IMG/VR virus record: IMGVR_UViG_3300033076_000672
Coordinates: 1-51,121 of that record
From: a virus
Taxonomy: Duplodnaviria > Caudoviricetes
Direction: 5' to 3' (one strand)
DNA: 51,121 nucleotides
The notes beneath the pieces are model-generated. The model was not told the origin of the DNA, made no database searches, and saw nothing but the letters and a program-made list of their open reading frames with translations. Shown here piece after piece: positions 1-51,121 of this stretch. Position 1 is the stretch's first letter. Every line of letters starts with the position of its first letter. The translations under genes and the position numbers were made by a program.

Positions 1-568
1 AGGTGATACTGTCCGGGTCGAATTCATCGCAGTTCATGTCGCGCTCGATCCATGCAATAGGCTCCTGCTGCTGTGCTGTCTGCTCATGTCGATTTTTTGC
101 TGTTTTATCGACACGTTCTGACAATGTGTCGACGGCATGGACAGATTGCTTTCCAGCAAGAAAAGCCACTTCCATGTTGTACTTGGTAAAAACGCCATCT
201 CCATCGAAGTTATAGGCTTTTGGCAACCAGTCCCAAAATTCAGGACATGGTGAACCGCTTTTATCCACCGGCTCCTGCTGTGCTGGCTGCTTATGTGCCT
301 CCGGCACGGCGGACAGCGCTTCGCGGCTGACGGTGATGGCTTTTTTATGTGCTACTTCCAGGGCAGCCATGCCTCTCACTTTTGCTAATCGAGTTGGCAC
401 ACCTATGTACTTCTTCTCAACTTCTCTGGCCTCATTGGAAACCAGATCAACGCTGGCTTCCAACGCCTCCAGCGCCAGCTTCAGCGCCTCAGTTTGTTTG
501 TTCTGCGGGGTTGCAGGTTTGTGCGTAAGTCGTCGTTCGAGCTCCTCGAACTCTTCGTCTTCAGTCAT
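1..568 (-). CDS. Early modular hypothetical protein, truncated by the window edge
   Basis: Manual translation from ATG 568 (MTEDEEFEELERRL...EALKLALEALE...AQQEPV...QQEPIAW) stays open to base 1. AGGAG SD upstream. QQEP linkers are typical of mosaic phage early proteins. Confidence 0.7.
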   Translation of the reverse strand, partial: MTEDEEFEELERRLTHKPATPQNKQTEALKLALEALEASVDLVSNEAREVEKKYIGVPTRLAKVRGMAALEVAHKKAITVSREALSAVPEAHKQPAQQEPVDKSGSPCPEFWDWLPKAYNFDGDGVFTKYNMEVAFLAGKQSVHAVDTLSERVDKTAKNRHEQTAQQQEPIAWIERDMNCDEFDPDSIT

Positions 569-672
569 GTTGGTTACTCCTGTATGGTTTGATCGTGAAG
601 TCCGATGTACTTAAGGTTTTTAATACAAGCTTTAGCTTCGGGTTCGCGAAGTCGGCATGATAGGTGGATTGT

Positions 673-924
673 TTACCCATAAGCTTTCTCGAACCTTGCA
701 ATGACGTCCATGACGATGAGGGATTCCTCGGCATTCTGGATGCTGTCGAAGGGTCCGATGGCGTCGTGCTTGTAGTTGCCCAGGTAGAACTTGCCCGTGC
801 GTACATCCTTGCGTATCCACACGTGTTGGTACTGACCGTTCACGAACAGGTCGTAGTAGCTCTGTGGCCCGTTGCTCATGGCTCTGTTGAGCCGCCATTC
901 GTGGCGTGATGTTGGTGGGTTCAT
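673..924 (-). CDS. Small early hypothetical protein
   Basis: 83-aa ORF with ATGA overlap to the upstream gene. Confidence 0.65.
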   Translation of the reverse strand: MNPPTSRHEWRLNRAMSNGPQSYYDLFVNGQYQHVWIRKDVRTGKFYLGNYKHDAIGPFDSIQNAEESLIVMDVIARFEKAYG

Positions 925-1184
925 GTGTCGTCCAGTCGTTGAACTACGAAGTGGTGGATGAGTTGTGCCTTGGCCTCTTTGAGTGTGGCCACGGGTGGGA
1001 AGTTCTCATGGGATACGTCGTTCAGACACGCCATGAATGGCCGGGGGTTTCCATGTATGAGGGTTCGTGTGTCCTCGCGTACCCAGCCCAGGCATCGGTC
1101 GTCATCGTCCAGCAGGTCGTGGAATATGAGGTCTTGTGTCCATGAGCCGGGCTTGCCGACTCGGTGGCCTTTAGTCCACCGCAT
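921..1184 (-). CDS. Small early hypothetical protein
   Basis: Likely start ATG 1184 (MRWTKGH...TLKEAKAQL); stop is coupled to the next gene. Confidence 0.6.
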   Translation of the reverse strand: MRWTKGHRVGKPGSWTQDLIFHDLLDDDDRCLGWVREDTRTLIHGNPRPFMACLNDVSHENFPPVATLKEAKAQLIHHFVVQRLDDT

Positions 1185-1449
1185 GGGCTTCGCTCCATGG
1201 AATCCCGTAGGGTGGATCGGCCGGCATCTTGGCCTCTTGGATGGATTCAAACGCCACGAACTCGTCGAAGTTGTACGGGAAGCGGCCAAAGAGGCTACGG
1301 AACAGGACCGCGTTGCAGTCCGAGCACCCCCAGCTGTATGTACGGCAGGGTTTGAGTTTGCGCGTGTGCCACATCTTGGGGTTGTCGTGGCTCCATGGCG
1401 GGTTGGCCATGCGTTCGAGGATGAGGTGCTTGCGATGGCGTTGTTTCAT
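1171..1449 (-). CDS. Hypothetical protein with CxxC
   Basis: 92-aa ORF with ATGA coupling at 1446-1449. Confidence 0.6.
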   Translation of the reverse strand: MKQRHRKHLILERMANPPWSHDNPKMWHTRKLKPCRTYSWGCSDCNAVLFRSLFGRFPYNFDEFVAFESIQEAKMPADPPYGIPWSEAHAVD

Positions 1450-1676
1450 CTCGTGCCCCCTTTATGGGATGAGTTGAGTCCTTGGAGCAGAGATAAGTCT
1501 GTCACAAGTATGTAGTTTGACTTGGGCATGGGAACCACGGTGCGTGACCTGGCCTTGGCTTGCGCTAGCTTATCGCCACAGCTCATGCAGGTATGCCAGC
1601 CTTTGGCCCAGCGTGCTGGGGGTACGCGCTCAGCGTAACAGTGGGTACAGATGTAGTTATGCGTATGGTCAGACAT
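1446..1676 (-). CDS. C4 zinc-finger protein, DksA/TraR-finger-like
   Basis: CTHC...VPPARW...TCMSCG matches the spacing of the DksA/TraR C4 finger; no N-terminal acidic coiled-coil tip. Confidence 0.55.
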   Translation of the reverse strand: MSDHTHNYICTHCYAERVPPARWAKGWHTCMSCGDKLAQAKARSRTVVPMPKSNYILVTDLSLLQGLNSSHKGGTR

Positions 1677-1691
1677 GATGAAGCTGCCCAA

Positions 1692-1868
1692 TCAGTTAAA
1701 TGTGCGCTTGTAATACGCGGCCAGGGCAGCCTCGGGGTCGTCGTTGTCCAAGGGATTGTCTGTTGCCTCAAACTCGAATACGTAGGGCTGGTCGTCCACG
1801 GTGTCGGTGAAATCGGTGTCTTGGGGGATGTGCAGGAACATGAGTTGGTGGCGTGCGGGTGTGGCCAT
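1692..1868 (-). CDS. Small acidic hypothetical protein
   Basis: ATG 1868 preceded by GGAG; 58 aa, D/E-rich. Confidence 0.55.
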   Translation of the reverse strand: MATPARHQLMFLHIPQDTDFTDTVDDQPYVFEFEATDNPLDNDDPEAALAAYYKRTFN

Positions 1869-1913
1869 GATGCGCTCCAAGAAAAATTTATTGATTGAGG
1901 TGGGTGAAATCGC

Positions 1914-1941
1914 TTGACTTGCGGAAATCATGTGGTATGCT
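1914..1941 (+). promoter_or_regulatory. Sigma70-like promoter TTGACT-16-TATGCT with extended -10 TG
   Basis: Direct motif match; it points into the non-coding repeat region. Confidence 0.5.
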
Positions 1942-2004
1942 TCTGCCTATGGCAGAAGTGAGTGGGAACCAAAAGGTGATGACCACTGTGCGGATATACA
2001 GGTC

Positions 2005-2355
2005 GAATTTGCTGACAAATTGTTTTTTCAATCGTTCGACAAATTAGAATCCTATATAAATCAATGACTTAGCGTTGAATTTGCGAATTTGCTGAGTTTC
2101 CCGTAGGGTCAGACAGGTTTCTGAGATTATGGGATTGTGCGTATGTGATGGAGTCGGGCACATGGGGTCATGGCCACGGAGCGGTCTCTCACATGTACGA
2201 GTGTATCTATCAACAAATTCACAAATTCACAAATTCAGTATTACATGATTGGCTACAACCCGCATGGATACTGGCTTCCAGATGTAATACTGAATTTGTT
2301 GGAGAATTTGCTGGCCGAAAGCCCGCGCAAATTCAGTATTACATCCCAGTATTAC
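2005..2355. repeat. Iteron-like CAAATTC/GAATTTG cluster with 18-bp inverted repeats; candidate replication origin
   Basis: ACAAATTC x3 tandem at 2213-2236. ACAAATTCAGTATTACAT at 2229-2246 is inverted at 2282-2299, with a further direct copy at 2328-2345. GAATTTG at 2005, 2077, 2085 and 2304. AT-rich and non-coding. Confidence 0.65.
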
Positions 2356-2390
2356 TGTATCGAAGAACAGGTAATTGAAACTGTGAACTA

Positions 2391-2657
2391 TTACGCTATA
2401 CGCTTCCACTCGCCGCCGGTCGTGCCCGCTTTGACTTGGTTGACGTTGCAGCCGTACACGCGGATGGATTCACACACGCTGGCCATTGCGCCCAACTTGG
2501 ACGCATTGCGTCCCATATAGCGCTGAGGGAGGTACGCCGGCACAAATTGCTTAGGTACGGATCTATTTCCAACAACCTCGTTGAACTTGACGGGCGTTGC
2601 GCATTGCGATGACAGTGAGGCTGAGCCTGCTGCATGGATTAGATGGACTCGTGGCAT
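2391..2657 (-). CDS. Hypothetical early protein
   Basis: 88-aa ORF with GGAG SD before ATG 2657. Confidence 0.45.
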   Translation of the reverse strand: MPRVHLIHAAGSASLSSQCATPVKFNEVVGNRSVPKQFVPAYLPQRYMGRNASKLGAMASVCESIRVYGCNVNQVKAGTTGGEWKRIA

Positions 2658-2722
2658 TGGTCGCTCCGGATTTGCGGAATGATAGGTGGCCTAGGTCGGC
2701 GGGGTTGCCCCCGCCTTCCCGC

Positions 2723-3247
2723 TTACTCGGCTGTTGCGTTGTGAGCTGCGCCCAGAACCTGCTCGGCGTGGTACACGCTGGCCGCATGGGCGATCTCTTC
2801 CAAGAGCTTGCGATTCTTGATGGTCACGTTGGCTTCGGCGACCTGCTTTTCCAGGCGCTTGATGAACTTGTCCACGGCTTCGCTGACGTCGAACACGGAC
2901 ACCACGGGCTCTTCGGGCTTGGCTTCTTCCCACGGCAGGGCCATGAGGGTTTCGCGCAAGTCAGCTTCGGGAATTTCACGCATCGTTTTGGCGCGGTCAG
3001 CATCGAACCCGAACTTATCCTTACCCTTGGGCAAGTACATCGGGGTGTTCTTCTCGAACCATGCCCGCAGTGAGGCACGGCGCAAGCCTTTGCCCAGCGC
3101 GTCAACGAGTTGATCGGCCAGGGTTACGTCGCCATGCTTGACGGCGTGCAAAGCACAGTCAGCGGCGGTGTCTTGAATGTCTGCGGTCAGCTTTTTGGCA
3201 TTCTTGCCGATAGTGCCGATTTTCTTGAGAATGAGTTCTTTTGACAT
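2723..3247 (-). CDS. Phage early hypothetical protein, first gene of the leftward unit
   Basis: 174 aa with strong codon bias and AAGGA SD; KHGDVT...LRAWFE motif. Confidence 0.8.
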   Translation of the reverse strand: MSKELILKKIGTIGKNAKKLTADIQDTAADCALHAVKHGDVTLADQLVDALGKGLRRASLRAWFEKNTPMYLPKGKDKFGFDADRAKTMREIPEADLRETLMALPWEEAKPEEPVVSVFDVSEAVDKFIKRLEKQVAEANVTIKNRKLLEEIAHAASVYHAEQVLGAAHNATAE

Positions 3248-3653
3248 AATGAGTCCTTAGGTAAACAAATGAATGTGAGGCTTTGTCGTGCGTCCTGCAG
3301 CACAAGGCGCACAATCAAGCCCCCAGATAGTGAGGGCTTAGAGAATCCGCATATTCGCGCCTGCGGCTGTTGGCGCAACTTACCCGCACGGGGCTTGAGT
3401 GGTCGGGTTAGTCAACCCGCGATATAAACCTAACGATTCTGTTAGGCGCGCTGTTAATCACTGCACGATTTAATCCGGTGGCCGGTTCTAGGTTCTACAC
3501 CCATAGACTTCCGCTTCGCTGACCCTTAGGGGCGTAGTTCCCCCTCGTGGTCATCCACGTACACATCTAACCATACCGGGCCACGATATTCCGCGTGATT
3601 CTATGGTTCTAACCCGTGCGGCTATACGGTGCGATCACCCTTCGCCTACTTTC

Positions 3654-3711
3654 AGCCCAGCCAGTTGGATGGAGGTGTCTGTCAGTACATATAGCCCAGC
3701 CAGTTGGATGG
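3654..3711 (+). repeat. 19-bp direct repeat AGCCCAGCCAGTTGGATGG x2
   Basis: Exact copies at 3654-3672 and 3693-3711, followed by G-tracts at 3713-3756. Confidence 0.85.
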
Positions 3712-3863
3712 CGGGGGACGGGGCGGGGGGAGGACCAAACGGACTCGGGGGTGGGGCGGCTGCTTACGTGTTGCACAGTTAGCAAGGCTAGAAAAATGTC
3801 CTATACGCACATATACATACAACTACCTACATTAGCTCCACCAGATAAATCCCCTTAATCCGC

Positions 3864-3891
3864 TTGACACCACCTACGCACGCAGTAACAT
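3864..3891 (+). promoter_or_regulatory. Rightward promoter TTGACA-16-TAACAT
   Basis: Motif match; the predicted start site falls at or near ATG 3898 (leaderless). Confidence 0.6.
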
Positions 3892-3897
3892 ACGCAC

Positions 3898-4128
3898 ATG
3901 ATCGACCCAACCCAAACCCCGCTAGACTTCAAGTTGACCCCCGCAGATGTGGACATGTTGTTGTTCGCGCTGCAAAATGGCTCGACTGGCCCGTACACCT
4001 ACATCCAGGTGGACAAGCTCAAGAACAAGCTGGTCGCGCAAGGCCGCCCCCAGTGGGATGCACTGGTCACACAAAAACCCGAAGGAGCCGAAGATGGCAA
4101 CGAAGAAAGCAGCCCTGTTCAAGGGTAA
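3898..4128 (+). CDS. Hypothetical protein
   Basis: 76-aa ORF directly after the promoter, without an SD. Confidence 0.6.
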   Translation: MIDPTQTPLDFKLTPADVDMLLFALQNGSTGPYTYIQVDKLKNKLVAQGRPQWDALVTQKPEGAEDGNEESSPVQG

Positions 4129-4240
4129 GGAATCTGTTAAGGAAGAAGCCGCCGAGAAAAAGGCCTTCCCGAGCAAAGCCGCATACAAGAAAGCCGAAGC
4201 CCGCTTTGAGAAAGAGCCGGCGAAGAAAGCCAAGAAGTGA
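4094..4240 (+). CDS. Small Lys/Ala-rich basic protein
   Basis: GAAGGAG SD and ATG 4094: MATKKAALFKGKESVKEE...AKKAKK. Confidence 0.7.
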   Translation: MATKKAALFKGKESVKEEAAEKKAFPSKAAYKKAEARFEKEPAKKAKK

Positions 4241-4386
4241 CACGGCACAATTTCTTTTTGCCCGACGAGCTGGTCAAGCAGATGAAGCAGCTGTCTGAGA
4301 AGACGGGTGCCACCATGTCCGAGATCGTGCGGCGTGCGCTTCAGTCCTACATCACTGAGCAGCTTAATAAGGCAGCGAATGGATAA
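4237..4386 (+). CDS. Ribbon-helix-helix (CopG/Arc-like) DNA-binding protein
   Basis: Not in the ORF track. GTGA-coupled 49-aa ORF MTRHNFFLPDELVKQMKQLSEKTGATMSEIVRRALQSY has the classic RHH pattern. Confidence 0.75.
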   Translation: MTRHNFFLPDELVKQMKQLSEKTGATMSEIVRRALQSYITEQLNKAANG

Positions 4387-4876
4387 TGAAGACCTGATCG
4401 TCCACGCGGAGTTCACGGAGTTCGCCCTGCCGGCGGAAGTCGATGAGCCGCATCACACGTTGGACGTTCCTGCGCAGCTTGTGTGGGAAGTCGCTGCTGG
4501 CGTAGAAGATCCTGCCCAGGTTGCACAGCGCTTCGGGTTTGAAGGCGCGAAATGGGAGAGGCTCTCGCAGTGGGAGCCGTTCATCACGGCGGTCCAGCAC
4601 CAGCGGGCTCAGTTCCAGAAGGAAGGCGTGACGTTCCGGCTCAAGGCCGGGATGATGGCCGAATCCCTCATGGACCAGATGTTCAAGCAGGCGTACGGTA
4701 CAGACAGCACGATCATGCAAAAGCTCAGCGTGTTCAATTCCCTCGTGGACGTAGCTGGCCTCAAGCCCGAAAAGAAACAAAACGCAGCCGTGGACGCTAG
4801 CGCAGCGCCGAAGTTCAGTATCACGATCAACATACCGAGCTCAAGCGGCCCGGCCCCAGTGGTCATTGACGCATGA
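4379..4876 (+). CDS. Putative terminase small subunit
   Basis: Lies before terL; helical/HTH-like core; C-terminal FSITINI strand. Start refined to ATG 4379. Confidence 0.6.
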   Translation: MDNEDLIVHAEFTEFALPAEVDEPHHTLDVPAQLVWEVAAGVEDPAQVAQRFGFEGAKWERLSQWEPFITAVQHQRAQFQKEGVTFRLKAGMMAESLMDQMFKQAYGTDSTIMQKLSVFNSLVDVAGLKPEKKQNAAVDASAAPKFSITINIPSSSGPAPVVIDA

Positions 4877-5025
4877 GTTTTGGCTTGTACTACGCGATTG
4901 ACAGCCAGGAGATCTCCATACTGCCAGCGCTTCTGTTTGGCTGGGAAGAGACCGAAGACGGCGGCGAGGAGTTTTACTTTGAGCTCGGCTGGCTGAACCT
5001 GTACCTTGGAGTGAGCTTTGGCTAA
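4873..5025 (+). CDS. Small acidic/aromatic hypothetical protein
   Basis: Not in the ORF track. ATGA-coupled 50-aa ORF MSFGLYYAIDSQEISILPALLFGWEE... fills the terS-terL gap. Confidence 0.6.
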   Translation: MSFGLYYAIDSQEISILPALLFGWEETEDGGEEFYFELGWLNLYLGVSFG

Positions 5026-6418
5026 CCTTGTCTATAACCCACCGCAGTCGGTGGTTCCGTTCCTTACAGCTGACCAGTTCGCCAACTTCATCGTGGGGCC
5101 AGTGGGCTCGACCAAGACGACGGCCAGCCTAATCAAGATCAGCTACGAGGCCAAGCGGATCAAAGCCTGCCCGGATGGTATCCGCCGCAGCCGAGCTGCT
5201 GTCATCCGTAACACCCGCCAGATGCTGTGGGACACGACGATCCCGGACTTCCTTAAGTGGTACCCGGACGGGGAAGCCGGGGTGTTGGAAAAAACCAACA
5301 GTAAGTTCCTGCTCAAGTTCGACGATGTTGAGTGCGAAGTGCTGTTCCGGGGGCTGGATGATGCCAACGATGCACGCCGGCTGCTGTCTTTGCAGCTGAC
5401 TTTCGGTGTGATGGACGAATTCCGTGAGATCAACCCGGACATCTACAACGCGCTGACAGGCCGTCTGGGGCGTTACCCGGACAAGACGATGAACGGCGTG
5501 GGTGCCTGTGACGACGAGGGCAACCAGATCCATAAAGTGTGGGGGGCGACGAACCCACCAGACATGGACACGTTCTGGGAAAAGCAGCTCAACGACCCGC
5601 CGGCAAACATGCACGTCACCTTGCAGCCCAGCGGTTTGGCTCAGGAAGCAGACTGGGTGCAGTATCTGCCAGACGGGTACTACGAAAACCTGTGCGAGGG
5701 CAAAAGTGAAGACTGGATTGACATCTACGTACACGGCAGATTCGGAAAATCGCTCTCTGGACAGCCTGTATTCCGAGCTTTTGATCGAGATACACACGTT
5801 GCCAAGAACACTCTCAACTACATCAAGCTCCAAACCCACCCGCTCATCATCGGAATGGACTTCGGGCTCACGCCCGCTTGCACAATCAATCAGGTGGACG
5901 CTCAGGGACGGCTGCTTACGTTCGCCGATTTGACCTCTGAGGGCATGGGAACACTGCGTTTTTGCCGGGAAAAGCTCAAACCGCTACTGGCAAACCGGTT
6001 TCCGGGCATGAATGTGCTCATTATTGGCGACCCAGCGGGCCAGCAGCGGGCTCAAACAGACGAAAGAAGCGTGTTTGACATCCTCAAAGCCGAGGGTTTT
6101 CGCGTTATCCCAGCAAAATCCAACTCGGTGGTGGCCCGCATCAACGCTGTTGACAAGTTTTTGACCCGTTCGGTCGACGGAAAGCCCGGACACATCATTG
6201 ACCCGAGCTGTACGCATTTAATTGCTGCACTCCGAGGCGGATATCGGTATAAAATCCGGTCAAATGGCGAGGCGGACGACAAGCCCGAGAAAAACTCGCA
6301 CTCTCACATCGCAGACGCCCATCAGTACGCGTGCCTTCACGCTGATGGAAACGTAACTGGTGATACGTGGCAAAGAAAAGCTGTCGAAGTCAAAAAAGTT
6401 GACTATGTCTGGACTTAA
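5018..6418 (+). CDS. terL: Terminase large subunit
   Basis: Walker A GPVGSTKT, Walker B GVMDEFRE, ATNPP motif, nuclease motifs IGMDFG and SHIADA. Confidence 0.95.
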   Translation: MANLVYNPPQSVVPFLTADQFANFIVGPVGSTKTTASLIKISYEAKRIKACPDGIRRSRAAVIRNTRQMLWDTTIPDFLKWYPDGEAGVLEKTNSKFLLKFDDVECEVLFRGLDDANDARRLLSLQLTFGVMDEFREINPDIYNALTGRLGRYPDKTMNGVGACDDEGNQIHKVWGATNPPDMDTFWEKQLNDPPANMHVTLQPSGLAQEADWVQYLPDGYYENLCEGKSEDWIDIYVHGRFGKSLSGQPVFRAFDRDTHVAKNTLNYIKLQTHPLIIGMDFGLTPACTINQVDAQGRLLTFADLTSEGMGTLRFCREKLKPLLANRFPGMNVLIIGDPAGQQRAQTDERSVFDILKAEGFRVIPAKSNSVVARINAVDKFLTRSVDGKPGHIIDPSCTHLIAALRGGYRYKIRSNGEADDKPEKNSHSHIADAHQYACLHADGNVTGDTWQRKAVEVKKVDYVWT

Positions 6419-6463
6419 ACCTAGACTTCGGCATTAAAACCCCCTTTAGCAAGCGACAAGTCT

Positions 6464-8599
6464 ATGCAATTAGGTCTGAATATCACCAACTCAGCCGCGC
6501 CAGGCACTGTCTCGGCGGGGGGTCTGCTCACTATCAAGTCGCTCAAGCAGCTCCATGAGGAACAGCGAGCGGAGGCGCAGCGAGCAAACTCGCAGCCTGT
6601 CGTGCAGGCTCTAGCTGGTTACATCCGTAAGACTTGGATGAGTTCCATGATGGCCAAGCAGATGACTTCCGAGATCAAAATGCTCAAGTCAGTGCGGGCG
6701 CGTCGCGGTGAATACGACCCGGACAAGCTGGCTCAGCTGCGTGAGCAGGGCAGCAGCACCATTTATATGATGCTGACTTCCAACAAGTGCCGTGCCGCGT
6801 CGAGCTGGCTGCGCGATACCCTCATCACCGCCTCGGACGAGAAGCCCTGGACGATTGAGCCTGGAGCCGTCCCGGATCTGCCGCCTGATCAGGTCGAGCG
6901 AATCATGGTGCAGGCGCAGCAGGAAGTCCAGCAGTTGTACTTGGCAGGGCAGCCGCCCACCGATCAGCAGGTTCGTGAACGCCTGCTTGAGATGAAAGAC
7001 ATGGCGATGTCTCACATCAAGGACATGGCCAAGCGCACGGCTGAGCGCATGGAGAACAAAATGGAAGACCAGTTGCAAGAAGGCAACTGGAGCCACGCGT
7101 TCAGTGAATTCCTCGACGACATCACCACTTTCCCGTCCGCGTTCATCAAAGGCCCCGTGGTTCGCCGCCGCCCGAAGATGAAGTGGGTGCCGGCGCAGAA
7201 TGGTCAATACGCACTGGATGTGAAAGACGAGCTGGTGCTGGAGTGGGAGCGTGTCGACCCATTCAACATTTACCCCGCAGCCGACGCATCGGACATCAAC
7301 GATGGCGCGCTGATTGAGCGGCACAAACTGCAGCGGGCTGACCTGCAAGCCCTGTTGGGTGTGGAAGGCTACAGCGACGGTGCCATCCGTGCGGTGCTGG
7401 AAGAGTACGGCAAGGGCGGTCTGCGCGACTGGATCTATGTTGACATGAACAAGGCAGCTGCCGAGGGCAAGTCGACCATGGGTGTCCAGCAGAATCCGTC
7501 TCAGTTGATTGACGCCCTGCAGTTCTGGGGCAACGTGCAAGGCCAGCTCCTGCGTGACTGGGGCATGACCGAAGACGAAATCCCCGACCCGTTGATGGAC
7601 TACGCCATTGAGGCGTGGGTGATCGGCCACTGGGTGATCAAGGCTGTGCTGAACCCCGATCCGCTCGGTCGCAAGCCGTACTACAAGGCCTCCTATGAGG
7701 AAGTGCCCGGCGCGTTCTGGGGCAACTCCGTTGCTGACCTGTGCCGAGACACCCAAGACATCTGCAACGCTGCGGCTCGTTCGCTGGTGAACAACATGTC
7801 GATCGCGTCCGGCCCACAGGTGGTCTACAACATTGACCGGCTGCCGCAGGGTGAGAACATCACGCAAATGTACCCGTGGAAAGTCTGGCAGGTTACCTCT
7901 GACCCGCTGGCCGGTTCGGCCCCTCCGATGCAGTTCTTCCAGCCTAACTCGCTGGCTAACGAACTGATGGCGATCTACGAGAAGTTCTCGTCCATGGCCG
8001 ATGAATATACGGGTATTCCCCGATATATGACCGGCGATAGCCCCACGGGTGGCGCTGGCCGTACGGCTTCTGGCATGAGCATGCTCATGTCCAACGCGGG
8101 CAAATCCATCAAGCAGGTTGTCGCCAACATCGACGAGGAAGTCATCAGTCCGGCCATCGAGCGGCTGTACTTCTACAACATGCGCTACGGCGATGACCCG
8201 GATCTCAAGGGCGATGTCAATATCGTGGCCCGCGGCGCTACCGCTCTGCTGGTTCGCGAGCAAGCTCAGGTTCGCCAGAACCAGTTCCTGCAAATTGCTT
8301 TGTCCAACCCGCTCACGCAACAGATCGTCGGCGTCGAGGGCATCGCAGAACTGCTGCGTCAGACGGCCAAGACCCTGGAGCTGAACCCCGATCGCATCGT
8401 GCCGCCCGTGGAAATCATCAAGGCCCGCATGGCCCGGGATCAAGCGATCGCCATGCAGCAGCAACAGCTTGCAATGGCTCAAGCCGGCGGGCAAGCACAA
8501 GCCGGCGGGACTCCGCCAGCCCCTAATCCGGGGGCGACGTTGCAAAACGGCGCACCGGTAACCAATAACTTTGCCCCACAGGCAGGTGTTGGTTCTTGA
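6464..8599 (+). CDS. Portal protein
   Basis: 711 aa directly after terL; RVDPFNIYP and RTASGMSMLM motifs; Q-rich C-terminus typical of podovirus portals. Confidence 0.9.
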   Translation: MQLGLNITNSAAPGTVSAGGLLTIKSLKQLHEEQRAEAQRANSQPVVQALAGYIRKTWMSSMMAKQMTSEIKMLKSVRARRGEYDPDKLAQLREQGSSTIYMMLTSNKCRAASSWLRDTLITASDEKPWTIEPGAVPDLPPDQVERIMVQAQQEVQQLYLAGQPPTDQQVRERLLEMKDMAMSHIKDMAKRTAERMENKMEDQLQEGNWSHAFSEFLDDITTFPSAFIKGPVVRRRPKMKWVPAQNGQYALDVKDELVLEWERVDPFNIYPAADASDINDGALIERHKLQRADLQALLGVEGYSDGAIRAVLEEYGKGGLRDWIYVDMNKAAAEGKSTMGVQQNPSQLIDALQFWGNVQGQLLRDWGMTEDEIPDPLMDYAIEAWVIGHWVIKAVLNPDPLGRKPYYKASYEEVPGAFWGNSVADLCRDTQDICNAAARSLVNNMSIASGPQVVYNIDRLPQGENITQMYPWKVWQVTSDPLAGSAPPMQFFQPNSLANELMAIYEKFSSMADEYTGIPRYMTGDSPTGGAGRTASGMSMLMSNAGKSIKQVVANIDEEVISPAIERLYFYNMRYGDDPDLKGDVNIVARGATALLVREQAQVRQNQFLQIALSNPLTQQIVGVEGIAELLRQTAKTLELNPDRIVPPVEIIKARMARDQAIAMQQQQLAMAQAGGQAQAGGTPPAPNPGATLQNGAPVTNNFAPQAGVGS

Positions 8600-8623
8600 C
8601 AACACTAAAATGTTGTCTATGAT
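8596..8623 (+). promoter_or_regulatory. Promoter TTGACA-16-TATGAT for head genes
   Basis: Near-consensus hexamers at the portal end and intergenic gap. Confidence 0.7.
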
Positions 8624-8647
8624 CTTAGCAACTCAGGAGAAATCCAA

Positions 8648-8842
8648 ATGAAAGCAACCCAACCTTACAGCGAAAGCAAACGCTCTAGCGAGTATTCGCA
8701 AGAGTCTGCCAAGACTGACGGTATGTCCAAGGGTGGTGCAGTTGGTGCCGGTGGCTCCAATGGCGACATCTTCGGTAGCCTGAAGCGCGGCGGTAGCGAA
8801 TACGCCCAAGAGTCTGCCAAGACTGATGGTCTTTGCAAGTGA
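8648..8842 (+). CDS. Small protein with internal SEYxQESAKTDG duplication
   Basis: AGGAG SD; exact 20-bp repeat at 8699-8718 and 8807-8826. Confidence 0.75.
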   Translation: MKATQPYSESKRSSEYSQESAKTDGMSKGGAVGAGGSNGDIFGSLKRGGSEYAQESAKTDGLCK

Positions 8843-9075
8843 CCATTCGTGTTGACGAGCGTGTAGCTCGTTGTCTCGCAATTCTTAATTCCCCAGAGTT
8901 CAAGCCCCTGCTAGAATTTCTGGAAGGGCAACACACAGAAACGCTCAAGCGCCTGTGCGAATGCCAGCAAACAGATCAAATGCTTCGGCTCCAGGGCCGG
9001 GCATTGCAAGCCAGGGAATTCCTTGACTTGGTCGGCAGCGGAAGTTCGCTGCTGGCGAAAACCAGCAGACCCTAG
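8839..9075 (+). CDS. Hypothetical protein between portal and scaffold
   Basis: GTGA-coupled 78-aa helical ORF. Confidence 0.7.
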   Translation: MTIRVDERVARCLAILNSPEFKPLLEFLEGQHTETLKRLCECQQTDQMLRLQGRALQAREFLDLVGSGSSLLAKTSRP

Positions 9076-9184
9076 GCTGACCGTTAAGTCGGAGCCCGGG
9101 GTCTAAACCTTAAAACCCAGTAGTAGCTGACCGTAAGCGATTAGAGACAGACCTCCTGCAGGAGTCTCAAAGCGTAGTCGGAGC
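9067..9184 (+). promoter_or_regulatory. Tandem structured RNA motif in the scaffold 5' leader
   Basis: GCTGACCGT...GTCGGAGC occurs twice as hairpin arms, ending at the GAAGGAG SD. Confidence 0.5.
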
Positions 9185-9198
9185 GAAGGAGATAGAGA

Positions 9199-10149
9199 AT
9201 GGCTTTGCCTCGTGCGATCCAACAACAAGTTGAAGAAGCTGATGCCTTTGTGGCGCAGATGAACGGACAACCTCAACCCGCCCCCGCGGATATTGAGCCC
9301 AACCCAGACCCTCAACCTGATCCGGAACCACAACCGCAACCCATCTCACCAGAGCCTCAACCGAAGCCAGCGGTGTCTGAAGAGACGTGGGAACAGAAGT
9401 ACCACACCCTGAAAGGCAAATTCGACGCTGAAGTGCCTCGGCTGTACGCGCAGGTCCGCGAGATGAATGGTCAGATCCAGACACTCGTGGCCGAAAACGC
9501 CGCAGCCAAAGCATCGAAGCCCGAACCTACTCCGGCATCGGCGAAGACTCTGATCACTGAACAAGACAAAGAAGCATTCGGTTCTGATCTGCTTGATCTG
9601 ATCGACCGCGCAACTGAGCAAAAGCTTGCGGTTAGCCGCGATCTGGAAACTCAGCTCCGCGCAGAGATTAGCGAGTTGAAGGGCAAGCTTGGGAATGTGT
9701 CTGAGCGTCAAGTAGTGTCTGATAAAGATCGCTACACGAGCACTCTGGCAGCTCAAGTTCCTGATTGGGAAGCCCTCAACGTGGACGCCGGGTTCTTGAA
9801 TTGGCTTGCAGAGGTTGACCCTGTGTATGGCATGCCCCGTCAGTACGCGCTCACCAGCGCCTACGAGTCGTTGGATGCAAGTCGCACGGCAGCCATCTTC
9901 AACCAGTACAAGGCCACCCTGGCTCCCGCTCGGCAGACCGGCCAACAAGAGCTTTCGCGTCAAGTTGCGCCGACCCGCTCACGCACGTCGCCCGCACCTA
10001 GCTCATCTGCTGCTGACAAGCGGATCTTCACGCAAGCGGAGATCTCCGAGTTCTACAACGAATGGGTCAAGGGACGGCTTGATACTGCAGAGGCGGAGCG
10101 ATTTGAGAAAGAAATCAATGCCGCCATTGCCGAAGGCCGAGTTCGTTAA
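9199..10149 (+). CDS. Capsid scaffolding protein
   Basis: Pro/Glu-rich N-terminus, coiled coil, C-terminal AIAEGRVR; directly before the capsid gene. Confidence 0.8.
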   Translation: MALPRAIQQQVEEADAFVAQMNGQPQPAPADIEPNPDPQPDPEPQPQPISPEPQPKPAVSEETWEQKYHTLKGKFDAEVPRLYAQVREMNGQIQTLVAENAAAKASKPEPTPASAKTLITEQDKEAFGSDLLDLIDRATEQKLAVSRDLETQLRAEISELKGKLGNVSERQVVSDKDRYTSTLAAQVPDWEALNVDAGFLNWLAEVDPVYGMPRQYALTSAYESLDASRTAAIFNQYKATLAPARQTGQQELSRQVAPTRSRTSPAPSSSAADKRIFTQAEISEFYNEWVKGRLDTAEAERFEKEINAAIAEGRVR

Positions 10150-10206
10150 CTCCCCGGACATGGTGGTGTTCTGAAACCTGTTTTTTAAACCACAAGGAGC
10201 ATTTCC

Positions 10207-11229
10207 ATGTCTACCATTACCGCAGCAGCTGCGTATCCCGTTAACGCCGGTGGCTTCAACACCCCCGGCGGTCAGGTTGCCTACTCTGGCACCGCTTACT
10301 CGGGTTCGTTCATCCCCGCCCTCTGGTCCGGCAAGCTGGCCCAGAAGTTCTATGCCGCCACCGTGTTCGGCGAAATCGCCAACACCGATTGGCAAGGTGA
10401 CATCACCGGCATGGGCGACACCGTCGTGATCAACACGATCCCGTCGATCACCATCAACAGCTACAGCATCGGTCAGAACCTGGCCTATGAAGTGCCGGCC
10501 CCCAGCACCATCCAACTGGTGATCAACAAGGGCAAGTACTTCGGCGTGAACGTGAACAACGTTCTGGAACTGCAAGCCAAGCCCAAGCTGATGGACATGT
10601 TCACCAACGACGCGTCCATGCAGATGAAGATCCAGATCGACAAGGACGTGATGTACACGAACTTTAACCAGGGCGACGCTGCCAACCAAGGCGCTACCGC
10701 TGGTGCGATCTCGGGTGCTTTCAACCTGGGTACCGATTCGGCTGCTGTCACGCTGACCGCTTCCAACATCCTGCAGAGCATCACCGCCCTGTCGAGCGTG
10801 CTGGACGAAGCCAACGTGCCTGAGACCGACCGCTGGCTGGTGATCACCCCCACCGAGCGTCAGATCCTGATGCAGTCCAACCTGGCTCAAGCCCAGTTCA
10901 TGGGCGACGCATCCAGCGTTCTGCGCAACGGCAAGATCGGCATGATTGATCGTTTCACCGTGTACGTGTCCAATCTGGTTCCGCGCGGCGCTGCCGGTCG
11001 TACCTGGATGAACCCCAACACCGGTACCGACGCCGCTTCGGCTGGTGCTGTGAAGCGTCACGCCATCATGGCTGGCCACAAGTCTGCAATCACTTTTGCC
11101 TCGCAAATCGCTAAGGTTGAGAGCCTGCAGAACCCCAACGACTTCGGTACGCTGGTGCGTGGTCTGAACGTGTATGGCACCCAAGTGGTCCAGGCCAAGG
11201 GTCTGGCTCTGCTGGTCGCCGCGGGTTAA
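10207..11229 (+). CDS. Major capsid protein (HK97 fold, P22-coat-like)
   Basis: FIPALWSGKL, GDTVVI and VRGLNVYG motifs; highly biased codons; followed by a terminator. Confidence 0.9.
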   Translation: MSTITAAAAYPVNAGGFNTPGGQVAYSGTAYSGSFIPALWSGKLAQKFYAATVFGEIANTDWQGDITGMGDTVVINTIPSITINSYSIGQNLAYEVPAPSTIQLVINKGKYFGVNVNNVLELQAKPKLMDMFTNDASMQMKIQIDKDVMYTNFNQGDAANQGATAGAISGAFNLGTDSAAVTLTASNILQSITALSSVLDEANVPETDRWLVITPTERQILMQSNLAQAQFMGDASSVLRNGKIGMIDRFTVYVSNLVPRGAAGRTWMNPNTGTDAASAGAVKRHAIMAGHKSAITFASQIAKVESLQNPNDFGTLVRGLNVYGTQVVQAKGLALLVAAG

Positions 11230-11246
11230 ACTCCTGCTGGAGTGGG

Positions 11247-11269
11247 CGGGGGCTTCGGCCCCCGTTTTT
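11247..11269 (+). terminator. Rho-independent terminator
   Basis: CGGGGGC-TTCG-GCCCCCG followed by TTTTT. Confidence 0.9.
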
Positions 11270-11291
11270 GAATTAACTCTAGGAGTCTAAA

Positions 11292-11534
11292 ATGGCAATT
11301 CTCGACGATCTGATTGCGTCTGGCCTGTCGCTCCCGCAAGCACAAGCTGTTGTTACTGCCGATGGCGGCAACAATACTGCCGACTTGGTGGCTGCTGGCT
11401 TTTCGTACACGCAGGCTCGTGGTATTACCGCCTTGAACGCTGGCAATGCCACGGCTGATAACCTGACTGTTCAAGGCCTCTGGGCTGGTACGCAAGTTCC
11501 TGCTATTGAGGCTGCCTTGGCTGTCACTCCCTAA
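11292..11534 (+). CDS. Small protein with three DLxAxGxxxxQ repeats, probably virion-associated
   Basis: AGGAG SD; repeats visible in the translation. Confidence 0.7.
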   Translation: MAILDDLIASGLSLPQAQAVVTADGGNNTADLVAAGFSYTQARGITALNAGNATADNLTVQGLWAGTQVPAIEAALAVTP

Positions 11535-11542
11535 GGTAGCAA

Positions 11543-12229
11543 ATGGGCACGGTTACCGCAAAAACCATTATCGACAAGGCTGCTACGCAGCTGATCGACA
11601 TCGCTGGCGTCCGCTGGACGCGAGCCGAGCTGCTCGGTTGGCTCAATGATGGGATGCGGCAAATTGTGCTTATCCAGCCCAGCGCTAGCTCGACCACTGC
11701 GGCGGTGCAACTGGTTGCTGGGACACGCCAGTCTATTCCTTCGGATGGCTGGCTGCTGCTCCAGGTTTATCGTAATCTGGGTACCAATGGCTCGACTCCC
11801 GGCCGGGCCATTCGTATTGTTTCCCGCGAAGTCTTAGACGGATTCAACCCCAACTGGCACACAGACACGGCCAAAGCCGAAGTCCGCAACTACATCTACG
11901 ATGTACAAGACCAGCTGGCGTTTTATGTTTATCCGCCCAACACGGGCACGCAGTATATTGAGCTGAACTACTCAGCGCAACCGGCGAACCTGACTGCCGA
12001 GACGCAAACGATCCCGCTGTTTGATGTGTTTCAGTCGGCGCTGGTGGACTACATCCTGTACCGTGCGTGTAGCAAAGACGCTGAATACGCCCCTGGCTTG
12101 CAGTTATCTAGCGGGTATCTGGCAACGTTTACCGCGGCAATTACCGGCAAAACCGAGTCTGAAACTATAAACGACCCGACGCAAGCGCTGGGTCCGCGTA
12201 GCGTTGCTATTAAGGGTTCGCAATCATGA
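11543..12229 (+). CDS. Head-tail adaptor protein (DUF6682-like)
   Basis: RWTRAELLGWLNDG, YVYPP and LVDYILYRA motifs; position after the capsid gene. Confidence 0.75.
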   Translation: MGTVTAKTIIDKAATQLIDIAGVRWTRAELLGWLNDGMRQIVLIQPSASSTTAAVQLVAGTRQSIPSDGWLLLQVYRNLGTNGSTPGRAIRIVSREVLDGFNPNWHTDTAKAEVRNYIYDVQDQLAFYVYPPNTGTQYIELNYSAQPANLTAETQTIPLFDVFQSALVDYILYRACSKDAEYAPGLQLSSGYLATFTAAITGKTESETINDPTQALGPRSVAIKGSQS

Positions 12230-12873
12230 GCGAAGTTTCTTACGACGTCTTCCTGCCGGAGGTCATCCAGTACGTCCGTGACGTGCCGGAAATTGTGGCC
12301 ATCCAGGCGGTGCGCAACGCGGTTATCCAGTTCTGTGAAGAAACTCGCGCTCTGCAGACCAACCTGGACCCGATGGCGGGCATCCAAAACATCGCGGTTT
12401 ACGACCTTGAGCCTGACGGCGCGTATAAAGTCGTGGACATCATGGAGGCCTGGTATGGCGATCAGTTGCTGATCCCCAAGGCGGTGGAAGAGTTGACCCG
12501 TATTTACCGCACCTCCAATTGGAATGACCTTGATGGCAACCCATACTACTACTTCCGTAGCCGCACGCAGGAAGTCACGTTGGTACCGAAGCCGAAAATA
12601 ACAGCAGCAAATATGATCAAGTGCCGCGTAGCGCTGTGCCCAACCCGCGCCAGCAGCACCGTGGACAATGAGATTTTTGAGCGATACCTCGAGCAGATTT
12701 CTCTTGGCGCGCGTGCTCGTTTGTACGACACGCCCAACCAACCGTACTACGACCCCAAGGCTGCGCAGTTGTACTTGAAGCGTTTCAACGACGCGATGGC
12801 GGAAGTTCGCACGCGAGTCGCCAAGGGGTTGACCCGCGCAGCGGTGCAAATCGAATTCCAGAGGTGGGTATGA
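12226..12873 (+). CDS. Second adaptor-like virion protein
   Basis: AVRNAVIQFCEET, GNPYYY and VPKP motifs; coupled to the previous gene. Confidence 0.65.
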   Translation: MSEVSYDVFLPEVIQYVRDVPEIVAIQAVRNAVIQFCEETRALQTNLDPMAGIQNIAVYDLEPDGAYKVVDIMEAWYGDQLLIPKAVEELTRIYRTSNWNDLDGNPYYYFRSRTQEVTLVPKPKITAANMIKCRVALCPTRASSTVDNEIFERYLEQISLGARARLYDTPNQPYYDPKAAQLYLKRFNDAMAEVRTRVAKGLTRAAVQIEFQRWV

Positions 12874-13202
12874 CCGATAAGATCAAGCTAGTCAAAGATG
12901 ACACCCGCCCGGCGCTGGTGTGCAACATCACTGATGACACTACGGGTTTACCCTTAGCTATTACCGGTGCTACTGTGGTGCTGAAGTTTCGCGCGCTTGG
13001 CGCTACCACTTTGCAAGCGACTGTGCCGGGCACAGTTACCGATGGCCCAAACGGGCAAGTTGTGTTTTACCCCGCCTCTGCCCCGGCCATGCTGCAAGGC
13101 GATCCGGGCGACTACGAAGGAGAAGTGGAGATCACTTTCTCTGACGGACAAGTGCAGACTGTGTACGACGTGCTGAAATTTAAGGTCCGCGGGGACTTCT
13201 AA
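12870..13202 (+). CDS. BppU N-terminal-like Ig-fold virion protein
   Basis: DDTRPAL...ITGATV...GDYEGEVEITFSDG pattern. Confidence 0.65.
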   Translation: MTDKIKLVKDDTRPALVCNITDDTTGLPLAITGATVVLKFRALGATTLQATVPGTVTDGPNGQVVFYPASAPAMLQGDPGDYEGEVEITFSDGQVQTVYDVLKFKVRGDF

Positions 13203-14096
13203 ATGGGAATCACGGTCAACAGCGGTGCGACTGGTGCGAGTGTCTCGCAGGTTAAGCCGCGGCTGAGCGTAGCTGTCGTTGACCCTTCGGTTTCTGTGGT
13301 CCGTGTCGTTCCAGTGACGGCAGTTTCCTATGTACAGTTGAGTGTCGGAGCGGCGCTGGACACGACAGGGCGATTTAAGTATGTGGGGGATGTCGCAGTC
13401 CTGACGGACGGAACCTCGTTTGCGCTTGCCAAACCGCTGGCAGACGCTGTGGCACCGGTAGATTTGGCCGCGCTTAACTTCAGTCGTCCTGTTGCGGACA
13501 CATTTGCTTTGTCAGACGTCGTCCAGACTGTGCTGACGTTCATCCGCTCTTTCACTGACGCGGCTACACTTTCTGATGCGCAAGCCTTTTCTGTGGCAAA
13601 GGCCCTTACTGAGGCGGTCGTAGCGAGTGAAGCGTTAGCGATTAGCATCAGCAAACCACTGGCGGACACAGCCACAATCATAGAAGCTGCAGCTTTATTG
13701 CTGGCAAAAAGCTTTGCTGACACATTGACGATTACAGACACCGCCCAACAAACAGTTGGTAAGGTTCTGGCCGAGACTATCGCAGCTGCTGATGCTGCAG
13801 TTCTTTCTGTCGCTAAACCTGTAGACGACACCCAGCTTGTAGTGGATAATTCCACTTATAGCACCGGTAAAGCATTAGCTGATGGCGTCGGGCTCAATGA
13901 GCTGCTGTCATTCAACTATTCGCTGGCGTCCACGATCGACAACGTCGCGTTTACCGGGGACTTGGCGGCTCTGAGTACCAGCAAGCCAGTGAGTGACGCA
14001 GTGTCGTTTACTGATTCTGGGTTCATCCTGGCGCAGGATTACGTAGACCTGACGTACTTCGCAGAAGACTACGTCGGTACGGCAACAACTTTCTAA
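13203..14096 (+). CDS. Repetitive virion fibre protein
   Basis: Recurrent ~18-aa KxLADxxxxxD repeats; located in the tail module. Confidence 0.65.
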   Translation: MGITVNSGATGASVSQVKPRLSVAVVDPSVSVVRVVPVTAVSYVQLSVGAALDTTGRFKYVGDVAVLTDGTSFALAKPLADAVAPVDLAALNFSRPVADTFALSDVVQTVLTFIRSFTDAATLSDAQAFSVAKALTEAVVASEALAISISKPLADTATIIEAAALLLAKSFADTLTITDTAQQTVGKVLAETIAAADAAVLSVAKPVDDTQLVVDNSTYSTGKALADGVGLNELLSFNYSLASTIDNVAFTGDLAALSTSKPVSDAVSFTDSGFILAQDYVDLTYFAEDYVGTATTF

Positions 14097-14106
14097 GGAG
14101 GAGCAC

Positions 14107-14556
14107 ATGCTCAACGAAACCCTGAAAATCACCGGCGCGGTAAGCTTGAAGCTGCTGGACAAAGCCGGCAACGTCATTGACGAGCGCAGCATCCCTAACT
14201 TGGTGGTGGCGACTGGTAAGACTTTCATTGCCGCCAGCATGCTCAAGACCACGGTCAACAGCCCGATTGCTATGACGCATATGGCGGTGGGCACAACGTC
14301 CACAGCTCCGGCTGCTGGTGATGTGGCGCTTGGCGGCGAAGCTGGCCGAGTCGCACTGGGCTCTGCTACTTCCTCTTCCAACGTGGTGACATACACCGCA
14401 ACTTTCCCCGCGGGTACCGGTACTGGCGCTCTGGTGGAAGCCGGTATCTTCAACGCAGCCAGCGCTGGCACGATGCTGTGCCGCACGACCTTCTCGGTCG
14501 TGAACAAAGGCGCTGCTGACGCCATGTCGATCACCTGGACCATCACCGTCTCCTGA
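14107..14556 (+). CDS. Tail fibre/collar protein
   Basis: NLVVATGK, MAVGT and EAGIFNA...ITWTITV motifs. Confidence 0.7.
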   Translation: MLNETLKITGAVSLKLLDKAGNVIDERSIPNLVVATGKTFIAASMLKTTVNSPIAMTHMAVGTTSTAPAAGDVALGGEAGRVALGSATSSSNVVTYTATFPAGTGTGALVEAGIFNAASAGTMLCRTTFSVVNKGAADAMSITWTITVS

Positions 14557-14568
14557 TTGGAGTAGCCC

Positions 14569-17001
14569 ATGTCGGCAGCGATCACTACGCGGCAGACGGC
14601 TGGGACGGGGGCAACCGTTAAAGGTGCGCCCCTTACCAATACCGAAGTCGATACCAACTTTATCAACCTCAATACCGCGATCGACACCAAGGCCGCGCAG
14701 GGGGCAAACTCGGACATCACGAGTCTGACTGGTATCACTGGGGCCATCGGCACGGTTGATTACGTCGATTTCGACGGCGCAGCTACCGTCACGCTTTCCG
14801 CGGGGCGGATGTGGTACAACGCCGCTACAGGTTCGTGGAACCTCGGCATGGGGAATGGCAACATCACCCAGCAGGTTGGTGAAGAACTGTTTCTGTACGG
14901 CAAGGCTTCAGCCGCAATCACTGATTCGCCGTTGCAGATCGTCTATCAGACGGGTACGGTCGGCGCTTCTGGTGTTGTTACGTTCGCACCTACTGTTGCC
15001 GGCATTACCAATGGGGACTTAATCGTCGGCGTCGCCACTGAAAGTATCGCCCTCAATGCGTTTGGTCGGGTTACCACGTTCGGTGTCATCCACGGGATTG
15101 CTACTAACGGTACGGCGTACGGTGAGACCTGGCTGGACGGGGATACGATCTGGTACAACCCCACCACCGGGAATCCAACCAAGGTCAAGCCTGTCGCCCC
15201 GAACATCAAGGTAGCTCTTGGCACCGTGATCAACGCTGGCACCGGCGGTTCTGGTTCGTTCCAGGTTGAAATTAACCACGGCTCTGTCCTTGGTGGCACT
15301 GACAGCAACGTTCAGCTGACGTCTGAGGCTACCAACGACATCTTGCAGCGTTCAGCAGCGGGCTACTGGGTAAACGTCACCCCGGCAACGGCTCGTACAA
15401 ACCTTGGCCTTGCCATCGGTGCCAATGTGCAGGCGTGGGACGCCGACCTCGACGCGATCGCAGCGCTGGCAGGCACCAGCGGCTTTCTGAAAAAGACAGC
15501 AGCCAACACTTGGGCGCTGGATACCAACACGTATCTGACCGGCAACCAGTCCATCACTGTTTCTGGAGACGCCACGGGGTCCGGGGCAACTGCGATTACT
15601 CTGACGCTTGCCAACAGCGGTGTCACGGCGGGCACCTACACAAAGCTCACGGTTGATGCAAAAGGGCGAGTCACGACGGGTACGACTCTTCTTGCTTCCG
15701 ACGTTCCGACACTCAACCAAAATACTACTGGTACCGCTGCAAACGTGACGGGTACTGTTGCTATCGCAAACGGCGGTACCGGGCAGACTACCCAAACGGC
15801 TGCCTTTGACGCACTGTCCCCGCTGACCACCCTTGGCGATACGATTTACTACAACGGTACGGACAACGTTCGGTTGGCGGGGAATACCTCTGGGACCAAG
15901 CGATTTCTGACTCAGACCGGAACTGGAGCAGTTTCGGCTGCTCCCGCATGGGGCTTGATTGGAAACACCGATCTTCCTTCCGCCCTGACCGGCAAAACCT
16001 ACGACGGATTGACCCTGACTGCAGCCGCTACCGGCTTCACGATCGCTGGAGGCACTACTAGCAAAACGCTTACCGTCAGCAATACGCTCACATTGGCCGG
16101 CACTGATGCTTCAACACTGAACATCGGGGCAGGCGGCACATTGGGGTCGGCTGCGTTCACTGCGAGCACTGCCTACGCGCCGGCGGCAGGGTCGACCAGC
16201 ATCACGACGCTAGGTACCATTGCGGCGGGCACATGGCAGGGCTCCGTCATCAACTCCACCTACGGCGGCATGGGCGTGAATAACGGTGGCCGTACCCTGA
16301 CGGTGAACACCAACAGTGGCACATTGGTGTTCACCAATCTGTCCACCACGTTGACGATTGCCAATACTGGGTCAATTTCTGGTACCAATACAGGCGATCA
16401 GACCATTACACTGACCGGTGATGTGACGGGCTCTGGTACTGGGTCTTTCGTTACAACACTGGCAAATAGCGGCGTTACTGCGGGTACGTACGCAAGCCCA
16501 TCCTCCGTGGTGGTGGACGCCAAAGGACGAGTCACGTCAATTACGGCTGGTAGCGCGGGCGGCATCACAATTAGTGACGACACGACCACGAACCTTACCC
16601 GGTATCTGACATTTACCAGCGCGACTACTGGCTCGATTAGCTCAGAAAACGTGTCAAGCACGAAGCTAACGTTCAACCCCAGCACAGGCACGCTGACCGC
16701 TACAGCTATGTCCGCAAGCTCGGATGAAAGCCTAAAGACTGATTGGCGTGATCTGCGTTCAGACTTCTTGGAACTGCTCGCCTCAGTCAAACACGGCACA
16801 TACGATCGCCTCGATGCGCCCGTCACGCAAGACGGTGTATCCGCGCAATCCCTTCGCCCGGTGATGCCGCATTCTGTTGTGGAAAACGAAGACGGCCTGC
16901 TGTCAGTTAACTATGGCAACGCTGCTTTGGTGGCCGCAATTAAATTGGCGGAGCGGCTGCTTCAGCTCGAGGCCCGTGTTGGCAAACTCATCGAAGGATA
17001 A
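14569..17001 (+). CDS. Tail fibre with C-terminal intramolecular chaperone (peptidase S74-like)
   Basis: T/G-rich; duplicated SGVTAGTY...VDAKGRVT segment; C-terminal SSDESLK...GVSAQ...SVNYG plus coiled coil. Confidence 0.85.
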   Translation: MSAAITTRQTAGTGATVKGAPLTNTEVDTNFINLNTAIDTKAAQGANSDITSLTGITGAIGTVDYVDFDGAATVTLSAGRMWYNAATGSWNLGMGNGNITQQVGEELFLYGKASAAITDSPLQIVYQTGTVGASGVVTFAPTVAGITNGDLIVGVATESIALNAFGRVTTFGVIHGIATNGTAYGETWLDGDTIWYNPTTGNPTKVKPVAPNIKVALGTVINAGTGGSGSFQVEINHGSVLGGTDSNVQLTSEATNDILQRSAAGYWVNVTPATARTNLGLAIGANVQAWDADLDAIAALAGTSGFLKKTAANTWALDTNTYLTGNQSITVSGDATGSGATAITLTLANSGVTAGTYTKLTVDAKGRVTTGTTLLASDVPTLNQNTTGTAANVTGTVAIANGGTGQTTQTAAFDALSPLTTLGDTIYYNGTDNVRLAGNTSGTKRFLTQTGTGAVSAAPAWGLIGNTDLPSALTGKTYDGLTLTAAATGFTIAGGTTSKTLTVSNTLTLAGTDASTLNIGAGGTLGSAAFTASTAYAPAAGSTSITTLGTIAAGTWQGSVINSTYGGMGVNNGGRTLTVNTNSGTLVFTNLSTTLTIANTGSISGTNTGDQTITLTGDVTGSGTGSFVTTLANSGVTAGTYASPSSVVVDAKGRVTSITAGSAGGITISDDTTTNLTRYLTFTSATTGSISSENVSSTKLTFNPSTGTLTATAMSASSDESLKTDWRDLRSDFLELLASVKHGTYDRLDAPVTQDGVSAQSLRPVMPHSVVENEDGLLSVNYGNAALVAAIKLAERLLQLEARVGKLIEG

Positions 17002-17004
17002 ACC

Positions 17005-17361
17005 ATGATTGGACGTCTCATCGCCTTGCTGTTTCTGAGCCGAGAATTCGCGCATCGGGAACACCTACGCACAAAGTCATACGCCCAACACATGGCACTG
17101 GGCGCTTTTTACGAAGGCATCGTGGGAATTGCCGACTCAATCGCTGAGGCATACCAAGGCCGACATGAAATTATTGACATCCCATATCTGGATGCGCCCC
17201 CTAAAGGTGACGCTGTCTCCGTGCTTGAAAAACAACTGGCTGCAATCGAGAAGCTGCGATACACTGCGGTACCAAAAGAAGACACCGCGATTCAGAATCT
17301 GATCGACGAGGCTGTCGAACTGTACCTAAGCACGCTGTACAAGCTGCGAAACCTGAGCTGA
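17005..17361 (+). CDS. Ferritin/Dps-like four-helix protein (DUF5856-like)
   Basis: HREHLRTKSYAQHMALGAFYE...ADSIAEAYQG...NLIDE...LYKL pattern. Confidence 0.65.
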   Translation: MIGRLIALLFLSREFAHREHLRTKSYAQHMALGAFYEGIVGIADSIAEAYQGRHEIIDIPYLDAPPKGDAVSVLEKQLAAIEKLRYTAVPKEDTAIQNLIDEAVELYLSTLYKLRNLS

Positions 17362-17370
17362 AGGTAGGTC

Positions 17371-18087
17371 ATGCCAGTACTTTTTACAAACAACGCATCA
17401 GCCCCCCTAGCGGCTTCGATTTCCGCGGGCGCTACGGCAGTCACTGTCACGACCGGGCAGGGCGCGCTTTTTCCGGCCATTACGGCGGGAGCATATTTTT
17501 ACGCCACGCTAACTAACTCTAGCAACCAGCTGGAGATTGTGAAAGTCACCGCACGTTCGGGCGACATCTTGACCGTTGTTCGCGGGCAAGAGGGGACTAC
17601 GCCTCGTGCGTACGCCGCCGCAGACAAAATTGAACTACGGATTACGGCTGCCGGGCTTAATAATCTGATGCAGCTTGATGGCGCGCAGACTGTCACCGGA
17701 GTCAAAACTTTCTCTGATGGCGTCGTTGCAAACGTCACAGGTAATTTGACGGGAAATGTCACGGGAAATGTCACGGGTAATGTAACCGGCAACGCAGGTA
17801 CCGTAACAAACGGCGTATATACATCTGGTAGCTATGCAGACCCCGCATGGATCACGTCGTTAGCCGGGAGTAAGATTTCTGGGGCGGTCGCTACTGCGAC
17901 AAACGCGACAAACGCAACAAACGCGACAAACGCAACAAACGCGACAAACGCAACAAACGCGACGAGCGCGGGCAAGCTGTCCACGGGCAATTGGGCAGTC
18001 GAAGAATCTGGCGGCATGCTGCTGTTCAAATACGGCGGCGTGACAAAATTCCAAATGGATCAAGCAAATGGTTTTAGCGTTGTGTAA
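17371..18087 (+). CDS. Tail fibre-related protein
   Basis: NNASAPLA...EIVKVTAR...VRGQEGT N-terminal domain; NVTG and ATN repeats. Confidence 0.75.
   Translation: MPVLFTNNASAPLAASISAGATAVTVTTGQGALFPAITAGAYFYATLTNSSNQLEIVKVTARSGDILTVVRGQEGTTPRAYAAADKIELRITAAGLNNLMQLDGAQTVTGVKTFSDGVVANVTGNLTGNVTGNVTGNVTGNAGTVTNGVYTSGSYADPAWITSLAGSKISGAVATATNATNATNATNATNATNATNATSAGKLSTGNWAVEESGGMLLFKYGGVTKFQMDQANGFSVV
17896..17963 (+). repeat. 9-bp tandem repeat GCRACAAAC, 7 copies plus a partial (encodes ATN)
   Basis: Read directly from the sequence. Confidence 0.95.
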
Positions 18088-18096
18088 GGTGAAAAA

Positions 18097-18984
18097 ATGA
18101 CAGCAACTCTTAATTCGACTGGGGTACTTTTCCCAAATAATACGCAGATTAACACCGCAACAGTTTATATGCGTATGCGTACGTTTAACTCAGGGACCAC
18201 TTATGTAGTGCCTTCTGATGTTAATTCCTTTTTGGTTATGGTTTCAGGAGCAACTGGCGGCGGTAGTACTAACGCAAGTGGTGGTATTGGTGGTGCAGGA
18301 TATTCAGAAAAATATTATTCTGGAACCTTAAGCGCTAGCTACTCTTTTAGCATTGGGGCTGGGGGTACTGGATCTGGTACATCTGGCGGGAACACAACTT
18401 TTGATACTATTACAGTTACAAGTTCCGCTGGACTAAGCGCGGTAAGTAGCGCAGGGGGTGCAGGAGGTGTTGCTTCTGGAGGCAGCTTTAACGCCAACGG
18501 AGGCAATGGTGGTACGGGTGTTTCCACTAGTAGTGGCGGCGGCGGGGGTGGCGGCGGCGCTGGGTCTCGTGCAGGCGCCGGTGGTACTGGCGGTAACGCT
18601 AGCACTAACATGGGCGGCGGCGGCGGCGGCACTGGGGGTAACAATGGATCAGGCGCTACTGCGGGTATTGCCGCTACTACTATCTCAGGTACAGTGGCCT
18701 TGTCGAGAGCATCTCTTATTAGTTTACTTCAGCCAGGTGCTACTCCCTCTAATTACTCTGAGCAATTTCAAGCAGGAGTGTCGGGAGCACCTTATCCCGG
18801 TGGCGGCGGCTACGGCGGTGATGGAGCAGCGGGCGTGGCCCAGGACGCATACGGTGCATATACATCTTCATATGGTTTTGGCGGAAAAGCTGCATTCGTA
18901 AATAACGCAGGATGCGGTGCCTATGGCATAAACGCAAGAGTAGGTTCCCCAGGACAAATCGTAATTTTGGAGTTTTTGAAATGA
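18097..18984 (+). CDS. Glycine-rich receptor-binding/tail protein
   Basis: RTFNSGTTYVVP, poly-Gly stretches and C-terminal GQIVILEF; AT-rich codons. Confidence 0.75.
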   Translation: MTATLNSTGVLFPNNTQINTATVYMRMRTFNSGTTYVVPSDVNSFLVMVSGATGGGSTNASGGIGGAGYSEKYYSGTLSASYSFSIGAGGTGSGTSGGNTTFDTITVTSSAGLSAVSSAGGAGGVASGGSFNANGGNGGTGVSTSSGGGGGGGGAGSRAGAGGTGGNASTNMGGGGGGTGGNNGSGATAGIAATTISGTVALSRASLISLLQPGATPSNYSEQFQAGVSGAPYPGGGGYGGDGAAGVAQDAYGAYTSSYGFGGKAAFVNNAGCGAYGINARVGSPGQIVILEFLK

Positions 18985-19163
18985 TTAAAGCAGCTATTAT
19001 TAATGAAACCGGTCTTATCTTGGATATGATTATTCTTGATGATTTGTCTCAATGTCCTGGCGCAGTTTTTTGCCCTGATTACCTCGGTATTGGCGCAAAT
19101 ATCAGTGATCCGCAACCTATCGGGCAAGCACAACCAATTATTGTTGGTGCGCAAACACTATGA
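18981..19163 (+). CDS. Small tail-fibre assembly-like protein
   Basis: ATGA-coupled MIKAAIINETGLILDMII...LGIG, a type that typically follows Gly-rich fibre genes. Confidence 0.6.
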   Translation: MIKAAIINETGLILDMIILDDLSQCPGAVFCPDYLGIGANISDPQPIGQAQPIIVGAQTL

Positions 19164-19441
19164 ATACACCAGTAACCCCTAAGTTTTCAGTCACTTTAAA
19201 CAACACTACCTTGAATGTCTACCATGTTTCCAAAGGTGAAGGTTTACCAAAACATGAGCATTTATTTTCACACCTAACTCTATGCAATGCGGGTAGTATC
19301 ATTATCCGTAAAGAAAATCGCGAATTAGTCATGACCAAGGACACCCAGCCGGTGAACCTTGTGGCAAACGAGTGGCATGAGATTGAGGCGCTCGAAGACG
19401 GCACGGTGTTCGTCAACGTGTTTGCTGAAGGCAAGTATTGA
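19160..19441 (+). CDS. Cupin-domain protein
   Basis: PKHEHLFSHLT...WHEIEALEDGT cupin metal-binding motifs. Confidence 0.8.
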   Translation: MNTPVTPKFSVTLNNTTLNVYHVSKGEGLPKHEHLFSHLTLCNAGSIIIRKENRELVMTKDTQPVNLVANEWHEIEALEDGTVFVNVFAEGKY

Positions 19442-19450
19442 AAGTAGTAC

Positions 19451-19660
19451 ATGGCAGAACCTATGGTCACCCACACGGAGGCAAGATTGCAATCACACGA
19501 AGCCGTGTGCGCGGAACGCTATTCCCGCATAGACAAGGCGCTGGCCACTGGTGATAAGCGCATGAACAAGATCGAGTACTGGCTTTACGCCGTGCTCGCT
19601 GCCGTACTACTAGGCCCTGGGGCCGCAGCCGAGTTTGTAAAAAAACTCGTTGGGCTGTAA
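19451..19660 (+). CDS. Small membrane protein (holin/XhlA-like)
   Basis: HEAVCAERY coiled coil plus a C-terminal hydrophobic helix. Confidence 0.6.
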   Translation: MAEPMVTHTEARLQSHEAVCAERYSRIDKALATGDKRMNKIEYWLYAVLAAVLLGPGAAAEFVKKLVGL

Positions 19661-19670
19661 GGACACCGCC

Positions 19671-20144
19671 ATGATCGTCGAAAGCCTGGCTCTCATAAGT
19701 GCAGCCAACTCGGCGTTTTCGGTGATCAAAGCAGCACTGAGTAACGGAAAAGAGCTGGCCGATATCGGCAGCAAAGCGATTGAGTACTTCGAGCTAAAGT
19801 CACAGCTGCAGGAAAACGCAGTCGAAAAAGCCGGGGGCCGCCCCTTGGAAGGCCGCACCGATCTGGAAGAATTCCTGGCGCTCGAGAAGCTACGACAGCA
19901 AGAAGAGCACCTGCGCGAGTCCATGGTTTATGCAGGCCGCCCGGGCATGTGGGAAGACTGGGTAAAGTTTCAAGCTATGGCCGCCCGCAAACGCCGAGAG
20001 GCTAAAGAAGCCGCGGAGCGGGCTAAGAAGCTGCAGCGGGAACGCCAGCAAAAAATTACCCAGTACGTTGCGGTAGCGGCAGCAGTTGCCCTGGCGTGGT
20101 GTCTGGTCATGTATGGTATTTGGATTGTCGTGAGGAAGCCATGA
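19671..20144 (+). CDS. Coiled-coil membrane protein in the lysis region
   Basis: Start refined to ATG 19671; C-terminal transmembrane segment. Confidence 0.65.
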   Translation: MIVESLALISAANSAFSVIKAALSNGKELADIGSKAIEYFELKSQLQENAVEKAGGRPLEGRTDLEEFLALEKLRQQEEHLRESMVYAGRPGMWEDWVKFQAMAARKRREAKEAAERAKKLQRERQQKITQYVAVAAAVALAWCLVMYGIWIVVRKP

Positions 20145-20641
20145 TCCCTTTGGTCGCATCTATTGTTTCTGGGCTTCTGGCCAACAATCTCCCCAAGCTG
20201 GCGCAGGCTGTAGTAGATAAGGGCGTTGACTACGTGCAGGAAAAAACCGGCATTGAGCTCAAGCCGGACATGACCGCCGAAGAGGCCACCGCGCTGCGCG
20301 AAGCCGCCAACAAGCACGAAGAGTTCCAGATGGAGCTCGACGCCAAAGATCGCGCTGACGCCCGAGCCCGTGAGATCGCTATCGCCACGAGCCAAGATGC
20401 CCCCATGATCAACAAGGTAGTGACGCCGGTGCTGGCGCTGGGCACTGTGGCCCTGTCGTTCCTGTTGTTTGCTGCCATCATGTTCCTCCCCGACATTGAA
20501 GGTACGCGCAAAGACATCCTGATCTACGTGCTCGGGGCTGTGAATGCGGCCACGACCATGGTGCTGTCCTACTACTTCGGGGCTAGCCATGACCACAAGA
20601 AAGACATGACCCCTAGCGTTATTGACGGAGCTGCCAAATGA
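20141..20641 (+). CDS. Putative holin
   Basis: DRADARARE, two hydrophobic helices and YYFGAS; directly before the endolysin. Confidence 0.7.
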   Translation: MIPLVASIVSGLLANNLPKLAQAVVDKGVDYVQEKTGIELKPDMTAEEATALREAANKHEEFQMELDAKDRADARAREIAIATSQDAPMINKVVTPVLALGTVALSFLLFAAIMFLPDIEGTRKDILIYVLGAVNAATTMVLSYYFGASHDHKKDMTPSVIDGAAK

Positions 20642-21165
20642 TTGAGAATTTCCAAAAGTCTCTGGAGGCTGTGCTCAAGCATGAGGGCGGTTTTGTGAAT
20701 CACCCATCCGACCCGGGCGGCATGACCAATCTGGGCTGCACCAAGGCTGTGTGGGAAGAGTGGGTCGGGCATCCCGTCGACGAAAAAACGATGCGTAACC
20801 TGACACCGCAGGACGTGGCCCCGCTATATAAAGCGAAGTACTGGAACAAAGTGAGCGGCGATGCGCTTCCTGCTGGTGTGGACTACGCTGTATTCGACTG
20901 TGCGATTAACAGCGGCCCGGGACGGGCTGCCAAGTTCCTGCAAGAAGTCGTCGGTGTTACCGCAGATGGCGCGATTGGCCCGGGCACGCTGAAGGCTGTA
21001 GCCGCGCACAACCCCAAGGAAGTCGCGGAGAAGTTCAACCACAGGCGACTGATGTTTTTGCAGAGCCTGCCCACCTGGGGAACTTTTGGCAAGGGCTGGG
21101 GCCGCCGCGTTTCCGAGGTTGCAGATGCCAGTGCTTTGATGACGGGCATGGACAATCTGGCCTGA
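20638..21165 (+). CDS. Endolysin, glycoside hydrolase family 108 with peptidoglycan-binding domain
   Basis: HEGGFVNHPSDPGGMTNLG, DGAIGPGTL and FGKGWGRR motifs. Confidence 0.93.
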   Translation: MIENFQKSLEAVLKHEGGFVNHPSDPGGMTNLGCTKAVWEEWVGHPVDEKTMRNLTPQDVAPLYKAKYWNKVSGDALPAGVDYAVFDCAINSGPGRAAKFLQEVVGVTADGAIGPGTLKAVAAHNPKEVAEKFNHRRLMFLQSLPTWGTFGKGWGRRVSEVADASALMTGMDNLA

Positions 21166-21176
21166 ACCCCTACAAT
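21149..21176 (+). promoter_or_regulatory. Promoter TGGACA-16-TACAAT
   Basis: Motif match upstream of the nozzle/ejection genes. Confidence 0.55.
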
Positions 21177-21207
21177 CACACGGTGTTCAACTTAACTGGA
21201 GACTCGC

Positions 21208-21435
21208 ATGGCTTTGAGCTACGAGCAATTCATGGAAGCTACCGGCGCTGAGCTGGTAGCTGGCAACATCATCGTTGGCGTTATGGCTGACCGCAAAAAA
21301 GTCGGTGCCCTAGGCGATGATGGTGTATTTAACCTGAACGACGAAGGTAAAGCGCTTGCTGATGAGATCGAAGCCGCTGGCGGCAAGAAGTCTCGCAAGA
21401 AAGCCGACGTCACCGAAGCTCCGGCTGCTGAGTAA
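21208..21435 (+). CDS. Hypothetical protein
   Basis: GGAG SD; biased codons. Confidence 0.75.
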   Translation: MALSYEQFMEATGAELVAGNIIVGVMADRKKVGALGDDGVFNLNDEGKALADEIEAAGGKKSRKKADVTEAPAAE

Positions 21436-21450
21436 ACGTAAGGGGCGGGC

Positions 21451-23280
21451 ATGCCGTATCTGAAGCTAGAAGGATTTTCCGGTATCTCGCCCCGAGTCGG
21501 GCCGATGGAGCTCGCGCCAAATCAGGCGCAGGTGGCCAAGAACGTCAAACTGCAGTCAGGTGAGCTGCGCCCGTGGCGCAAACCTGTGCTGAACTACGTG
21601 TGCGGGCTGTCCGATACCCGCTCCATCTTCAAGCTCGAAAACTCAAGCACCGGTGGCTCTGCCTGGCTTGAATGGGGCACCGATGTAGACGTTGTGACTA
21701 GTCCTGTGGCTGACACAACAGATTTCCGGGTCTACTACTCTGGGGATGGCGCTCCCAAGAAAACTAACTGGGCTCTGGCGACAACCAGCGGAACCGGCAC
21801 AAAGCCTTTCCCGAACGCGTATCTCAACATGGGGGTCACCGCTCCCACTGTTGCTCCTACGTTGTCCGCCACCACAGGTACTGCAGAGACGCGTGCGTAT
21901 ATCTATACGTACGTCAGCACATTTGGGTCGATTACGGAAGAGTCCGCACCCAGCCCTGCAACGCTGATCAGTCTGGCGACTACGACCACTACGGTGACGG
22001 TCAGTGGGTTCGGCACTGCGCCAACTACGGCGGCCAACTACAATATCACAGAGCTGCGGGTCTACCGCTCGGTAACCGGGGCTTCTACCTCTACGTATTT
22101 CTACGTAGGCTCAGTCTCTGTCAACCCGGCGACAGGGGCGGCCTCAGGTTCTTTCACAGACAACGTGGCCGTTGCTAACCTTGGTGCGGCACTGTCTTCG
22201 CTGTATTTCACCCCTCCCCCCAGCGGGCTGCAAGGTCTGATCGCCATGCCCAATGGGATCTTGGCGGGTTTTGTGGGCAATCAGGTCTGGTTCTCTGAGC
22301 CTTTCCTGCCGCACGCATGGCCAGCGAGCTACATGATGACTGTGGGCGCTCCGATCGTCGGTCTTGGCGTCTTTGGGCAAACTCTGGTTGTGTGTACAAC
22401 GCAGACCCCCTACCTGATTACGGGCTCCCAACCCGGGGCAATGTCCCAGGAAAAAGTGCCGCTGCCCGAGCCGTGCGTTTCCAAGAAGTCCATCACCAGT
22501 GACCAGTTCGGTGTGCTGTACGCCAGTCCCAACGGGCTTGTGTCGATCGCTGCGGGCACGCAAGATGTGATCAGCCGGGCGCTGTTTACCCGCGATGAGT
22601 GGCAGACGTACGTGCCTACCAGCATGGTGGGGGTCATCTACCAGAACATGTACATCGCGTTCTATCAGGCGGGGACCACAAAGTCCGCCCTGATCCTCAT
22701 GCGCGGTGACTCTCCTCCGCTGGTGACTCTTGACGTAGCCTCGCAGGCAGTGTTCGTACAGCGTGCCACGGCAAACGTATATTTCGTCAACCCCGTGGAC
22801 AACAGCATTTACCAGCTCGACGCCGACCCGCTGAACAATACGTTCTATGAGTGGCGCTCCAAGGTGTTCCTGCTACCCGAGCCGACCAATTTTGCGGCTA
22901 CCAAAGCCCAGGCCAACTGGGATTACATGGACGACACCACGGCGTATAACGCCGTGGTCGCTGCGATTGTTGCTTCTAACCAAGCCATTTGGGCTGCCGG
23001 AACCCCGCTGCAGAGCGTGGTCGACGGGGGAACGCTCAACAGCGTGACTGTGAACGGAAGCATCATGCAGGACATCCCAGCGTTGGCGGACACCCGTACG
23101 GTCCAGGCGTCTATCTACGCTAACAGCCAGCTGGTTGCTGTTGTGGGATACACGGATCAGGAGCCGATCAGGTTGCCGGCCACCAGTAAAGAGTACTACT
23201 GGGAAGTCCTGCTGACGGGCAACGCGCCGATGCGTACTTTCGTTATGGCGACCTCGATTGGGGAGATGCGTCAGGTATGA
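21451..23280 (+). CDS. Tail nozzle/stabilisation protein (P22 gp10 or tubular-B-like)
   Basis: 609 aa, beta-rich; FSGISPR...AQVAKN N-terminus, WFSEP...PHAWP and YEWRSK; position before the GNAT and ejection genes. Confidence 0.75.
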   Translation: MPYLKLEGFSGISPRVGPMELAPNQAQVAKNVKLQSGELRPWRKPVLNYVCGLSDTRSIFKLENSSTGGSAWLEWGTDVDVVTSPVADTTDFRVYYSGDGAPKKTNWALATTSGTGTKPFPNAYLNMGVTAPTVAPTLSATTGTAETRAYIYTYVSTFGSITEESAPSPATLISLATTTTTVTVSGFGTAPTTAANYNITELRVYRSVTGASTSTYFYVGSVSVNPATGAASGSFTDNVAVANLGAALSSLYFTPPPSGLQGLIAMPNGILAGFVGNQVWFSEPFLPHAWPASYMMTVGAPIVGLGVFGQTLVVCTTQTPYLITGSQPGAMSQEKVPLPEPCVSKKSITSDQFGVLYASPNGLVSIAAGTQDVISRALFTRDEWQTYVPTSMVGVIYQNMYIAFYQAGTTKSALILMRGDSPPLVTLDVASQAVFVQRATANVYFVNPVDNSIYQLDADPLNNTFYEWRSKVFLLPEPTNFAATKAQANWDYMDDTTAYNAVVAAIVASNQAIWAAGTPLQSVVDGGTLNSVTVNGSIMQDIPALADTRTVQASIYANSQLVAVVGYTDQEPIRLPATSKEYYWEVLLTGNAPMRTFVMATSIGEMRQV

Positions 23281-23480
23281 GAAAGCCATCCATTCCAGCT
23301 ACGGGAAGTCTCCCGCTCGACATTGCCCGGGTGGTTGAGCCCCTCAAAGCTAACGTGGAGCTGATCACTGGCGCTCGCCCAGGGGCAGTTTCGCTTGCCC
23401 CGCTGCCGACTACGGCCACGCTAGCGGATGTAATCAATCAGGTTAACTTGCTTCTTTCCAGAATCGAGCACTCCGGGTAA
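23277..23480 (+). CDS. Small virion-associated hypothetical protein
   Basis: ATGA-coupled 67-aa ORF. Confidence 0.65.
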   Translation: MRKPSIPATGSLPLDIARVVEPLKANVELITGARPGAVSLAPLPTTATLADVINQVNLLLSRIEHSG

Positions 23481-23491
23481 GATACAGCCCT

Positions 23492-23935
23492 ATGAAAACC
23501 GTTGTCTATGGTCAGGACCAGCGCATCATTAAATGGGTTGGAGACCGCGTGGATGAGGATGAATTTGGAGGTGGAGCTGTTGGGATTGGCCACGAGCAGG
23601 ACGGCCAACTGATTGCTGGTGTGGTTTACAACCTGTACACAGGCCCCTCGATATCCATGCACGTTGCAGCGGAGCCGGGCAAACAATGGATGACCAGGGA
23701 GTTTCTCTGGCGCGTCTTTGCTTACCCGTTCATTCAACTCAAATGCAACAGGATTACGGGGCTTGTCAGGGCAGACAACTTAACAGCTCAGCGCTTTGAT
23801 GAGCACGTTGGATTTACAAGAGAAGGCCTTGTACGCAGGGCCTGTACTGACGGCACAGACATGATCTTGTACGGTATGCTCCGTGAGGAGTGCCGGTGGA
23901 TTGGAGTAAAGAATGGCACGGTGGCACACAACTGA
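23492..23935 (+). CDS. GNAT-family acetyltransferase
   Basis: RITGLV...NLTAQRFDEHVGFTREG...YGMLREE RimJ/RimL-type motifs. Confidence 0.85.
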   Translation: MKTVVYGQDQRIIKWVGDRVDEDEFGGGAVGIGHEQDGQLIAGVVYNLYTGPSISMHVAAEPGKQWMTREFLWRVFAYPFIQLKCNRITGLVRADNLTAQRFDEHVGFTREGLVRRACTDGTDMILYGMLREECRWIGVKNGTVAHN

Positions 23936-25070
23936 ATGGGACACGCTCCCAGAAAACGCTTTCCAGCATCGCGGCTGGAAGGGTTCGATGACTCTGGAAG
24001 GCGGCAAAGGCGGCGGTGGTAGTGCTCCGGCTCCTGACCCCAACATCGGGCTTGCCCAAAAACAGATGGCTGATCTGTCGTCCCAGCAGTGGGACATGTT
24101 CAAGACGACCATTTATCCCGAGCTCCTCAAGCAGTCGCAAGCTCAGCAGACTCTGGCGGAGAAGCAGCAAGCTTCCGCTGACACCTACTCGCAGTCGGCC
24201 ATCGCGCAGTCCCAGAAAATGACGGACCTTGCTGCGCAAGAGCAGGCTCGTATGGCAGACCAGTACGCATACGCTAAGAGCTTGGCCGAAGAGCAGCGCG
24301 GCTATGCCCAGCAAGACCGTGCCCGCTATGAACAAGGTGCCATCCCCGCGATGGAGAAGCTTAAAGCAGAAGCGGACCTGTACAACACAGAGGCTGAGCG
24401 AGAGCGCTTGGCTGGTCTCGCCATGGGCGACATCAAGTCTGCCGCGGAAAATGCCCGTCAGCAACAGATGATGCAGCAGCGTGCGTATGGTATCGACCCC
24501 ACTTCGGGCGTTGCCCAAGGGCAAGCCAACGCCAACGCCATCCAGCTGGCCAGTGCTCAAGCCGCAGCAGCCAACCAGACCCGCCAAGCAGCCAAAGAGC
24601 TCGGCCTGCAGAAACAGGCTAACGTGTACAACATGTATGCAGGTCTTCCGGCGCAGTCTGCGACGGCGACGGGGCTTGGCTTGAATGCTACTCAGACCGG
24701 CACTGCGTCGTCTGCTGCAGGTTTCGGCGCGCAAGGCACCGCAGCTAACTACGGGCTCAACGCTACTAACGCAGCCATGGGCTACGGGATGCAAGGCTTT
24801 GGCGCTGGCCAGAGCGCGTTTGGCAACCTTGCTACTATGGGTAGTTCGCTTAACAGTGCGACCAGCACTGGCTTGCAAGGCTGGCAAGGGCTTGGCCAGC
24901 TGGGCGTCGGCAAGTACAACGCTGATGTCAGTGCGTACAACGCGCAACAGGCTGCGGCAGCGCAGAGTTCCGCCGGGTTTGGCTCGGCACTGGGCACCCT
25001 TGGTATGGCGGCTATGTCTGGTGGCACTGGCGGTTTTGCAACGTCTGCACTGGGCCGACTGTTCAAGTAA
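23913..25070 (+). CDS. DNA ejection/pilot protein
   Basis: GGKGGGGS motif, Q/A-rich helices and a Gly-rich hydrophobic C-terminus. Confidence 0.75.
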   Translation: MARWHTTEWDTLPENAFQHRGWKGSMTLEGGKGGGGSAPAPDPNIGLAQKQMADLSSQQWDMFKTTIYPELLKQSQAQQTLAEKQQASADTYSQSAIAQSQKMTDLAAQEQARMADQYAYAKSLAEEQRGYAQQDRARYEQGAIPAMEKLKAEADLYNTEAERERLAGLAMGDIKSAAENARQQQMMQQRAYGIDPTSGVAQGQANANAIQLASAQAAAANQTRQAAKELGLQKQANVYNMYAGLPAQSATATGLGLNATQTGTASSAAGFGAQGTAANYGLNATNAAMGYGMQGFGAGQSAFGNLATMGSSLNSATSTGLQGWQGLGQLGVGKYNADVSAYNAQQAAAAQSSAGFGSALGTLGMAAMSGGTGGFATSALGRLFK

Positions 25071-25079
25071 GGAAAAATC

Positions 25080-26588
25080 ATGGCATTTAACCTCGGCGCA
25101 TTTGCTGGCGGTCTGGCTCAAGGCGGCCTGAATACATACACAACTCTCAAAGAGCAAGAGCGGCGCGACCAAGAAGCTGCGCAGCGGGCGCAGGAATTTG
25201 AGTGGCGCAAAGCAGAGAAAGCACGCGAAGCTGCCATCGAGCAAGCTGCGGCAGAGACACAGGCTAAAGTGGGCGGCACGGACTATGCGCCCTCGCTGCA
25301 ACAAACTGCGGGTATCGGTCCGCAGCAAGCTCGGGCTCTCGCTATCAATACTGGGGCCGGTGGTGATGAGTTTGATCGTGCCGTGGCTGAATCCGTCCAA
25401 GGTGTCCTACGCGAGAACGCCCAGCGCCAAGGCGCGGCGCTGCCGGAAAACGCCCCCATGGTGGGCACCCGCTATACGCAGGAGCAAGCCGATACCGAGT
25501 ACATCAACCGCTTGCGCGGGATCAGCCGTAAGGCTGCTCGGGAAGAAGAAACCGGAGCTTTGGGTCTTAAGGCCGCACAGCGCCAAGAACGCTATGCAGT
25601 AAATCAAGAGAACGCCCTGGGTTTCCAGAGCCAGATCATGAAAGAGCTGCAGGAGACCAAGGGTGATATCGGTGCAATCATTGAGAAGCACTTCATCCCG
25701 CTGTACAACGAGAACAAGCTACCCGGTCTGAACGACGGTGGTACGGCTAAGCTCGTGCCAAGCGCCATGGGTGGGGATAAAGCTATTGTCATCACCAGCA
25801 AAGATGGTAAAGAAACTCAGTTGCCGGCGAATATCCAGACGCTGCAGATGCTCACTGGTAAGACTCAGGAGCTGATGATGGCCTCGTCCAGCCCCGAGAG
25901 CTACTGGAAACACAAAGAGCAGAGCCTCAAGGAGCGTCAGGTTGGCGTTCAAGAAACCGAACTGGCTGCCAAGCTCAAAGCAGACTTGTTTGGTGCCCAA
26001 GCTAAACAGGCTATTGGGGCCGCCAATGCCTCGAACGCGCATGCAGGTGTGTACAACAACATGGTTAAGCTGAGCAACGAAAACAAAGACGCTCGCGCTG
26101 CTATGAAACCGTACTTGGACGAGTACGCTGCGATGTCTCCTGAAGATCAGGCCGGTTCCAAGGGGCAGTCGGTCTTGCTCAAGGGCGCTACTGCCGCGGC
26201 GCAAAAGTCTGGCGACATCACTGGCATCGTCGCGCAGCTTAAGAAGCCTGACGTGGATCAATCTATTAAGGTCAACGCTGACGGTACGGTCACGAAGGGC
26301 GGTGTTTTGTACGTACCTGACCCTAACAAGCCGGGCGACTACAAACCTGCGGGCGGTCTTAAACAGTCCAAGCTGGATCGCTTGATTGACGCTGACGTAA
26401 AAGCTGGTAGCTCAGTAGAACAAGCAGTAGCGGTTCCGGGGCGCCCCCTATACAATGCTACTACCTCAGCGCTTCAGCGAATGGCTAACAGACCGAAAGG
26501 CGTAAGTGCAGCCGAAGCCTCGGACGCCCAGCGCGAGCTTGATGCACGCAAAGGGGAAGACCGTATGACTGCATTGCCGTCCAGATAA
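25080..26588 (+). CDS. Internal virion/ejection protein
   Basis: FAGGLAQG N-terminus; helical; lies between the pilot protein and the giant protein. Confidence 0.7.
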   Translation: MAFNLGAFAGGLAQGGLNTYTTLKEQERRDQEAAQRAQEFEWRKAEKAREAAIEQAAAETQAKVGGTDYAPSLQQTAGIGPQQARALAINTGAGGDEFDRAVAESVQGVLRENAQRQGAALPENAPMVGTRYTQEQADTEYINRLRGISRKAAREEETGALGLKAAQRQERYAVNQENALGFQSQIMKELQETKGDIGAIIEKHFIPLYNENKLPGLNDGGTAKLVPSAMGGDKAIVITSKDGKETQLPANIQTLQMLTGKTQELMMASSSPESYWKHKEQSLKERQVGVQETELAAKLKADLFGAQAKQAIGAANASNAHAGVYNNMVKLSNENKDARAAMKPYLDEYAAMSPEDQAGSKGQSVLLKGATAAAQKSGDITGIVAQLKKPDVDQSIKVNADGTVTKGGVLYVPDPNKPGDYKPAGGLKQSKLDRLIDADVKAGSSVEQAVAVPGRPLYNATTSALQRMANRPKGVSAAEASDAQRELDARKGEDRMTALPSR

Positions 26589-26596
26589 GAGCTCTC

Positions 26597-29500
26597 ATGG
26601 CCACTTTAGACCAACTTCGCTCCCTGTTTCCTAATGCTGCAACAGATGCAGATGTTATTACGCAAGCGGCGGATCGGTATGGAATTAGCCCCGCCGAAAT
26701 TGCTTCGGAAGTTGGCTATTCGCAATCGCGCAGTGGCTTGACTGGGCAGCAGTTTTCTTCTGCGATCGACCGTTACCAAGCTGGTCTGTATGGCGTAGGC
26801 GAAGCTGCCTTGGGTGCACTTGGCGCGGAGTCTGCTTCTGGCTGGATGGCAGCACAACGTCGTGAAAACGAACTTCGTGCTGACCTGGCTTCTGAGCGTG
26901 CCCGTGAGATGGGCGCTGTCCAAGAATGGAAAGATGTCCACGGTATTGGCGACTTCGGTAGCTACGCCAAGGGTCTGGCCATTCAATCGGTGCCCTACGC
27001 AGCTGAAGCACTGGCTGGCGGTCTTGTCACTCGCGGGCTTATGTCCGGTACTCGTGCGGCGCTTGCTGGAGCCCAGACTGTTGAGGAACTCGCCGCAGCC
27101 AAGAAGGCACTGAACATTGGCAGCACCGTTGGTGGTGTCGCCGCATCCTATCCATCCGCGGTAGGCGATGTTCTCAGTAACCAGCGGGAAGAAGGCCAGA
27201 CCAACTTCGGAGCCGCTGCAGCTCTGGGCGTTCCCTACGCCGCTCTGAATGCGTTCGGCGTTGAAGGTGCACTATCCCGCGGTATGGGCGCACGCGCTGT
27301 GAACATGCTGGACCGGACAACTGGCGTGACTGGTGCTGCATTGCGTACCGGCTCGTCCATGGCCAAGTCTGGCGCACAGGAAGCCGTTGGTGAAACACTG
27401 CAGGAAGTGACCAACCAGCTTGGCCGCATGGCGGTCAACCCCAATGTCAGCCTCACAGATGAAGCTGCGCTTGAGAGGTACAAAGAATCTGCTATCGGTG
27501 GCGCAGTACTGGGTGGCGCGTTTGGCTCTGTTGGTGGCTGGCGTCGTTCGTCCAGTTTCCTGCCTGGCTCCAACCAAAGTGGCGAAACTCCCACTACGCC
27601 TGACGCCCCGAAGAACGAAATCTCTCAAGAGTTCACGGCCAAGTCGGAAGCCTCTGCTGAAAACCTCATGGCCGGCCTCGCTGGCCAACCCAATCTGCTG
27701 GGCGGTCGCGCTGGTTTGTATGAGGGTGCTACTGTGCCCGCGCCTCCCGTCGTCGCTGGCGGTGAGACCGATGTTGCTTTTGCGCAACAACAGGCTAATG
27801 CAGAGAATCAGGCTACGCAAGCAGCTCTGCAACAGCAAGCTACACGCGAGCGTATTTACTCCGAGTTCGGTATTGCTGACCCGCAAAATCCGACTAAGGG
27901 CAACTTGTTCGGTAAGCCGATCTATGGCCCCGCAGTTCCTGCCGTAGCTGACGCAGTGGCCGCAGTTACGCAGAACATGACCCCCACCCAGCTGGCCATC
28001 GCACAAGCGGTGAATCAGGCGAGCGCCGCCACAGGGAACATGATGTTGAACTACCAGTTCAACGCAAACGACCCAGTCAAGTCTGTACAGAAAGCGTTTG
28101 ACGCCGTGGGCAAGGTCGCCACTGGCTTGCAGATTGGGCATGTCCAGTCTGTGGACGAAGCCGCGCAGATTCTCAACGAGCAATCCAATAGCCTCAAAGG
28201 GCAAAAGCTGGATCAGCTCAACGCTGTTTACTCCGCCCTGACCGGCGAAGACACCGCGGGCTATATTGCAGCCCAGCAACCGAAAGCAACCAAAGGAGCT
28301 AAAGATGGAAAACTGCAATTGCAAACAAATGCCGGGGTGGGAGAAGTTCCAGTCCAAGGCGGAGCAGGAGAAGCAATCTCTGGAGGAGCTGGGGCTGTAC
28401 GACCCGCTCAAGTTCAACCCGTCGGAGCAGGAAGTGTCGGAGCGGGACCGACTGGCCAGCAAGCTGGACAGCCGACAGCAGGCGGAGTACGGACAGGCAC
28501 CAGTGCAGACACCGGTGTTGGCGTATCCGAGCCTGTCGGGCAGGGGCAAGGGCCGGGGCAAGTAAATGAACAGCCCGCAGAAACCGTCGGCCAAACCACC
28601 CAAACCGCAGTACAGCCCGCAGGCCAAGGAGCAACTGCGCCAAGCATGGGTCAACCTGCCGGGCGTACTCAAGCCGTACCTGAAGTCGGGCAAGTAAGCA
28701 CTGCGGCAGAGGTACTCGCTGACCGCATGGAAGCTATCGCTGATGAAGCGATGCAGCTTCTTGTACCTCCGACCTCCCGCATGGATGAAGCCACCGCGCA
28801 GAAACAGCGCGACTTCATCTTCACGCTATTGGTCAACGGGCCGTACGACTCGCTGGCAGTCATGGCTGCAGATTTTGGTATCAAAGAATCCCAAGCCAAA
28901 GATTGGTCTGCGAAGGCCAAGGCTATGCAGGATGACCCGACCAAGCTGGCTGCTGCGTTCCGTGCAGTTGCGGATCAGCACGGCATTACCGTTGCCGAAC
29001 TGATGGACGGCATTGGCGTCAAGGCTGCACAAGAAGCTGCCCAGGCACCCGAGCAAGTCGTTGCGGGTACGGAGCGTGAGCTCATTGACGAAGGCCTGGA
29101 AGTTAAAGGCCGCAAGTCCGGTGAAAGCCTGCAAGAGCGCTACAACAAGGTCGAGACGAATCAGGCTAAATACCTGCGTTTGTCTGAGCAACTCGAAGCC
29201 GCCGAAAACGACGGTGACGAAGAAGCCGCAGCTCGTATCAGCGCAGAGCTGGACGCAGTGTTGGCCAAGGGTGTTGAGCAGTCGGATAAGCGCTCCAAGC
29301 GAGCTGCCCCCAAGGCGGCCAAAGCTAAAACCGAAGCACCGACCACGGCAGCTGAAGAACTCAGCGAGGATAAGCGCAAAGCTCAGGAGGCTGAAGCTGC
29401 CAAGCTACGCGCCGAGATTGCTGCGAAAACTGCAGCAGAACGCAAGGGCCTGGAAGTTGGCGACACCGTCGTCAATCCCAAGTTGGGTACAGGTACGGTG

Positions 29501-32500
29501 CTTAGCTTTGCTGGCAACGGCGCTAGCACTACGGTTACTGTGAAGTTCAAGAGCGGCGAGACCAAGGAGCTGTCTGTTGCCGCGGCCAAACTGGAGAAAA
29601 CCAATGCCGTTCAAGAGCCAAGCGCAGAGGAAGTTTCTGTTCGCCAACGAGCCCGAGGTGGCAAAGCGGTGGGCGAAGGAGACACCGAAGGGGGCAAAGC
29701 TGCCGCCGAAGGTAAGCCAGCCGCCGAAGAAATCCGCACCCCGCAAGAGCAGTGGGAAGCGCTAGCCGATAGCACCCCCGGCATGCCGCCCTATGAGTCG
29801 CTGACCAAAGAGGAACGCACTCGCTGGGATGATCTGGCACACCGTGGCGTGGCCAACCTGTCTGCTGCTAATGAGATTGTTGGTGGTAGTAATCCTCTCG
29901 CAAGCCGTAGCCGTAACTTCATAGAGTTTGAAGACGTTGAAGCGCAGGTTAGTGGGATTGACGACATCCGTGATGAGCTGGCCGATCTCGGAATTGAGAA
30001 CGCGCTCGACTTTATTAGCGACTGGGAGCTGATCAGCGACAACTCTAAGGACGCGTTCCATGGGCTGCTGCGCTCGGATAATGGTCGCTACAACGCCACA
30101 GTGAACTTGGCCAAGGCTGATACTCCCGGCTACGCAGCAGAAGTGGCAATGCACGAGATTGGGCATGCAGTTGATATGGCCCCGCACGGCGGTGTATATT
30201 CTGGCCAGCCGGAGATGAGCGTGTCGCTTAAGGACGGGGTAGTTACTCCCGTAGGCAAGATAGCTCGTGAACTGCACGCGCTGTATAAATCTATGCCGGC
30301 GGTGCAAAAGTTTCTGGAGTATCCGTTTAATGCGAAAGCGCATAAGGAACTGGACTCCAACTCCATCATAGAGATGGAACTGTTTGCCCAAATCTTTGCG
30401 CTGTACAGCCGGGCTAAGAGCCGGGCTTTCCTAGAACAACACGCCCCTCAGACAGCGGCGTTTATGAAAGAGGTCGTCAATGACATCAAGTCTACAAGAG
30501 CGCTTCAAGTCCAGAAGGCAGAAACTGCAGCGAAGCGCACCCTTGCGTTCCGCAATCGCGGTGCCGCCGGAGGCAATCAAGGCGCGGCTCGAGTTCCTGG
30601 ACTCCCTCGACGAGAAGGGCCAACTGCGCTCGCAAGCCGGAGCAAAGAAAGCCTGATCGGGGAGCTGCCGCCGGCAGCTCAAAAGCCGGTGCGCAACAGC
30701 ATCGCGTCCATCACGGACTTCGCCAACAAAGCGATTGACCGCGTGGTATTTACTAGCGACTTGCTGAGCCGCGCTGTGGACGCTGGCGTCTCCTCGGCTA
30801 AGAAATTTGAGCGCTTGCTGGCCGAGCGTGGCACCAAGGCCCGTGCGCTGGAGCGGGGTGTCGAGCGCATCGCTGACCAGTACGCTACGCTGCCTGAGAA
30901 AGACAAAGGTACTGGCCCCAACAGCGTCAACCAGTTTTTGTTCGACTCCACTCGCACCATGAAATGGGGCTACGGCAAATACCGCGACGCCGAGATGGGT
31001 GCCCGCTTCGATGCGCTGGACCCCAAGAGCCAGGCGTTCATCAAGGCAGTGTTTGCCCACGGGGACAAGATTCTGTCCCAGAAAAAGCAGACCGTCTTGG
31101 ACTACGCTTCATCTGAGTACGATGCGCTGATTGCAGCAACCACGGACCCCAAGGAACTGGCCAAGCTGAAAGCCGACAAGGCTGCAGACCTGAAAAAGTT
31201 TGCGTCGATGTTTGCCATTCGTGAGGGTAAACCCTACGCTCCAATCAAGCGCATGGGCGATTATGTGGTTGTCGCCAAGTCTGAAGCGTACCGCAAGGCG
31301 GAAGAGCTTAATGACACCGCTGCCCTGAACCGGTTCAAGGCTGACCCTGACCACTACCATGTGAGCTTTACCCAGACCAAGTCGGAGGCTCGTGCGTTGG
31401 CTGACCAGCTGCGTGAACAGGGCTTCTTCGGCGCTTCCCCGGACGCCGTGGACTTCTTTGAGAAGACCAAGTTTGGCCGCGATGAGATGGCCAACAACAG
31501 CACACTGGATGCGCTGACACGCCTGCGCTCAGTTATCAATGCCCGCGCCGCAGAGGGCGACAAGAGCGCCGCAGCAATGCAGACTTTGGTAACAGACTTG
31601 TTCTTGCAGAACCTGTCCGAGAACAGCGCCCGCAAGTCGGAGATGCGCCGCCGCGGTGTTGCAGGCGAAGTGGACATGCTTCGCTCGTTTGCTTCTCAGG
31701 GGCGGGCCGATGCGCAGTTCCTCGCTTCTATTGAGATGAACCCGCAAGTGCAGGACGCAGTCCAAGAAATGCGCGCGCAAGTTAAGCAAGGCGGCAATCG
31801 CGACCGCAAGTCTGAGCTGATGAATGAGATCATGGCCCGCTACGAAAAGTCGCTGGCCCGTGGGGACACCCCGACGATCGACAAGCTGACGCGTTTGAGC
31901 TCAATCTGGTATCTGGCCACTAGCCCTGCATACTATTTCCAGAACTTGACGCAACCGTGGATGATGTCGGTACCGGCGATGGCTGGGCGGCACAACTACA
32001 GCAGCTCGTCGACTGCGCTGTTCAAAGCTTACTCTGAGCTTGGCCCGCTCATGAAGTCCGCCAAACTGTTCGAGCAGCAATTTGATTTCTCCAAAGTGCC
32101 CGCCGACGTACGCGCTGCTATCCAAGAGCTGGCCAACCGCGGCAAGATCGACATTGGCCTGGAGACGGAACTCGGTGAATTCAAGATTGACGGTAGCGGC
32201 GCGCTTACGGATCGCTGGAACAAAGTCGACAAGGGCATGCGTATCGCAGTTCAAAAGGTTGAGGCTATCAACAGGTTGTCCACAGCCATTGCTGCGTATC
32301 GCCTGGAGCTGGCCAAGACTGGCAGCGCTGAAAAAGCCCTGGACTACGCTGACCGCATCCTGACTGAGACCCATGGTGACTACACCGCGTTTAACTCCCC
32401 GCGTGTGTTTAACAACCCCGTGGGCAAGGTGGCACTGCAGTTCCGCAAGTTCCAGCTGATTCAGTTGACGTTCTACGCCAAGCTGATCCGTGATGCCTAT

Positions 32501-33388
32501 GAAGGCAAAGACCGTGCGATGGCTTTGAAAACTCTGGCGTACTCGCTTGGCCACACCGGCATGCTGGCTGGTGTCATGGGCTTGCCCGGTTACGCTGCGA
32601 TTTCGGCGATTTTGGGCGCACTGCTCGGCGATGACGACGAAGAATACGATCTGACCAAAGAGCTGCGCACTATGATAGGTGACGAGGATATCGCCAACCT
32701 GATTCTGCGCGGAGCGCCCACCATCGCTGGTATGGACTTGTCTGGCAAAGTCGGCGCGGGCAACATGCTCTCCATCATGCCGTTTAGCAACGCTGACCTG
32801 ACAACCAAGTCCGGCGTGTATGAAGCGCTTGGTCAGTTGCTGGGCGGTGCGGCTGCGGGTATGGCAGCCAAGTTTGCCGATGGCTTGGGTTTGATGTTGT
32901 CGGGCGACTGGTACAAGGGCCTGGAGCAAATGCTGCCGAAAGGCCTGGCAGATCCGATGAAAGCCGCTCGCATTGCCAACGAAGGTATGACTCGCCGCAA
33001 CGGTGACGTGGTGCTGCCTGAATCGGAAATCTCCAGCTTGGACGCTGTGTGGCAGGCTATCGGGCTTTCCCCCGTGAAGCAGGCTGTGGTTTATGAGCGC
33101 CAGCAGAACATCCGCGACGTGGGGCAGAAGTTTCAGGACCGCTCGACGGAGATCAAGAACCGCTACACCAAGGCTGCCAAGTCTGGGGATACCGCGGAAA
33201 TGGCTGCGCAACGCGAAGCTTGGGCCAAGCTGCAAGCTGCCCGTATGAACAGTGGGTACACCCGTCAGCCAATGTCTGAACTGCTCAAAGCGCCGCAAGA
33301 CCAAGCCAAGCGCGAGCGTCAGACCGTGGGCGGCGTCCAGTACAACAAGGCCAACCGCGCCGCGGTGCTGGCAGAAGCTAACCTGTAA
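26597..33388 (+). CDS. Giant polyvalent ejection protein (Tudor-like, zincin HExxH, PLxRFG-like and LPD-like C-terminal region)
   Basis: 2263 aa. Tudor-like segment at 29450-29599, HEIGH at 30152-30166, PYAPIKRMG near 31232. Last large gene of the virion module. Confidence 0.8.
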   Translation: MATLDQLRSLFPNAATDADVITQAADRYGISPAEIASEVGYSQSRSGLTGQQFSSAIDRYQAGLYGVGEAALGALGAESASGWMAAQRRENELRADLASERAREMGAVQEWKDVHGIGDFGSYAKGLAIQSVPYAAEALAGGLVTRGLMSGTRAALAGAQTVEELAAAKKALNIGSTVGGVAASYPSAVGDVLSNQREEGQTNFGAAAALGVPYAALNAFGVEGALSRGMGARAVNMLDRTTGVTGAALRTGSSMAKSGAQEAVGETLQEVTNQLGRMAVNPNVSLTDEAALERYKESAIGGAVLGGAFGSVGGWRRSSSFLPGSNQSGETPTTPDAPKNEISQEFTAKSEASAENLMAGLAGQPNLLGGRAGLYEGATVPAPPVVAGGETDVAFAQQQANAENQATQAALQQQATRERIYSEFGIADPQNPTKGNLFGKPIYGPAVPAVADAVAAVTQNMTPTQLAIAQAVNQASAATGNMMLNYQFNANDPVKSVQKAFDAVGKVATGLQIGHVQSVDEAAQILNEQSNSLKGQKLDQLNAVYSALTGEDTAGYIAAQQPKATKGAKDGKLQLQTNAGVGEVPVQGGAGEAISGGAGAVRPAQVQPVGAGSVGAGPTGQQAGQPTAGGVRTGTSADTGVGVSEPVGQGQGPGQVNEQPAETVGQTTQTAVQPAGQGATAPSMGQPAGRTQAVPEVGQVSTAAEVLADRMEAIADEAMQLLVPPTSRMDEATAQKQRDFIFTLLVNGPYDSLAVMAADFGIKESQAKDWSAKAKAMQDDPTKLAAAFRAVADQHGITVAELMDGIGVKAAQEAAQAPEQVVAGTERELIDEGLEVKGRKSGESLQERYNKVETNQAKYLRLSEQLEAAENDGDEEAAARISAELDAVLAKGVEQSDKRSKRAAPKAAKAKTEAPTTAAEELSEDKRKAQEAEAAKLRAEIAAKTAAERKGLEVGDTVVNPKLGTGTVLSFAGNGASTTVTVKFKSGETKELSVAAAKLEKTNAVQEPSAEEVSVRQRARGGKAVGEGDTEGGKAAAEGKPAAEEIRTPQEQWEALADSTPGMPPYESLTKEERTRWDDLAHRGVANLSAANEIVGGSNPLASRSRNFIEFEDVEAQVSGIDDIRDELADLGIENALDFISDWELISDNSKDAFHGLLRSDNGRYNATVNLAKADTPGYAAEVAMHEIGHAVDMAPHGGVYSGQPEMSVSLKDGVVTPVGKIARELHALYKSMPAVQKFLEYPFNAKAHKELDSNSIIEMELFAQIFALYSRAKSRAFLEQHAPQTAAFMKEVVNDIKSTRALQVQKAETAAKRTLAFRNRGAAGGNQGAARVPGLPRREGPTALASRSKESLIGELPPAAQKPVRNSIASITDFANKAIDRVVFTSDLLSRAVDAGVSSAKKFERLLAERGTKARALERGVERIADQYATLPEKDKGTGPNSVNQFLFDSTRTMKWGYGKYRDAEMGARFDALDPKSQAFIKAVFAHGDKILSQKKQTVLDYASSEYDALIAATTDPKELAKLKADKAADLKKFASMFAIREGKPYAPIKRMGDYVVVAKSEAYRKAEELNDTAALNRFKADPDHYHVSFTQTKSEARALADQLREQGFFGASPDAVDFFEKTKFGRDEMANNSTLDALTRLRSVINARAAEGDKSAAAMQTLVTDLFLQNLSENSARKSEMRRRGVAGEVDMLRSFASQGRADAQFLASIEMNPQVQDAVQEMRAQVKQGGNRDRKSELMNEIMARYEKSLARGDTPTIDKLTRLSSIWYLATSPAYYFQNLTQPWMMSVPAMAGRHNYSSSSTALFKAYSELGPLMKSAKLFEQQFDFSKVPADVRAAIQELANRGKIDIGLETELGEFKIDGSGALTDRWNKVDKGMRIAVQKVEAINRLSTAIAAYRLELAKTGSAEKALDYADRILTETHGDYTAFNSPRVFNNPVGKVALQFRKFQLIQLTFYAKLIRDAYEGKDRAMALKTLAYSLGHTGMLAGVMGLPGYAAISAILGALLGDDDEEYDLTKELRTMIGDEDIANLILRGAPTIAGMDLSGKVGAGNMLSIMPFSNADLTTKSGVYEALGQLLGGAAAGMAAKFADGLGLMLSGDWYKGLEQMLPKGLADPMKAARIANEGMTRRNGDVVLPESEISSLDAVWQAIGLSPVKQAVVYERQQNIRDVGQKFQDRSTEIKNRYTKAAKSGDTAEMAAQREAWAKLQAARMNSGYTRQPMSELLKAPQDQAKRERQTVGGVQYNKANRAAVLAEANL
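28305..28565 (+). CDS. Overprinted +1-frame ORF A (86 aa) inside the giant gene
   Basis: AAAGGAG SD 6 nt before the ATG; MENCNCKQMPGWEKF... Confidence 0.5.
   Translation: MENCNCKQMPGWEKFQSKAEQEKQSLEELGLYDPLKFNPSEQEVSERDRLASKLDSRQQAEYGQAPVQTPVLAYPSLSGRGKGRGK
28566..28697 (+). CDS. Overprinted +1-frame ORF B (43 aa)
   Basis: ATG directly follows the TAA of ORF A; MNSPQKPSAKPPKPQYSPQAKEQLRQAWVNLPGVLKPYLKSGK. Confidence 0.4.
   Translation: MNSPQKPSAKPPKPQYSPQAKEQLRQAWVNLPGVLKPYLKSGK
29604..29765 (+). CDS. Overprinted +1-frame ORF C (53 aa, MPFKSxAQR-type small phage protein)
   Basis: GGAG SD; MPFKSQAQRKFLFANEPEVAKRWAKETPKG resembles a small phage protein type I recognise as a stand-alone gene. 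Confidence 0.65.
   Translation: MPFKSQAQRKFLFANEPEVAKRWAKETPKGAKLPPKVSQPPKKSAPRKSSGKR
30480..30656 (+). CDS. Overprinted +1-frame ORF D (58 aa)
   Basis: GAGGT SD; MTSSLQERFKSRRQKLQ...PPEAIKARLEFLDSLDEKG. Confidence 0.45.
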   Translation: MTSSLQERFKSRRQKLQRSAPLRSAIAVPPEAIKARLEFLDSLDEKGQLRSQAGAKKA

Positions 33389-33398
33389 GGAGTGAAAG

Positions 33399-33659
33399 AT
33401 GGCCAAGACACCAGCATGGCAACGCAAAGAAGGAAAAAATCCCGAGGGCGGTCTGAACGCCAAGGGGCGTGCGTCTTACAACAAGGCTAACCCAGGCAAG
33501 CCGGGGCTGAAGCCACCAGCCCCACATCCAAAAACGGAGAAAGACGCTAAGCGCCGGGATTCGTTCTGTGCCCGTATGTCTGGCATGCCCGGGCCTATGA
33601 AAGATGAGAAGGGTAAGCCTACGCGCAAAGCGTTGTCCCTCAAGGCTTGGAACTGCTGA
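33399..33659 (+). CDS. Small basic protein (DUF6321-like)
   Basis: AWQRKEGKNPEGGLNAKGRASY...RRDSFCARM...WNC; AAGGAG SD. Confidence 0.75.
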   Translation: MAKTPAWQRKEGKNPEGGLNAKGRASYNKANPGKPGLKPPAPHPKTEKDAKRRDSFCARMSGMPGPMKDEKGKPTRKALSLKAWNC

Positions 33660-33692
33660 AATAAAAAACCCCCGGCGGGTTAGGCCGGGGGT
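33660..33692 (-). terminator. Terminator at the convergence of the two arms
   Basis: ACCCCCGGC/GCCGGGGGT stem with a T-run on the - strand. Confidence 0.85.
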
Positions 33693-33717
33693 AATCCCTT
33701 CCGAGGAGAAACCAGGG

Positions 33718-36705
33718 TCACTGGCCAGCGGATGATACCGCATGTTGCACATTTGCAACAGTAGCTGGACCCGAAGTTTTGTCCACTGCGCCTTCCATCG
33801 CATCGAAGTCAAAGGCATACACTGCGGCAGATCCCGTGGTGAACGCTGTCCCCCGCCCGATGTTGAACCGCTCCGAGAATGGCACGAGCCACTTGACGCT
33901 CTTGCAGTAGTCCAACACGGTCTTGGGGTCGACACGGTTCTTGGCGCACCAGTCGTTGAACTCCCGCTTAGCCACAAACAGCTTGCCCACCACTTTGGGG
34001 TCCACCTTCTCGGTGCTGTTGGGGCTTGCAATACCCAGCACACGCCGGCCTGCCGGTGTTCCGATCACGCGGGACATGCTCTCTTCCGGGCCTCGTGCGT
34101 CGGTACGGGTGTCGCGGTACGTCGCTGTCACGATGATGCGGTTGGACAAATCACGAACCATACGGCCCATCGCGTCTTCCGGCGTCGTGACGTTGGACGT
34201 CACCACGGTGCCCATCAGGTCGTGCATCAGGCGGTTGGTGAAGTCTTCCAGACCAGCGTAGTCAAAGTCCACGATGCCGAGGTCGATAAGAATCCGGGCA
34301 GCTGTCAGTGTGCATGTCGCGTGGTTGCGGAAGAACCGATACTCCGATTGCGGCATCAGCTGGTTCATTCGCTTGTTAATCGAGCTGAACAACTTGGCCA
34401 CATCGTTTTGGTTGGCCACCACAAATCGCAGGAACGCGTCGCCAGCATGGCCGCTGTTTGCTCGCATTTCTTCCAGGGCGTCCGAAGCCAGACTGGCCGG
34501 TTTGAGGATGGGCACCCCGTAGGTTGCGAAGTTCACGCTGATCATACGAACAGCCTCGGCCTGCGTGTTGGCATTGAACTGAGCGAGCTTGGCGTGCATG
34601 TCTTCGTTGGCCGTCAACCCCACGACTGATCGCCACGTATGCTGGGTGGCAAGGCTGACCTTACCACCACTGGATGTCATGCGGGAACGTTCCACACCTT
34701 GGGTGACGGTGTACGCCAGCTGGCTCAGGTCGGATGCTTCCATGTCGGTCATCTCGTCCAGCACGATAGGCAGGTTCTTGTGTGTACCGATCTTGCCCCA
34801 GCGAGCGTTATCAGTTGCACCCTTCTTGCCGCCTAACACCATCTTGTTGGCATCGCACAAGCCATACAGTGCGGCCTTCCACACCGTGGTCTTGCCCATA
34901 CCGGACTGAGTGCTGTTGACGGCCACGAGCGCGCCGTTGTAGCTGTCTTCGCCGAACGGTGTCAGGATGGAACCATACACGTTGCAGAACACGTACTGCG
35001 CTGCTTCGCTACTGGCACGGTTGTACAGGAAGTTCACTGCCTTGGTGTATCCGGCAAGTGACCCGCGGGGCTCCGCATAGATATGCGACTCACCGGCAGC
35101 TGCGCCACCGACGTACACCTTGCGGACAGAGCCATCAGAGTGATACAGGCGCTCACCAAGGAGGAAACCCTCCATGTTGTCTCGCCAGCCAAAGCTGGTC
35201 AGAGTGTCGACCTCGCGCTGCTCGGTCATGAGTTTGTGGATGGAGTCGCGCAAATACGCTGTCAGGTGCATAGTAGCGTCCTTGTTGTTGGTCGGCATCA
35301 GCTCGAATCTGGACAGAGCCTTGAGCAGGTCTGTCGAAGACGCCAGCGACGCGGTGTCAACTTCAAAGTCACGGATGCGCTTGTCAGGCAAGTGCATCCG
35401 GATAGTAAAAGCATACGTACCGTCCACGCGGCGGATACGCTGGATCGGGTAGAACAAGGCCAAGCAGAACGTGTACGGCTGGTTGATCCCGTCCTTGTCC
35501 ATCACCACGCGGACCATGTGCCCGTTCGTGTATGCGTAGCTTGCTGGCAGCGCAGGAACAGTTGTCTCGACCTCGTGCCCCTCGTCAGTCTGGGCTTCCA
35601 TTACTTGCTCAGTGGTCTCGGGAGCCACACGCCCCAGCTGGATCGGGGAAGTAATCTTGCCCTTGTGGGGGCAGCTAGCGCATGCGGTCGGGTTGCAAGC
35701 TTCCAGCGCCGCGCAGGTAGCTGGTCCCTTGTCCCAGGTCTCATAGCGGGTCAGCACATCGGTGTTGCTGTGGCCAGTCTCACCACGGCGCTCACTCCAT
35801 TGGGCGGCCAGCTCGTAGCCTTCAGTACAGTGTTTAATAACGCCAATGACGCTCCACCAATGCTGGTAGCTCACGTCACCCTGTGTGTCACGCATTGCGG
35901 CCATCTGCGCGCAGTGGTTAGCAGCCTCATCAGCCGAAGATTCAACTTGCGGCCCCAGGTGCGCGGTCAGGTCGTCATTAAGTCCTGCGAATGCGGCGTA
36001 CTTATTAGTGGAGGGCAGCTCGACCGACTGAGTAATTTCCCTAAGTACGGTCAGTAGGTTCGCCGGGTCCGTAAAAGTAGGAGCTGTCTTGGCCACGACT
36101 TCCCGAGGATCACGTCCGGGCTTGCGGTTATGCGTGCCCACAGGTCGCAGTACCGACGACAGATCAGCAGTACGGGTTGGGTCAACCAGCAGGCCCGCGT
36201 CCTTGAAAGCCGCCTTGAGCATCGTGGCCATCGTCACCCAGCTGTTCGGACCGATCGACTTGGTCAGAGGCCAGTAGCAATGGATACCACCGCCAGAGTC
36301 CACGATCATCGGAGCGGGAAGACCCTTTGTAGAGCAGAACCCACGGATGGCTTTGGCAGCTTCGCCCTTGGTGGCGTAGCCAGAACCTTCAGCAGCCTTT
36401 TTCTCGCCGCAGTCAATGTCGGCCCAGAACGCCTTAGCCTTGAACCAGTTGGGCTGGCCGCGGTACTTGGTCTTGGGCTTGCCTTCAAAGTCGGTGCCCT
36501 CGAAGCTGGGGGCCTTGTAAGCGGCGCAAGCGTGGTAGACGGTCAGGTTCTCCTGCACGTCGTAGGAGTCAATGGCCTCGGCCATGACTTCCAGGGATTC
36601 ATAGGCCTTATGGGCAAGGCCCTGCCGGCCCGCCCTGCCAAGAGCTACAAACTTGTAGCCATCCTCTGGGAGGATTGTTTGAAGGAACTCAAGGGTGTTC
36701 ATCAC
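33718..36705 (-). CDS. DNA primase-helicase (AEP/RepB-like primase, PriCT-like domain, DUF927-type helicase)
   Basis: FWADIDC, DSGGGIHCYW and VLRPVGT primase motifs; CxxCPH; Walker A QSGMGKT and Walker B IVLDE. Confidence 0.88.
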   Translation of the reverse strand: MMNTLEFLQTILPEDGYKFVALGRAGRQGLAHKAYESLEVMAEAIDSYDVQENLTVYHACAAYKAPSFEGTDFEGKPKTKYRGQPNWFKAKAFWADIDCGEKKAAEGSGYATKGEAAKAIRGFCSTKGLPAPMIVDSGGGIHCYWPLTKSIGPNSWVTMATMLKAAFKDAGLLVDPTRTADLSSVLRPVGTHNRKPGRDPREVVAKTAPTFTDPANLLTVLREITQSVELPSTNKYAAFAGLNDDLTAHLGPQVESSADEAANHCAQMAAMRDTQGDVSYQHWWSVIGVIKHCTEGYELAAQWSERRGETGHSNTDVLTRYETWDKGPATCAALEACNPTACASCPHKGKITSPIQLGRVAPETTEQVMEAQTDEGHEVETTVPALPASYAYTNGHMVRVVMDKDGINQPYTFCLALFYPIQRIRRVDGTYAFTIRMHLPDKRIRDFEVDTASLASSTDLLKALSRFELMPTNNKDATMHLTAYLRDSIHKLMTEQREVDTLTSFGWRDNMEGFLLGERLYHSDGSVRKVYVGGAAAGESHIYAEPRGSLAGYTKAVNFLYNRASSEAAQYVFCNVYGSILTPFGEDSYNGALVAVNSTQSGMGKTTVWKAALYGLCDANKMVLGGKKGATDNARWGKIGTHKNLPIVLDEMTDMEASDLSQLAYTVTQGVERSRMTSSGGKVSLATQHTWRSVVGLTANEDMHAKLAQFNANTQAEAVRMISVNFATYGVPILKPASLASDALEEMRANSGHAGDAFLRFVVANQNDVAKLFSSINKRMNQLMPQSEYRFFRNHATCTLTAARILIDLGIVDFDYAGLEDFTNRLMHDLMGTVVTSNVTTPEDAMGRMVRDLSNRIIVTATYRDTRTDARGPEESMSRVIGTPAGRRVLGIASPNSTEKVDPKVVGKLFVAKREFNDWCAKNRVDPKTVLDYCKSVKWLVPFSERFNIGRGTAFTTGSAAVYAFDFDAMEGAVDKTSGPATVANVQHAVSSAGQ

Positions 36706-36953
36706 ACCCCCGTGATGATTCGCTTGTCTTGGGCCTCGGCACCGACCTTGATGGTCATGCCAATGTGGTTAGCGGCAACTTGCGCAAGTTCTTTGGCCTG
36801 CACGCCGTTCTCGCAGGCTTCCACGATGATGCGGCCAATCAGTTCGGCCAAGCCAAGGATGACTTCTCCGTGGTTGAAATCTTTGCCCGACAGCGCTTGG
36901 TTCGTCTCAATAACAACGCCCGCAACTTTTCTCTGGTCAATTTGGTATGACAT
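36702..36953 (-). CDS. Hypothetical protein
   Basis: 83 aa; GGAG SD; coupled to the primase gene. Confidence 0.75.
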   Translation of the reverse strand: MSYQIDQRKVAGVVIETNQALSGKDFNHGEVILGLAELIGRIIVEACENGVQAKELAQVAANHIGMTIKVGAEAQDKRIITGV

Positions 36954-36965
36954 CTACAGCTCCAG

Positions 36966-37012
36966 AAATAAAAAGCCCCGAAGGGCCACGCACGTTGGGG
37001 GCCGAAGCCCCC
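36966..37012 (-). terminator. Double UUCG hairpin/terminator after SSB
   Basis: GGGGGC-TTCG-GCCCCC, then GCCC-TTCG-GGGC followed by TTTTATTT on the - strand. Confidence 0.8.
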
Positions 37013-37019
37013 ATTCGTT

Positions 37020-37937
37020 TTAGTCGTCGAAGTTCAGGTCGTCGAGATCCAGGCTCGGCACTTCTGTGTCTTCGGGGGCAACCGGCTTAGGTTCTGCCGG
37101 TTTGGCTTTGGGCGCAGCAGCTTTCGGGGCAGGAGCAGCCTCAACCTTGGCGGCCTTGGGTGGCTCGCCAACCAGATCAGCTGTAGAGTCCGGCTCGGCA
37201 GCCGGAGCGCCTTCACTCACGAAACCAGAACCCAGAATGGCTTGCACCACGTCGCCAGCAGCAGTTTCTTGGACTTCGGCAAACGCCTTGTCGTTGAGGA
37301 AACCCGTAGCCTTGAACGTCAGCTTGGGGGTGGGGGAGTCCATCTCGAAGCCGATCTTGGTGACTACTGCGGAGTAAGGCACACCGCGCTTAGCCAGAGC
37401 CTTGCCGTACTCGCCCAGAGCTTTGATGGTGGCCGGGGGCACACGCAGCAGGTAGGGGTCGTTGATCAGATCAGGTGTCGCGATGGCCATACGCACAGAG
37501 TCAGCACAGGCTTTACCCTTGCCGCCGTTGTCACCGATCTTGGAGCCCCACTGGTTATGCGGGCAGGCAGCGCAGGACTTGGCTTGAGGGTTCTGGATAC
37601 CAGCGTCGGGGTGGGTGCCGTTGTTGGAGAAGCAGTCAGGCTTCTGGTTCTCAGCACCGTCTTGATAGCCCTTGAGGTAGAACACTTTGGAGTTCTGCTT
37701 GTTGGCTTTGATCAGCACCACGTCGATTGAAGGAGCGGGAATTTCCTCGCCGTCCACGGACTTGGTCAGCACAGTGCGCTCGCCGTCACGGACCACGGCA
37801 AAGACTTTGCCCTTGATCGAGATGATGGGGAAGCCTGTACCAGCATGTGCCGTCAGGTCGTCGTTGAGTCCTTGCACATTGGCGGACTTGAGGTAGGCGG
37901 GAAGGTTGGCGGATTCAAAAGGGATGATGTTACTCAT
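37020..37937 (-). CDS. Single-stranded DNA-binding/annealing protein
   Basis: PDCFS...CAACPHNQWGS...GKAC motif; acidic tail LDDLNFDD; inside the replication module. Confidence 0.75.
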   Translation of the reverse strand: MSNIIPFESANLPAYLKSANVQGLNDDLTAHAGTGFPIISIKGKVFAVVRDGERTVLTKSVDGEEIPAPSIDVVLIKANKQNSKVFYLKGYQDGAENQKPDCFSNNGTHPDAGIQNPQAKSCAACPHNQWGSKIGDNGGKGKACADSVRMAIATPDLINDPYLLRVPPATIKALGEYGKALAKRGVPYSAVVTKIGFEMDSPTPKLTFKATGFLNDKAFAEVQETAAGDVVQAILGSGFVSEGAPAAEPDSTADLVGEPPKAAKVEAAPAPKAAAPKAKPAEPKPVAPEDTEVPSLDLDDLNFDD

Positions 37938-37961
37938 CTTGGGTTCTCCAGTGGTTAGGGA

Positions 37962-38345
37962 TCAGGAATTGCGACGGATGTTGACGACGCGCTCTTCGCG
38001 CCATGACACCCCAGGTGGCAGATCATCGTTGACGGCTTTGTACTGCTCGACGGCAGTTTTGGAGCAGCGGACTTCCATCAGCTGCCAGTCGTCGTTGGCT
38101 TTGATATGCGCGAGGAAAATATCCTTGTCGGCCACAGACGCCGAAGCGCGAGTGGTAGTGTACGCCGTGCCGGCCTCGGTCTTGACCGAGTCCATGCCAG
38201 CGACGTCGAACGTTTTGAGAAGGTGGGCCTCGATCTTGTCGAGGTTTTCGTCGATCTTGGCGACCTTGGCGTCGTACTCGGCTTTGATTTGCGACTTCTT
38301 ATCGCGCAGCTCGATGTACTTACCGACTAGCTCGGAAAGCTTCAT
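37962..38345 (-). CDS. Hypothetical replication-module protein
   Basis: Coiled-coil N-terminus, SVKTEAGT and LPPGV; GGAG SD. Confidence 0.75.
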   Translation of the reverse strand: MKLSELVGKYIELRDKKSQIKAEYDAKVAKIDENLDKIEAHLLKTFDVAGMDSVKTEAGTAYTTTRASASVADKDIFLAHIKANDDWQLMEVRCSKTAVEQYKAVNDDLPPGVSWREERVVNIRRNS

Positions 38346-38406
38346 TGTTTTTTCTCCGGAAGGGGACGTAGGTTAGCAGGGATTTGGGGTGGAAGGGAAG
38401 GGGTTA

Positions 38407-39972
38407 TTACTGATTTTGGTCAACTCCTTTCATGATCTCGAGCAGCGAGCCTTGGAGCTTTTGCTTCTTTTGTAGGCGGCTGTAAATACGGCGTTCCACA
38501 TCGCTGGCCGCAATGTGTACGATTACAGTAGTTCGGGTCTGGCCGGGGCGACGCACACGGGCACAAGCCTGCTCGTAAATTTCATTGCTGTGTATGGGTG
38601 CGTACCACACGATCGTCGTAGCAGCGGTCAGTGTCAGTCCATGACTCATCGTGGCGGGGTTGGCCACAAGGATGTGGGGGTCCTTGGAGTTCTGGAAGTT
38701 TCTGAACAGCTCATCACGCTCTGCCTTGGGAGTGCCCCCGTGGATAGCCCCGACAGTCCAGTCAGCTGACAGCTGGCTTACAACATCCTCAAGTACACCA
38801 GTAAGTGGTACGAACACGAGCACTTTACCTTCGGACTCTTCGATGACTTCCTTGAGCACGTCAATCCGCGGCTGGTTCGGGACGCTCACGTACTCGCCCC
38901 CTGCACCATACACGACGCCGCAGGCAATCTGCACCAGCTTGTTGGCCTTCACAGCCTCATTGACAGCCAGCACTTGTCCACCGGCGTACTCCATCGTGAG
39001 CTTGTCTAGCATGTCCTTATAGGCTTTCTTCTGCTCAGTGGTCATCTCCACATCGCGAGTCGTGAAAGTCTGCTCAGGCAAGTCCACACAGTCATCCAGC
39101 GAGAACCGAATGGCTGGCTGCATGATCTTTTGTACAGTGGCCAGGGCGTCAGGTCGCGGTGCCCACTTGAACTGGGTGATCTGTTTCATTACCAAATCGC
39201 GGAACTTGCCGAAGTACCTGGGTACATCCGGGTTATGCGGGACCACCACACGGCACTGCGCCCATGCGTCAGTAGGTTCATGCGGAATCGGCGTACCAGT
39301 CATCGCCCATACACGGCGCGGTGTCTGCTTGTTGCAGATCTTGTCCAAAGACTTCCAGCGATCAGTGCTGCTGTTGCGGAACATGGCCACCTCATCCACG
39401 ATCAGCAGGTCGATATCGGGTCTATCTTTCAGCGCATCCGCGATGATCTTGATGCCATCCGTGTTGATGATGTACAGGTCAGAGTCCTGCTCAAGCAGCT
39501 TCAGGCGACGTTCACGAGAACCATAGAGCACCGTAGCGTCCAGATGCGGAAACGTACGGAAAATCTCATCGGCCCATGTGCGCTCCATCGTGGACAGCGG
39601 ACAGACAATCAGACACTTGTTGACCAGCTTGAGGTCTCGCATGTAGTCATACGCCCACAGCGACGTCACAGTCTTGCCCAGCCCCATGCTGTTCAGACAG
39701 AACGCCCGATCGTGCATGGACAGGAAGCTCGCAGTCTCCACCTGAGCCTCGAACGGTTTGAACCGGCCCGGCCACTTGTAGTAGTACGCCATCGGGTCTG
39801 GAGCATTGATCCCCAGATTGCGCAGCACCTTAACTTCATCAGGGCGATGCGGCACAGCGACCAGCGTCTGCCCCTCGTGGGCTACCAGCTTGGCAGTTGG
39901 TACAACAGTTGTTACCTTGGAAGGGTTGCGCAGCTTAAGGATAAGAGCGCGTTTGTCTTTGCGGACTAGCAT
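38407..39972 (-). CDS. SNF2-family helicase
   Basis: MGLGKT, VDEV, TGTP, HGLTLT and ARVRRPGQ motifs. Confidence 0.92.
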   Translation of the reverse strand: MLVRKDKRALILKLRNPSKVTTVVPTAKLVAHEGQTLVAVPHRPDEVKVLRNLGINAPDPMAYYYKWPGRFKPFEAQVETASFLSMHDRAFCLNSMGLGKTVTSLWAYDYMRDLKLVNKCLIVCPLSTMERTWADEIFRTFPHLDATVLYGSRERRLKLLEQDSDLYIINTDGIKIIADALKDRPDIDLLIVDEVAMFRNSSTDRWKSLDKICNKQTPRRVWAMTGTPIPHEPTDAWAQCRVVVPHNPDVPRYFGKFRDLVMKQITQFKWAPRPDALATVQKIMQPAIRFSLDDCVDLPEQTFTTRDVEMTTEQKKAYKDMLDKLTMEYAGGQVLAVNEAVKANKLVQIACGVVYGAGGEYVSVPNQPRIDVLKEVIEESEGKVLVFVPLTGVLEDVVSQLSADWTVGAIHGGTPKAERDELFRNFQNSKDPHILVANPATMSHGLTLTAATTIVWYAPIHSNEIYEQACARVRRPGQTRTTVIVHIAASDVERRIYSRLQKKQKLQGSLLEIMKGVDQNQ

Positions 39973-40236
39973 TTATTTTCCGTATGCTTTGCCGTTGGTC
40001 TTACGCCAGCCGCGATTCTCGGTTTGCGACTTGACTTGCAGGTTGCTACGTGCGTTGGTGCCACCGCCGTCCAGCATCTTCTTGTGGTCAACGTCTTTAC
40101 CGTCGCCCTTCTTGACCACGCCTTCGCGCATCAGCTTGGCTCGTGCTGCGTTGCGCTCTTCGCGCTTGTTAACTTGGTCAGGGCGGGCGTTGTATGCTTT
40201 GTCATACGCGGCCTTCTTGGGTCCACCTTTGTTCAT
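39973..40236 (-). CDS. Small HNH-motif protein
   Basis: DVDHKK...GGTN..SNL...NR. Confidence 0.75.
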   Translation of the reverse strand: MNKGGPKKAAYDKAYNARPDQVNKREERNAARAKLMREGVVKKGDGKDVDHKKMLDGGGTNARSNLQVKSQTENRGWRKTNGKAYGK

Positions 40237-40535
40237 ACCGAACCTCCGTTGTGATTAAGGAACTCGATCAGTTGTGTCGCATCGTCGACCACGAGGGACC
40301 ATCCCCCATGCTCTTGAATCTCTTGCAGCTTCCTGTCTTGGTTAGCTGTGGTGTCGTTGCGCTTACCGGGGGCCTTGGTCTCGATGGCCAAGAACTGCCC
40401 CTTCCAGCAGCAGATGAAGTCGGGGATACCGACCACCCCGAATCCGTTTTGCATCGGCATGAAGAACCAGATGCCCCGAGCTTGCAGAACTCTCTTAACT
40501 GCAGCTTTGACTTTGCCTTCTGGAGTTGTCGCCAT
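40233..40535 (-). CDS. VRR-NUC nuclease (Holliday junction resolvase-like)
   Basis: PEGKVK, GIPDF, IETK and TANQ motifs. Confidence 0.9.
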   Translation of the reverse strand: MATTPEGKVKAAVKRVLQARGIWFFMPMQNGFGVVGIPDFICCWKGQFLAIETKAPGKRNDTTANQDRKLQEIQEHGGWSLVVDDATQLIEFLNHNGGSV

Positions 40536-40538
40536 TAG

Positions 40539-40844
40539 TCACCCCCAAGCGATGAATGTGTACCCTTTGTGCTGGTAGATCACAAGGTCCTCGTCGAGCG
40601 GGCCACAGGATTCGCATGCCATAGATATCCGAATGCCGTGCCGCCGGGCACTGGGGTTATTGGTGGTCACAGTTGGGACTAGCTCGACCTCTGTATGCCC
40701 TGTGTCCACTGTGGTGACAAGCGTTTTAAGCTCGTCCTCGGAGCGATCGAATACTTCAACACACCCGTGGTGCAGGTATTGCCCGCCACAATCAGGGCAG
40801 GTGAGCCCATCTTCGTAGTCGGTGGGGTTAAATGGCACTTTCAT
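40539..40844 (-). CDS. Zinc-binding hypothetical protein
   Basis: CPDC...YLHH...CESC...QHKG. Confidence 0.7.
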   Translation of the reverse strand: MKVPFNPTDYEDGLTCPDCGGQYLHHGCVEVFDRSEDELKTLVTTVDTGHTEVELVPTVTTNNPSARRHGIRISMACESCGPLDEDLVIYQHKGYTFIAWG

Positions 40845-41497
40845 CTCTTCTCCTTGTAGAACTCACATTGTTTCACTGGGCACCAGCCTTTACACAGCCC
40901 GGACGGGCGGCATGGCCAAGCGTTTCGCTCGTAAGCCGATTCCAGCTTGCGCACCTTTGGCAGAAACGCCCCCCAGATTTTGGGCACGTCGTCTCGAGTG
41001 AACTTCTCTTTGTCGATCTTGCGATCTTTCATCCACACGAACCCGGTCTCTACATACTTGACCTGTGGGTACAGAGCAAATGTGTAGCCTGCGTACAACA
41101 TGAGCTGGTGGGTCAGCTTACGCTTGCCCGTCTTGTAGTCAAGGTTCAATGCAGTGTTGCCGTTGATGATCAACACGTCGGCGATACCACGAGACCATGA
41201 GGCGTTCCATGGTGCAGGCTGAAAGCTGCTGTCCACAGCCATCTCGACTTCGCAGTGTTTCTCGCCGGGGATTGCAGCCAGCTTGGCTGCCAAGCCTTCC
41301 CATTGAGTCATTCCTTCGGGCAGCGGGGTGCCTTCTTTGATCCTGTACTCCATCGCTGAGTGGACTTTTCCGCCCCAGATGGTCGCTTCAGTGGGCGGCT
41401 CTTTAATGTCTTTCAGTACCCGTACGTGGTAGTACTGACGAGGGCACGTCTCGAACTTGTCGAGACTGCTGTAGGTCCATGCGGTTGGAAGGGTCAT
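40841..41497 (-). CDS. PD-(D/E)XK Cas4/RecB-like exonuclease
   Basis: YSSLDKFETCPR, GIADV, DYKTGK and a C-terminal Cys cluster. Confidence 0.9.
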   Translation of the reverse strand: MTLPTAWTYSSLDKFETCPRQYYHVRVLKDIKEPPTEATIWGGKVHSAMEYRIKEGTPLPEGMTQWEGLAAKLAAIPGEKHCEVEMAVDSSFQPAPWNASWSRGIADVLIINGNTALNLDYKTGKRKLTHQLMLYAGYTFALYPQVKYVETGFVWMKDRKIDKEKFTRDDVPKIWGAFLPKVRKLESAYERNAWPCRPSGLCKGWCPVKQCEFYKEKR

Positions 41498-41540
41498 AGC
41501 GGTTCGCCCCGAGGGGCAAAAACCTCGGGGTCATGTGTGG

Positions 41541-41568
41541 ATGGTAAGGCTTCGCCCATGGAAGTCAA
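41541..41568 (-). promoter_or_regulatory. Promoter TTGACT-16-TACCAT
   Basis: Motif in the intergenic gap between the polymerase and exonuclease genes. Confidence 0.6.
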
Positions 41569-41575
41569 GAGCGTA

Positions 41576-44311
41576 TTACTTCGCGTCGCCATAGGACTTA
41601 CCCGCATCGCCCTCACAGGCTACTGGCAGGTTTGCACACCATGCGGGTGGGGTGGACATGATCTGGATCATCAGATCAAGACACTGCTTGGCGTAGCTCT
41701 CGGGAACCACGGCCACCACCTCATCATGAACCGTAAGGACCACTTTGTGGCGGGCTGTGTGCGTGTCCATCTTGCGCAGGATCTGGTCAATCTTGGCCAT
41801 CTGGTCGAACACAACGATACGGGCCAGGGCCTGAACTACGTTCTCAACTACCTTACCGCCGTAGATCTTAACGGGGCCGTAGCGTCCATCGTACAGGTAC
41901 TGGTTCTCAGCCCGGTCGAACCGCAGGTTCGGATACCGAATCATCGTGTGGTTGGGCAGGTGGATGCCCTCGGGGGTACAGCGCAGCTGAATGCCGATAC
42001 CCAGTTCGGTCTCCATGCCGCGGGCCATTTTGTCCAGTGCAGCACTGGCCAGCTTCCACAGCTCAGCGATCTTGGCGTATTTGTTGCGATAAATGTTGAC
42101 CGTGTTCTTGGCTTGCTCGTCATCAAACTCCACGCTGATACCGCCAGCGCCAATCTTCAGCGTGCTCTTGAACTTCTCCCAGCCCATGCCGTACCCGAGT
42201 CCGAGAATACAGTTGTGGACAATCAGTGGTCCGTCTTCAGTCAGTACCGTGAATCTGTGCCTCGGCCCTGCGCAAGCGAGATCGTAAACTTGCAAGTTCC
42301 GCTTCGAGGTCAGCGATGCGTCGTTTGTTTCGGAGGTTATCGCTGCGAGAGACGAATCGGATGTTGCCGGGTTCGTAGTTGCCGTTAACGTCAATCCGGT
42401 CCATCTCAAACTCCGGGCGATCCCAGCCATCCAGCGTTTGTACGTAGCGGAGAAAGCTCGCTCGGTCGTCCCGCCATTGCTGGGCAACTGATATGCCGCG
42501 CTTCCCATAATGGGGATAGGCACTGTTTGTTGCTGTGTGACAACGCGTAATGGCAGACGCCAGTCGGTTGAGGAGCCGTGTTCGGTGTGCGTCATCGGCC
42601 ATTGCGGCTGAATAAGCCCAGTACCGTTTTGCTGCACTAGCAGTTTTGGCGCATACGGGGCATCTGGTGCTCTTGAAGGCTTTGAAGTTTTGTCGGTCCA
42701 CGGTGTACTCGACGCCGTTGCATCCACATCGGACCACGAGTGCTGATACCCCTGACCTGATGCCCCGTACGTAGCCTGTGACGGTAAGTTTTCCGCTGCG
42801 GTGGCCAATGCTTGGTAACGGATGCTTGGCTCTTGCGCCACTGATTGCGCTTCCAGCCATTGCGTCCCTGACCACACTTGGTGATCCGGAGTCAACCAGA
42901 GCCCGGAAAGACTCAATGTTGGCTTGATGCCGTTGTTCACTAATCCTTTGTGGCATACCCACTCCTCCCCGTCCCACAGCTGGTCTTGCGTGGTCACCTG
43001 CTCAATCGGCTTCCACCCTGAATCGCATAGTACCAGAGTTCCCTCGGCAAGACAAGTCTTCCCAACAAAGCCTTCGACCTTGTCTGGGTTGAACTCCTTG
43101 CCTGTGGCCGGGTCGACCTCTTTGCGTTTGCGGTCCACGGGCCTGCCGTAAACCATGCTGGCAAACTTAGAGTAGATGTCCACGTTCTTGCGGAAGTCTT
43201 CAACCAGATCGGTCTGGCCAGCGAACCATGCCACCACACGGGCTTCAATCTGCGAGGAGTCCACGGCGAGCATGGAGTAACCCTCGGGCGCAATGATTGA
43301 GCGGCGCAGCGCCCCGCCGCGAGGCAGGTTCTGCAGGTTCATCTTATCCCCACCGCTGGCACGACCTGTGTGAGCACCCCAATAGTTAAGCAGGATCGGC
43401 AGAGTGCCCCGCTGAGCAATCCCAATGAATGACTCAGTACGGGTTTCTTCGAGCGTAGACTTAATGCCGAGACGCGCAGCAACGACGGCCTGCACCGCTG
43501 CTTTAGGGTGCTCGAGCAGAGCTTTGAACTCGTGGTCGGTTTTGCCAAAGGCATAGGTTTCTTTCTGTGTACGAAGGCTGACCTTCATGGGAGGCTCAAC
43601 ACCTAGCTTGCGCAGCACCTCAGCAAACTTAGGGTTAGACATGAGCGCGTCACGGCCAATGGAGTTGTCGATCTTGTCCATCAGCTTTTGCTTGTTGAGC
43701 TGCACTGTGGCCAGGTGATTGACAAGAACTGCTTCGTCCAACTGTAGCACCGGGTCCGTGAACATGCGCAGCATCAGATCTTGGATGTACAGCTCACGCG
43801 GCGGGTTCCATTGTCGCAGGATGTGGTACAGGTTCCACGTCAACTGCACGTCGTTCTTGCAGTATTCACCGTACTTGGACAGCTCTGCTGGGGTGAAGTC
43901 TTCACGGCGTTTACCCATGGCAGCGATGACTTCCTTGCCCTTCTCACCAAGCGCGAATTTCTGGGCCAGCTTCTCCAGCGAGCCGCCCACTGTGTGTCCC
44001 GTGATAGGTCGCGCCATACTCAGCGTATCCAGATAGTACTTAGGCAGGATGCCGTAGCGGAAAGCCAAGATGGCCCCGTCAAAAGCGGCGTTGTGTGCGA
44101 TCAGGTAGCTATTCTCAATGTCCAGCTCACGTAGGGCCAGTTCGATGTCGGCGTCAGTGCCGCTCACCCACACAGGCTCGCCGTCGTTAATCTTGTAGCC
44201 GAAGCCGATGACCTGGAACTGCTTGTCGCGGATGTAGTTTTCGGTAGTGATCTTCGAGAGTGAGAAGTCCTTACTGTAGAACGTCTCAAAATCCAAGCAG
44301 ATGTATTTCAT
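41576..44311 (-). CDS. polA: Family A DNA polymerase with intein (630 aa after splicing)
   Basis: Exonuclease motifs DFETF and HNAAFD; TGR, NLQNLP; motif A DSSQIEAR; motif B KT/CILGLGYG split by the intein; motif C TVHDE. Confidence 0.95.
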   Translation of the reverse strand: MKYICLDFETFYSKDFSLSKITTENYIRDKQFQVIGFGYKINDGEPVWVSGTDADIELALRELDIENSYLIAHNAAFDGAILAFRYGILPKYYLDTLSMARPITGHTVGGSLEKLAQKFALGEKGKEVIAAMGKRREDFTPAELSKYGEYCKNDVQLTWNLYHILRQWNPPRELYIQDLMLRMFTDPVLQLDEAVLVNHLATVQLNKQKLMDKIDNSIGRDALMSNPKFAEVLRKLGVEPPMKVSLRTQKETYAFGKTDHEFKALLEHPKAAVQAVVAARLGIKSTLEETRTESFIGIAQRGTLPILLNYWGAHTGRASGGDKMNLQNLPRGGALRRSIIAPEGYSMLAVDSSQIEARVVAWFAGQTDLVEDFRKNVDIYSKFASMVYGRPVDRKRKEVDPATGKEFNPDKVEGFVGKTCLAEGTLVLCDSGWKPIEQVTTQDQLWDGEEWVCHKGLVNNGIKPTLSLSGLWLTPDHQVWSGTQWLEAQSVAQEPSIRYQALATAAENLPSQATYGASGQGYQHSWSDVDATASSTPWTDKTSKPSRAPDAPYAPKLLVQQNGTGLIQPQWPMTHTEHGSSTDWRLPLRVVTQQQTVPIPIMGSAAYQLPSNGGTTERAFSATYKRWMAGIARSLRWTGLTLTATTNPATSDSSLAAITSETNDASLTSKRNLQVYDLACAGPRHRFTVLTEDGPLIVHNCILGLGYGMGWEKFKSTLKIGAGGISVEFDDEQAKNTVNIYRNKYAKIAELWKLASAALDKMARGMETELGIGIQLRCTPEGIHLPNHTMIRYPNLRFDRAENQYLYDGRYGPVKIYGGKVVENVVQALARIVVFDQMAKIDQILRKMDTHTARHKVVLTVHDEVVAVVPESYAKQCLDLMIQIMSTPPAWCANLPVACEGDAGKSYGDAK
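42212..43054 (-). mobile_element. Intein (281 aa) in polymerase motif B
   Basis: Block A CLAEGTLV, block B LTPDHQV, block F VYDL, block G LIVHN followed by extein Cys. Removal restores GKTCILGLGYGMG. Confidence 0.93.
42237..42956 (-). CDS. HNH homing endonuclease overprinted out of frame within the intein (239 aa)
   Basis: GGAGGAG SD before ATG 42956; GKLTV, CGC...CPVC, RC...YGKRGISV...W...F and MDRIDVNGNYEPGNIRFVSRSDNLRNKR motifs. Confidence 0.88.
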   Translation of the reverse strand: MPQRISEQRHQANIESFRALVDSGSPSVVRDAMAGSAISGARAKHPLPSIGHRSGKLTVTGYVRGIRSGVSALVVRCGCNGVEYTVDRQNFKAFKSTRCPVCAKTASAAKRYWAYSAAMADDAHRTRLLNRLASAITRCHTATNSAYPHYGKRGISVAQQWRDDRASFLRYVQTLDGWDRPEFEMDRIDVNGNYEPGNIRFVSRSDNLRNKRRIADLEAELASLRSRLRRAEAQIHGTD

Positions 44312-44640
44312 TTAGTGATCTTTCGGAAGTGGTCGCGCATCTGGCGCACGGTTTGGTAGAAGCTGCTTCTACTGATCTTGTACTTATCGGCGAAGTATCC
44401 CCAGCCCAAGTGGCTGTTCTTGAGCATGTCCAAGTTTCGCAACCAGAGCTTACGCCAAGATGACATGGACTGCGAGTATGCTTTTGCCCGCTGTCTTGCG
44501 GAGCCGTAGACTTCACGGTAGATCTCCACAGTGGTGAACCTGTGGCCGTTAAAGCACTCGCGGCGGCGCGAGGCTGTCCCGAACTCGAAAGCCCGGGTTT
44601 CTTTCACAATGCTGTCAGCGTTGCAGCGCGGGCATTTCAT
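44308..44640 (-). CDS. NrdR-like Zn-ribbon protein with C-terminal HTH
   Basis: MKCPRC...ETR...RRRECFNGHRFTTVE; FADKYKISRSSFYQ. Confidence 0.7.
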   Translation of the reverse strand: MKCPRCNADSIVKETRAFEFGTASRRRECFNGHRFTTVEIYREVYGSARQRAKAYSQSMSSWRKLWLRNLDMLKNSHLGWGYFADKYKISRSSFYQTVRQMRDHFRKITK

Positions 44641-44846
44641 AGCAAGGCGTCTTCTGCGGCGTCAAGATGACTTTGCTTTTGGTTTTGCCCGATTGCGGCC
44701 AGCAGCCTTGGGTCCATCCTTGTGAACGGCCACCAAGTTTTCAGGTCGGGTAGCGATCTGGTGCTCCCGGTACCGGAGGTACTTGTCTGTGTTGGCCCCG
44801 AGCCCTTGGATGGTGCCCGGCATTTTGCCTTGCGCTCGTTGCTCAT
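44637..44846 (-). CDS. Small hypothetical protein overlapping the upstream gene
   Basis: GGAG SD and ATG 44846; stop is coupled to ATG 44640; WWPFTRMDPRLL...AEDALL. Confidence 0.5.
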   Translation of the reverse strand: MSNERKAKCRAPSKGSGPTQTSTSGTGSTRSLPDLKTWWPFTRMDPRLLAAIGQNQKQSHLDAAEDALL

Positions 44847-44967
44847 CGACTTTCTCCGTGGCCATCTGGCTCGTTGTCTTGCCATTTGATTTGTATCTGA
44901 ATGCGGGGTCTTGAGCGAAGATGCTGGGCTCGGTACGCTTGTACCACTCGAACGGGTTATTGCTCAT
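44662..44967 (-). CDS. Hypothetical protein
   Basis: ATGA-coupled to the upstream gene; NPFEW...PSIF. Confidence 0.6.
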   Translation of the reverse strand: MSNNPFEWYKRTEPSIFAQDPAFRYKSNGKTTSQMATEKVDEQRAQGKMPGTIQGLGANTDKYLRYREHQIATRPENLVAVHKDGPKAAGRNRAKPKAKSS

Positions 44968-45275
44968 GATGCAGAACTTTCAGCCATCATTTCCCCTCGC
45001 CCATCAGCCTTATCGAACGCACGTTGTACAGTGTTGTGAGCTTTGTACGCGGTGAGGGTATCGGGCGAGAACTTTTGCACCCACGAGATGAACTCGTAGC
45101 ACTGGTCCACTTTCATCTGCACATCGCGGATGCCGCGCTCGATCTCGACCATGTTGCTGGATGTGGCGCTATGAAACTCTTGCAGTCGTCGCACGTTGAG
45201 TGTGTCCCCACCGTCATAGGCTTGCTCGACAGGGCTGGTGGTCATGGTAAGGGCTCGCATCATCTCAACCTCCAA
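44964..45275 (-). CDS. Hypothetical protein
   Basis: ORF in the coupled operon; exact start uncertain. Confidence 0.65.
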   Translation of the reverse strand: MEVEMMRALTMTTSPVEQAYDGGDTLNVRRLQEFHSATSSNMVEIERGIRDVQMKVDQCYEFISWVQKFSPDTLTAYKAHNTVQRAFDKADGRGEMMAESSAS

Positions 45276-45837
45276 ACAGTTTCTTGAGTTCTTCGTACAC
45301 GGCCTTGGCTTGGTGGACGTTGAGCTGGCTAATGAACGTGTTGACAGAATAGTTGAACTCGTTGGTCACCCCAGTAAGGATCTGATGTTTGACCTCGGCC
45401 AAGGGGCGAGGAGGGGCCGACTCGACGGTTTTGCGCTTGACTAATACCCGCTTGGGTTTGTGCTTCATGCTCCGACGCGCTTCCCAACCCTTGGCCAGAT
45501 TCTTAGCCCGCATCTCGTTGGTGTACACGGGGAAACTGTCCACTGCGGTGACGTAGCAGAAAAAACCGTTGTGCTTGGTGCGGGAGACAAGCCCTCGCTC
45601 CAACAGCTGTGACGCGTAACTGGACGCATCTGCACGGACATACCCAAGGCTGTCTGCAATATCGGCCACCGTACACGATGGGTTCTCGCTGATGAACTGC
45701 CAGATGATGTGCGCTTTGGACATCTTAGTTTGGATAGGCGCTACTTCTACCACAGGGGCTTGCGCCCCAGGTTCGTCGTCAAATGTAAGGTTGCTGAGTG
45801 TCTGCACTTTAGTAAGCTCCTGTTGAAGGGTTCCCAT
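45265..45837 (-). CDS. Winged-helix DNA-binding protein
   Basis: IWQFISENPSCTVADIADSLG...SQLLERGLV. Confidence 0.7.
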   Translation of the reverse strand: MGTLQQELTKVQTLSNLTFDDEPGAQAPVVEVAPIQTKMSKAHIIWQFISENPSCTVADIADSLGYVRADASSYASQLLERGLVSRTKHNGFFCYVTAVDSFPVYTNEMRAKNLAKGWEARRSMKHKPKRVLVKRKTVESAPPRPLAEVKHQILTGVTNEFNYSVNTFISQLNVHQAKAVYEELKKLFGG

Positions 45838-45838
45838 T

Positions 45839-46219
45839 TCATTTCTCCAGTTTGCGAGTAACCATCTCGCTGGTAATTAAGTCCCTGAGTTCTTCGATTG
45901 TGTTGGCCACGAGGATTCGTGACGCGGTTCCCATCATCTCCGGCATGATCGACAGGATGAACCCGTTGTCCGCGCTGGTGACAGTGATATGAACCTGCCT
46001 GTTGTGGTCAAACATGGTCTCTGATCGTCCAGCCGCCATCATTTGCCCGGAGGTAACTGCGCCACCAAATATGCTGCTCTGCTGCCCGACGCTTTGATAC
46101 GCTTGCCCTAGGACGGAGCCCTGCGCTGCGTTCATCGCTGGATGAGTGGCCATGTGCATCTTGCCCAGCTTGTCCCGCATCATCTGGCTGATCTTCCTTT
46201 GGAGCTCGTCATTTCCCAC
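45839..46219 (-). CDS. Hypothetical protein
   Basis: Start refined to GTG 46219 after GGAG. Confidence 0.6.
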   Translation of the reverse strand: MGNDELQRKISQMMRDKLGKMHMATHPAMNAAQGSVLGQAYQSVGQQSSIFGGAVTSGQMMAAGRSETMFDHNRQVHITVTSADNGFILSIMPEMMGTASRILVANTIEELRDLITSEMVTRKLEK

Positions 46220-46499
46220 AGCTGTCTCCTTGAAGCCGCTGGGCTTCTTCAAGAAGTTCAACAAGCCGCTCCATGTAGTGCTTGGCTTTATAGACATCTT
46301 TGAGTCCGTCCTTGTCTCTGTAACGGGCAATGTACTTGATGACGTTACCGCGCAAGAAGCCTTCAAATTCCGCTCGACTCATCCATGCTTCCATGGCTGT
46401 CCACGGTTGGACTTTCTTAGCGCGATAGTGATCGCCACCAACTTGATACTGGCTTGCGAGCGGGGGCTGGGGTTGGTGCTGGCTGTTGTCTTGGGTCAT
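46209..46499 (-). CDS. DUF3310-family protein (T7 gp1.7-like nucleotide kinase domain)
   Basis: QVGGDHY...FLRGNVIKYIARY..KDG..D..KA.HY. Confidence 0.85.
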   Translation of the reverse strand: MTQDNSQHQPQPPLASQYQVGGDHYRAKKVQPWTAMEAWMSRAEFEGFLRGNVIKYIARYRDKDGLKDVYKAKHYMERLVELLEEAQRLQGDSCGK

Positions 46500-46686
46500 G
46501 TGGTTTCTCGTGTGGGTTAAGCCCCATGTGGAGCATCATTTGGCAAATGCGGGATTCAATCCGAGTGAGCCGGCGGTCAAGATCGTACAAGGTAGGAGCG
46601 TGGTTGGGGGGTCTCGGCGAGTACCCATTTGTCCCCGAGTAGTTTGATGCACTTGAGCCATTGTTGTTGGTAGTTACGTTGGACAT
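46417..46686 (-). CDS. Hypothetical protein overlapping both neighbours
   Basis: Helical core LDRRLTRIESRICQMMLHMGLNP. Confidence 0.5.
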   Translation of the reverse strand: MSNVTTNNNGSSASNYSGTNGYSPRPPNHAPTLYDLDRRLTRIESRICQMMLHMGLNPHEKPHDPRQQPAPTPAPARKPVSSWWRSLSR

Positions 46687-46750
46687 GTTTGTCTACTTGA
46701 AAGTTTTTGAAGTTGGTGACGGCTCGGCGTTTAAGTTGGTACTCAGTCAT
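46577..46750 (-). CDS. Small hypothetical protein (57 aa)
   Basis: Not in the ORF track. ATGA-coupled MTEYQLKRRAV...HVQRNYQQQWLKCIKLLGDKWVLA. Confidence 0.6.
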   Translation of the reverse strand: MTEYQLKRRAVTNFKNFQVDKHVQRNYQQQWLKCIKLLGDKWVLAETPQPRSYLVRS

Positions 46751-47421
46751 GGATTGGGCTCCTGTTGTTGAGTGGCTTGCATGATTCGCAGTGTCACGGC
46801 GCTGGCTACGGCAGCATCCGTGTCGATCTGTTTGAGTACCTCCATGGCACGGCTCACAGCTTTTTCCTGTTTCTCGTGCTTGACGCCCAGACGGTCGATG
46901 TAGTTCTGCGGAATGTAGATACGCAGGTCAGGCCACAGTTTGAGGGCTTCGTTGAGCGACTTGGTGTTCAGCAGGAACTGATTCACGTCGGTGCCGATCT
47001 TGTTCCACTTGGTCGAGATCGCCCGGAAATTCCTCTCGTATTCGACGTGCTCTACCACGTCGGGATCGTCGCAGGCTACATGCAGCTTGGGGTAGTACGT
47101 TTCTGCTTTGGGTGGGGCAAGGTGGTACCCGCCCATGATGCCTACTGTGACGCTAATATCTCGAGCCGACGACGGGTCTCCGGGAACCTCCTCGTACGTT
47201 GTGCGCAGTTGCAGATTCTCGATCTTGCTACACCACTCTTTGGGGGTAATGTCGCGCAGTTTGGCGTGCTCGCCCCAGAACTTTGCGATCAGTCGGGGAT
47301 CATCGGGCTGCAGGATCGGCACGCCGGGTTTGGTCAGCAGCGCTTGCTCAGCATTTGCTTTGGTGCGGATGGTACGACTAACGTCCTCACGCAGTTGTTG
47401 TGAAATTGCCACATAGGTCAT
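46747..47421 (-). CDS. Hypothetical protein, possibly Nmad5-like
   Basis: 224 aa; SLNEALKLWPDL motif; family assignment tentative. Confidence 0.55.
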   Translation of the reverse strand: MTYVAISQQLREDVSRTIRTKANAEQALLTKPGVPILQPDDPRLIAKFWGEHAKLRDITPKEWCSKIENLQLRTTYEEVPGDPSSARDISVTVGIMGGYHLAPPKAETYYPKLHVACDDPDVVEHVEYERNFRAISTKWNKIGTDVNQFLLNTKSLNEALKLWPDLRIYIPQNYIDRLGVKHEKQEKAVSRAMEVLKQIDTDAAVASAVTLRIMQATQQQEPNP

Positions 47422-47433
47422 AAGTTTCTCCAG

Positions 47434-48042
47434 TCAGTTAGTTTCGGAAGGGTCAATGTCGTTGGCTTCAAGCCACTCTAGTACTACTTCGTCGCTGGTC
47501 AGGTAGTCATACTCCTTCTCCAGCTGTCTATACAGGTCTCGCATGTGATCTCGCAAGTCCTCCTGTATCTTTTCGGTCAGGGCCAGCATGACCTGCTGGC
47601 CCATCGCGGCATCCCATACTTGGCCACGGAACACTTCTTCGTCTGGCGGTGGTAGACCGCCATAGTATCCTGACGTGTATGGGTTCTCAACGAGGAACAC
47701 TTCGTCAGCGTAGCTGACGCTGTACTCATGGTAGTAGTGTCCGCTGTGGGTCCACCTGTACGCCCAGTTGTTGGTGGCCGTATCCACCAGTATAGGGTCG
47801 GTGTACCCGAGGTGGGCTAAGTATTTCCCCCAATCTCGGACCCAGCCCTCGAACATGGCACCGTCGCCTTGGCTCCAGAAGCCAGACCAGTACACGTTAT
47901 CCACGTAGATGCCAATGGCCTCCATGCGCTCCTTGAACTCGGAGATTACAAAGTCAGCCCAGTCGACACCGTCGACGCAAACATCCCGGTACTTGTCGAT
48001 CAGCTCGTCGGGATACTTAGTTGGTGACTTCGACGTAGGCAT
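47434..48042 (-). CDS. Acidic protein with WSGFWSQGDGA motif
   Basis: YWSGFWSQGDGAMFEG...LYRQLEKEYDYLTSDE; function unknown. Confidence 0.75.
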   Translation of the reverse strand: MPTSKSPTKYPDELIDKYRDVCVDGVDWADFVISEFKERMEAIGIYVDNVYWSGFWSQGDGAMFEGWVRDWGKYLAHLGYTDPILVDTATNNWAYRWTHSGHYYHEYSVSYADEVFLVENPYTSGYYGGLPPPDEEVFRGQVWDAAMGQQVMLALTEKIQEDLRDHMRDLYRQLEKEYDYLTSDEVVLEWLEANDIDPSETN

Positions 48043-48871
48043 CGTTGTTCTCGTAGAAGATATTGCGCAGTTCTTTGAGCCCGCGCTCCATGGCCTTCAT
48101 CAGCCACTCACGCATCACCTGCTCAGGCTCACGCCGGGTGTAAGACCGGGTGGCTTTGTCCCAAACGTGTAGGTCCGGACGTGGCACGTTGTACCCGCCG
48201 ATAGCCATGAGGGCCATGACGTCATCGCCGATCGGATTAGCGAGGTCGATCTCGGTAAGTGACCTGTACGTTTCTACTTTGATATCCCAACGGTTCATCA
48301 TGTACTGCCTAGCGAAGTCATCGAAGCTACCAAGGCGAATCATTGTGCGGGTCAGCTTGCGTATCTGATCAAATTCTTTGCGGGCCTTCTGGACATGCTC
48401 GTTGGTGATAACCATCTTGATATCGGGCTGCGGATTGAGCAGCTTTGCGCCGCCGTTCGTCACATCCCATTGCATACCAGCGAAGTAGGGTTCGGAGTTG
48501 TGATACCCATGGTCTTTGCAGTACACACGAACGTGTTGCTTATGGTTGCCAAACTGCCGCTTGTTGAGGCCCACAGCCCAGCCGGTCAACGAAGTCAGGC
48601 GGTTGCAGATGGTCACCTCGCCTTCATACGTCATGGTCAGCACGTCAGCGGGCGTGATCGTGGCCAGCGGGACTTCCTCGGTGATCTTGTGCCAGCCCTT
48701 GCTGTCCTGCTCCCACCGCACCCACCGGTTGTGGGTGATCTCGAAGTGGTCGCCGCGGTCGTACAGGTTGCAGTCTTTGAAGATGGACTTGTGCTCTCGG
48801 CTCTTGAGCTTGGTCTTGAACAACCGAGAGCATTCAGCGTAGGTGAGGGCGGCGTGGCGTTTACGTGCCAT
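48017..48871 (-). CDS. Hypothetical protein
   Basis: 284 aa; AGGAG SD. Confidence 0.75.
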   Translation of the reverse strand: MARKRHAALTYAECSRLFKTKLKSREHKSIFKDCNLYDRGDHFEITHNRWVRWEQDSKGWHKITEEVPLATITPADVLTMTYEGEVTICNRLTSLTGWAVGLNKRQFGNHKQHVRVYCKDHGYHNSEPYFAGMQWDVTNGGAKLLNPQPDIKMVITNEHVQKARKEFDQIRKLTRTMIRLGSFDDFARQYMMNRWDIKVETYRSLTEIDLANPIGDDVMALMAIGGYNVPRPDLHVWDKATRSYTRREPEQVMREWLMKAMERGLKELRNIFYENNDAYVEVTN

Positions 48872-48907
48872 GGTTTTCTCCTGAGTAAGTAAGTTGAGAA
48901 GTTGTGG

Positions 48908-49159
48908 TCAGTTTGCTTTGTCGAAGCGGCTGGCGACCAGCAGAGCCATCGCCGCTTCCATTGCTTCTACCTTGGTAGGTATGTCGATTTGCGCGTCCGA
49001 TAGTGCAACGTTGCTTCGGTGTAGGAGTGCGAGGAACGAGCCCTTCTCATGGTCATAGGCGACTGACGCGATCTGTTTATTGAATGGGTTTTCGTCGTCG
49101 ACTAGGTAGAGCACTGCGCGGTAGGGGCTGATGTCAGCCCACTCAAGCCTCTGTCCCAC
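48908..49159 (-). CDS. Small early hypothetical protein
   Basis: Start refined to GTG 49159 after GGAG. Confidence 0.6.
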   Translation of the reverse strand: MGQRLEWADISPYRAVLYLVDDENPFNKQIASVAYDHEKGSFLALLHRSNVALSDAQIDIPTKVEAMEAAMALLVASRFDKAN

Positions 49160-49403
49160 TGGCTTTCTCCAAGCGTTCACGCACATCGAACGCATCACCT
49201 GCGTCGGGGAAATGCCTGCGGACAAACTCGACGAACGTTTCTAGTTCAGCGATGTACTCGTCTTGCTCGTCGATGGTGGACTGCCTGTTGTCCAGTTCGG
49301 ACTCAGGGTCTCCAGCTACGGATTGGAGTCTATTGACTTCGTTCAGCGCTGACTCAAGCTCTTCCTCCATTTGGGAGACCATGTCTTGAATTGATCGAGC
49401 CAT
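49143..49403 (-). CDS. Acidic coiled-coil protein
   Basis: 86-aa ORF. Confidence 0.7.
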   Translation of the reverse strand: MARSIQDMVSQMEEELESALNEVNRLQSVAGDPESELDNRQSTIDEQDEYIAELETFVEFVRRHFPDAGDAFDVRERLEKASGTEA

Positions 49404-49404
49404 G

Positions 49405-49644
49405 TCACAGGTCCAAGTTCAGTTGTTTGAGCGCCGCCTGCAATCCAGCCAACCCACCCACACGCTGGCCGTCGATGAAGATTTGAGGCATCTGGCGGGC
49501 TTCGGGGTGCTTGGCCAACAAGTGCCGCATGTACGGCTCAAAGCCTGCGTCGATCATTTCGTAGTCCAGCCCCTTGGACTCCAGCAGCTTCTTCGCTGCG
49601 TCACAGTTGGGGCAGTTGCTCTTGGTGTAGATGGTGATGTTCAT
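49405..49644 (-). CDS. Glutaredoxin
   Basis: YTKSNCPNC...MPQIFIDG..VGG. Confidence 0.93.
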   Translation of the reverse strand: MNITIYTKSNCPNCDAAKKLLESKGLDYEMIDAGFEPYMRHLLAKHPEARQMPQIFIDGQRVGGLAGLQAALKQLNLDL

Positions 49645-50123
49645 TTGATTTCCTTCACACTGGGTAAGTAGGTTACGCCACGCTTGGTGGCAAACTGGTT
49701 TTTGGCATACGCCAACGCACGCTCCATGTCCTTGATAGTGATGACGTCCATCTGCGCGTCATGCAACTCCATGAGCAAGTTGAGCTTGGTGATCTCTGGC
49801 CCGGTGGGTATGTATCGCTTGTGCTCCACAGCCCGGTGGGCGATCCCAATGATGGCCTCACGCCCACCAACGCAGACCTCGCCGTACTCCTTACCAAAGC
49901 CCAGCTGATACAAGGCCTCGGTAATGTTGGACATGGCGATCAGGATATCCATATCGTCTCGTGTTGCTTCGCCGCGCAGCAGGCAGCGCATTGCTTCGCT
50001 GTTTTTGATCTTCAAGTCCAGCAGATAGTTCTCGTGCTTGGCCACCGGAACCAGCGACTCCATGACATAAGCGATCGGGTTGGCAATGATGCCCTTGGGG
50101 CGGTACTTACTACGTTTGCGCAT
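49641..50123 (-). CDS. Hypothetical protein
   Basis: 160 aa; MRKRSKYRPK N-terminus; coupled to the glutaredoxin gene. Confidence 0.75.
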   Translation of the reverse strand: MRKRSKYRPKGIIANPIAYVMESLVPVAKHENYLLDLKIKNSEAMRCLLRGEATRDDMDILIAMSNITEALYQLGFGKEYGEVCVGGREAIIGIAHRAVEHKRYIPTGPEITKLNLLMELHDAQMDVITIKDMERALAYAKNQFATKRGVTYLPSVKEIK

Positions 50124-50126
50124 GGC

Positions 50127-50372
50127 TTATTGTCTGGTGTTGTCCTTACACGAATCCAACAGGTCGTCCATGTCTTCGTCGCTCAGAGGTGTGGCCTGCT
50201 CGAAGAACTCTCCAGTGGTGATCAGCCTCTGGATTTCAGCCAGCAGCTCCTGCAGTTCTTCTTGCGTGCCCTCGAAGTTATCGAAGCACCCGGGTGCGAA
50301 TATGATCTTGCGCTCACCGCTTTCGGCTGATAAAGATGTGGGGTCGTCGTTCTGGTTCGAGTCTTGGTTCAT
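50127..50372 (-). CDS. Acidic hypothetical protein
   Basis: FAPGCFDNFEGTQEEL motif; GGAG SD. Confidence 0.7.
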   Translation of the reverse strand: MNQDSNQNDDPTSLSAESGERKIIFAPGCFDNFEGTQEELQELLAEIQRLITTGEFFEQATPLSDEDMDDLLDSCKDNTRQ

Positions 50373-50583
50373 CTGCTTGCTCCATTCTGATGGTTACGAT
50401 TGTCATTGCTCTTGCTTCTTCCTCAGTAGGGAATTTCCCGATGAGGCTGTCATCGCGTCGGCGAGCTTCCCACTCACCGAATATGTGTTGTACGCTGGCT
50501 AGTACGCGAGCTTGGCCATAACGGTCTTCGCTCTCAAGGAACGAAAGCGTGTCGGACTTATCACGCCAGTCCATTATCGCCAC
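50314..50583 (-). CDS. Small early hypothetical protein
   Basis: ...FPTEEEARAM; exact start uncertain. Confidence 0.55.
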   Translation of the reverse strand: MAIMDWRDKSDTLSFLESEDRYGQARVLASVQHIFGEWEARRRDDSLIGKFPTEEEARAMTIVTIRMEQADEPRLEPERRPHIFISRKR

Positions 50584-50783
50584 TCCGAATCAAGGGGCTG
50601 GCAGTTGTTGTCTACATACTTGCGGATGTAGTGATTGGGTTTGCCGGTCACCCAGTACGGGATGTGTCCAAGCTGCATACGAATGGCCACCAACATGGCA
50701 ACACGTTCGTCCTTACGTGCTTGGTTCTTGGCGCGTTTCTTTCTGCGTCTGCGGGCTTTGCCGCTGATCTTTTCAACTGGCAT
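50574..50783 (-). CDS. Small basic hypothetical protein
   Basis: R/K-rich, 69 aa; AAGGA SD. Confidence 0.55.
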   Translation of the reverse strand: MPVEKISGKARRRRKKRAKNQARKDERVAMLVAIRMQLGHIPYWVTGKPNHYIRKYVDNNCQPLDSEWR

Positions 50784-51015
50784 GATTCATCCTTTCTGCC
50801 ACAAGCTCGACCAACTTGTCGTGGCACATCTTCGTGATCTCTTCCCTTCGCTGGTCGTCCTTGACACTGATCTGAAACGGCCCGCCGCCCTGGGAATACA
50901 CCTTGGCCAGCATCATGCTGGTACCCGATGTAAGAATGGTCTCGTGCAGGTAGTACACGACCGTGCCGAAGTTGTTGTGCTTGCACCAACGAAACCGCGG
51001 AATGCTAAATGGCAT
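50773..51015 (-). CDS. Small early hypothetical protein
   Basis: 80 aa; AAGGA SD. Confidence 0.6.
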   Translation of the reverse strand: MPFSIPRFRWCKHNNFGTVVYYLHETILTSGTSMMLAKVYSQGGGPFQISVKDDQRREEITKMCHDKLVELVAERMNHAS

Positions 51016-51121
51016 GGTTCATCCTTGCGCATACCTCCAGCCAGATCTTGGCTTCGGGGATGTTGTCGAAGTTGCCCGTGGGGAATCGGCGGACAACCTC
51101 GTTGCCATCCTCAACGCCCTC
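51005..51121 (-). CDS. 3' end of a small early protein, truncated by the window edge
   Basis: Open frame ...FDNIPEAKIWLEVCARMNHAI*. Confidence 0.5.
   Translation of the reverse strand, partial: EGVEDGNEVVRRFPTGNFDNIPEAKIWLEVCARMNHAI

Follow-up and report, generated by a model that had tools for sequence, protein, structure and literature searches.

A phage DNA polymerase intein with a predicted homing nuclease nested in a shifted reading frame

How does an intein with no recognizable endonuclease in its own frame come to be spread among phages? The question is posed by a 51,121-nt stretch of tailed-phage DNA (IMG/VR record IMGVR_UViG_3300033076_000672; hereafter the window), in which a DNA polymerase gene carries an intein, and the intein carries a second open reading frame. 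An earlier note on this DNA proposed that the element is bipartite, with a splicing domain in one frame and a separately translated HNH nuclease in another, and that standard annotation would pass over the nuclease. Replication and recombination genes surround the polymerase and its nested nuclease.

The intein lies in polymerase motif B, with the coordinates and the Cys1, TPDH and His-Asn/Cys landmarks given in that note (Table 1). Class 1 inteins are defined by Cys1, a TxxH in block B, an Asp in block F, a terminal His-Asn and a +1 nucleophile. The residue order found here is C1...T55-P-D-H58...D258...H280-N281, then Cys; C1, T55, H58, D258, H280 and N281 are invariant among 34 aligned inteins, and the +1 residue is Cys. 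AlphaFold models residues 1-90 of the intein frame at a pLDDT of 94-97 and both ends at 88-97 (ten-residue blocks), with residues 96-248 below 50. Each of the 41 rows that Foldseek lists for this frame is a HINT domain, whether of an intein or not, with probabilities reaching 1.00 and E 3.7e-3 at best; Pfam and NCBIfam searches of it returned 0 families. Splicing of the 281-aa intein from the polymerase precursor is likely. The middle is rich in Ser, Thr and Ala (37% of residues 96-248), and neither a LAGLIDADG-like nor an HNH-like pattern sought there matches, as had been claimed. A match of the intein frame to the phrog_93 'endonuclease' profile was rejected as evidence of an in-frame nuclease: it falls on profile positions 3-226, away from positions 351-440, to which the small nuclease encoded elsewhere in this phage aligns.

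Table 1. Features of the polymerase locus, with positions in the window
Feature	Position	Strand	Basis
Family A DNA polymerase precursor (PolA) ORF with 3'-5' exonuclease domain, host gene, 911 aa	44311-41576	minus	PF00476, E 7.9e-26; PF01612; phrog_17
Class 1-type intein, 281 aa, polymerase motif B, GKT/CILGLGYG (site a)	43054-42212	minus	
N-terminal splicing region, intein residues 1-95 (C1, T55, H58)	42770..43054	minus	invariant columns; AlphaFold
Intein-frame linker, residues 96-248, predicted disordered	42311..42769	minus	pLDDT <50; 0 stops
C-terminal splicing region (D258, H280, N281; +1 Cys)	42212..42310	minus	invariant columns; AlphaFold
SD-like GGAGGAG, 5 nt before ATG, within intein codons D-G-E-E (G29-E30-E31)	42968-42962	minus	
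Nested ORF, 239 aa, +2 to intein frame, predicted PacI-like His-Me finger homing endonuclease	ATG 42956 to TGA ending 42237	minus	
Beta-rich N-terminal nuclease domain, predicted zinc site C77, C79, C99, C102	42651..42815	minus	strands 57-86 in model
Predicted catalytic core, nuclease residues 120-212 (D186, R187, Y194, N198, N207)	42321..42599	minus	conservation; PacI alignment
C-terminal amphipathic helix, nuclease residues 214-236, overprinting the intein C-terminal splicing block	42249..42317	minus	predicted in model

The shifted ORF is uninterrupted and lies on the strand and at the coordinates originally described. Among complete homologous inteins with a full-length nuclease, 44/44 keep both frames open and in one phase; these were drawn from 49 loci, of which four are cut by contig ends and one has an in-frame deletion, and in all 49 the nuclease lies inside an intein. 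When the nuclease codons of the window's middle segment are recoded or shuffled, 3.4-4.5 intein-frame stops are expected (chance of seeing no stop, 0.018 and 0.006). With a mean of 14.8 stops per sequence in the third reading frame as well, the open intein frame is beyond chance. All 44 homologues keep both frames and every alignment gap is a multiple of 3, so the arrangement is not an assembly error, and there is no sign of compensating indels that might have hidden an in-frame nuclease. Contigs from sequencing run X1 show 0 differences from the window, this run being possibly the source sample and hence non-independent. The endonuclease is not in frame as in a canonical bifunctional intein: the middle is disordered and neutral, and 0/110 nuclease-bearing relatives have an in-frame nuclease. 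Nor is the host frame broken by a stop as in a fractured gene, the polymerase frame being open throughout.

Purifying selection changes frame between the ends of the intein and its middle, the pattern that the note had suggested looking for. Over the middle segment dN/dS is 0.11-0.22 in the nuclease frame versus 0.64-1.51 (about 1) in the intein frame, which has 0 stops (13 close pairs); pN/pS over 30 clusters is 0.33 and 1.23, respectively. Intein-frame pN/pS is 0.30-0.48 in the N-terminal splicing region and 0.18-0.46 in the C-terminal one. Variation peaks at the third codon position of the intein at the ends and of the nuclease over nt 241-768. Linker residues 96-248 are free of constraint except for staying stop-free. 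Where the nested ORF overlaps the splicing blocks, it is the intein frame that sets the constraint, and the C-terminal nuclease helix has a nuclease-frame pN/pS of 0.96, a value that does not point to a function. Dual constraint in the overlaps is not claimed: divergence at four-fold sites is 0.46 and 0.54 there versus 0.54 outside, a non-significant difference with overlapping intervals. The claim that 720 nt are dual-coding thus holds in that both frames are open, whereas constraint is split between the frames rather than shared.

What the nested ORF encodes is indicated by a profile match to phrog_374, HNH endonuclease (E 1.5e-30); Pfam and NCBIfam gave no match above cut-off for this frame. 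Structure prediction on the two frames yields a folded nuclease (mean pLDDT 89) and a disordered intein middle. The nuclease model retrieves 95 viral structures at E<=0.001, several named HNH endonucleases. In the ESM Atlas, queried other than by structure, three viral clusters without names score 0.91-0.93, one of them labelled automatically as a homing endonuclease. The four cysteines of the predicted zinc site are invariant in 111/111 aligned homologues, and the five core residues are each kept in 110-111/111, the Asp-Arg motif being altered in one relative, L038. The catalytic His expected at the end of the first strand of an HNH motif is absent, with Arg187 in its place in 111/111, and Arg plus Tyr occur in 102/102 motifs found among 110 family nucleases. 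The HNH identity originally reported has to be qualified accordingly: the predicted active site reads Asp-Arg...Tyr...Asn and has no histidine. Searches of the PDB by sequence and Foldseek found nothing significant for the nuclease. The restriction enzyme PacI (3m7k) is the rank 2 structural match, aligning 84 residues within nuclease residues 110-212 at rmsd 3.4 and Z 5.0, a weak match, tied with an unrelated chain at 5.2 where the tool's guide value is 8. D186, Y194, N198 and N207 are presumed to be equivalent, residue by residue, to those of PacI, and a His-Me finger of the PacI kind is what the invariant Asp-Arg, Tyr and Asn suggest. The PacI type (His-Me finger group 20) likewise lacks the catalytic His and has a conserved Tyr and Asp/Asn candidate metal ligands; PacI is a homodimeric restriction enzyme (PMC5714182; PMC4081073).

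The putative Shine-Dalgarno (SD) sequence was found where it had been placed, and its pairing energy is the strongest among the tested starts; an in-frame GTG at 42977, upstream of the ATG, would yield 246 aa. Pairing falls at or below the 5th percentile in 85% of 27 homologues, against a background of 352 out-of-frame ATGs. The ATG stands at intein nt 99 in 27/30 clusters, and in the remaining three the start, ATG or TTG, lies two codons further upstream. Val33 is GTA in 26/28 Val cases versus 37/147 in matched extein context, and Glu30 is GAG in 18/22 versus 61/170, counts that come from related, non-independent sequences. The start ATG is preserved via the synonymous choice of Val codon. 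Part of the SD signal is a by-product, since the WDG-E-W motif from which the SD is formed is kept also in inteins where the nuclease starts elsewhere. A sigma-70-like promoter is lacking upstream of the nested ORF (1 site found, 1.6 expected). Some phage endonuclease genes have a hairpin over the start; single-sequence folds of the 30 clusters reveal no common structure there. No RNA data are listed among the sequencing runs with the locus, whose contigs cannot reveal expression (runs X2-X4 covered short pieces only). Separate initiation at the internal SD and ATG likely yields the 239-aa nuclease. Openness, selection, models, start signals and the lack of compensating indels together support the bipartite architecture, which passes each computational check that the note had put forward.

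The element is patchily distributed. Neither site a nor site b is occupied in any of the 79 close polymerase relatives that could be read. The window's extein groups, with support, among 27 empty and 2 occupied alleles, in a quick tree with flagged long branches that excludes L017, L022, L082, L093 and L097 as too short, and in which choosing empty alleles by likeness to the window's extein biases toward nesting the window among empties. A family census counted 110 nuclease-bearing inteins, 55 at +2 and 55 at +1, along with 26 mini-inteins of 114-180 aa. The nuclease has been lost repeatedly by deletion or nonsense (L049, L150, L170, L236 and the 26 minis), the nonsense codons in L170 and L236 being confined to the nuclease frame. 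Splicing ends group by insertion site and nuclease cores do not (AU p 0.00014; 0.0023 without L011), which indicates that cores have been transferred between inteins occupying two sites 12 nt apart.

Matches to the splicing motif occur in about 620 viral stretches, and 177 of 216 matching phage records span most of the intein. The nuclease is at +2 in the cultured or named phages SETP3, Ent1, SO-1, Pseudomonas MR14, Vibrio 97.13 and EBPR siphovirus 2, and at +1 in the relatives APSE-3, Caulobacter GB2A and Streptococcus Javan101; the polymerase inteins of Jerseyvirus (SETP3, Ent1), Dhillonvirus SO-1 and APSE phages belong to the same family. The layout is widespread and unannotated in well-known cultured phages. 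The expectation that standard annotation would miss the nuclease is borne out, both by the empty Pfam and NCBIfam searches and by the records, which mostly omit the nested gene: that of Ent1 gives splicing domains only and that of SETP3 nothing. L017 has the fractured-gene layout, a split intein with a free-standing endonuclease, at another polymerase site. Mycobacterium phage matches to the intein N-end were set aside; Pacc40 gp60, the example checked, differs in its middle and lacks a comparable shifted ORF.

The family thus displays two frames in fixed phase, selection that switches frame, a kept start codon, empty alleles and decay of the nuclease alone. The locus is probably an intein with a separately initiated, out-of-frame homing nuclease that copies the whole element into empty alleles. 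Splicing would follow the usual Cys1/His-Asn/Cys+1 chemistry and would tolerate 150 aa of unstructured loop where an intein normally carries its endonuclease. Ribosomes would initiate internally on the polymerase mRNA to make the 239-aa nuclease, and cleavage would be metal-dependent, with Asp186 and Asn207 as ligands and Tyr194 replacing the His base, as reported for PacI. The nuclease target may span the motif B codons; during co-infection, the enzyme would cut intein-free polymerase alleles, and the whole element would then be copied. As to origin, a free-standing phage nuclease gene may have inserted out of frame into a mini-intein and afterwards adopted an upstream start from the intein W-D-G-E-E-W-V-C codons. 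With splicing and nuclease encoded in separate frames, the core can be swapped or lost while splicing is left intact.

Four other explanations bear on how the nuclease is made and what it is for. The ORF could be translated yet serve the phage, in recombination, exclusion of co-infecting phages or host DNA breakdown, rather than homing. Purifying selection indicates a function without saying which, the core resembles a restriction enzyme, and the gene sits among replication and recombination genes; set against this, it is absent at this site from all 79 readable close alleles, it has been lost time and again (the four loci and 26 minis named above), and it is found inside an intein in every one of the 49 loci, so that a phage-serving role is unlikely. 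Almost equally unlikely, and slightly more so, is that ribosomes reach the nuclease by programmed frameshifting out of the intein frame, which would produce a truncated polymerase-intein-nuclease fusion. Frameshifting, too, can be stimulated by an upstream SD-like motif, the 720-nt overlap places both frames on one mRNA, and no internal promoter-like site precedes the nested ORF. Against a frameshift, an ATG is held at fixed SD spacing in 27/30 clusters by synonymous codon choice, with ATG or TTG two codons upstream in the other three, and 493 nuclease homologues in public collections are called as stand-alone proteins versus 4 longer ones (gene calls, not products).

That the endonuclease was once in frame, and that the second frame is its relic or an artefact of assembly, is very unlikely and close to refuted. 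A fused reading can indeed be called, as the singleton protein P0122 shows, in which the nuclease is joined to the intein C-end and C-extein (a 1.4-kb contig, known from the protein alone), but the phase is identical in 44/44 homologues and in cultured phages, no relative among 110 is in frame, shifted-frame dN/dS is low, and the possibly non-independent X1 contigs match the window exactly. Least likely of all is an RNA-level group I intron with an ORF, in which the intein motifs would be incidental. It is the reading of the SO-1 record, which lists a nested gp39 HNH endonuclease in the polymerase yet labels the insert a type I self-splicing intron. However, the polymerase frame runs continuously through the insert in all complete copies, the insert starts at a Cys, closes with His-Asn before a Cys and has a HINT fold, and Rfam gave no match for the window, SO-1, Ent1 and SETP3 loci at the gathering score or for the window region at E<=1. 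The lack of a match is not by itself an exclusion, but the insert is accounted for by its intein features.

The proposed architecture has precedents, as the earlier note had supposed: the general layout of an out-of-frame intein endonuclease was already published in 2025-2026. Gosselin and colleagues describe inteins of actinobacteriophages in which reading frame 3 encodes an endonuclease similar to endonuclease VII (Gosselin, Arsenault, Gogarten, bioRxiv 10.1101/2025.01.02.630785). Compared by description, both cases are contiguous phage inteins with a disordered in-frame middle and a same-strand +2 ORF for a His-Me-type nuclease, and share a model of invasion by a free-standing gene. Hosts and host genes differ; the nuclease there matches endonuclease VII and the one here is Asp-Arg/Tyr PacI-like; and the secondary ORFs, typically outside the splicing domain there, here overlap both splicing regions and take their start from them. 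By the same comparison, the present family has far more copies, two phases and frame-resolved selection. A cyanobacterial dnaX intein with a +2-frame LAGLIDADG endonuclease, whose describers credit Gorbalenya 1998 (Phillips, DeSimone, Gogarten, bioRxiv 10.64898/2026.09.14.751524), is alike in its +2 ORF, putative SD, frame-dependent dN/dS, coexisting full, mini and empty alleles, and want of any in-frame version found. It differs in having a LAGLIDADG enzyme in a cellular gene rather than a His-Me enzyme in a phage polymerase, and in its describers' tests nuclease and intein proved largely congruent, whereas in the present family the core does not follow the splicing ends. In the ShiLan domain, a phage methylase has an insert free of stops in which an HNH gene lies out of frame; it is without a splicing domain or detectable ribosome binding site (Arsenault et al. 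2025, PMC11855218), unlike the full intein and strong SD here. Fractured genes (Dassa et al. 2009, PMC2677866) pair a split intein with a free-standing endonuclease gene that lies within intein coding sequence and overlaps the C-terminal intein part; they have an interrupted host frame and splice in trans, whereas here the host frame stays open. In the literature searched, which included few subscription papers, no description of this polymerase family's nested nuclease and no tyrosine-type His-Me homing enzyme were found.

Out-of-frame intein endonucleases have been described as rare, and the published accounts compared contain no bench test. The polymerase-intein family presents the layout at scale and in cultured phages, making translation, homing, and the gain of endonuclease and site directly testable. 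A broader reading, to which we give somewhat less than an even chance, is that out-of-frame placement is the rule; that one splicing chassis was invaded on several occasions, and in two phases, by tyrosine-type His-Me nucleases; that the core is a cassette swappable between sites 12 nt apart; and that the start signal and terminal helices are overprinted on the splicing blocks. If this is true, inteins could change target site and host gene, from polymerase to helicase, without touching splicing. The models suggest that an essential polymerase intein can tolerate an unstructured loop of 150 aa, and mobility is probable for many of the inteins that databases class as 'mini' or 'degenerate'.

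Within the family A polymerase gene of the window, which also carries the tailed-phage genes for terminase, portal-like, capsid, tail, endolysin, helicase and exonuclease proteins, lies an insert that the earlier note had read as an intein with a separately translated HNH endonuclease in a shifted frame. The intein, the +2 ORF and the GGAGGAG described there are all present where they had been placed. Sequence and structure prediction together identify the insert as an intein: an alignment of 34 family members shows no variation at C1, T55, H58, D258, H280 or N281, AlphaFold is confident for residues 1-90 and 251-281 (pLDDT < 50 for 96-248), and all Foldseek matches listed for the model are inteins or other HINT domains, none reaching E 0.001. 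The intein frame had no match in Pfam or NCBIfam. Among the 80 closest polymerase relatives, site a in motif B is empty in 79 of 79 readable, the following residue being Cys in 72 and Ala in 7. The alternative that the insert is an intron, a type I intron in the record of phage SO-1, found no support in an Rfam search.

Features of the window, with strand and extent
Feature	Position	Strand	Remarks
Family A polymerase gene	44311-41576	minus	911 aa
Intein insert	43054-42212	minus	281 aa; first residue Cys, last His-Asn, then Cys
Nested nuclease ORF	ATG 42956 to stop ending 42237	minus	239 aa, offset +2
GGAGGAG (SD)	42968-42962	minus	before ATG 42956
ORF	26597-33388	plus	2263 aa; C-terminal part resembles DarB-like antirestriction proteins (phrog_10089)
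Three ORFs	33742-37023	plus	~300 aa each; no PHROG match at E 1e-5
Stop-free frame	33718-36705		995 codons; antisense to the three ~300-aa ORFs
Small nuclease	40233-40535	minus	aligned to phrog_93 positions 351-440

The first part of phrog_93 matches the window's intein frame, which suggests that this profile contains intein-derived sequence.

By evolutionary tests the shifted ORF qualifies as a genuine gene, the alternative being an artefact. Nuclease homologues comprise 493 called proteins and 49 viral loci, and at each of the 44 loci whose intein is complete and whose nuclease is full-length neither frame is interrupted and the phase is the same; of the others, four are truncated by contig ends and one (L049) has an in-frame deletion. 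Gap lengths in the alignment of homologues are multiples of three, and contigs of sequencing run X1, which may be the window's source, show no differences from it. Across 30 clusters at 95% identity the peak of third-position variability passes from the intein frame to the nuclease frame near nt 241 and returns near nt 768, and in this middle segment the nuclease frame has a pN/pS of 0.33 and the intein frame one of 1.23 (dN/dS in 13 close pairs, 0.11-0.22 versus 0.64-1.51). Protein identity there is 64% in the nuclease frame, 33% in the intein frame and 31% in the non-coding third frame. Because the intein frame diverges as if neutral and yet has no stops there, where 4-6 are expected (14.8 are observed in the third frame), the only selection on its linker is for staying open. 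The intein frame dominates the overlaps with the splicing regions (pN/pS 0.46-0.48 versus 0.91-0.96 in the nuclease frame), and an extra reduction of synonymous variation there was not significant; the first ~45 residues and the last helix of the nuclease are thus probably largely passengers on the splicing blocks.

The label of HNH endonuclease given in the earlier note holds in part. PHROG matches are to HNH endonuclease families (best E 1.5e-30), but the histidine base is absent: all 111 homologues have R187, Y194 and N198, 110 have D186 and 110 have N207, and four cysteines are invariant. PacI is reported to have Tyr where His would stand, its metal ligands being Asp and Asn (PMC5714182, PMC4081073). 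The structure model (mean pLDDT 89) has 95 matches to viral structures at E<=0.001, of which the closest is a protein of Salmonella phage LPSE1 that is itself uncharacterised. A wide structural search placed PacI second, at Z 5.0 and rmsd 3.4 over 84 residues; an unrelated chain scored level with it, and the score lies under the tool's guide value. Sequence and Foldseek searches of the PDB gave no significant match. PacI-like is the best label, with moderate support, for a nuclease predicted to work like HNH homing enzymes but, lacking the catalytic His, not one of them in the strict sense.

The nuclease ATG, kept in 27 of 30 clusters, straddles intein codons Val33 and Cys34. Val33 is encoded by GTA in 26 of 28 Val cases; in matched extein context GTA accounts for 37 of 147 Val codons, and in the intein ends free of overlap for 44 of 110. 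Glu30 is encoded by GAG in 18 of 22, versus 61 of 170 comparison codons. The window's SD pairing falls in the top 0.3% among 352 background out-of-frame ATGs. Two caveats apply to this evidence: the sequences share ancestry and so are not independent, and the W-D-G-x-x-W motif is retained also by inteins whose nuclease starts elsewhere. Neither an internal promoter-like site nor a hairpin common to the nuclease starts was found, and initiation on the polymerase mRNA would therefore be the simplest reading.

A search with the splicing N-end had 597 viral hits and 94 cellular or prophage hits; the best 80 of each gave 160 loci, or 138 once duplicates were removed, in part on contigs of the 49-locus set. 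The nuclease lies at +2 in 55 and at +1 in 55 (one without a visible C-end) and in frame in none; 26 are minis (nuclease-free inteins) of 114-180 aa and 2 are cut off. One called singleton protein, P0122 (425 aa, on a 1375-nt contig), is a possible exception to the rule that the two are never fused: its nuclease frame reads on through the C-end of the intein to the C-extein of the polymerase, either by frameshift error or as a real split variant. At two loci of this set nonsense codons affect the nuclease frame alone. A decay series limited to the nuclease (L049, L150, L038, L170, L236) shows in-frame deletions, an altered Asp-Arg motif and nonsense codons, the intein frame still being open in each.

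Hosts of the family include polymerases, at several sites, and helicases at three loci (L282:2001, L283:2001, L298:1013; nucleases +2, +1 and remnant). Inteins near the polymerase C-terminal motif (L113, L116-L118:3533-4375; L022:1382-2341; L004:4157-4627; L136; L137) have the nuclease at +1 (L113, APSE-3, GB2A), at +2 (L022) or as a deleted remnant (L004). L221-L296 (Gardnerella, Anaerococcus, Ruminococcus, Lachnospiraceae, others) and L138 form a uniform ~310-aa lineage at site b with a +1 nuclease, in probable prophage polymerases and with many mini derivatives. The L017 polymerase gene has, besides a contiguous site a intein, a second, split intein at another site (~700-1700), a related free-standing nuclease gene lying between its halves in a fractured-gene layout. 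Cultured phages supplied 216 matching records, including 145 Salmonella phages; of ten fetched regions, six have the +2 frame (SETP3, Ent1, SO-1, MR14, Vibrio 97.13 and EBPR siphovirus 2, the stretch examined in the last two ending before the intein does), three are +1 relatives (APSE-3, Caulobacter GB2A, Javan101) and one, Pacc40, has an unrelated middle.

In a quick extein tree, with biased sampling of empty alleles, the window's extein belongs to a supported group made up of 27 empty and 2 occupied alleles, and the well-supported branches require three or more gains or losses. Close relatives use two motif B sites four codons apart, a (GKT/CILG) and, downstream, b (GKTTILG/CGYG). Site b is occupied in L001-L003, L012-L015, L019, L024, L026, L027, L029, L030, L033-L035, L037 and L049; in these polymerases the residue at site a is Thr or Val and that at site b is Cys. 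In the tree of splicing ends the two sites separate cleanly, with a single change (support 96), whereas in that of nuclease cores they do not, and a site b grouping imposed on the latter is rejected (AU p 0.00014; 0.0023 without L011). L011 (2903-3736) is a mosaic of site a ends and a core 82-90% identical to that of site b L003 over most stretches compared, and its core lies near those of L001-L003. Chimeric assembly could explain L011 alone but not the rejection without it; the exchange needs no mechanism beyond ordinary recombination among related phages.

We consider the following course of events, taken as a whole, quite probable. A free-standing nuclease gene would have inserted out of frame into a mini-intein without making a stop in the host frame, and would have acquired its start from intein codons; the nuclease would cut empty alleles so that the intein spreads, and the intein would excise the 150-aa junk linker along with itself. 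A nuclease made as a frameshift fusion, or one with a phage function other than homing, is an unlikely alternative.

The window's intein with an out-of-frame gene for a predicted nuclease is confirmed as an observation, and its general kind is already published. Gosselin et al. (bioRxiv 10.1101/2025.01.02.630785) describe actinophage inteins with same-strand frame 3 endonuclease VII-like genes; Phillips et al. (bioRxiv 10.64898/2026.09.14.751524) describe a dnaX intein with a +2 LAGLIDADG gene, an SD and frame-specific dN/dS, and credit the out-of-frame idea to Gorbalenya 1998. Arsenault et al. (PMC11855218) and Dassa et al. (PMC2677866) cover, respectively, an out-of-frame HNH without an intein and the split intein form. 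The nested gene is already annotated in the SO-1 record; the literature searched contained no description of this polymerase intein family. New here are the nuclease type, the scale, the two phases without an in-frame case, the cultured carriers and the shuffling of cores between neighbouring sites.
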